The notes below the pieces were generated by a model. It had not been told where the DNA came from. It saw nothing but the letters and a program-made list of their open reading frames with translations, and did no database searches. 32,000 nucleotides of DNA, from NCBI GenBank assembly GCA_000387965.1, contig APJZ01000001.1, forward strand, positions 1-32,000, in the 5' to 3' direction. The position numbers were made by a program, and so were the translations under genes. This document shows, piece by piece, positions 1-32,000 of this stretch. Source of the stretch: Candidatus Nanobsidianus stetteri (GTDB lineage: Archaea > Nanobdellota > Nanobdellia > Nanobdellales > Nanobdellaceae). Positions within the stretch are counted from its first letter, which is position 1, and the number at the start of each line of letters is the position of its first letter.

Positions 1-2
1 AA

Positions 3-335
3 ACAAAAGGAAAATTAATGGAAAATCTGGTTGCAATTGAATTAAAAAGGAGAGAAAAAGAATTTTATTATTGGAAAGAATATGGGAAATCAGAGGGACA
101 AGAAGTAGATTTTCTAATAAAGGAAAATAATATAATAAAAGAATTAATCCAGGTTTCATATATAAATAATATAGATGAAATAGACAGAAGAGAAATTAGA
201 TCATTAATTAAAGCATCTAGTTTATTAAATTGTAATGATCTAAAAATTATTACATGGGATTTAGAAGATAAAATAATTAAAGATAATAAGGAAATAAAAT
301 TAATACCATTATGGAAATGGCTATTAAATAGGTAA
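3..335 (+). CDS. C-terminal part of an AAA+ ATPase of the DUF4143/COG1373 type (5' end outside window)
   Basis: The reading frame is open from the window edge (codons TKGKL precede the first Met at 18). The segment ...GQEVDFLIKENNIIKELIQVSY...REIRSLIKAS... resembles the nuclease-fold C-terminal domain of archaeal DUF4143 ATPases. Assignment is by remembered family pattern only. Confidence 0.55.
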   Translation, partial: TKGKLMENLVAIELKRREKEFYYWKEYGKSEGQEVDFLIKENNIIKELIQVSYINNIDEIDRREIRSLIKASSLLNCNDLKIITWDLEDKIIKDNKEIKLIPLWKWLLNR

Positions 336-450
336 AAATATCTATAACTTTTATATTTCATTTTTAAGATAATTATAAGTTGAATTATTTTTTGGAAGAA
401 TAAGGAATCCTCACTTTTTTACTTAAACTTTTCTAATCATTTGTAATATT

Positions 451-471
451 ATGGTATAGTAACTATACCAT
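451..471. repeat. 21-nt palindrome ATGGTATAGT-A-ACTATACCAT (10-bp perfect arms)
   Basis: Read directly: the reverse complement is identical except for the central base. GGTATA recurs at 485-491, and GTAATATTAT recurs at 443-452 and 522-531. Confidence 0.9.
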
Positions 472-655
472 TTTTATAAAAATTTGGTATAATAAATATT
501 CTAATTTTGAACATAAAAAAGTGTAATATTATCTCTGAATAGTTGTTCTATTCTTGGAATTTATCTTTTCATAGGTAAATACTAATATAAATATTTCTCA
601 TTAATATAAGCAAATCCTTATAAATTAAAAATAGAAAGTCTTATATATTTAACTT

Positions 656-760
656 ATTCAAAATTTATAAATTTCAAAGTAGTATATAATAAGACCCTTT
701 TTCAGAATTTGAATTTTATGGGCTTTATATATACTACTTTGAAATTTATAAATTTTGAAT
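656..760. repeat. Long inverted repeat/hairpin with 33-bp perfect arms (656-688 and 728-760) and a 39-nt spacer
   Basis: Left arm attcaaaatttataaatttcaaagtagtatata is the exact reverse complement of right arm tatatactactttgaaatttataaattttgaat. The stem can extend by about 6 bp (aag(a)ccc 691-697 with gggctt 720-725, one bulge). That leaves a 22-nt loop containing the tandem gaattt gaattt (705-716). Confidence 0.95.
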
Positions 761-859
761 ATGGATGATGCTTGTAAAGTATTAATATATGTTTAAATTC
801 TTATTGAAACGCAATTATAATAAAGAATATTAAAAAATTTCAATTCATATAGAAGTTTT

Positions 860-1372
860 ATGATAAATGGTCAAATATTATTTAATAAAATGTTTATGAT
901 TGATTATAAAATATCCGAATTTTTTTATAAAAAATTAATGGATAGATTAGATATTGTTTATACAATTGATATAATCTCATATTTAATAGGTTTATATTTC
1001 ATTTCATATATAGTATTTTTCGTTAATTTTGGTTATATTTTTCTTTTTATTATATCTACTACAATAACTTATTTGTTAAAATTAATATTTAATAGAAAAA
1101 GGCCTTATTATTTCTTTGACAAAAGATTTGCTATATTGGTTTATGAAAATCATTCTTTCCCAAGTGAACATACTATTATTGCAATCTTATCTTTCATAAT
1201 AACTGGAAATATTTTAGCATTGATAACGCCAATATTGAGAATTATTACTTTAAAACATTGGTTATCAGATGCAATATTTACTATAATTTTATCTTTTGTT
1301 TTTTACTATTTTTTTAGTTCAATAATTAATTTTTATGGATTATTTAACTCATTGATAAATATATTAAAATAA
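860..1372 (+). CDS. PAP2-superfamily membrane phosphatase (lipid phosphate / undecaprenyl-diphosphate phosphatase-like)
   Basis: All three PAP2 motifs are present in order: K-x6-RP (KLIFNRKRP), PSEH in place of PSGH, and R-x5-H-x3-D (RIITLKHWLSD). The protein is a multi-TM hydrophobic protein. Confidence 0.7.
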   Translation: MINGQILFNKMFMIDYKISEFFYKKLMDRLDIVYTIDIISYLIGLYFISYIVFFVNFGYIFLFIISTTITYLLKLIFNRKRPYYFFDKRFAILVYENHSFPSEHTIIAILSFIITGNILALITPILRIITLKHWLSDAIFTIILSFVFYYFFSSIINFYGLFNSLINILK

Positions 1373-1390
1373 ACAAGATTGTAAAATCTA

Positions 1391-1909
1391 CTAAAAGTTA
1401 GATTTTATATACATCTTTTTTATAAAGGAAACCATTGTTTCTGGGTCTACAACTCTATCTATATCAATATATTCTCCATTTTTCATTACAAATCTAACTA
1501 GGCCAAATGTGTATGTAAGAAATTCTCCTGTAGTAGATAAAACAGTACGTGTTGATCTATTTGTTTCAGTCCATGTCCTGATTATAAATATATCACTTAC
1601 ATCACTCCATGTGAAAATCATCTTATTGTTTTTCCATACTCCACTTTTGTTATACCAGTATATTGTTGATAAAATTCCATATTTTCCAACTGCGAGAATA
1701 TCTGCAGGTTCTGGGGGTATTATTGATTTTATTCTTTTTATTTCATAAATTAGGAACACAATTATTAAAATAGATATTATACTTGATACTGTATTTCCTA
1801 GTGCTATAAGAGTAATGGCAGAAATAAAAGATAGAAAGACCATAAATACTAAAACTGGTATGATTATCCTTGCTCTCTTTTTTACTATGTCTGTATCCAT
1901 ATATTTCAT
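1391..1909 (-). CDS. Hypothetical membrane protein (two N-terminal TM helices plus a ~100-aa beta-rich domain, possibly bacterial-PH-like)
   Basis: 172-aa ORF with hydrophobic segments IIIPVLVFMVFLSFISAITLIAL and SSIISILIIVFLIY. I recognise no diagnostic motif. A sampled 60-nt line is about 35 % G+C, above the background. Confidence 0.45.
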   Translation of the reverse strand: MKYMDTDIVKKRARIIIPVLVFMVFLSFISAITLIALGNTVSSIISILIIVFLIYEIKRIKSIIPPEPADILAVGKYGILSTIYWYNKSGVWKNNKMIFTWSDVSDIFIIRTWTETNRSTRTVLSTTGEFLTYTFGLVRFVMKNGEYIDIDRVVDPETMVSFIKKMYIKSNF

Positions 1910-2147
1910 TTTTCTTCTATATCTAAAAAATTTTCTGTTTTAACTTTAAACTCTATGGGAATTAGTCATAAATCTACCTTAAGTAAAATAGATTTCTACT
2001 AGATACTTAAGGTGAAATAAAGATAAACTTTACAAGTTATAAAAGTTATAATTCTTTCTTTCGATTTAGAAAATATTTTATTGGAAATTTCGGGAATTAT
2101 GATTTCTTTCTTATCCTTAAAGATGAGAGTTATTCGAAATCTTAGTT

Positions 2148-2798
2148 TTAGCGTAGTCCTAGACAAGATAAGATTTCTCTAACTTTCTTATAATTCATTT
2201 GCCCAGGAGCTGTTTCTAAACCCTCATCGAAGCTTGCATAAATTAGCTCTGAACCTAATACAGTAAAAGCTATCCTTTCAATTGGATTCGATCCCATAGA
2301 CATAACGGCGAAACCTTTCCTAGCGAAGTGAGCTAGAAGTTCCTTGTAACCTTCTTTCGCAGTCAATGCTATTTTCCTGACCCAGGCTTCCTCAAAACCT
2401 TCGAAGATTTCTTCTACTTCTTTTATGCTAGGAACTCTATCAAAGAAGTGAGCAGATACTATTTTCCCTTTGAACGGGATATCATTTCTCTTCCTCAAGA
2501 ACCTGGCTTCTACATCGTAAAGCACTCCCATGTCATGAAGTTTCTTGTAAAGTGAGGCCTTCCAGTCTTCATCTACTTTCTTTACTCCTCCCTCACTAGG
2601 ATCTCTTACGGTTACAATAATTCTGTCTTTTATATCCTCGATTAAGGATGGGTCAAAGTCTTCAGGTCTTTCCAGGTAGTCCAGTCTGAGCTCAACAAGG
2701 TCAGAATCTATAGTAGGGACTAATTTTATGTCTTCTAAACTCCTCACCGGTAGGGCAACGACTAACTTCATCATAGTAAGATTAAGTATTTGATGCAA
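2148..2798 (-). CDS. aroD: Type I 3-dehydroquinate dehydratase
   Basis: Family hallmarks are present: LVELRLDYL, IIVTVRDPSEGG, the VSAHFF...VPS histidine motif, and the Schiff-base lysine context VRKIALTA. The true start is probably the MMKLVVALPV Met at 2774. Two sampled lines are 45 % G+C. Confidence 0.8.
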   Translation of the reverse strand: MHQILNLTMMKLVVALPVRSLEDIKLVPTIDSDLVELRLDYLERPEDFDPSLIEDIKDRIIVTVRDPSEGGVKKVDEDWKASLYKKLHDMGVLYDVEARFLRKRNDIPFKGKIVSAHFFDRVPSIKEVEEIFEGFEEAWVRKIALTAKEGYKELLAHFARKGFAVMSMGSNPIERIAFTVLGSELIYASFDEGLETAPGQMNYKKVREILSCLGLR

Positions 2799-3076
2799 AT
2801 AATAAGTTTGCTAAGGTTGAGAAGGAAACCTGAATTTCTCTCACTCTGAAAGGCAATACTTTTTGGATCCATTAACTTCAAGTTTATAATCTTATTTAAA
2901 TATTTTTATGGACAGTATACTAAACAAATAGTAATTATTTAATTAAGAAATTATTATCAAGATATAGTGAAGATTGTGACCTTTACGAAATTTTCATACA
3001 TAAAAATAATATGATATCAGATGACATACAACAAAGATTTTAAAAAAGACATAAAGGCGGACTTGATGAAATATTA

Positions 3077-3895
3077 ATGCTTGGAAATAGTTCGGCAGAA
3101 GCAAGGATAGAATATTATAAGAAAATTGTAACATATTTATCAGTGGCAGTGACAAAATATATATTCGATGGATTGGTGAGAGAACCCAGAGTTTCATTAA
3201 ACGAAGAAACCGGAGAAATCAATATGTATTTGAAGGGAGTTTCATCTTCACTAATACCAATGCTTAGACCAGCAAGAGGAGACTCATTTAGAGGAGTTGT
3301 AGAAGTTTTATATGATTTTGGAGGTTTAGCATCTATTAAAGATGATAAATTAAAATTAGAACTAGCTAGAAGAAGGGTCTTAGAAAAAAGAGAAGATTAT
3401 GGTGTAGTAATAATAGCAAGTGAATATGAAAGTCGAAAAAACGGCTTATATTATTTAAGAAAATTATCAAAAATGGATGAAATGTTACCTTTTGCTATTT
3501 GGCTTTTAGGAGAGGAATTGGATGTAAAAGGCGTCGGTGAAGAAAAAAGAATAGACATAGAATACGATATGTTAACTGGTGACCTTAAGATTGAATTATG
3601 CGGAGACGATATTATAGAGAGTCTTAAGGGTAGAAAGAATACACATATAAATAAGCTATATTCACTTATACATGGTTATCAAGATCTTGCAGGAAGAAAG
3701 TGTATTGAATTGGAAGGTAAAAAAGAACAAGCTGGAATATGGTTGAATACAAAGTATATTATAGAAAAAGATAGTATAGAACATGAAAAGTATATTATAG
3801 ATCGTAACACATACTTCTTAGAAAAAGAAAAAATTCCTGAAGTTCTTAATATTATATTGAGTGAAGAAACATTGAATCGAAAATATGTACTATAA
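3077..3895 (+). CDS. Hypothetical protein, 272 aa, soluble, no recognised domain
   Basis: A long ORF in a stop-rich AT background. It has a balanced, non-low-complexity composition, and a sampled line is about 40 % G+C. I recognise no motif. Confidence 0.5.
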   Translation: MLGNSSAEARIEYYKKIVTYLSVAVTKYIFDGLVREPRVSLNEETGEINMYLKGVSSSLIPMLRPARGDSFRGVVEVLYDFGGLASIKDDKLKLELARRRVLEKREDYGVVIIASEYESRKNGLYYLRKLSKMDEMLPFAIWLLGEELDVKGVGEEKRIDIEYDMLTGDLKIELCGDDIIESLKGRKNTHINKLYSLIHGYQDLAGRKCIELEGKKEQAGIWLNTKYIIEKDSIEHEKYIIDRNTYFLEKEKIPEVLNIILSEETLNRKYVL

Positions 3896-3978
3896 GAGCT
3901 TTCAGAAGAGCAGATGAGAAAATGAATAAGCAAAATGTTTTCTGATAGAAATAAACAATAATAAAAATATTAAAATTT

Positions 3979-4587
3979 TTATTTTTCTATTATATTTAAT
4001 ATTTTATCTAATATTTTTTCAGGTTTTTCTTCTCCATTAATATAAATTATATTATCATTGGGAAATATTTCTTTTAATTTTAAGAAATTTTCTCTTACTT
4101 TTCCTAAAAATTCAATATTTTCATAACTCGTAATATTTTTACCTCTTAAATTTATTCTCTCTACCGCAATTTTTGGATCAACATCTAATATAAAAGTAAT
4201 ATCGGGTCTAATTATATATTTTGATACACATTTTAACCATTCAATATCTATACCTTCATATAAAATTTGATAAGAAAATGTGGAATAAATACTTCTATCA
4301 GAAATAATGATATAATCATTATTTAAATATTTCTTTAAATCAATGTTTTTTATACTTCTATCAGCAGTAAATAATAATGCTAATAAATATCCATAATCTA
4401 AATTTTTTTCATGTTCTTTTAAAATTATTTCTTTTATTTTTTTGGATAAATCATTATCATATGGTTCTTTCAATAATATTACCTTATTATACCTTTTAGA
4501 TAACTCATTATACAGTAAATTTGCAATTGTTGTTTTTCCAGAACCATCTATTCCATCAATTGCAATATATCTATACTTTTTAATCAT
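3979..4587 (-). CDS. tmk: Thymidylate (dTMP) kinase
   Basis: The P-loop IAIDGIDGSGKTT lies at the N-terminus, followed by the DRSIYSTFSYQ (DR...S..AYQ) motif. The ~200-aa size fits. Confidence 0.85.
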   Translation of the reverse strand: MIKKYRYIAIDGIDGSGKTTIANLLYNELSKRYNKVILLKEPYDNDLSKKIKEIILKEHEKNLDYGYLLALLFTADRSIKNIDLKKYLNNDYIIISDRSIYSTFSYQILYEGIDIEWLKCVSKYIIRPDITFILDVDPKIAVERINLRGKNITSYENIEFLGKVRENFLKLKEIFPNDNIIYINGEEKPEKILDKILNIIEK

Positions 4588-4609
4588 TTATTTTTCTTTT
4601 AAAAAAATC

Positions 4610-6463
4610 TTATAATCTAATTATATCTCCATTTTTTGGTGCATAAGAATATATTCCAAATTTTCTATATATTTTTGATGCTAATTCATATGGTTTTGGT
4701 ATTTCGCCATGTATTGTAATAACCTGTTTTGGTTTTGGTCTTAAATATTTAATAAAAGATATTGATTCAAAATGATCTGCATGACCAGAAAAACCTTCAT
4801 ATTTATTTACCTTCATTTTTATATTTATTTTTCTATCATTCAATACAATTTCTCTTTGTCCATCTAATATTGTTCTACCTAAAGTACCTTGTGCTTGATA
4901 TGAAACAAAAGCTAATAAATTCTTTTCATCTTCTGCAGCATAACTAAAATAATCTAATATAGGACCACCCTGCATCATACCGGATGTTGCAATTATTATT
5001 GAAGGTTCTTTTGATGTTATAATTTGTTCTCTTTCCTTTTTACTTGCTCTTATTACATTTTCCCTTTCAAATGGATTTTTTCCAGATTCTATCTTTTCTC
5101 TAATTTCTTTACTTAAAAATTCTGGATATGCTGTGTGAATCATTGATGTTTCCCATACAATTCCCTCTAAATATATATTTACTTCTGGCAATATTTTATT
5201 TTCAATTGCATTTAGTAATGTTAATAAAACATCCTGTCCCCTTCCAACTGCTAATACTGGTATTAATACCTTTCCACCTTTTTCAATTGTTTCCTTTATA
5301 TCATGAATAAATAATGCCTCAGTTTCTTCCCTTGATGGATGTTTGTCATTAAATCCACCATATGTACTTTCAATTATTAATGTTTCCAATCTTTGATATA
5401 TAGTATTTGGTCTTTCTAATAAAGGCATTTTATTAAATCTATAATCTCCAGTATATAATACATTATGTTTTCCTTCAATATTTATATGAACCATTGAAGA
5501 TCCTATTATATGATTTGCATTGTGTAATGATATTTTTATATCACCAGTTATATCAGTTACTTCAGTATAATTTAATGTAATAGAATGTTTTAAAAATAAT
5601 TTAATTTCTTTTGATGTAAATATTGGATTTTTACTTTGTTTATTACTTACTTTTAGATAATCTAATAAAACTAGGGCTGCAATATCTCTTGTTGGTTCTG
5701 TTAAATATACAGGTCCTCTCCATCCAATTCTGAATAAATATGGTATAAATCCGACATGATCTAAATGAGCATGTGAAATAATTACAGCATCAAGATTTTG
5801 TATATCAAATTCTGGGATATTTAATATTGGATATCTATCTTCTGAATAATTTCCTGCACCTAGACCACAATCTAATAAAATGTTGCTTTCTTTTGTTTGT
5901 AATAAAAATGAAGATCTTCCAACCTCCCTTCCAGCACCTAAAAAGACAATTCTATAATGATCTAATCTTTGCGGTTTTCTTTCCAATATTTTTTCCCCAA
6001 CCTTATTTAAAAATTCAGATTTATATAGAGAATTTTTATGTAAATATGCTCTAATAACATTTATTATTTTTGAAGATTTCAATGGTGCCCTCTGTATTAT
6101 AATATTACATAGTGTTTCTTCTCTCAATTTGTTAATTAAATTTAAATCAATTTTTTCTGGCTCATATGTTTCAATATATAATGTAGATCTATGTTTTTCA
6201 AGATATATATCCTTTATTTTTATTCCATTTAATATTTCTTTTGCTTTTTCCTTAATGTATTCTTCTCCTTTCAATAATCTAGGATTTACCCTTATTTCAA
6301 TCCTCTTTTTATACTTCTGTGCCAGATTTTTTCCTATTTCAATTCCTCTTATAAATAGATCTACATTATTTACATATATCACTATCTTTGGTCCTTCAAA
6401 TATTATTTTATTTATATCCTTTGATTGAAATTCCTTTAATAATTCATCCTTAATATTCATCAT
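4610..6463 (-). CDS. aCPSF1/FttA-type RNase: N-terminal KH domains plus metallo-beta-lactamase/beta-CASP
   Basis: The HAHLDHVG metallo-beta-lactamase motif is present. The N-terminal ~170 aa is KH-like, and the C-terminal part includes FSGHAD and a HGE motif. Its 617-aa length is typical of archaeal aCPSF1. Confidence 0.9.
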   Translation of the reverse strand: MMNIKDELLKEFQSKDINKIIFEGPKIVIYVNNVDLFIRGIEIGKNLAQKYKKRIEIRVNPRLLKGEEYIKEKAKEILNGIKIKDIYLEKHRSTLYIETYEPEKIDLNLINKLREETLCNIIIQRAPLKSSKIINVIRAYLHKNSLYKSEFLNKVGEKILERKPQRLDHYRIVFLGAGREVGRSSFLLQTKESNILLDCGLGAGNYSEDRYPILNIPEFDIQNLDAVIISHAHLDHVGFIPYLFRIGWRGPVYLTEPTRDIAALVLLDYLKVSNKQSKNPIFTSKEIKLFLKHSITLNYTEVTDITGDIKISLHNANHIIGSSMVHINIEGKHNVLYTGDYRFNKMPLLERPNTIYQRLETLIIESTYGGFNDKHPSREETEALFIHDIKETIEKGGKVLIPVLAVGRGQDVLLTLLNAIENKILPEVNIYLEGIVWETSMIHTAYPEFLSKEIREKIESGKNPFERENVIRASKKEREQIITSKEPSIIIATSGMMQGGPILDYFSYAAEDEKNLLAFVSYQAQGTLGRTILDGQREIVLNDRKINIKMKVNKYEGFSGHADHFESISFIKYLRPKPKQVITIHGEIPKPYELASKIYRKFGIYSYAPKNGDIIRL

Positions 6464-6508
6464 AAATAATGTAAATACCTTTTATAATTGATTATAAAAT
6501 TTAAAAAA

Positions 6509-7126
6509 TTATTTTTTCTGTAGTTCTTCCTTTACCTCGTAAAGTTCTTTCTTTAATCCTTCTTTTGTTAATGTCCATATTTCAATACCATATCCAGATC
6601 CTAAATCCCTTTTTATAGCAGCTAATATTGCTTTTTTTGCTAATTCTTTTGCTTCTTCCTCACTCATATTTTCTTTATATTCTGTTTCTAATACACCTAA
6701 AGCAAACATCATTCCAGAACCTGTAGATATAAAGTTATCAAATTTTTCCAATCCTCCAGCTTCATCTATTTCATATATATTGTAATCATCATTATCTTTT
6801 CCAACAATTATAACTTCTGTAAAGAATGGGAACCATTTATAATAGTTCATTAATGTTGATAGAAAACTTGCAGCTTCTTCTGCAGTTGGTTCATTTTTTG
6901 ATCTTAAATACTTTAATTTTAAATTTGCTTGTAATATCTTTACTAAAGCTTGAATATCACCAACTAAACCAGCAGCGCCCATTAATATATTGTCAGTAAT
7001 TTGATATAATTTTTGTACTTTTTTATGATATACCATCATTCCTGCTGTCGCTTGCTTATCAGATGCAATTAATACTCCATCCTTAAATTTTATTGCAACA
7101 ATTGTTGTTCCAGATGATTCCGTCAT
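6509..7126 (-). CDS. psmB: Proteasome subunit beta
   Basis: A short propeptide (MTESSG) is followed by the catalytic-Thr context TTIVAIKFKDGVLIASDKQAT. The Ntn-hydrolase pattern continues through the protein. Confidence 0.9.
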   Translation of the reverse strand: MTESSGTTIVAIKFKDGVLIASDKQATAGMMVYHKKVQKLYQITDNILMGAAGLVGDIQALVKILQANLKLKYLRSKNEPTAEEAASFLSTLMNYYKWFPFFTEVIIVGKDNDDYNIYEIDEAGGLEKFDNFISTGSGMMFALGVLETEYKENMSEEEAKELAKKAILAAIKRDLGSGYGIEIWTLTKEGLKKELYEVKEELQKK

Positions 7127-7156
7127 AGTTCTATTATAATGAAATATATTTATAAG

Positions 7157-7750
7157 CTATTTTTTTGCATATTTTTTTATTACTTTTTCTTGGAATGAAT
7201 TCAATACATAATCTACGTGTTGTTTAATTTCATCAAAACTATTAAATTCACCTTTTAATCCTGGACATACAAATTTTCCATTTTTAAATACATTAAATTT
7301 TACTCTATAATTTTCTGATACATCAAATACAACAGTAACAGCTGGAAAAGCTTCTGGATTGTATTGAGAATCTGGTATCTCATCTGCCAATCTTACTATA
7401 TCTATATTATCATAATCGAATTTTCCATTTACAACAATGTTCTGTACCTTTATTTTATAATTTTTTGGAAGTTCTATATCAATCTGTTTAAATAATTCTC
7501 TTAATTTTTCTGCAACATATTCTATATCTTCTAATCTTTTTATTCCAGATATATTTATTGTTCCGCTGTTAAATACCAATGCTTTAACATTTTCTTCTTT
7601 ACTTCCACCTTCTTTTAGTGGTATAATTAATCCAGGAAATGTTTCTGGATCGTATTGAGCATAAGGAATTAGATTTGCAATTTTATCTAATGGTAACTTT
7701 ACATTAAAATATATTGTAACCACAGCATTAGAAATCTCCCATGTAACCAT
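7157..7750 (-). CDS. tbp: TATA-box binding protein (divergent)
   Basis: There are two internal repeats, each with the TBP signature: ...YDPETFPGLIIPL.../...FNSGTINISG and QNIVVNG...YNPEAFPAVTVVF.../FKNGKFVCPG. Confidence 0.85.
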   Translation of the reverse strand: MVTWEISNAVVTIYFNVKLPLDKIANLIPYAQYDPETFPGLIIPLKEGGSKEENVKALVFNSGTINISGIKRLEDIEYVAEKLRELFKQIDIELPKNYKIKVQNIVVNGKFDYDNIDIVRLADEIPDSQYNPEAFPAVTVVFDVSENYRVKFNVFKNGKFVCPGLKGEFNSFDEIKQHVDYVLNSFQEKVIKKYAKK

Positions 7751-7773
7751 TTTTAATAAGATTTAATAAAAAT

Positions 7774-10700
7774 TTATAAAATATTTAGCCTATAAAATAT
7801 GCTCATTTCATATATTCTTTCTACATTATCTAAACCTTCATTTGAGTCTTTTATTATTATTATGGTATCTGTATCCTTTTCTAAGGTATCTTTATATTTT
7901 CTTATTATATTTAATAGTTTTTCATCGGCATATATTTCTATATTTGCCTTCTGACCTTTTCTTAATTTGTTTTCTTTTCTTATGTCTTGCAATCTCCTTC
8001 TTATTTCCCTATATAACCATTCTTCCTCTAATTCTGGATAATATTTTGTATCAAATCCTATTTTTATAATTCCATAATTAGTCTGTGTAGTTACATAATC
8101 CTTTTCTATATTATCAATCTTTATTTCTTTTACATTTAGGTAATCTTTTAATAATTCTACGATATCTCTATTATTTAGGATTTCAAATAAAATACCTCCA
8201 TCATCTTTATATAAATATAATGTTTTTAATGGTCTTCTTATATTTATATTTATTATATTTCTTAGTTTTAATGCATTTTCAACAATTATATTAAATAATT
8301 CATATTCTTTTTCTATTTTTTCATCTATATATTGTTCTTCAACTTTTGGTAAATCTTCTAAAATTATTGATTCACCTTTCAATCCATATAAATTTCTTAA
8401 TCTTTGATAAATATATTCTGATATAAATGGAATTATAATGGATCCAACATTTATTATATTATATAATGATTTATATATTACAAATAATACTTTATCAGGT
8501 TCTCTCTTTATTCTTTCTCTTGTAGCTTTTATATAAAATCTTGATAATTCTAATATCATATCTTGTAATATTCTTCCTGCCTTCCATATCAAATAGTTAT
8601 CCAATGCATTATATATTTCCTTTTTACTTTTTTCTATGAAATGTAACATATATCTATCTTCCCATCTTAAATTTTCTACATTTATTTTTGCTGGATTTAT
8701 ATTATAATATTTAGAATATTCTTCTAAATATGTTGAAATATTTAATAATGTATTTAATACTTGATATTTAACTTTTATATCTTCCCATTTTAATTTTATA
8801 TCTTCATATGCCTCTACAATAGATCCTAAATATAATCTCATTGTATCTGCTCCATATTTATTAATTATATCATATGGAGAAACAACATTTCCCAAAGATT
8901 TTGACATTTTCCTTCCATATACATCTAAAACATATCCACCAACATATACATTTTTATATGGTATATCATTATAATATAATTCACCCATCATTGCTAAAGA
9001 ATAGAACCAACCCTTAATTTGATCATAATTTTCTGTTATGAAATCTACAGGATATGTATTTGTTGCTACTGTTGCTGAACCAGAATCTACCCATACATCT
9101 AATATATCTGGAATTCTTTTCATTTCTTCTCCACATTTTTCACATTTAAATGTAAATTTATCTACATAAGGTCTATGTAAATTATAATTATATAGATATA
9201 TTATATCATAGTCTCTTGATCCATATGTTCTTACATAATATAGATCATTTACTTGATTTAATATATCATATTTGAAGTTATTTACAATTACTATAGATTT
9301 ATCTTCATATTTATTAAATACATCATATAATTTATTTATATCATTTATTTCACTTTCATAATATATTTTATTTTCTTTAAAATATCTTGACAATAATTTT
9401 TCAGTATAATCTGTAAATTTTACTACTATTATTATTTCCTTAAATTTATATCCAGTCAATTTTTCCAATTCTTTAACATTTCTAACAAATTTTACATGTC
9501 CATTTTTATCAACCCACATTGGTATTGGAATTCCCCAATATCTTTGTCTAGATATTACCCAATCAGGTGCAGATTTTACAGTATTTATAAATGCATTTTT
9601 TGCAGCTTCTGGTATAAAATTAACATTTTCAATATCTAATAATGCTTTTGGTTTTATTGAAGATACATTAATGAATATTTGTTCTGGAGATCTAACGATT
9701 ACTCTATTTCTACATCTCCAACATATTGGATAATCGTGTTCATACCATTCAAAATATATTAAAGCTTTTTTCCTTAATACTTCTAATATAAATTTATAAT
9801 CATCCTTCTTTGCAATCCATCCTTCAAAATATTTTATATCTAAAATTGTTCCTGTCTCATCTGTTGTATTAAATGGAAGGACATTATATTTTCTAGCAAC
9901 TTCATAATCTTCAAAACCACAACCTGGAGCTGAATGAACTAAACCAGTACCTTCTTGTGTATTTACATATTCTTTTGATAGCCAAACTCTAAATACACCA
10001 CTTCTTTCTGATTTAAGTTTTTCTATATAATCCTTTAACTCATCATAGAATAAAGGTTCATATTCTTTAAATTCTAAATCTTTTCCATAAAATTCATCTA
10101 TTATTTCATATTCAATATTTAATTTACTCATTAATTTTTCTAATATATCTTTTGCAACAATCCAATATTCATAATTATTTTCTCTCTTAATATTCATTTT
10201 TATAATTTTGTGATTATTATAATCTAATTCTAATTCTTCAACATAAATATTTGGAACCTTTATTTTTACGTATTTTATTTCAGGATTTACCATAATACCC
10301 AAATTATATAATAATGTCCATGGAGTTGTTGTCCAAATTATATAATATGTATTTTCCATATCTTTTGATTTAAATTTTACATAAATTGCATTTGATATTT
10401 CTTTTTTATATAGAGGATCTTCATATCCCAAATCTATTTCTTGTTTTGATAATGATGTTTGACAATGAGGACACCACCAAACAGGTTTCTTTTCTTTATA
10501 TATTAATTTATTTTCATAACCTTTTGCCAAAGCTTCCCATACCCTTTCAATAAATTCATTTTTAATTGGTAAATATGGGTTATCTATATCTTGCCAGTGT
10601 GCCATATCTTCATAGAATTTTGTAAATTCATTCATTGATCCATATGCAAAATTAAAGCATTCTTTAATAAATTTGTCAACGCCAATTTTTTCTATTTCTC

Positions 10701-11001
10701 TTTTATCTCTAATCTTCATATTATCTTCAACCTTTACTTCAATTGGTAATCCATGCATATCAAAACCAGCCTGATTCCATACATTAAATCCTTTCTTTTG
10801 ATAATATCTTAATATAATATCTTTAATTGTTCTATTATATGCATGTCCCATATGTGGAGAACCAGTTGTATATGGCGGACCTTCTAAGAATATATATCCT
10901 TTATTTTTTTCATTCTTTAAAATCCATTTTTCATATATATAATTTTCCTTCCAGAATTTTTTTATCTCTTCTTCTATATTTCTATTCCAATTCATGTTCA
11001 T
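7774..11001 (-). CDS. ileS: Isoleucyl-tRNA synthetase
   Basis: Contains the class I HIGH-type motif PPYTTGSPHMGHAYN, KMSKS (GRKMSKSLGN), the IleRS-specific DWVISRQRYWGIPIPMW, and zinc-knuckle cysteines (WCPHCQ, ICWRC, KCEKCG). Confidence 0.92.
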   Translation of the reverse strand: MNMNWNRNIEEEIKKFWKENYIYEKWILKNEKNKGYIFLEGPPYTTGSPHMGHAYNRTIKDIILRYYQKKGFNVWNQAGFDMHGLPIEVKVEDNMKIRDKREIEKIGVDKFIKECFNFAYGSMNEFTKFYEDMAHWQDIDNPYLPIKNEFIERVWEALAKGYENKLIYKEKKPVWWCPHCQTSLSKQEIDLGYEDPLYKKEISNAIYVKFKSKDMENTYYIIWTTTPWTLLYNLGIMVNPEIKYVKIKVPNIYVEELELDYNNHKIIKMNIKRENNYEYWIVAKDILEKLMSKLNIEYEIIDEFYGKDLEFKEYEPLFYDELKDYIEKLKSERSGVFRVWLSKEYVNTQEGTGLVHSAPGCGFEDYEVARKYNVLPFNTTDETGTILDIKYFEGWIAKKDDYKFILEVLRKKALIYFEWYEHDYPICWRCRNRVIVRSPEQIFINVSSIKPKALLDIENVNFIPEAAKNAFINTVKSAPDWVISRQRYWGIPIPMWVDKNGHVKFVRNVKELEKLTGYKFKEIIIVVKFTDYTEKLLSRYFKENKIYYESEINDINKLYDVFNKYEDKSIVIVNNFKYDILNQVNDLYYVRTYGSRDYDIIYLYNYNLHRPYVDKFTFKCEKCGEEMKRIPDILDVWVDSGSATVATNTYPVDFITENYDQIKGWFYSLAMMGELYYNDIPYKNVYVGGYVLDVYGRKMSKSLGNVVSPYDIINKYGADTMRLYLGSIVEAYEDIKLKWEDIKVKYQVLNTLLNISTYLEEYSKYYNINPAKINVENLRWEDRYMLHFIEKSKKEIYNALDNYLIWKAGRILQDMILELSRFYIKATRERIKREPDKVLFVIYKSLYNIINVGSIIIPFISEYIYQRLRNLYGLKGESIILEDLPKVEEQYIDEKIEKEYELFNIIVENALKLRNIININIRRPLKTLYLYKDDGGILFEILNNRDIVELLKDYLNVKEIKIDNIEKDYVTTQTNYGIIKIGFDTKYYPELEEEWLYREIRRRLQDIRKENKLRKGQKANIEIYADEKLLNIIRKYKDTLEKDTDTIIIIKDSNEGLDNVERIYEMSIFYRLNIL

Positions 11002-11097
11002 AGATCCGATATTCTAACATAAATTTATATATTTAAAATAAGGTATATAAGATGTTTTCTTACAATAATGATTATGATAAAAATAAATAAAGTGAAT

Positions 11098-11226
11098 ATG
11101 ATAATATTTGGGGTAATAATTTTGCTGGGAATTTTAACTTATGTATTAACTCATTCAAAAACTTTATCAATAATACCATTTATAATTGGAATATTTTATT
11201 TACTTGAAAGTAATGAATCTAAATAA
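11098..11226 (+). CDS. Possible 42-aa two-TM membrane miniprotein (below the ORF-track size cutoff)
   Basis: Hand translation gives MIIFGVIILLGILTYVLTHSKTLSIIPFIIGIFYLLESNESK*. It has two hydrophobic stretches and lies in the 253-bp gap between ileS and the DsbA-like gene. I have no homology evidence. Confidence 0.3.
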   Translation: MIIFGVIILLGILTYVLTHSKTLSIIPFIIGIFYLLESNESK

Positions 11227-11254
11227 ATAAAAATCTTTTATTAAAATATCTTGA

Positions 11255-12163
11255 ATGGAAAATGAAAAAGAAAAAACTGAAGAAAATAAAGAATGGAATT
11301 TTAATCTTAATTTGGAGAAATCAATAATAATAGGATTTATAATATTGGCAATATCAATAATTTTAGGAGCTTATATTATAGCAAATTCAGTATCAAATAT
11401 AAAAGTATATGGATCGTCTAGTAGTTCTTCAAATGAATTACAAACATATTTACAAACACTACCACAGGCACCATTGCCAAATATTACAAATATAGATCCA
11501 GTATATGGAAATCCAAATAATGCAAATGTTGTTGTATATGAATTCTCAGATTATGCATGTCCATATTGTGATATATTTTATTTACAAACATTCCCACAAA
11601 TTAAGCAAAATTATATAGATAATGGAAAAATAGCATGGGTGTATGTAAATTTCCCATTATATTCAATACATCCATATGCAAACATAACATCACAATATTT
11701 AACATGTGTATATGAATTATATGGATTTAATACATGGGAAGAATTTGCAAACTGGAGCTGGTACAATCAAATGCAAAATATATCATGGGATACTTTCTCA
11801 AATCAGCAAGATGTATATAATGTATTTAATAAAGAAGCTCAAGCTTTGGGATTAAATGTTAATGAAATAGATTCATGTGTAAATAGTTCAGAATATTATA
11901 ATCAAATATATAATGAAGAAAATTATGATGCAAGTGAATATGGAATCGATGGAACTCCAACATTTATAATAGCTGTAAAGACATCATCTATTACATTCCA
12001 AACAGTTCAACAGGTTAACAATGCATTAAATCAATTAAAGCAATATGGATTAAGTCCTTCAGTATATACAACACCAGATCATAATTATATAATGTTTGAG
12101 TTTGCAGGGGCTTTACCATATAGTTTCTTTAATAATATATTACAACCTTTAGTATCTGGCTGA
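11255..12163 (+). CDS. Membrane-anchored DsbA-like thiol:disulfide oxidoreductase (thioredoxin fold)
   Basis: An N-terminal TM segment (IIIGFIILAISIILGAYIIA) is followed by a Ser-rich linker. The DsbA-family context VVVYEFSDYACPYCDIFY carries a CPYC active site, and ...GIDGTPTFII lies near the C-terminus. Confidence 0.75.
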   Translation: MENEKEKTEENKEWNFNLNLEKSIIIGFIILAISIILGAYIIANSVSNIKVYGSSSSSSNELQTYLQTLPQAPLPNITNIDPVYGNPNNANVVVYEFSDYACPYCDIFYLQTFPQIKQNYIDNGKIAWVYVNFPLYSIHPYANITSQYLTCVYELYGFNTWEEFANWSWYNQMQNISWDTFSNQQDVYNVFNKEAQALGLNVNEIDSCVNSSEYYNQIYNEENYDASEYGIDGTPTFIIAVKTSSITFQTVQQVNNALNQLKQYGLSPSVYTTPDHNYIMFEFAGALPYSFFNNILQPLVSG

Positions 12164-12198
12164 ATTATATATAAATTTTTTTATAAATATAATCTTAA

Positions 12199-13530
12199 AT
12201 GGCAAGAGAAAAACCACATATTAATTTGATAGTAGTAGGGCATGTAGATAATGGAAAATCAACATTAGTAGGAAGGCTAATGGTATCTTTGAATTTAATA
12301 GATCAGAAAGTATTAGAAGAATTAAAGAATATAGCAAAAGAACTTGGAAAGGAAACAGACTATTTAGCATTCTTAATGGATAAATCAATAGAAGAAAGAA
12401 AGAGAGGATTAACAATTGATGTAGCTGCAATTAAAATACCGGCAAAGAAATATTCATTAACAATCTTAGATGCTCCAGGTCATAGGGACTTTATAAAGAA
12501 TATGATTAGTGGTACTGCACAATCTGATGCTGCAATATTAGTAGTTTCTGCGGCACCTGGTGAAGCAGAAACAGCATTGGGTCCAGAAGGACAGGGAAGG
12601 GAGCACTTATTATTATTAAGAACATTGGGAATTCCACAAATTATTATTGCAATATCAAAGATGGATGCTGCAAATTATGATCAAAAGAGATATGAGCAAA
12701 TAAAGAATATGATATTAACATTGGCAAAACAAATTGGTTATACTGAAAAACAAATAAAAGCAATCGTCCCAATTGCTGCATATTCATCAGATGAAAATGT
12801 AACACAGAAATCACAAAAAATGCCATGGTACAATGGTCCAACAATATATGAAGCATTTGATCTATTGGATGAACCTCCAAGATTGGTAGATAAACCATTA
12901 AGAATACCAATTGGTGATGTATATAATATTAAAGGTGTAGGACTTGTACCAACTGGAAAGGTAGAATCTGGAAGATTAAAACCAGGTGATAAAGTAATAT
13001 TCTTACCATCAAAGAAACCAAATGGTGTTGTAGGCGAAGTAAAATCTATAGAAATGCATCATGAAAAATTAGATGAAGCATTACCAGGAGATAATATTGG
13101 ATTTAATGTTAAAGGACCAGAAAGCGGTGATATATTAAGGGGTGATGTATGTGGAAAATTGGGAGAACCATTACCAAAATTAGCAGAAGAATTTACTGCA
13201 AGAATTTATGTACTATATCATCCATCTGCAGTTGCTGTAGGATATACACCAGTAATACATATACATACCGCAGCAGTAGCATGTAAAATTGCAGAAATAC
13301 AATCAAAGATAGATCCAAGAACTGGACAAGAAGTTGAAAAGAATCCACAATTCTTAAAGACTGGAGATGCAGCAATTGTAAAGTTTGTACCAACAAAACC
13401 ATTAGTAGTAGAGAAATTCGAAGATTTCCCAAACACATCTTTGGGAAGATTTGCAATTAGAGATATGAATAAAACAATTGGAATTGGACAGGTATTAAGT
13501 GTAAAAGAAAAGCAAATACAAATAAAGTAA
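12199..13530 (+). CDS. tuf: Translation elongation factor 1-alpha (aEF-1A)
   Basis: GTPase motifs GHVDNGKST, DAPGHRDF and SKMD are present, with full-length similarity to the EF-1alpha/EF-Tu pattern. Confidence 0.95.
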   Translation: MAREKPHINLIVVGHVDNGKSTLVGRLMVSLNLIDQKVLEELKNIAKELGKETDYLAFLMDKSIEERKRGLTIDVAAIKIPAKKYSLTILDAPGHRDFIKNMISGTAQSDAAILVVSAAPGEAETALGPEGQGREHLLLLRTLGIPQIIIAISKMDAANYDQKRYEQIKNMILTLAKQIGYTEKQIKAIVPIAAYSSDENVTQKSQKMPWYNGPTIYEAFDLLDEPPRLVDKPLRIPIGDVYNIKGVGLVPTGKVESGRLKPGDKVIFLPSKKPNGVVGEVKSIEMHHEKLDEALPGDNIGFNVKGPESGDILRGDVCGKLGEPLPKLAEEFTARIYVLYHPSAVAVGYTPVIHIHTAAVACKIAEIQSKIDPRTGQEVEKNPQFLKTGDAAIVKFVPTKPLVVEKFEDFPNTSLGRFAIRDMNKTIGIGQVLSVKEKQIQIK

Positions 13531-13550
13531 TTTTTTTAATTTTATTTTAA
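13531..13550 (+). terminator. Oligo-T tract directly after the tuf stop (possible archaeal intrinsic terminator)
   Basis: T7 at 13531-13537 is followed by further T3-T4 runs (tttttttaattttattttaa). Oligo-T is the known archaeal termination signal, but T runs are common in this AT-rich DNA. Confidence 0.3.
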
Positions 13551-13647
13551 TTTAAATAAATCTAAAATTTTATGGGATCAAGTATTTTAAAAGCTACTAA
13601 GTTATAATTTGTTTTAGTTTGTATAACCCATAATAACTTTTTCCTTT

Positions 13648-14808
13648 CTAAATAATTTTATGTGGTAAATATAAATAGTTACTCTCAGTTTCTATTAGAT
13701 CTAGTATCCATTTCAGGTTTACAGGGTAAAATTTTGTTACATCAACACCAACATTAATTGTCTTCTTTTTAGAGTTAATGAATGGGTATTCTCTTAGTCT
13801 GTTATTATGTACATGACCATGGATTAGCCATGTATTATAAGAATTCAAATTAGTTGGATAGTGTGAGATTATGAATTTATAATTGTTTATTTGTAATTCT
13901 AATTGCTTTACTCCTATCGCTGGAGGATCATGATTGCCTTGTATAAAGATCTTTTTCCCATTTAAGGAATTAAAATATTTTTTAAAATCTCTTCTAGCAA
14001 AATCTCCTACTATATAAACTATATCGTCATTAGATATCATCTCATTCCACTTATTTTTTATATATTCGTTCATTGTAGTAACATCTACGAAAGGCCTTGC
14101 AGAATATTTAATTATATTTTTATGTCCAAAGTGTGTGTCGGCTATGAACCATATTTTATCTAAATTTTTGGGATCTACTTCTATTTTTAGGAAATTTTCT
14201 CTATATTTCTTATATGTTTTCTCTAGTTCAACTAATGATAATGCCTCTCTCCTATTGAGTATTTTCCTATTTAATACATCATACTCATAGACTATTTTAC
14301 CAGCATTTACTAGTGTTATCCTCAATACCTCAGCTTTATACAAAAAACGAGATAAAATTTGGATAATTTCTTTATTGTTTAAAATATTTTTAACAACTTT
14401 AGATGATAAATGAAAAGAAATTGCAGCATGAAACCAGAAATTCTCATTGTAGAATTTAGAGTCAGACCTTTCTATTATATAGTTTTTTAGACTTTTATAA
14501 AGATCTTCTCTAAATTGAAAAAGTTCATTATTAGGTCTTATACCTAAAGCTATTGTATATCCTTTTTTTCCTTTTTTTATCTCATATTTATAATAATAAA
14601 ATTCTAAATTGCTATATTTATTAGATACTTCTTTAATAACTTCCATTATTTTAAGAGGAGCTACTAATGGTCGGAAATTATATATGAGAGTAATATGAGG
14701 TACTCTATGTACTTTCAAATGACTTAAATATCTAACCTTTCTCATTATTTGTTTTAATTTATATTTCTCTAGAATTGGTCTTATTTCTATGATATAACTA
14801 TTTCTCAT
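13648..14808 (-). CDS. Two-domain phosphoesterase: N-terminal 2H (LigT/2'-5' RNA ligase-like) domain fused to a C-terminal COG4186-type metallophosphoesterase
   Basis: The N-terminal half has a canonical H-x-T-x motif (PHITLIY) and a second, degenerate one (FHAAISF). The C-terminal half has the calcineurin-fold set FIADTHFGHKNII...RPF, VGDF, GNHD and HGHVH. Confidence 0.65.
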   Translation of the reverse strand: MRNSYIIEIRPILEKYKLKQIMRKVRYLSHLKVHRVPHITLIYNFRPLVAPLKIMEVIKEVSNKYSNLEFYYYKYEIKKGKKGYTIALGIRPNNELFQFREDLYKSLKNYIIERSDSKFYNENFWFHAAISFHLSSKVVKNILNNKEIIQILSRFLYKAEVLRITLVNAGKIVYEYDVLNRKILNRREALSLVELEKTYKKYRENFLKIEVDPKNLDKIWFIADTHFGHKNIIKYSARPFVDVTTMNEYIKNKWNEMISNDDIVYIVGDFARRDFKKYFNSLNGKKIFIQGNHDPPAIGVKQLELQINNYKFIISHYPTNLNSYNTWLIHGHVHNNRLREYPFINSKKKTINVGVDVTKFYPVNLKWILDLIETESNYLYLPHKII

Positions 14809-15049
14809 TATATTTTTATATTTCTCTTATTATTAAAAAGGAGTATTCTCATGCATTCATATCAATATTGAATAGTAAAATTATATTATATCCTTTGCTA
14901 ATAATTTAGCAGCAATTGTAAGTTCTATAAATATCTCTATAAATTCAAGCCAGAAAATAATTAGTGTATGTTCTTAGATAATAACTTATAAGCTTAAACT
15001 TAGCTATTAACAATTAATTAAATTAGAGAGAGGGAAATTTGATAAAAGT

Positions 15050-16486
15050 CTATTGATTATTACTTTGATCTACCTGTAATAATTGCTTCCTATCTTCTTT
15101 ACCTCTCAATGCGGATAAAACGAGTGCAATAGATAATATTCCTAAAGATACATAGAGAGCAGACTTTAAACCAGTTAAGAAAGAACTGGCCACACCACCT
15201 ATTAAATTTGTAGTTCCTAGGAATACTTCAAATGCAACATATCTAGGAACAGTCACGGAGGATACACTTATTGTTATAACGTAACTTAAAAGAGTCCCTA
15301 TATTTGATAAAGTTCTGGATAAGCCAGAAGCACCGCCGTAAAATCCTCTGGGTGCATTAGCCATTATAGCGCTATTATTAGCTGGGAAGAATAGAGAAGA
15401 ACCTAAACCACCTATTGTTGAAGCGATTATAATAACATATAAAGGAGTATTGATTGAAAGTTGTAAATATATGAAAATAGCTAAGATCATTAAAGCCAAT
15501 CCAATTGTAGCAGGTATTCTAGCACCTATCTTGTCTGATAATCTTCCAGTAAATGGTGAAACTAAACTGGCTAAAACGTAACCTGGAACTAATAGTAAGG
15601 ATGCATTGAAAGGCGATAAACCTCTAATACCTTGAAGATACATTATTATAATAAATGCTGTAGATAAATAACCCGTTGTTTGAAGAAATGATGCGAATAG
15701 AGAATAAGTAAATACCCTATTCGCTTTAAAAGCTTTCAAATCTATTATAGGAAATTGCTGTCTCCTTTCAATCAATATAAATCCTAATAATATAATTAAA
15801 CCGGCAGAAATTAAGTAGATGTTTAGTAAACTCATACCTTCTCCTGCAATGTCAGCAGCTCCATAAGATATTAAAGATAGTGAAGCCAATAAACTTAGCA
15901 TACCTATAATATCTAGTTTAGTATTTCTTCTTTCTCGATCTTTTATATACTTTAATCCCAATATTATAGCAATGATTCCTATTGGAACATTAATATAAAA
16001 TATATATCTCCAGCCCAGGAAAGTTGTTATAAACCCTCCCAAAACTATTCCCAAAGTAGCTCCAGCATTCCAACCTATTGAATTATATCCATAAGCTTTA
16101 CCCCTTTGATTTGGGGGAAATATATCAGCAATTATAGCCCCAGAATTAGCTTGCATCATCGCAGCCCCCAACCCTTGAATTCCCCTAAATGCTATTAAGG
16201 AAATTGCATTAGGAGCTGCACCACAGAGAATTGAACCTATTGTAAATATTACAAATCCTAAATTATAAAAGCGAGATCTACCATAAATATCACCTAATCT
16301 ACCTAATTGAGTTGTAAAGACGGCTATAACTAGAAGGTAAGTTATGATAACCCAAATAATTATGTAAAGGTTAGTATGTAAGTCTTGAGCAATAGATGGA
16401 ATTGCTAAGATTACAATAGTTGCATCTACAGCAGACATTAAAGTTCCTAAAATAACGACCAGCAATGCTAAGTTATTCGAATTCAT
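15050..16486 (-). CDS. MFS transporter, DHA2 (EmrB/QacA-like, about 14 TM) drug:H+ antiporter family
   Basis: The protein is hydrophobic throughout. It carries the MFS loop motif [12 protein letters not shown] and the antiporter motif region [21 protein letters not shown]. Its 478-aa length fits the 14-TM subfamily. A sampled line is 43 % G+C. Confidence 0.85.
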
Positions 16487-16629
16487 AATTAATTGTTAAA
16501 TAATTAACTATTTATTTTTTTCGGAGTGTTCTCAATGCAGTTATATCTCTTAAGTATCATTCGGGAAGTTTATCCTTTGAATAAATTATTGGATATATAG
16601 AATAAAGAATTCTTTCAATTAAACTATTA

Positions 16630-16719
16630 ATGGGCCCGAGGGGACTCGAACCCCTGACCTCCGGCTTTCTTAGGAGCGTAGCCTTATAAGGCCGGCGCTC
16701 CACCTCTGAGCTACGGGCC
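16630..16719 (-). tRNA. tRNA-Ile (anticodon UAU) with an 18-nt canonical intron (plus-strand 16666-16683)
   Basis: Hand-folded cloverleaf: acceptor GGGCCCG/CGGGCCC, D arm GCUC-AGAGGUG-GAGC, anticodon stem CCGGC/GCCGG, loop CUUAUA|A (anticodon at 16685-16687), T arm AGGGG-UUCGAGU-CCCCU, discriminator A. The intron AGGCUACGCUCCUAAGAA sits after position 37. CUUA/UAAG forms a 4-bp helix flanked by two 3-nt bulges (bulge-helix-bulge). No CCA is encoded. Confidence 0.85.
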
Positions 16720-16787
16720 CCTATACATACTTTCACTTATTAATTTTTTATATTTTTTCTTATATACATTTTTTGTAATATAAATAT
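16720..16787. promoter_or_regulatory. 68-bp divergent promoter spacer between tRNA-Ile (-) and mcm (+)
   Basis: Both genes must initiate within this spacer. A/T-rich TATA-like runs lie about 25-35 nt upstream of the tRNA 5' end (taattttttatatttttt, 16741-16758) and about 20-30 nt upstream of the mcm ATG (tatatacatttttt). These cannot be told apart from background AT-richness by eye. Confidence 0.3.
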
Positions 16788-18788
16788 ATGGATAATACTA
16801 AAGAAGTTGAAATTTTAGATGTAGGATTTTTGGGACAAATTTTTGATGCTTCAAAAGAAGAAATTGAAAAATTTATTAGGGAAGAAGAAAAATCTATTAT
16901 ACTAGATTATGAAAAAATAAAATCATATTTAAATAATAAACAGTTAGATCTTTTATTAAATAAGACAGAAAAATTTTTAGAACAAATGAGTATATATTTT
17001 TCTGAAAGATTAGATAGAAAAGTAAAGATAAGAATAAAGAATCTTCCAGAAAGTTTAAGATATTTAAGGATAAGAGATATTAGATCTGAACATAAGGATA
17101 AATTAATACAGGCTGAAGGTATAATAAAAGTTTCTTCAGAAGTAAGACCATTTATTATAAAAACAAAATATTTACATGAAGATTGTGGAGGGGAATTTTG
17201 GGTTGAAAATAAAAATTTTGTAATAGAAAAACCAAAAAAATGTCCTGTATGTGGTGGTACAAAAGGGAAATTTATTGAGATAGATCATGAAACAATAGAT
17301 GTACAAAGATTATTAATTGAGGAACCTGCAGATCAAATTGAAAAAGGTGAACAACCTGCCCAAATTACTGTAATATTAAAGGAAGATCTATGTGAGCCTA
17401 GAATGGAAAGGAAAACATTGCCAGGAATAAGGGTTAAAATATATGGAATTGTAAAAGAATTAAAAAATTCAAATCTTAAAGCAATATTGGATTTATATAT
17501 AGATGCAATTTATATTGAACCTGTAGATAAAGATGTTGAAGATATATCAATATCCCCAGAAGATGAGAGAAAAATAATAGAATTGGCAAAGTCTACAGAT
17601 GTATTAAGTTTAATTGCAAATTCTGTTGCTCCAGGATTGTATGGAAAACATTATGAAATAATTAAAAAGGCAATTGCATTACAATTGGTATCTGGTGGGA
17701 AAAGAAGGAGAAGTGTTGATGAAAGAAAAAATATACATATATTAATTTTGGGAGATCCTGGTATTGGAAAATCAAAATTATTAAGATATGTATCAGAAAT
17801 TGCTCCAAAATCAAAATATGTAGTTGGAATAACATCATCATCTGTAGGTTTAACCGCTTCTGTTAGAAGAGATGAAATATTTAAAGGTGGTTGGGTATTG
17901 GAGGCTGGAGCATTGGTATTAGCATCAGGAGGGCTTGTATGTATTGATGAACTTGATAAATTATCTGCAGAAGAATTACAATCTCTACACGAAGCAATGG
18001 AACAACAAACAATAACAATTGATAAAGCAAATATTCATGCAACACTTAGAACAGAAACATCAATTTTGGCAGCTGCAAATCCTAAATTTGGTAGATGGGA
18101 TAAGATGAAAAGTGTAGTTGATCAAATAGATTTACCCCCAACAATAATTAATAGATTTGATCTGATATTTGTTCTTATAGATGAACCAAATCCACAACAA
18201 GATGAAGCAATTGTTAATGAACTATTAAAAGGTTTAAAAGAGGAAAGGAAACCACCATTGGATAAAGATTTATTAAGAAAATATATAATATATGCAAAGA
18301 AAATTGAGCCTCAATGGACAAATACAGCTTTAGATATTGTAAAGGATTTCTATATAAAGTTAAGATCTAGTTCTGGTGAAGATACAATACCAATAACTAC
18401 AAGACAACTTATGTCAATAATAAGAATAGCTGAAGCTTCTGCAAAGATAAGGTTATCTCCAGTAGTTACTGAGGATGATGTAAATCTTGCAAAGGAATTA
18501 TTATTATATAGTTTGAAGGAAGTTGGAATAAATCCAGAAACTAATAGATTGGATATAGATATAATAATGTCTGGAATTTCTTCTACACAAAGACAAAAAC
18601 TATCAAAAGTATTAGATATAATAAAGGATTTACAGAAAGATTTCCCTGATGGTGTTCCATTAAATGAAATATTGAATGAATCTAGGAAATATAATTTAGA
18701 AGAAGAAAAAGTAAAAGAAACAATTGAGAAATTATTGAAGGAAGGATATATATATGAATCTGGAGATAAGAAATATAAAGCTGTATAA
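16788..18788 (+). CDS. mcm: MCM replicative helicase
   Basis: Contains an N-terminal zinc motif (HEDCGG...CPVCGG), Walker A ILILGDPGIGKSKLL, Walker B CIDELDK, the arginine-finger region INRFDLIFVL, and a C-terminal winged helix. No intein-sized insertion is visible. Confidence 0.95.
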   Translation: MDNTKEVEILDVGFLGQIFDASKEEIEKFIREEEKSIILDYEKIKSYLNNKQLDLLLNKTEKFLEQMSIYFSERLDRKVKIRIKNLPESLRYLRIRDIRSEHKDKLIQAEGIIKVSSEVRPFIIKTKYLHEDCGGEFWVENKNFVIEKPKKCPVCGGTKGKFIEIDHETIDVQRLLIEEPADQIEKGEQPAQITVILKEDLCEPRMERKTLPGIRVKIYGIVKELKNSNLKAILDLYIDAIYIEPVDKDVEDISISPEDERKIIELAKSTDVLSLIANSVAPGLYGKHYEIIKKAIALQLVSGGKRRRSVDERKNIHILILGDPGIGKSKLLRYVSEIAPKSKYVVGITSSSVGLTASVRRDEIFKGGWVLEAGALVLASGGLVCIDELDKLSAEELQSLHEAMEQQTITIDKANIHATLRTETSILAAANPKFGRWDKMKSVVDQIDLPPTIINRFDLIFVLIDEPNPQQDEAIVNELLKGLKEERKPPLDKDLLRKYIIYAKKIEPQWTNTALDIVKDFYIKLRSSSGEDTIPITTRQLMSIIRIAEASAKIRLSPVVTEDDVNLAKELLLYSLKEVGINPETNRLDIDIIMSGISSTQRQKLSKVLDIIKDLQKDFPDGVPLNEILNESRKYNLEEEKVKETIEKLLKEGYIYESGDKKYKAV

Positions 18789-18790
18789 AT

Positions 18791-19396
18791 ATGTATTTGC
18801 CAGTATTTTCAAAAGATTTAAAGAATTATAAGGATAAGAAAGTTTGTTTAATTGGAAAAGTAATAGATATTCAAGAAGAAAAGAAAGTAATAAGGTTAAA
18901 ATTATTGGATACTTTTGGATTTTTTGATGTTGTTCTATTTGATGTTTATAATATTAAATTATTTGATACTTTATTGATTTTAGGAAGTGTTTCAGAATAT
19001 AATAATAATTTTTCTGTAATTGCAAGATATTTAAGTATATTAAATGGAGATGATGAAATTTTATGGAGAAAATTTTTCATTAAAAAAATAAAAAAGAATA
19101 AAAAGAAAAATAATAAAGAAAATAAAATGGAAGAAAAAGATATTGTTGAAAATAATAATTTGGAAGAAAAAGATATAAAAAAAGAAATATATGAAGAAGA
19201 ATTACCCGAAGAGGTAAAGTTGAGAAAGCAAATTTTAGAATTTATAAGAGATAATGATAAAGGTGATGGTGTATCTTTAAAAGATATAAAAGATTTCTTT
19301 GATATAAGTGAGGAAAAGTTATCAAATATTATAATGGATTTATTATCATCTGGAGAGATTTATGAATCTTCACCAGAAAAATATAAAGTTATATGA
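18791..19396 (+). CDS. OB-fold plus C-terminal winged-helix protein (RPA32/Stn1-like architecture), start 2 nt after the mcm stop
   Basis: The N-terminus has an OB-like pattern (VCLIGKVIDIQEEKKVIRLKLLDTFGFFDVVLFD...LLILGSVSEYNNNFSVIARYLSIL). A K/E-rich linker follows. The C-terminus (ILEFIRDNDKGDGVSLKDIKDFF...LLSSGEIYESSPEKYKVI) is winged-helix-like. The architecture call is by pattern, not by alignment. Confidence 0.5.
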   Translation: MYLPVFSKDLKNYKDKKVCLIGKVIDIQEEKKVIRLKLLDTFGFFDVVLFDVYNIKLFDTLLILGSVSEYNNNFSVIARYLSILNGDDEILWRKFFIKKIKKNKKKNNKENKMEEKDIVENNNLEEKDIKKEIYEEELPEEVKLRKQILEFIRDNDKGDGVSLKDIKDFFDISEEKLSNIIMDLLSSGEIYESSPEKYKVI

Positions 19397-19821
19397 TACC
19401 AACATATGAAGAAATGTTAGATGAAGCATATAAGAAATTGAGTAGTATGAAAGTTCTACAGGGATCTACATTAGGATCAATAAATATACCATTACCAAAA
19501 ATAAATTATGTTGGAAAATGGACATCTATAGAAAATGCAGGAACAATATGTGATGTAATAAATAGAGATATAAATTTATTAGCAGAATTTTTACAAAAAG
19601 AATTTAGTGTTGCATCAAAAATTGAAGATAAAAAAATAATATTACAAAAAAAGATAGAATTTGATAAAATAAAAGCAAAGATAGATAAATTTGTAGATAT
19701 ATTTGTTAGATGTCCAATATGTAAAAAATTGGATACAAGATTAGAAAAGAGGGAAAGGGTATATATTATTAAGTGTTTAGCCTGTGGTGCAGAAAGTCCT
19801 GTAATATATAAGTTGAAATGA
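19393..19821 (+). CDS. eif2b: Translation initiation factor aIF2 subunit beta
   Basis: YEEMLDEAYKKL lies at the N-terminus, followed by the central eIF2beta/eIF5 core. The C-terminal zinc ribbon is CPICKKLDTRLEKRERVYIIKCLACGA. The ATGA overlaps the upstream stop. Confidence 0.85.
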   Translation: MIPTYEEMLDEAYKKLSSMKVLQGSTLGSINIPLPKINYVGKWTSIENAGTICDVINRDINLLAEFLQKEFSVASKIEDKKIILQKKIEFDKIKAKIDKFVDIFVRCPICKKLDTRLEKRERVYIIKCLACGAESPVIYKLK

Positions 19822-20105
19822 TATTAGTAAAAAAGTATAAAGATAATTATGGATATGTATTAGTTTTATGTGATAAAAATTTATATGGAAAAAGATTTGA
19901 GGAGGGAGAATTTGTATTAGAACTAAATGAATTTTTTAAGGGAGAAGAGAGAGAAAGTATTGATGAAAAAGATTTTGATGATATATATTTTATATACGCA
20001 GTCGGAGAAGAATCTATAAATATATTAAAAGAGAAAAAAATAATTGAAGAAAAAGATATTAAAAGAATTGCTGGGGTACCATATACTTTTGTCATTTATT
20101 TATGA
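19818..20105 (+). CDS. DUF424-family protein (conserved archaeal neighbour of aIF2beta)
   Basis: 95 aa with VLVLCDKNLYGKRFEEGEFVLELNEFFKGEE, which matches the remembered DUF424 pattern (CD..LlGk.feeg...l.v...fY.ge). Its position directly after aIF2beta also fits. Confidence 0.5.
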   Translation: MILVKKYKDNYGYVLVLCDKNLYGKRFEEGEFVLELNEFFKGEERESIDEKDFDDIYFIYAVGEESINILKEKKIIEEKDIKRIAGVPYTFVIYL

Positions 20106-20617
20106 AGAGGATTTGTCCATCATGTGGAAAGGAAGTTGAGAAATTATATGATGGATTATGTTATGATTGTTATTTAAAAATAAATAAAAAGGAAGAAAAA
20201 AGGGAAAAGGTATATATATGTAAATATTGTGGAAGAGTAAAATACCATAATAAATGGTATAATAATTTTGATATAGATAATTTTGAATATGAATATACTA
20301 TTTGTCCAAGATGCAAAGGTTTAAATAGAAAAGCAAATTTAATCTTACAAATAAGAGGATATAATAAAAATATTGAAGATGAAATATTAAAAATAGCAAA
20401 GAAAAATAAAGATATAATAAAAAAAGTGGATGAAATAAATGAAAAAGATATTGATATATATTTATATGTTGGAAAAAATAGGGTAAAAGATTATTATAAT
20501 ATATTAAAAAAATATGGAGAAGTAAAATTAAGTAAAAAATTATTTGGTTATGATAAAGAAAAAGGGAATAGAAAATACATTGTAACAATATTACTAAGGA
20601 ATGATGAAGATGCATAG
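20102..20617 (+). CDS. NMD3-like zinc-ribbon protein (short, N-terminal domain only)
   Basis: Three CxxC-type pairs are arranged as in the NMD3 N-terminal domain: CPSCG...CYDCY, CKYCGRVKYHNKWY, CPRCKG. At 171 aa it is shorter than my recollection of typical archaeal NMD3 homologs. Confidence 0.5.
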   Translation: MKRICPSCGKEVEKLYDGLCYDCYLKINKKEEKREKVYICKYCGRVKYHNKWYNNFDIDNFEYEYTICPRCKGLNRKANLILQIRGYNKNIEDEILKIAKKNKDIIKKVDEINEKDIDIYLYVGKNRVKDYYNILKKYGEVKLSKKLFGYDKEKGNRKYIVTILLRNDEDA

Positions 20618-20653
20618 AAAACCTTATAAAAGTTTACATAATAATAAAAGGGT

Positions 20654-20800
20654 ATGGATTGGGAAGACCTAAAAAGAAAGGTAGAAGAATTGAAAATGAT
20701 GGCTCCAAAAGAAAGTGAAGATTGGGATGAGGAATGGGAAGAGGATTGGGATGAAGGAGAAGAAGATTGGGAAGAAGATTGGGAAGAAGAAGAGTGGTAA
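20654..20800 (+). CDS. 48-aa acidic Trp-repeat miniprotein (not in the ORF track)
   Basis: Hand translation gives MDWEDLKRKVEELKMMAPKESEDWDEEWEEDWDEGEEDWEEDWEEEEW*. It is on the same strand as every gene from 16788 to 21138 and fills the only gap in that block. The competing antisense 66-aa ORF is low-complexity (FFPIFFPIFF) and overlaps the aIF1A start. Confidence 0.4.
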   Translation: MDWEDLKRKVEELKMMAPKESEDWDEEWEEDWDEGEEDWEEDWEEEEW

Positions 20801-20832
20801 TTTATTAATGTTTAATTTATAATATTTTTTAA

Positions 20833-21138
20833 ATGCCTCTTTTCGAAGAAGAAGGAATTCCCGTTCCAAAGGGTAGACAGGTTATAGGAATAATTGAAGA
20901 GGTTGTTGGCTGGGCACATGCGAGGGTAAGATGCTTTGATGGAAAGACAAGAATATGTAGAGTACCACAAAATAAGAAAATGCATAGGAATATATGGTTA
21001 AAGAAAGGTACATATGTATTAGTTGAACCATGGGAATTGCAATCTGATAAAAAGGGAGATATATTATATTCATATACAGATTCAGAAGTTGAATGGTTAA
21101 AGAAGAAAGGATATTTAAAAATTGAAGAAGAGTTTTAG
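20833..21138 (+). CDS. eif1a: Translation initiation factor aIF1A
   Basis: S1/OB signature GRQVIGIIEEVVGWAHARVRCFDGKTRICRVPQNKKMHRNIWLKKGTYVLVEPWELQSDKKGDILYSY. Confidence 0.9.
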   Translation: MPLFEEEGIPVPKGRQVIGIIEEVVGWAHARVRCFDGKTRICRVPQNKKMHRNIWLKKGTYVLVEPWELQSDKKGDILYSYTDSEVEWLKKKGYLKIEEEF

Positions 21139-21208
21139 GGCCCGTAGTCTAGTGGCAGGACGGTGGGCTCCAGACCCATTGACGGGGGTTCGAATCCCCC
21201 CGGGCCCA
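21138..21208 (+). tRNA. tRNA-Trp (anticodon CCA), no intron
   Basis: Hand-folded: acceptor GGGCCCG/CGGGCCC, D arm GUCU-AGUGGCA-GGAC, anticodon stem GUGGG/CCCAU, loop CUCCAGA (CCA at 21170-21172), 4-nt variable loop, T arm GGGGG-UUCGAAU-CCCCC, discriminator A. The first G is the last base of the aIF1A TAG stop. 49/71 bases are G+C. Confidence 0.9.
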
Positions 21209-21222
21209 AGACCGAAACAAAA

Positions 21223-21411
21223 TTATAAATTTGATAAATTTGATATATTGCTAAATGTTTGATTTAAAGCATTATTTGATGTATTTGATAAATTTTGTTG
21301 GGATGACATTATTCTTAAAGTTTGAGGTGCTACAAAGATTATAACTAGTACTAAAACGATAAGTCCAATTATTAAAAGGATTATAAAATTTATAGCATCG
21401 GATTTTTTCAT
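21223..21411 (-). CDS. Small membrane-anchored, sequon-rich protein (mini pilin-like paralog 1)
   Basis: MKKSDAINFIILLIIGLIVLVLVIIF... has a short basic N-terminus and a single ~22-aa hydrophobic segment. The ~30-aa polar tail carries 5 N-x-S/T sequons (NLS, NTS, NQT, NIS, NLS). It lacks the canonical G/A at the prepilin cleavage position. Confidence 0.5.
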   Translation of the reverse strand: MKKSDAINFIILLIIGLIVLVLVIIFVAPQTLRIMSSQQNLSNTSNNALNQTFSNISNLSNL

Positions 21412-21482
21412 CTTATAGATTATGTAGGAAAAATCTTTGTATTTGTATAATGTTGTGTTGTTGTACTAGCTGTAAATGTGCT

Positions 21483-21701
21483 TTATGAACTAGATCCTCC
21501 ATTTGCCTGATTTGATATATTGCTAATTAATTGGCCTGTTTGATTTGTCTGATTTATTGCAGGATTTATTACATTGTTTGTTCCTACTACTCCTTTAGAA
21601 AATGTGCCTGAAAAGAATAATATTACAAGGACTAAAACAACAAGTGCTATTATTAATATAATTATTGTATTAATTGGTAATGATTGGCCCTTTTTTACCA
21701 T
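21483..21701 (-). CDS. Small protein with archaeal class III (type IV prepilin-like) signal peptide (mini pilin-like paralog 2)
   Basis: MVKKGQSLPINTIIILIIALVVLVLVILFF contains KKGQS followed by a hydrophobic helix, which is the class III signal / FlaFind-type pattern [KR]G[Q..][S..]. The tail has NQT, NQT and NIS sequons. It shares the 16-nt string tttgatatattgctaa (encoding SNISN) with paralog 1. Confidence 0.65.
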   Translation of the reverse strand: MVKKGQSLPINTIIILIIALVVLVLVILFFSGTFSKGVVGTNNVINPAINQTNQTGQLISNISNQANGGSSS

Positions 21702-21753
21702 AAATTTTTATGCAATTTCCATATTTTTAAACTTTTTATAAAAAATCAATCTT

Positions 21754-23634
21754 ATGTGGATAATAAGAGAAAAATTAAAAGATTATGATATTGAATTTTC
21801 TGAACCCCCAAAAAATTTAGATTATGATATATCAATTAAATTATTCAAAGAAATGAAAAAGGGAAAAGATCCAAATATATTAGTAAATGAAATAATTGAA
21901 AAAATAAGAGAATTTGTTTTGGATTATAAATTTATGAATGGATATTTAAATATTAAATTAAATAAAGGAAAATTATTAGAAAATTATAAAAAATTGTTTG
22001 ATTTTGAAAAGAAGAATATTAGAATATTTTTAGAACACACATCTGCAAATCCAAATAAAGCATTACACATAGGTCATTTAAGAAATTCAATAATTGGAGA
22101 TTCTTTGTATAGATTATTTAAAACATTAAATTATGATGTATATGTAATAAATTATATAGATGATACTGGGGTACAGGTTGGTGATAATATTGTTGGAATA
22201 TATTATTTAAAGATACCTGAAGAACCAAAGGATTTCAATTTAGAAAAAGTAATAAATAATATTAAAGAATTTTTAATAAAAGAAAATTTGTATAAGGAAG
22301 AATATGAGGAAAAAATTAGGAAAATATTTTTGGAAAGAATGAATATATTGAAAAATTTATATGGATATGAAGTACCTGAAAAAATCGATCATTATTATGG
22401 GGATTTTATATATGTAATAGTTAATAAGTTGTATGAAATAATTCCAGAATTAGAAAGATATAAATATAATATTATAAAGATGATTGAGGAGGGAAATAAT
22501 GAAGTATATTATTTATCTAAAATAATATCTGAAAGAATCTTATTTGAACAATTAAATACATTATGGAGATTTAACATATATTTTAATATAATAATTAGAG
22601 AATCTGATATATTGAAATATAAATTATTTGATAGTGCATTAAAAATATTGGAAGAAAATAAAATGATAAAAAAGGATGATACAATTTCTTTAGATTTAAC
22701 AAGGTGGGAGGATATATATAAAGCATATTCAAATAAAGAAAAAGTTCTTGTAAGATCAAATGGAACTACTACATATATTGCAAAAGATATTGCATATGCA
22801 ATGTGGAAACATGGTATAATTAAATCAAATATTAAATTTAAAGAATATATAAAACAACCAAATGGGGAATATATATATGAAATAAATGATGAGGGAAAAG
22901 AAATTGAACCATGTAAAATTTCAATAAATGTAATTGGGATGGAACAAATGCATAATCAACTAATGGTAAAAAGAGTAATTGAGGAAATTGATAGAAATTC
23001 TAAATATATATATTATGGATATGGATTGATTAGATTACATAGAAATACTGCAAAAATATTTGGAATAAATGAGGATATAAAAATGTCTGGAAGAAGAGGA
23101 TTCTATATAAATGTTGATGATTTATATGAGAAATTATATAATATTGCATATGATAAATTTAAAGATAAAGAAAAATCTGAAAAAATAGTAAAGAGTTTTA
23201 TATCATTAGAAATGTTAAAATATGATAGAAATACAACAATATTGTTTGATATTGATAAAATGTTAAATTTGGAAGAGGGAAATGCAATATACTTTCTATA
23301 TACATATGCAAGGATAAAATCATTATTAAATAAAGTTGATAAAATACCTGAAGAATTTGAAATAAATGAATTAAATAAATATGAAGAAAAATTAATTATT
23401 AATTTATTTAAGTTTAAAGATATAATTTATGATATTGAAAAATCATTAGAATTAAATCATTTATATAGATATTTAATAGATCTGGTTAGATCATTTAATG
23501 AATTTTATCAAAATGTTCCAATATTAAATTATAAAGATAAATATCCTCATAGATTATTCCTAGTATATTTAACAAAAGAAATATTGGATAAAATATTTTA
23601 TATATTAAAAATTGAACCTGTAGAAAGTATTTAA
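21754..23634 (+). CDS. argS: Arginyl-tRNA synthetase
   Basis: The class I motif context EHTSANPNKALHIGHLRNSIIGDS is present. The C-terminal DALR-type anticodon-binding region is (...LYRYLIDLVRSFNEFYQNVPIL). Confidence 0.9.
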   Translation: MWIIREKLKDYDIEFSEPPKNLDYDISIKLFKEMKKGKDPNILVNEIIEKIREFVLDYKFMNGYLNIKLNKGKLLENYKKLFDFEKKNIRIFLEHTSANPNKALHIGHLRNSIIGDSLYRLFKTLNYDVYVINYIDDTGVQVGDNIVGIYYLKIPEEPKDFNLEKVINNIKEFLIKENLYKEEYEEKIRKIFLERMNILKNLYGYEVPEKIDHYYGDFIYVIVNKLYEIIPELERYKYNIIKMIEEGNNEVYYLSKIISERILFEQLNTLWRFNIYFNIIIRESDILKYKLFDSALKILEENKMIKKDDTISLDLTRWEDIYKAYSNKEKVLVRSNGTTTYIAKDIAYAMWKHGIIKSNIKFKEYIKQPNGEYIYEINDEGKEIEPCKISINVIGMEQMHNQLMVKRVIEEIDRNSKYIYYGYGLIRLHRNTAKIFGINEDIKMSGRRGFYINVDDLYEKLYNIAYDKFKDKEKSEKIVKSFISLEMLKYDRNTTILFDIDKMLNLEEGNAIYFLYTYARIKSLLNKVDKIPEEFEINELNKYEEKLIINLFKFKDIIYDIEKSLELNHLYRYLIDLVRSFNEFYQNVPILNYKDKYPHRLFLVYLTKEILDKIFYILKIEPVESI

Positions 23635-23658
23635 AAATATAATATATATTATGAATTT

Positions 23659-23973
23659 ATGTCGATGATAAGGATTAAAATGTGGGGAACAGATTTAAAA
23701 ACAATGAATCAGTTTACTAATCAATTGTTAAAGATAATTGAACAATTGGGTATTGAAAAGAGGGGTCCTGTTAATTTACCAACAAAAATAATTAGAGTAC
23801 CAACTATGAGAACATTGGGAAAGAGAGGTACAAAAATATATGAAACATATCAAATAAGAATATATAGAAGATTTTTAGATGTTGCAAATGATGAAAGATT
23901 TTTCAAAAATTATTTTATAAATATGCAAATTCCATCAAAAGGATTTAGAATATCTTTAAAGATAATAAAATGA
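23659..23973 (+). CDS. rps10: 30S ribosomal protein S10 (uS10)
   Basis: IRIKMWGTDLKTMNQFTNQLLKIIEQLGIEKRGPVNLPTK...YETYQIRIYRRFLDV follows the S10 family pattern. Confidence 0.85.
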   Translation: MSMIRIKMWGTDLKTMNQFTNQLLKIIEQLGIEKRGPVNLPTKIIRVPTMRTLGKRGTKIYETYQIRIYRRFLDVANDERFFKNYFINMQIPSKGFRISLKIIK

Positions 23974-24953
23974 GTTATATTTTATTAAGATATAATGGAT
24001 TATATATATTTGATGATAATTTGGAAAAATTTCAGAAAATTGATTTAGAATTAAATTTAGATGATTTAAAGGAAATATATAAAAATAAATTACCTGAAAA
24101 GGTAAAAAATTATATAAAAGAAAATGATATTTTTATTGGACAAAGGTTTGATGGATATAAATATACTGAAGATATAAATATAATAAGAAAGGCATTGGAA
24201 AAAATCGGGGAAGAAAAAATTAATAATAAATTGTTTATTGATCTATTAAAAGAACAAATATCAGATTCTATAAGTAAGGATGAAATAATAATACAGGCAA
24301 TAAGTTTCCTTGATGATTTAAATAAATCTTTGAACTTATTTATGGAAAGATTTAGAGAATGGTATGGACTATATTTTCCAGAAATTTCACAAGAAATTGA
24401 AGATCATGAGAAATTTATAAGAACAATTATAAATTCAAATAGGGAAGAGTTGATGAAAAAATATAATATTAATAAAACAATGGGTGGGAAAATATTCGAA
24501 AAAGAAGATTTGGAAATAATGAATAAAATATCATTAAAAATAAAGGAACTTTATGATTTAAGAAAAGATTTGGAAGATTATATTGAAAAATTAATGAGGG
24601 AAATCGCTCCAAATCTATCAGAAATTGCCACTCCAAAAATAGGTGCAAGATTAATATTATTATCGGGTGGATTGAAAGAATTATCATTATTACCTTCCTC
24701 AACAATACAGGTTTTAGGTGCAGAAAAAGCATTATTTTTGCATTTATCTAAAGGTATAAAACCACCAAAACATGGTGTAATATTTAATCATCCATATTTA
24801 CAAAAATTACCTCCAAAAAGAAGGGGAGCGATGGCTAGAACTTTGGCATCAAAAATATCCATTGCAGTAAAAGCAGATTTAAATAAAAAAATAATATATC
24901 AGAAATTGAAGGAAGAATTGGATAAAAGATTTAAAGAATTATCGGAAAAATGA
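23970..24953 (+). CDS. nop5: Nop5 (Nop56/58) box C/D RNP core protein
   Basis: Contains the NOSIC/Nop domain motifs FREWYGLYFPE and GAEKALFLHLSKGIKPPKHGVIFNHPYLQ. An ATGA overlap links it to both S10 and fibrillarin. Confidence 0.9.
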   Translation: MSYILLRYNGLYIFDDNLEKFQKIDLELNLDDLKEIYKNKLPEKVKNYIKENDIFIGQRFDGYKYTEDINIIRKALEKIGEEKINNKLFIDLLKEQISDSISKDEIIIQAISFLDDLNKSLNLFMERFREWYGLYFPEISQEIEDHEKFIRTIINSNREELMKKYNINKTMGGKIFEKEDLEIMNKISLKIKELYDLRKDLEDYIEKLMREIAPNLSEIATPKIGARLILLSGGLKELSLLPSSTIQVLGAEKALFLHLSKGIKPPKHGVIFNHPYLQKLPPKRRGAMARTLASKISIAVKADLNKKIIYQKLKEELDKRFKELSEK

Positions 24954-25624
24954 AATTAAAACCATTAAAAGAAAATAAGAATATATTTATTGATGAAAGA
25001 GGGAAATTATATACAAAGAATTTGGTACCTGGAAAAGTTGTATATGAAGAAAAATTGGTAAAATATAATAATGAAGAATATAGGGAATGGATTACAAATA
25101 GATCTAAATTGGCAGCAGCAATTAAGAAAAATATTGGAGAAGTACCAATTAATAAAGGTGATAAAATATTATATTTAGGTATTGCATCGGGTACAACAGC
25201 ATCCCATATCTCTGATATAATTGATAAAAATGGAATAATATTTGGTGTAGATGTTTCTTCAAGAATATTAAGGGATCTTGTTCCAATATTATATGATAGA
25301 AGTAATATTATTGGTATATTAGCGGATGCTGATAAACCATGGGAATATTTACATATTGTTACAAAGGTTGATTTAATATATCAGGATGTTGCACAACCAC
25401 ATCAAGTAAAAATATTTATTAGAAATATAGAATATTATTTAAAGAATAAGGGATATGGATTTTTAGCAGTAAAAGCAAGATCAATTGATGTATCAAAGGA
25501 TCCAAGAGAAATATTTAAGGAAGTAAGAAGGGAATTGGAAGATTATGGATTAAAGATAATAAAAGAAGTAAGATTGGAACCATATCATATTGATCATGCA
25601 ATGTTTTTAGTTCAAAATAAATAA
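24950..25624 (+). CDS. flpA: Fibrillarin (box C/D rRNA/tRNA 2'-O-methyltransferase)
   Basis: YREWITNRSKLAAAI is followed by the SAM-binding motif ILYLGIASGTTASHISDI. It lies immediately downstream of nop5, as is typical in archaea. Confidence 0.92.
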   Translation: MKLKPLKENKNIFIDERGKLYTKNLVPGKVVYEEKLVKYNNEEYREWITNRSKLAAAIKKNIGEVPINKGDKILYLGIASGTTASHISDIIDKNGIIFGVDVSSRILRDLVPILYDRSNIIGILADADKPWEYLHIVTKVDLIYQDVAQPHQVKIFIRNIEYYLKNKGYGFLAVKARSIDVSKDPREIFKEVRRELEDYGLKIIKEVRLEPYHIDHAMFLVQNK

Positions 25625-25654
25625 TTTTTAAAGGTTATTATAAATATATAAAAA

Positions 25655-25930
25655 ATGCTGCATGCTATAAGGGAAATTGATAGAAATGGAAGGGAAATAT
25701 TTAAATGTCCATTATGTGGTCATGTATTTGTAAATAGTAAGAAATATAGTAGACACTTGATGAAATCTCATTTAAGAAATGTTACAATGAATAAAAGAAA
25801 GTGGAAGAAATTTATGAAACAATTATTATTAGTTAACATAAAGGAAAAAAGTAATATTGAATTAACAAATTATGAAAAATATTTAAAGATAAAATCAAAG
25901 TTAAATAATATAAAGTCAGATAGTGAATAA
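25655..25930 (+). CDS. Small basic protein with one classical C2H2 zinc finger
   Basis: FKCPLCGHVFVNSKKYSRHLMKSH fits F-x-C-x2-C-x3-F-x5-(Y)-x2-H-x4-H exactly (C18, C21, H34, H39). The C-terminal half is K-rich. Confidence 0.6.
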   Translation: MLHAIREIDRNGREIFKCPLCGHVFVNSKKYSRHLMKSHLRNVTMNKRKWKKFMKQLLLVNIKEKSNIELTNYEKYLKIKSKLNNIKSDSE

Positions 25931-26455
25931 TTTTATCTTTTCTTTTCCAGATAATTCTCTAATTATTCTTTCATAAATTATATCTCGTATATTTTTAATA
26001 CCCTTTACTCTTCCTTCAATATCTTTAAATGATTCAAATGGTTTTTTCTGTCTTTCTTCAATAATCTTTTGTACAGTTACTTTTCCAATATCCGGTAATA
26101 ATTCTAATGTATGAAGTCTAATATTTAATGGACCAGCATTATTAAAAAATTCTACAAATTTTTTCTCATTTTTTGCTATTAAATCTTTTATTGCTTTTTC
26201 TAAATTTGCCTTTGCAATTTCTGGTAATTCATCAAATGATAATCTTTTTAGTATAGATCTTACCTTATCCCTTTGTTTATTTCCAATATATAATTCTTCA
26301 AATAAATTTACTGTAACACCTGGTTTTAATGTTAATAATAATAATGTAAAATAATCCCTTCCTACAGTATATACTACTGGCTCCTTAATATTTTTTGTTG
26401 GATCTCCCCCTGGTAAATAATATATTACAATTGCGTACTCTTCTCTTTTATCCAT
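25916..26455 (-). CDS. DUF655/COG1491 nucleic-acid-binding protein (OB plus HhH), conserved neighbour of rpoF
   Basis: EEYAIVIYYLPGGDP...FTLLLL...FVEFFNNAGPLNIRLHTLELLPDIGKVTVQKIIEERQKKPFESFKDIEGRV matches the remembered DUF655 pattern closely. It overlaps the rpoF stop by 8 nt. Confidence 0.75.
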   Translation of the reverse strand: MDKREEYAIVIYYLPGGDPTKNIKEPVVYTVGRDYFTLLLLTLKPGVTVNLFEELYIGNKQRDKVRSILKRLSFDELPEIAKANLEKAIKDLIAKNEKKFVEFFNNAGPLNIRLHTLELLPDIGKVTVQKIIEERQKKPFESFKDIEGRVKGIKNIRDIIYERIIRELSGKEKIKLFTI

Positions 26456-26765
26456 ATTTCTTTATTGCATCTAATATTTTTTCCATATCTTGTTTGCTTA
26501 GAGTATTTGTATATAATACTGTTCTTAATTCTTCTTCATTTTTTGGTAACATTTCTAATATTTGTATTTTTACTTCATCTGGTAAATTTATATCCTTTAA
26601 TTCTTCTAATATTTCTTTTTCCTGATTTTCATCTAATTTATATGTATCATTAAGGAATTTCAATGTTCTTTCCTCTACATATAATAAATTTCTCTTCTCT
26701 TTATTTTTCAATAATATATTTTTAACATTTGCAGGTGTTATAATCTTTTTATTTAGTACATCCAT
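26448..26765 (-). CDS. rpoF: DNA-directed RNA polymerase subunit F (Rpo4, Rpb4 homolog)
   Basis: 105 aa with ...ITPANVKNILLK...EERTLKFLND...EELKDINLPDEVKIQILEMLPKNEEELRTVL, an Rpb4/RpoF-like helical pattern. It sits in the conserved L21e-rpoF-DUF655 neighbourhood. Confidence 0.75.
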   Translation of the reverse strand: MDVLNKKIITPANVKNILLKNKEKRNLLYVEERTLKFLNDTYKLDENQEKEILEELKDINLPDEVKIQILEMLPKNEEELRTVLYTNTLSKQDMEKILDAIKKYG

Positions 26766-26817
26766 TTATATATCTTTTTAAATATTATTTAAAAATATAT
26801 CATGAACTTTTAATTTA
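26766..26817. promoter_or_regulatory. 52-bp divergent promoter spacer between rpoF (-) and rpl21e (+)
   Basis: Both genes must be transcribed from this spacer. The A/T block tttaaatattatttaaaaatatat (26777-26800) lies about 18-40 nt from either ATG, which would fit short or leaderless mRNAs. No specific BRE/TATA can be distinguished by eye. Confidence 0.3.
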
Positions 26818-27141
26818 ATGACTGCAAGAAAGGGAAAGGGGTTGAGGAGAAAGACAAGGGATAAGTTATCATTACATGTAAGGGAACATGGTAAAATAAA
26901 GATAAGGAAAATATTACAAGAATTTAATATAGATGATAAAGTTGTAATAAAGATTGATCCATCATATAATAAAACAATGCCCCATCCAAAGTACCATGGA
27001 ATGGTTGGAAAAATTTTAGGAAAGAGAGGAGAATGTTATGAAGTTTTAGTAAATGATAAGGGAAAAGAAAAAATTATAATTGTTCATCCAGCACATTTAG
27101 AAAAATTTAAGGGGCAGGTTTCTCCTGTTCAGGCTTCTTAG
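26818..27141 (+). CDS. rpl21e: 50S ribosomal protein L21e (eL21)
   Basis: GLRRKTRDKLS...PHPKYHGMVGKILGKRGECYEVLVNDKGKEKIIIVHPAHL follows the eL21 SH3-like pattern. Confidence 0.9.
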   Translation: MTARKGKGLRRKTRDKLSLHVREHGKIKIRKILQEFNIDDKVVIKIDPSYNKTMPHPKYHGMVGKILGKRGECYEVLVNDKGKEKIIIVHPAHLEKFKGQVSPVQAS

Positions 27142-27664
27142 GTATATTATTTAAAATAATATCCCTTATTTTTATCATATCTTCCTTTTTAAGTAATGGC
27201 AATTCAATTGTTAAACTTACACTTTTATTTAATAAAAATGTATGGGTATAAATTTTTATTGTATATAATTTTTTAATTTTCTCATATAAACTCTGATATA
27301 TTTCTATATTATTTATGTAAGAATTTTCTATTGACCTTATATTTTCATTTTCAATCAATATTAATCTCTTATTTGTAAATATTATATAATAATTCTTTGC
27401 CTTTTCATAATATTTCAATGCAATATAATATACAATTGAAATAATAAAAAATAATAAAACTAGGGATAATATGTTTGGATTATAATATTCTGAAAAAGAA
27501 AATGTAACAAAATATATTGAGAAAATTAAATATAATGGAAATGTATATCTTAATGAATATACTGATGGATTATAATTAATAATAAATAATGGATCTTCAT
27601 TTTCTAATTTTATTTTTTCATTTATTTTTTCTTTTTCAAATGATAAATAATAATCTTCTTTCAT
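27107..27664 (-). CDS. Membrane protein with bacterial-PH (bPH_2/YdbS-like) domain
   Basis: Two TM segments are followed by YYIIFTNKRLILIENENIRSIENSYINNIEI, the characteristic bPH pattern (y.iTnkRli...). Its 3' end overlaps rpl21e by 35 nt in convergent orientation. Confidence 0.5.
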   Translation of the reverse strand: MKEDYYLSFEKEKINEKIKLENEDPLFIINYNPSVYSLRYTFPLYLIFSIYFVTFSFSEYYNPNILSLVLLFFIISIVYYIALKYYEKAKNYYIIFTNKRLILIENENIRSIENSYINNIEIYQSLYEKIKKLYTIKIYTHTFLLNKSVSLTIELPLLKKEDMIKIRDIILNNIPKKPEQEKPAP

Positions 27665-27714
27665 TTTTCTTTATTTATTCAAAAATTTATAAATATTGTT
27701 TTTTATTTTTATTT

Positions 27715-28155
27715 ATGGACTTAAAATTTGATAAAAGGTTATTATTATTAACAATATTCTCAATAATAGGTTTAATTATATATATTTATTTAGAATATGT
27801 TGTTTTAATAAATAATTCATCACCATTATTTTGTTCTATTAATAATACCCCAATAAATTGTGAAAAAGTAATAGAAAGTCAATATTCAAAATTGTTTGGA
27901 ATACCTTTAGAAACATATGCAATTGTATATTTTATAATTGATATATTTCTAGTATTATTATTATATAAGAAAAAATTGAAAATAATTTATAATTTATTTT
28001 ATAGGTTAATTGGTATATTATTTGTAATATTTTCATTATATGTGATGTTATTTTTGATTCATTCAATATGTTTATATTGTTCTACAGCAGATGGAATATT
28101 GATTATAAATTTTGGGATAATTTTATATTATTATAAAAAGAAAGTTTTCGAATAA
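27715..28155 (+). CDS. VKOR-family (vitamin K epoxide reductase-like) membrane thiol oxidoreductase
   Basis: Loop cysteines CSINNTPINC are followed by VIESQYSKLFGIPLETYAIVYF (the VKOR motif S.ys.lfGiP), and the redox CxxC (CLYC) lies in the last TM. I moved the start to Met43 of the track ORF (27715), because the first 42 codons overlap the minus-strand gene and are low-complexity. Confidence 0.75.
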   Translation: MDLKFDKRLLLLTIFSIIGLIIYIYLEYVVLINNSSPLFCSINNTPINCEKVIESQYSKLFGIPLETYAIVYFIIDIFLVLLLYKKKLKIIYNLFYRLIGILFVIFSLYVMLFLIHSICLYCSTADGILIINFGIILYYYKKKVFE

Positions 28156-28187
28156 AATTTATAATTGATGAAATTTTTTAGATATAT

Positions 28188-28376
28188 ATGAAAAATAGTA
28201 TAGCAATAGATATGGTAATAATTATAGTTATTGCATTAGTTATTTTGATTTTAGCAATTTTGTTTGGATATAAGATATTTTTAGGTGGAAATACAGCATC
28301 AAATCAATCATTCAGTTTTATTAATAATAGCTTTAATAACGTTACAAATCAATCAATTACAAATATAATAGGATGA
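28188..28376 (+). CDS. Small membrane-anchored, sequon-rich protein (mini pilin-like paralog 3)
   Basis: MKNSIAIDMVIIIVIALVILILAILF... has the same architecture as the two ORFs at 21.2-21.7 kb. Its tail has NQS, NNS, NVT and NQS sequons. The stop overlaps the start of the 869-aa gene (ATGA). Confidence 0.5.
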   Translation: MKNSIAIDMVIIIVIALVILILAILFGYKIFLGGNTASNQSFSFINNSFNNVTNQSITNIIG

Positions 28377-30982
28377 GAGGAAAGATTTTTGATGATTTTA
28401 TGATGTTTATAGGTTATTATCTTCCAATATTTATTATAATTCTTGCAGGAGTTATATTTATTTTAACTTCAATATTTAAATATTACCATATTAATAATCC
28501 ATCACAATATTATATTTCAATACAGAACCAAAACAATCAAAATAATCAAAACAGTAATCTGAATACTATAAATTCAACAATTATGGTAGATATATATTAT
28601 CAAAATGGATATGATATATATTATGTCCCATCATTTATTGAAAACTTAAGTAATTGGAATATATTTTATAATATTACAAATACTTATAGCAACATTAGTA
28701 ATAATAATATATTACAAATAAATCCCGAAAATATAACAAATATTAATTCAACAACTTTTAATATAAATTCATTAAGTAATGTTAAATTAAACTCTACAAT
28801 TAGTTTATCAAACAATACTTTTGAAGGAAATAAAGTTACATATACATATCAAGGAAATACATATGAATGTAGTATTAAAGGAAGTAATAATATACAATAT
28901 GAAGCAGGTAGTTTTATATATTTTTGTATATTATGTGAACCACTAAATAATCAAAATAATCAAAACATACAAAATTACTATTTAAATGAACCTGAATATT
29001 TAAATATAACCCCAGCAATATATTTATTAAGTAATTCATATCCAAATATTCCAAATACTCAATATTATAATTATACAGTAAATAATGTAGAAATAGTTAA
29101 TGGAACATATGTAGTTATAACTTTATCAAATAGTAATGGAGGATATTCTATGGAAGATTTTCAAAATATATTAGTTACAATTGGTCCTCCTTTAAGTAAT
29201 TATATAAATACTACCCCATATTATGGAGATAATGTAGTATTTTTAGTTTATTATGCTGGTAAATATTATGCATTACCTTCATGGTATGCTGGAGAAAATA
29301 ATGGAAATTATTATTTCTTTATTAATCTATTGAATATCCCTTCATTATATAATAGTAATAGTTTTGGATGTAATTTTTTACCAATATTTGTTGGATTTAG
29401 TAATGAAAATCTATTACCATATTTAAATGGAACAATTGGTGGGGATCCTTATGCATTAGATCCTAGTAATCCTTCTAATGCAATTGAATATGATAATGGA
29501 TTAAATGTATTTCCAATATATGTTAACTTTTATTCATACAATGGAAATGTAGAAGATAATTCATATTGCGGTAATTCTAATGGATTTTTGAATTGTTATC
29601 AAAATATTCTATATGAAAATGTATTACCTCCATATAATAATGTAACTATTTATGTAAATGCAACAGGACAAATTTCTCCATATGTTGGATCATATGGACC
29701 TTTCGAAGGATTAGCTATGGATGCTGGACAAAATCAAGGATCATATGCATTAATTACATCAAATGTTTTACAAAATACATTTTCTCAATTATCTCAATCA
29801 TCAAATGGATTGGGATTACAAACATTTGTATATTTTTCTGGAATACCATGGGAAGATTCTCCAGGTAATGGCATTACTAGCTCAACTCCAGAAGTTGCAG
29901 ATGCAGTAGTACTATCATATGTTAGTTATAATAATCAATTCTATGCTGATACAGTACAGGATTATAATGCTGATGATTCAATAAGTAATCAGGAATGCGA
30001 TCCTACTTCTGGAGAATGTTATACTATAGGAAATCAAGATATAGGAATAAATGTTGGAGGTTATACATATTTGCCTCTTAATTTCCCAATATTTATGTAT
30101 GAATATGGATGGACATCTACTTTTCCTCCAAGTCCAGGTTCTGGTGATTCTTCAGGTTATTATGTTGGAATATTAGAATATAATAGTACACAAGGATTGG
30201 GATATTTTTTAACTACTCAATATACAAATAATCCAAATTCAATTGGATATTATGATTATTATTATTCAGGATCTGGAGGGGGTATTTCGACCTGTTCGAA
30301 AAATATATCTATATTAGGGAGATCCATAAGCATACAGTATCCTTGTTGGGGTCTCAATTATTATTTCGTAGAAGATACTAGTGGAAGTACAAATGGATAT
30401 TCAGGATCTGATTATTTTGCCTTTATGCCTCAAGATCAACAAGGAAATTCATATTATTCTCAATATGGAGTATTTTGGTTATATAATTGGTTCCAATCAG
30501 GAAGTAATGATATGTTGAATATATTCTTCTTAATGAATGGAAATATTTTCAATTATTCCCTTGCTTTAGAACAATATGAATGGTGCGGATTGTTAAGGTG
30601 CTATAGAGCATACGCAATACCGCCAAACCCACCAGCATCTACAATAAACGGAGAACCAATATTCGCACAATCATATATAAATGCGTATAATACGGCGTTT
30701 AATCAACAATCAAATTCTCAAAGAGCTTTATATAATTATAGAGCGTTTACTTATAGTGAAGTAAATAGTAATAATTTTGTACCTGGAACTTTTGGATATT
30801 ATGAATATTATGCAAGTAGTTCACAATCTCTTACTATAAGCTACTTACAAGATGATGCAAATTATTATAATGGGAATCCTTATTTGTTCATTTCAGCAGG
30901 TTCTGGAGGAGGATCTGGTTATATGTATCTAGATTGGGTTATAGTAACATATGGAGTTCCTTATGTTGTGAGTGTATCCTAG
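28373..30982 (+). CDS. Large N/Y/S-rich secreted or surface-anchored glycoprotein candidate (869 aa)
   Basis: The N-terminal hydrophobic anchor is YYLPIFIIILAGVIFILTSIF. A manual scan finds about 18 N-x-S/T sequons. There are 12 cysteines, several in closely spaced pairs (CILC, CGNSNGFLNC, CDPTSGEC, CGLLRC). The C-terminal ...GYMYLDWVIVTYGVPYVV resembles the end of LamG/DUF2341-type jelly-roll domains; that recollection is weak. Confidence 0.65.
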   Translation: MRGKIFDDFMMFIGYYLPIFIIILAGVIFILTSIFKYYHINNPSQYYISIQNQNNQNNQNSNLNTINSTIMVDIYYQNGYDIYYVPSFIENLSNWNIFYNITNTYSNISNNNILQINPENITNINSTTFNINSLSNVKLNSTISLSNNTFEGNKVTYTYQGNTYECSIKGSNNIQYEAGSFIYFCILCEPLNNQNNQNIQNYYLNEPEYLNITPAIYLLSNSYPNIPNTQYYNYTVNNVEIVNGTYVVITLSNSNGGYSMEDFQNILVTIGPPLSNYINTTPYYGDNVVFLVYYAGKYYALPSWYAGENNGNYYFFINLLNIPSLYNSNSFGCNFLPIFVGFSNENLLPYLNGTIGGDPYALDPSNPSNAIEYDNGLNVFPIYVNFYSYNGNVEDNSYCGNSNGFLNCYQNILYENVLPPYNNVTIYVNATGQISPYVGSYGPFEGLAMDAGQNQGSYALITSNVLQNTFSQLSQSSNGLGLQTFVYFSGIPWEDSPGNGITSSTPEVADAVVLSYVSYNNQFYADTVQDYNADDSISNQECDPTSGECYTIGNQDIGINVGGYTYLPLNFPIFMYEYGWTSTFPPSPGSGDSSGYYVGILEYNSTQGLGYFLTTQYTNNPNSIGYYDYYYSGSGGGISTCSKNISILGRSISIQYPCWGLNYYFVEDTSGSTNGYSGSDYFAFMPQDQQGNSYYSQYGVFWLYNWFQSGSNDMLNIFFLMNGNIFNYSLALEQYEWCGLLRCYRAYAIPPNPPASTINGEPIFAQSYINAYNTAFNQQSNSQRALYNYRAFTYSEVNSNNFVPGTFGYYEYYASSSQSLTISYLQDDANYYNGNPYLFISAGSGGGSGYMYLDWVIVTYGVPYVVSVS

Positions 30983-30996
30983 AAATTGTTAAAAAA

Positions 30997-32000
30997 TTAG
31001 CTGGAAGGATTGTATACTTGCTGTGGGGCAACAAAATTTGACAAGTATGTGCCTGCAGGAATATTGATATTTTCTCCATATGAGATTACAGTTCCATTTG
31101 GTTGTACTAACACTAATCCTCCACCACCTAATCCATAATGTCCATATAGTTCTGTCTGATATGCTACTGTTCCTGTTGTGTTTGTCCAATCATATACTGG
31201 CGAGTTTCCTGGTAGTCCTGCTGCATATGTGCCTGGTGTATTCATTGCTTCTACAAAGTTTGATACCCAATTATCATATGTATAAAATCCAGCAATATTT
31301 CCTGGGTTTATATTATTAGCTTCTATTACATAATATGTTTGTCCATTTATTATTGCTTGTTGAATTGGTACTTGGCTATTATTTGCATCAATTACATATA
31401 AATCCTGTAAAGGCACATACGGTTGACCATTTATTGGATCAGTTTGTCCAACAAATTGATTATTTAATTGAACTATTTGATTATGATTTTGTATTATTGT
31501 ATTTGAATATTGACCATCCCATATTACATTCTTTATTTCACTTCCGTTAGGTAATATTAACTCACCTTCAGGATCTATATGTCCATTGTAATTTATTGTT
31601 TGACCATTTGGTACAAATGCTATATATCCAGATCCTAAATATTGTACATGTTCATTATTTGAAGGTAAAGAATGTATAGCATTTAATCCAACCATTATAA
31701 AATATACTATACTAGTACCAGCACCAACTATTATTAATCCATATCCTATTAATTTACCTCTAGGACTTTTATCTGCGTTCATTATATATAATCCTTCCGA
31801 GATTGAAACCCTTGCGGGAGATGGTAATGCTGAAAGCATAATTTTTGGTCCATATTCTAATATTTTATATTTTATTTCTTCTAATTTTTTGTCTAAATAT
31901 TCTGGAAGTTTTTCAATTTTATCTTTAATTGCTATTCCATATTCTAATATTCCACCTTTAACTTTTTGAAGTCCATAATAGGTTTTATCTCTTACATCTT
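30997..32000 (-). CDS. Membrane-anchored extracellular protein, 5' end outside window (at least 334 codons)
   Basis: The track ORF starts at 31839, but hand translation shows the same frame stays open for 53 more full codons to the window edge (...DVRDKTYYGLQKVKGGILEYGIAIKDKIEKLPEYLDKKLEEIKYKILEYGPKI-MLSAL...). That is improbable by chance in stop-rich AT DNA. A charged N-terminal part is followed by the TM segment KLIGYGLIIVGAGTSIVYFIMVGL. The N/Q/G/Y-rich, Cys-free ectodomain contains the repeat INGQ.Y...YVI[DE]ANN twice. Confidence 0.6.
   Translation of the reverse strand, partial: DVRDKTYYGLQKVKGGILEYGIAIKDKIEKLPEYLDKKLEEIKYKILEYGPKIMLSALPSPARVSISEGLYIMNADKSPRGKLIGYGLIIVGAGTSIVYFIMVGLNAIHSLPSNNEHVQYLGSGYIAFVPNGQTINYNGHIDPEGELILPNGSEIKNVIWDGQYSNTIIQNHNQIVQLNNQFVGQTDPINGQPYVPLQDLYVIDANNSQVPIQQAIINGQTYYVIEANNINPGNIAGFYTYDNWVSNFVEAMNTPGTYAAGLPGNSPVYDWTNTTGTVAYQTELYGHYGLGGGGLVLVQPNGTVISYGENINIPAGTYLSNFVAPQQVYNPSS

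Follow-up and report, generated by a model that had tools for sequence, protein, structure and literature searches.

The window, i.e. the whole stretch of 32,000 nucleotides that was analysed, derives from Candidatus Nanobsidianus stetteri Nst1, a hot-spring symbiont, in agreement with an earlier note on this DNA which had guessed at an ectosymbiotic nanoarchaeon. The four open reading frames which that note had described were all recovered where it placed them (4/4), almost to the base, and correspond to Nst1_034, Nst1_035, Nst1_036 and Nst1_037. As judged by their annotation and their conservation in Nanopusillus, Nanobdella and YN1, these are real genes. The features considered here are:

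11255 to 12163, plus strand: membrane-anchored DsbA-like thioredoxin-fold protein with a CPYC motif, matched by the Thioredoxin_4 and DSBA profiles
27686 to 27693, no strand assigned: palindromic TTTATAAA, a putative bidirectional TATA box
27715 to 28155, plus strand: VKOR Nst1_034 (arCOG03749), 146 aa, four TM helices, Pfam PF07884 and NCBIfam VKOR family
28158 to 28164, plus strand: TTTATAA box, 30 nt 5' of Nst1_035, putative promoter of the Nst1_035/Nst1_036 operon
28188 to 28376, plus strand: Nst1_035, a 62-aa single-pass membrane micro-protein with one TM helix and an N/S-rich tail holding four sequons
28373 to 30982, plus strand: Nst1_036 (arCOG10265), 869 aa, 100% identical to the annotated protein
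30520 to 31648, no strand assigned: cassette of two convergent 3' halves (Nst1_036 residues ~716-869 and Nst1_037 residues ~162-378) which recurs in crenarchaeal hosts
30983 to 30996, no strand assigned: 14-nt spacer AAATTGTTAAAAAA between the convergent stop codons
30997 to 32000, minus strand: Nst1_037 (arCOG10353), residues 46-378 of 378, reading frame open to the window end

Nst1_034 was correctly recognized as a VKOR-type enzyme, matching Pfam PF07884 with E=4.5e-21 (75.8 bits, cutoff 27.5). VKOR homologues stand in for DsbB in the bacterial/archaeal VKOR-DsbA pathway, which Nst1_034 resembles in being a four-TM VKOR with a loop cysteine pair (C40/C49) and a CXXC motif at 119-122. Likewise, the window codes for the DsbA-like protein (Pfam Thioredoxin_4, E=1.2e-18; DSBA, 3.6e-10), with which VKOR probably forms a redox pair, so that a general VKOR/DsbA pathway is indicated. 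Differing from that pathway, the two genes are neither fused nor adjacent in Nst1, the DsbA-like gene lying 16 kb from the Nst1_034-037 locus. The organism is regarded as lacking quinone biosynthesis, which bears on the quinone acceptor of VKOR.

The earlier note had suggested that VKOR and a mini-pilin are co-transcribed with the gene of the 869-aa protein as a single unit, whose oxidative-folding enzyme would be dedicated to a disulfide-rich fibre, pilus or S-layer variant. Consistent with this, VKOR, the small ORF and the Nst1_036 gene are arranged alike, and point the same way, in Nanobsidianus, Nanopusillus and N. acidilobi as well as in the deeply diverged YN1, just 32 nt separate VKOR from Nst1_035, and Nst1_036 has four to six conserved cysteines, with cysteine counts that are mostly even among its orthologues. 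However, as the entire NMD3-to-TYW3 block is collinear throughout in relatives, housekeeping genes included, the adjacency of VKOR to Nst1_036 says little by itself. A promoter scan for TTTAWA at -28 to -30 (background 1.5% per gene) yielded boxes upstream of 8/32 genes and none before Nst1_036, and VKOR and the small ORF have separate TATA boxes, whereby that of VKOR, TTTATAAA, lies at -29 both from VKOR on the plus strand and from the divergent Nst1_033 on the minus strand, and that of the small ORF at -30. VKOR evolves like a housekeeping gene (96% identity to the N. stetteri AB-777_F03 copy, dN/dS 0.10). When synteny was checked across relatives, the convergent pair and the small ORF were found to be kept, but VKOR was gone from the Nanobdella aerobiophila locus, where the Nst1_036 orthologue retains 12 cysteines, and it was found neither beside the second N. 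acidilobi pair, nor beside the distant homologue P0110, nor beside any host copy. Most likely, VKOR is expressed from a monocistronic gene as a general disulfide-generating enzyme, which neighbours the module without being a proven part of it, and its dedication to Nst1_036 is unsupported.

Nst1_035 had been labelled pilin-like, and it does share the short polar N-terminus, the acidic residue and the long hydrophobic helix of archaeal type IV pilins and class III signal proteins. It differs from these in that a [KR][GA] cleavage motif was not found, neither a Class_IIIsignal nor a pilin profile was matched (Pfam, NCBIfam), and genes for a pilus ATPase, platform or prepilin peptidase were not found in the ~8 kb that flank the locus on each side in relatives, which leaves the label without profile or fold support. 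Several proteins of the downstream cluster show the same N-terminal arrangement of polar stretch, acidic residue and hydrophobic helix. Nst1_035 shares 80-87% identity with its counterparts in Nanopusillus and Nanobsidianus, as against 58% in Nanobdella. At 28373-28376 its stop codon overlaps the Nst1_036 start (ATGA), and this 4-nt overlap is kept by the orthologues in Nanobdella, Nanopusillus and YN1 (L001, L003, L026), hence the translational coupling that had been deduced from the overlap stands.

Nst1_036 comprises an N-terminal signal-anchor (~8-40), an N/Q-rich linker and a beta-rich ectodomain of ~800 aa. The anchor, the N/Y/S bias, the 12 cysteines and the about 18 sequons of the earlier note were confirmed; the N content is 14%, that of Y 11.9% and that of S 10.4%, and K and R together account for only 13 residues, i.e. 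1.5% as compared to 14% in neighbouring proteins. The 18 N-X-S/T sequons equal the expectation from composition only (18.4 +/- 3.7), although seven of these are retained by 22 or more of the 24 orthologues. Among the 12 cysteines (166, 185, 188, 333, 399, 408, 542, 549, 641, 658, 738, 743), C333 is conserved in 29/29 and C166, C185 and C188 in 25-26/26 of the sequences covering each position, C399 and C408 are retained in 24/29 sequences, and the remaining pairs reside in hypervariable, cysteine-stapled loops. As the earlier note had it, no family could be recognized: Nst1_036 has no match in Pfam, NCBIfam, PHROG, PADLOC or PDB, and its homologues amount to 120 matches among 1.84 billion cluster representatives. 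The suggested LamG/DUF2341-like C-terminal end found no Pfam match at E<=1, and Foldseek gave insignificant lectin matches only. In the proteome of N. acidilobi, no Nst1_036 orthologue was seen, which carries no information for a protein with 13 tryptic sites in 869 residues; Nps_01635, a paralogue of Nst1_037, was found there (supplement of PMC4935971). P0110, the distant Nst1_036 homologue, occurs alone, i.e. without an Nst1_037 partner.

The convergent partner was seen as described, with stop codons 14 nt apart and running off the window, beyond which its remaining 45 residues lie; read on the minus strand, AAATTGTTAAAAAA is a T6 run downstream of Nst1_037. From its N-terminus, the protein is predicted to run from a helical, K/E-rich cytoplasmic part through a single TM helix (~128-151) into an ectodomain of ~225 aa, which is beta-rich according to AF2 secondary structure. 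This ectodomain has no cysteine and four sequons. Its homologues number 1060, host-type forms of ~248 aa among them. Both large proteins belong to orphan families, for which Pfam, PDB and virus searches gave no match; the structure predictions that had been recommended were obtained, but the AF2 models are poor (pLDDT 55.8 for Nst1_036, 58.2 for Nst1_037) and returned no significant Foldseek match.

The convergent Nst1_036/Nst1_037 pair is present in Nanobsidianus, Nanopusillus, YN1 and Nanobdella, with two copies in N. acidilobi. Both families are confined to Nanobdellales symbionts and the crenarchaea that host them. The pair is 73-74% identical as compared to 94-99% for its flanks, with a dN/dS of 0.47-0.50 (Nst1_036, 0.50) versus 0.03-0.17, and the variation of Nst1_036 is concentrated in loops with non-conserved cysteine pairs. 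In Nanoarchaeota populations, "hypothetical external" proteins were reported to have the highest nSNP density (PMC6142677). Such fast surface-protein evolution could equally stem from viruses or relaxed constraint.

Transfer of the pair between host and symbiont was given one sentence in Podar et al. (2013). Over 1149 bp the cassette is 80.5% identical at the nucleotide level to Sulfolobales Acd1 (L014), and comparable blocks were found at L004, L005, L009, L012, L015-L018, L020 and L022. The recurrence was also mapped by tblastn. Copies of the pair, or of its 3' halves, occur in Acd1, the inferred Nst1 host with three copies, as well as in Caldivirga, Acidianus, Stygiolobus and S. islandicus. 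S. ohwakuensis YN1HA, the cultivated host of YN1, carries a copy whose Nst1_037 homologue is 68% identical to that of YN1 itself, the YN1 and Nst1 proteins being barely alignable. The host-genome copies are lineage-matched to the symbionts, host and symbiont copies interleave in trees, and symbionts and hosts exchange the pair. The presence of copies in host archaeal genomes thus makes the pair a testable host-contact candidate.

A structural envelope component without any host-contact role (S-layer-associated or anchoring), diversified by viruses or another surface-directed pressure and with host copies representing incidental, decaying DNA imported through the cytoplasmic bridge, would agree with the surface topology and composition of the pair. 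It would also agree with the state of Nst1_036 in most hosts, where it is cut to 150-500 residues and has lost its anchor, with the frameshifts or stops in some copies, and with the documented cytoplasmic bridges that link these symbionts to their hosts (PMC11420986). Against it, host Nst1_037 copies are mostly intact and possess a new N-terminal anchor, Acd1 holds three copies, and hundreds of ~248-aa variants occur in metagenomes. As the same trimmed architecture, i.e. a TM helix and ectodomain that have lost the cytoplasmic domain, emerged in both Yellowstone and Japanese systems, decay alone is hard to reconcile with host Nst1_037, and this explanation is considered unlikely.

Somewhat less probable again is a cargo of crenarchaeal mobile elements (an integrative element or unsampled virus, e.g. 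a receptor-binding or exclusion module) that was captured and expanded by nanoarchaea. The Caldivirga cassette (L020) adjoins an SSV-type integrase (Pfam PF00589/PF16795), those of Acd1 adjoin DDE transposase remnants, host cassettes lie near IS605 and toxin-antitoxin-rich islands, cassette flanks are common to Sulfolobales and Thermoproteales, and copies are multiple and interleaved. S. islandicus moreover carries a divergent pair of 30% identity, which suggests an older crenarchaeal history. However, no match turned up among 50,697 records of phages and archaeal viruses, among 72,556 plasmids or in IMG/VR, nor in PHROG or PADLOC, and terminal repeats were not found. The GC content of the cassettes (0.32-0.38) is higher than in nanoarchaea (0.27-0.31) and lower than in hosts (0.41-0.48), and full-length Nst1_036 with the micro-protein occupies one fixed syntenic slot in nanoarchaeal genera differing by 60% in sequence. 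The unit built around a dedicated VKOR is highly doubtful on the evidence given above, and the published S-layer candidates (Nps_00760/Nst1_169, PMC4935971; Nanobdella MJ1_0160, bioRxiv 10.1101/2023.10.27.564410) are different genes.

The best reading, to which we assign a probability of about one half, is that Nst1_036 and Nst1_037, which together with the micro-protein make up a lineage-specific envelope module, form a complex at the cell surface that serves to recognize the host, with VKOR as a separate, general enzyme. A leaderless bicistronic operon would yield the glycosylated single-pass micro-protein and, by translational coupling, Nst1_036 as a type-II-anchored, N-glycosylated and disulfide-braced protein with a large beta-rich ectodomain; glycosylation and disulfides of the module proteins are predicted only. 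The convergent gene would supply bitopic Nst1_037 with its helical cytoplasmic domain and 225-aa ectodomain, while the stand-alone VKOR and the distant DsbA-like protein would provide general extracytoplasmic disulfide formation. The Nst1_036 C-terminal domain and the Nst1_037 ectodomain may act as one complex, because exactly these two halves are co-inherited, co-duplicated and co-transferred; their physical pairing is putative, as adjacency by itself would also give co-transfer. This complex is expected to face the host cell and to act in partner recognition or attachment, not as bulk S-layer. Of the host-contact module proposed in the earlier note, the membrane-anchored, extracytoplasmic large pair is thereby kept as a plausible candidate, whereas its VKOR, pilin and S-layer parts are not. 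In line with this candidate, the attachment-organelle proteins of Nanobdellota are reported as not yet known (PMC11420986); against it, MJ1_0040 is missing from the Nanobdella surface proteins that were singled out.

Compared with known systems, Nst1_036 resembles the S-layer and S-layer-anchoring glycoproteins of thermoacidophile envelopes (SlaA/SlaB of Sulfolobales and the candidates MJ1_0160 of Nanobdella and Nps_00760 of N. acidilobi) in being large, beta-rich, sequon-rich, K/R-poor and extracellular, and tryptic proteomics misses both for the same reason. It differs from these in lacking any sequence relationship, in being N-terminally anchored and accompanied by a micro-protein and a bitopic partner, and in being much more variable than a lattice protein should be; the S-layer variant reading of the 869-aa protein was set aside, as the published candidates fall outside its family. 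TraA/TraB of myxobacteria are polymorphic cell-surface recognition receptors gating cell-cell exchange. Here, the likeness lies in a fast-diversifying surface ectodomain combined with a second membrane protein, in related alleles in both interacting cells and in partner cells whose cytoplasms are known to become fused or bridged. The comparison is an analogy only, as there is no homology to the Nst1 pair; homotypic binding is unsupported for the pair, and the Nst1 partners belong to different phyla, their alleles being shared via gene transfer, not kinship.

The 869-aa open reading frame is 100% identical to Nst1_036 (hereafter 036), a hypothetical protein from a 158,567-bp contig of Candidatus Nanobsidianus stetteri, and the ORF converging on it is Nst1_037 (hereafter 037), a protein of 378 aa. 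Since the window is N. stetteri Nst1 DNA, the guess of an ectosymbiotic nanoarchaeon made in the earlier note was correct, as borne out by 036, 037 and the archaeal housekeeping genes that make up the rest of the window (L21e, RpoF/Rpb4, DUF655, fibrillarin, Nop, MCM, EF-1alpha and IleRS; window G+C 25.7%). The window also holds a 90-nt tRNA on the minus strand (16631-16720), which matches the full Rfam model, for which ARAGORN names no anticodon and which probably carries an intron or insertion. All structural statements made at that time were confirmed: a VKOR gene (Nst1_034) at 27715-28155, belonging to family PF07884 (E=4.5e-21; score 75.8 bits, cutoff 27.5; 2-130 of the 134 profile positions covered); a 62-aa ORF (Nst1_035) at 28188-28376, encoding a single TM helix and an N/S-rich tail with four sequons; the tetranucleotide ATGA at 28373-28376, which unites the ATG of the 869-aa ORF with the stop of the small ORF; and, in the 869-aa protein, exactly 12 cysteines and 18 sequons, with a single hydrophobic segment at the N-terminus. 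The stops of the 869-aa ORF and the minus-strand ORF are separated by 14 nt, and the latter, open up to the window end, was recovered as full-length 037, 45 residues of which lie outside the window. The interpretation attached to these features was supported in part: a surface module with a role in host contact is still what the data suggest, whereas the dedicated VKOR and the pilin, LamG/DUF2341 and S-layer labels are not upheld.

036, 037 and the 62-aa protein gave no match in Pfam, NCBIfam, PHROGs, PADLOC or PDB sequence searches, and by this measure Nst1_036 and Nst1_037 are orphan families. The 036 profile found only 120 relatives, mostly fragments, among 1.84 billion cluster representatives. 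AlphaFold2 models reached pLDDT 55.8 for 036 (29 homologues) and 58.2 for 037 (88 homologues), which is too poor for fold assignment, and with both models Foldseek returned nothing from the PDB at E<=0.001. Secondary structure prediction proposes a beta-rich ectodomain for 036 and, for 037, a similarly beta-rich ectodomain joined through one TM helix to a long helical region on the cytoplasmic side; by hhalign the two proteins are unrelated. The curators' assignment, listed in the supplementary files to PMC3655853 and PMC4935971, together with the convergent adjacency, places them in the arCOG10265/arCOG10353 pair, and Nps_01635, a paralogue of 037, was detected in the N. acidilobi proteome (PMC4935971 supplement). 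Lysine and arginine account for 13 of the 869 residues of 036, compared with 14% in neighbouring proteins. Its 18 sequons correspond to the 18.4 +/- 3.7 predicted from amino-acid composition, and seven of these sites recur in 22 or more of the 24 orthologues. Four cysteines are conserved in every sequence covering them (C333 in 29/29; C166, C185 and C188 in 25-26/26), C399 and C408 are shared by 24 of the 29 sequences, and the remaining cysteine pairs locate to variable loops. A 15-nt inverted repeat, 93% complementary (window 30910-30924 and 31622-31636), has arms that each encode G-S-G-Y, the first within the C-terminus of 036, the second where the ectodomain of 037 begins; it is probably due to chance in AT-rich DNA.

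Three more specific identities were rejected. The LamG/DUF2341-like C-terminal end once proposed for the 869-aa protein, as well as a concanavalin-A-like lectin, is unsupported because there is no profile match (Pfam, E<=1), the AlphaFold models are poor and nothing significant was found by Foldseek; the lectin matches stand at E above 1 on a poor model of pLDDT 56, by which a fold-level resemblance is possible, and the best PDB profile match is the IL-21 receptor at E ~0.2. A thermopsin (peptidase A5, PF05317) was discarded, as there was no Pfam match and hhalign against the S. ohwakuensis thermopsin gave a probability of 0.5%. Likewise, the suggestion of an S-layer variant fails, as no S-layer domain was matched in Pfam or NCBIfam and the S-layer protein has been assigned to other genes, namely Nps_00760 = Nst1_169 by Wurch et al. 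(PMC4935971) and MJ1_0160 by Kato et al. (bioRxiv 10.1101/2023.10.27.564410).

036 and 037 are convergently adjacent at no fewer than 20 loci, and within the symbionts the pair occurs in Nanobsidianus, Nanopusillus spp., the nanoarchaeon YN1 and Nanobdella, with two copies in N. acidilobi. The 037 partner of Nanobdella is weakly recognisable (hhalign probability 70%), and a homology search with this protein as query gave no matches. Between Nst1 and its closest sequenced relative, 036 and 037 are 73-74% identical, compared with 94-99% for the flanking genes; the respective dN/dS values are 0.50 for 036, 0.47 for 037 and 0.03-0.17 for the flanks, dS of the pair lies ~1.8-fold above that of the flanks, and at the protein level the pair evolves about five-fold faster than its neighbours. 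Variation within 036 is concentrated in loops at residues ~391-420, 541-570, 631-660, 735-750 and 811-840, which bear the non-conserved cysteine pairs. This pattern fits that of the "hypothetical external" class, for which Jarett et al. reported the highest nSNP density (PMC6142677); the supplements of Jarett 2018 and Kato 2023 yielded no per-gene data for these loci. In a metagenomic nanoarchaeon (ENA ERZ27245618, locus L024 9001-11118), a 705-aa protein with a higher K and E content, distantly homologous to 036 by hhalign (probability 98.5%), resides alone between FBPase and MCM, without VKOR, micro-protein or 037 partner.

The pair is not confined to symbionts. A profile scan with 037 across one genome per species retrieved, besides nanoarchaea, Sulfolobales archaeon Acd1 (three loci), Caldivirga (three), Stygiolobus and a Sulfolobaceae isolate, and protein searches added Acidianus, Vulcanisaeta, Saccharolobus islandicus and Sulfurisphaera ohwakuensis. 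Acd1 is the inferred host of Nst1. The host loci are flanked by host genes with a G+C of 0.41-0.48, compared with 0.32-0.38 for the cassette formed by the convergent 3' halves of both genes. The usual host form of 037 is an intact protein of ~248 aa, consisting of an N-terminal anchor of its own and the 037 ectodomain with the cytoplasmic domain gone, and the part of 036 that converges on it is limited to the final 150-210 codons; longer host versions of 036 were found in Acidianus (290 aa), S. ohwakuensis (497 aa) and, near full length, in one Stygiolobus. Window positions 30520-31648 share 80.5% nucleotide identity with Acd1 across 1149 bp, and in neighbour-joining trees host and symbiont copies are interleaved.

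Two independent systems, of which YN1 with S. ohwakuensis YN1HA is cultivated (AP031373 and AP031374, respectively, named in PMC11420986), have lineage-matched copies on host chromosomes. The YN1HA chromosome encodes a 497-aa fragment of the YN1 036 orthologue together with a 267-aa homologue of 037 (locus L002, 8001-10319). Both are set in an island of low G+C, in the vicinity of which a thermopsin, a resolvase and an IS605-type transposase are encoded. Between the 267-aa protein and 037 of YN1 the identity is 68% (E=4e-125), and 037 of YN1 is barely alignable with 037 of Nst1; the 036 fragment is 64% identical to YN1_3820, rising to about 93% over the first 190 residues. The YN1 paper makes no mention of 036/037 copies in YN1HA. 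Podar et al. (2013) noted transfer candidates, with a table in which adjacent S. solfataricus genes are the best matches for Nst1_036 and Nst1_037, and this is the sole mention of their transfer in the literature searched. The same authors named the AroD gene as a third candidate for transfer between Nst1 and its host; this type I 3-dehydroquinase gene (window 2148-2798, minus strand) has a local G+C of 34%, compared with about 25% for the window.

Concerning direction, a symbiont origin of the pair is favoured by the full-length 036, its micro-protein partner and the fixed syntenic slot across genera. A competing explanation regards the pair as cargo of a crenarchaeal mobile element. Such an element is favoured as the vehicle by several features of the host copies: they have as neighbours an integrase of SSV type, remnants of transposases and islands of IS and toxin-antitoxin genes, their flanks are common to different host orders and S. 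islandicus possesses a divergent pair of 30% identity. Against the cargo explanation, tblastn against phage, archaeal-virus and plasmid records and a scan of IMG/VR yielded no match, no tRNA integration sites were found beside the host cassettes and no terminal direct or inverted repeats at their borders. In Caldivirga sp. MU80 (locus L020, 639-3447), and likewise at loci L012 and L017, the immediate neighbour of the cassette is a 429-aa tyrosine recombinase with an archaeal SSV-type integrase domain, and the short 037 gene of MU80 is frameshifted; ~2.9 kb are common to two Caldivirga genomes and 1.5 kb are shared with a Stygiolobus contig. In S. islandicus L.D.8.5 (locus L023, 7001-8608), a 208-aa homologue of the 036 C-terminus converges with a 321-aa 037 homologue within an island rich in IS elements, toxin-antitoxin and HEPN/NTase genes, a hint that the pair has been present in Sulfolobales for longer.

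With its operon structure, predicted topology, orphan status, diversification, lineage restriction and sharing between host and symbiont, 036/037 is a new, uncharacterised archaeal surface glycoprotein module. Because exactly these halves travel together, the 036 C-terminal domain and the 037 ectodomain may act together, and the complex would be exposed on the symbiont surface, serving partner recognition or attachment. This reading is in line with the account given by the describers of the attachment organelle, who state that its proteins, and those with which such archaea recognise, attach to and bridge into their hosts, are still unknown (PMC11420986). With a probability of roughly one in eight, 036/037 is a polymorphic partner-recognition system of an inter-species archaeal symbiosis, in which allele matching decides on docking and bridge formation or a host decoy blocks docking. 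The symbiont would display the hypervariable 036 head and the 037 ectodomain, and the host a close 037 ectodomain from its own symbiont lineage, obtained via a cytoplasmic bridge or an integrative element; matching of 037 with 037, or of the 036 C-terminus with 037, would then set which cells dock and form a bridge, or, conversely, host 037 would serve as a decoy against docking. A rival explanation assumes a purely structural role in the envelope and incidental leakage of DNA into hosts; dN/dS among host copies (0.24-0.52) is compatible with function or with an inherited signal. If this allele-matching system holds true, DPANN archaea would have in the module their first molecular determinant of host specificity, and symbiont and host would share a recognition gene through repeated transfer. 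Nanobdellota and other DPANN archaea are everywhere, and the locus offers a testable candidate pair, specific to the symbiont order and its hosts, predicted to be surface-exposed and fast-evolving. Recurrent gene flow between ectosymbiont and host is documented here for surface rather than metabolic genes, a matter given one sentence in the 2013 genome paper, and the distribution across host and symbiont makes the module worth experimental follow-up.

Of the rival explanations, the fibre model centred on VKOR is the least supported. The enzyme is probably not a dedicated partner of 036. VKOR possesses the loop cysteines C40/C49, the motif C119-L-Y-C122 and hydrophobic segments at 7-33, 63-85 and 88-123, consistent with the four-TM architecture, and it evolves in a housekeeping-like manner (dN/dS 0.10, 96% identity between Nst1 and its closest sequenced relative). 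Two features bear on its context:

11255-12163, plus strand: membrane-anchored DsbA-like thioredoxin-fold protein (Thioredoxin_4 E=1.2e-18, CPYC motif, several sequons)
27686-27693: TTTAWA box forming the palindrome TTTATAAA, which Nst1_033 and VKOR, divergently oriented, share at -29

The DsbA-like protein, encoded 16 kb from VKOR, is probably its redox partner, and as such a natural candidate for forming a general VKOR/DsbA pathway with it; a homologue adjoins EF-1alpha in another nanoarchaeon (L024, 19099-20028). A TTTAWA box 28-30 nt 5' of the start codon precedes 8 of the 32 tabulated ORFs, compared with a chance expectation of 1.5% per gene, and all eight genes are the first or sole genes of likely units. 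The palindrome TTTATAAA looks like a shared bidirectional TATA box, the small ORF has its own box at -30 and none was found at -28 to -30 of the 869-aa gene, which suggests two transcription units, with VKOR transcribed by itself and the small ORF together with 036 as a bicistronic operon. Nst1_033 is a 185-aa membrane protein with two TM helices and weak, sub-cutoff matches to a bacterial PH domain; it is syntenic in Nanobdella and YN1, and its 3' end (minus strand) overlaps that of L21e (plus strand) by 35 nt at 27107-27141. Nanopusillus and N. acidilobi keep the VKOR adjacency, as does YN1, which is deeply diverged, but all three also keep the surrounding housekeeping block. The locus of Nanobdella aerobiophila lacks VKOR, while its 036 orthologue retains 12 cysteines; nor does VKOR stand beside the second N. 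acidilobi pair, the distant 036 homologue P0110 or any host copy. The striking adjacency is most simply explained by general housekeeping.

The 62-aa ORF is, judged by its conservation, a real gene: identity amounts to 80-87% within Nanopusillus and Nanobsidianus and to 58% in Nanobdella, and its sequons and the 4-nt overlap with 036 are conserved too. It resembles three micro-proteins of 43-63 aa that belong to a cluster of orphan proteins with N-terminal anchors. This cluster lies 3' of Nst1_037, outside the window, and comprises ~9 collinear proteins (loci L003 11805-18429, L001 11433-17991 and L026 9480-14337 in relatives), each with an N-terminal hydrophobic helix and no Pfam match, among them a Cys-rich 500-aa protein and a micro-protein 37% identical to the 62-aa ORF; the module may extend well past the window, to Nst1_038-047. 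The label pilin-like was rejected, as no Class_IIIsignal or pilin family was matched at E<=1 (Pfam, NCBIfam) and as, in the relatives Nanopusillus, Nanobdella and YN1, the ~8 kb to each side encode no pilus ATPase, platform protein or prepilin peptidase. The N-terminus, MKNSIAID..., is without the [KR][GA] cleavage motif, and in this the 62-aa protein differs from archaeal type IV pilins and their class III signal peptide, in which a [KR]-[GAS] site precedes the hydrophobic helix.
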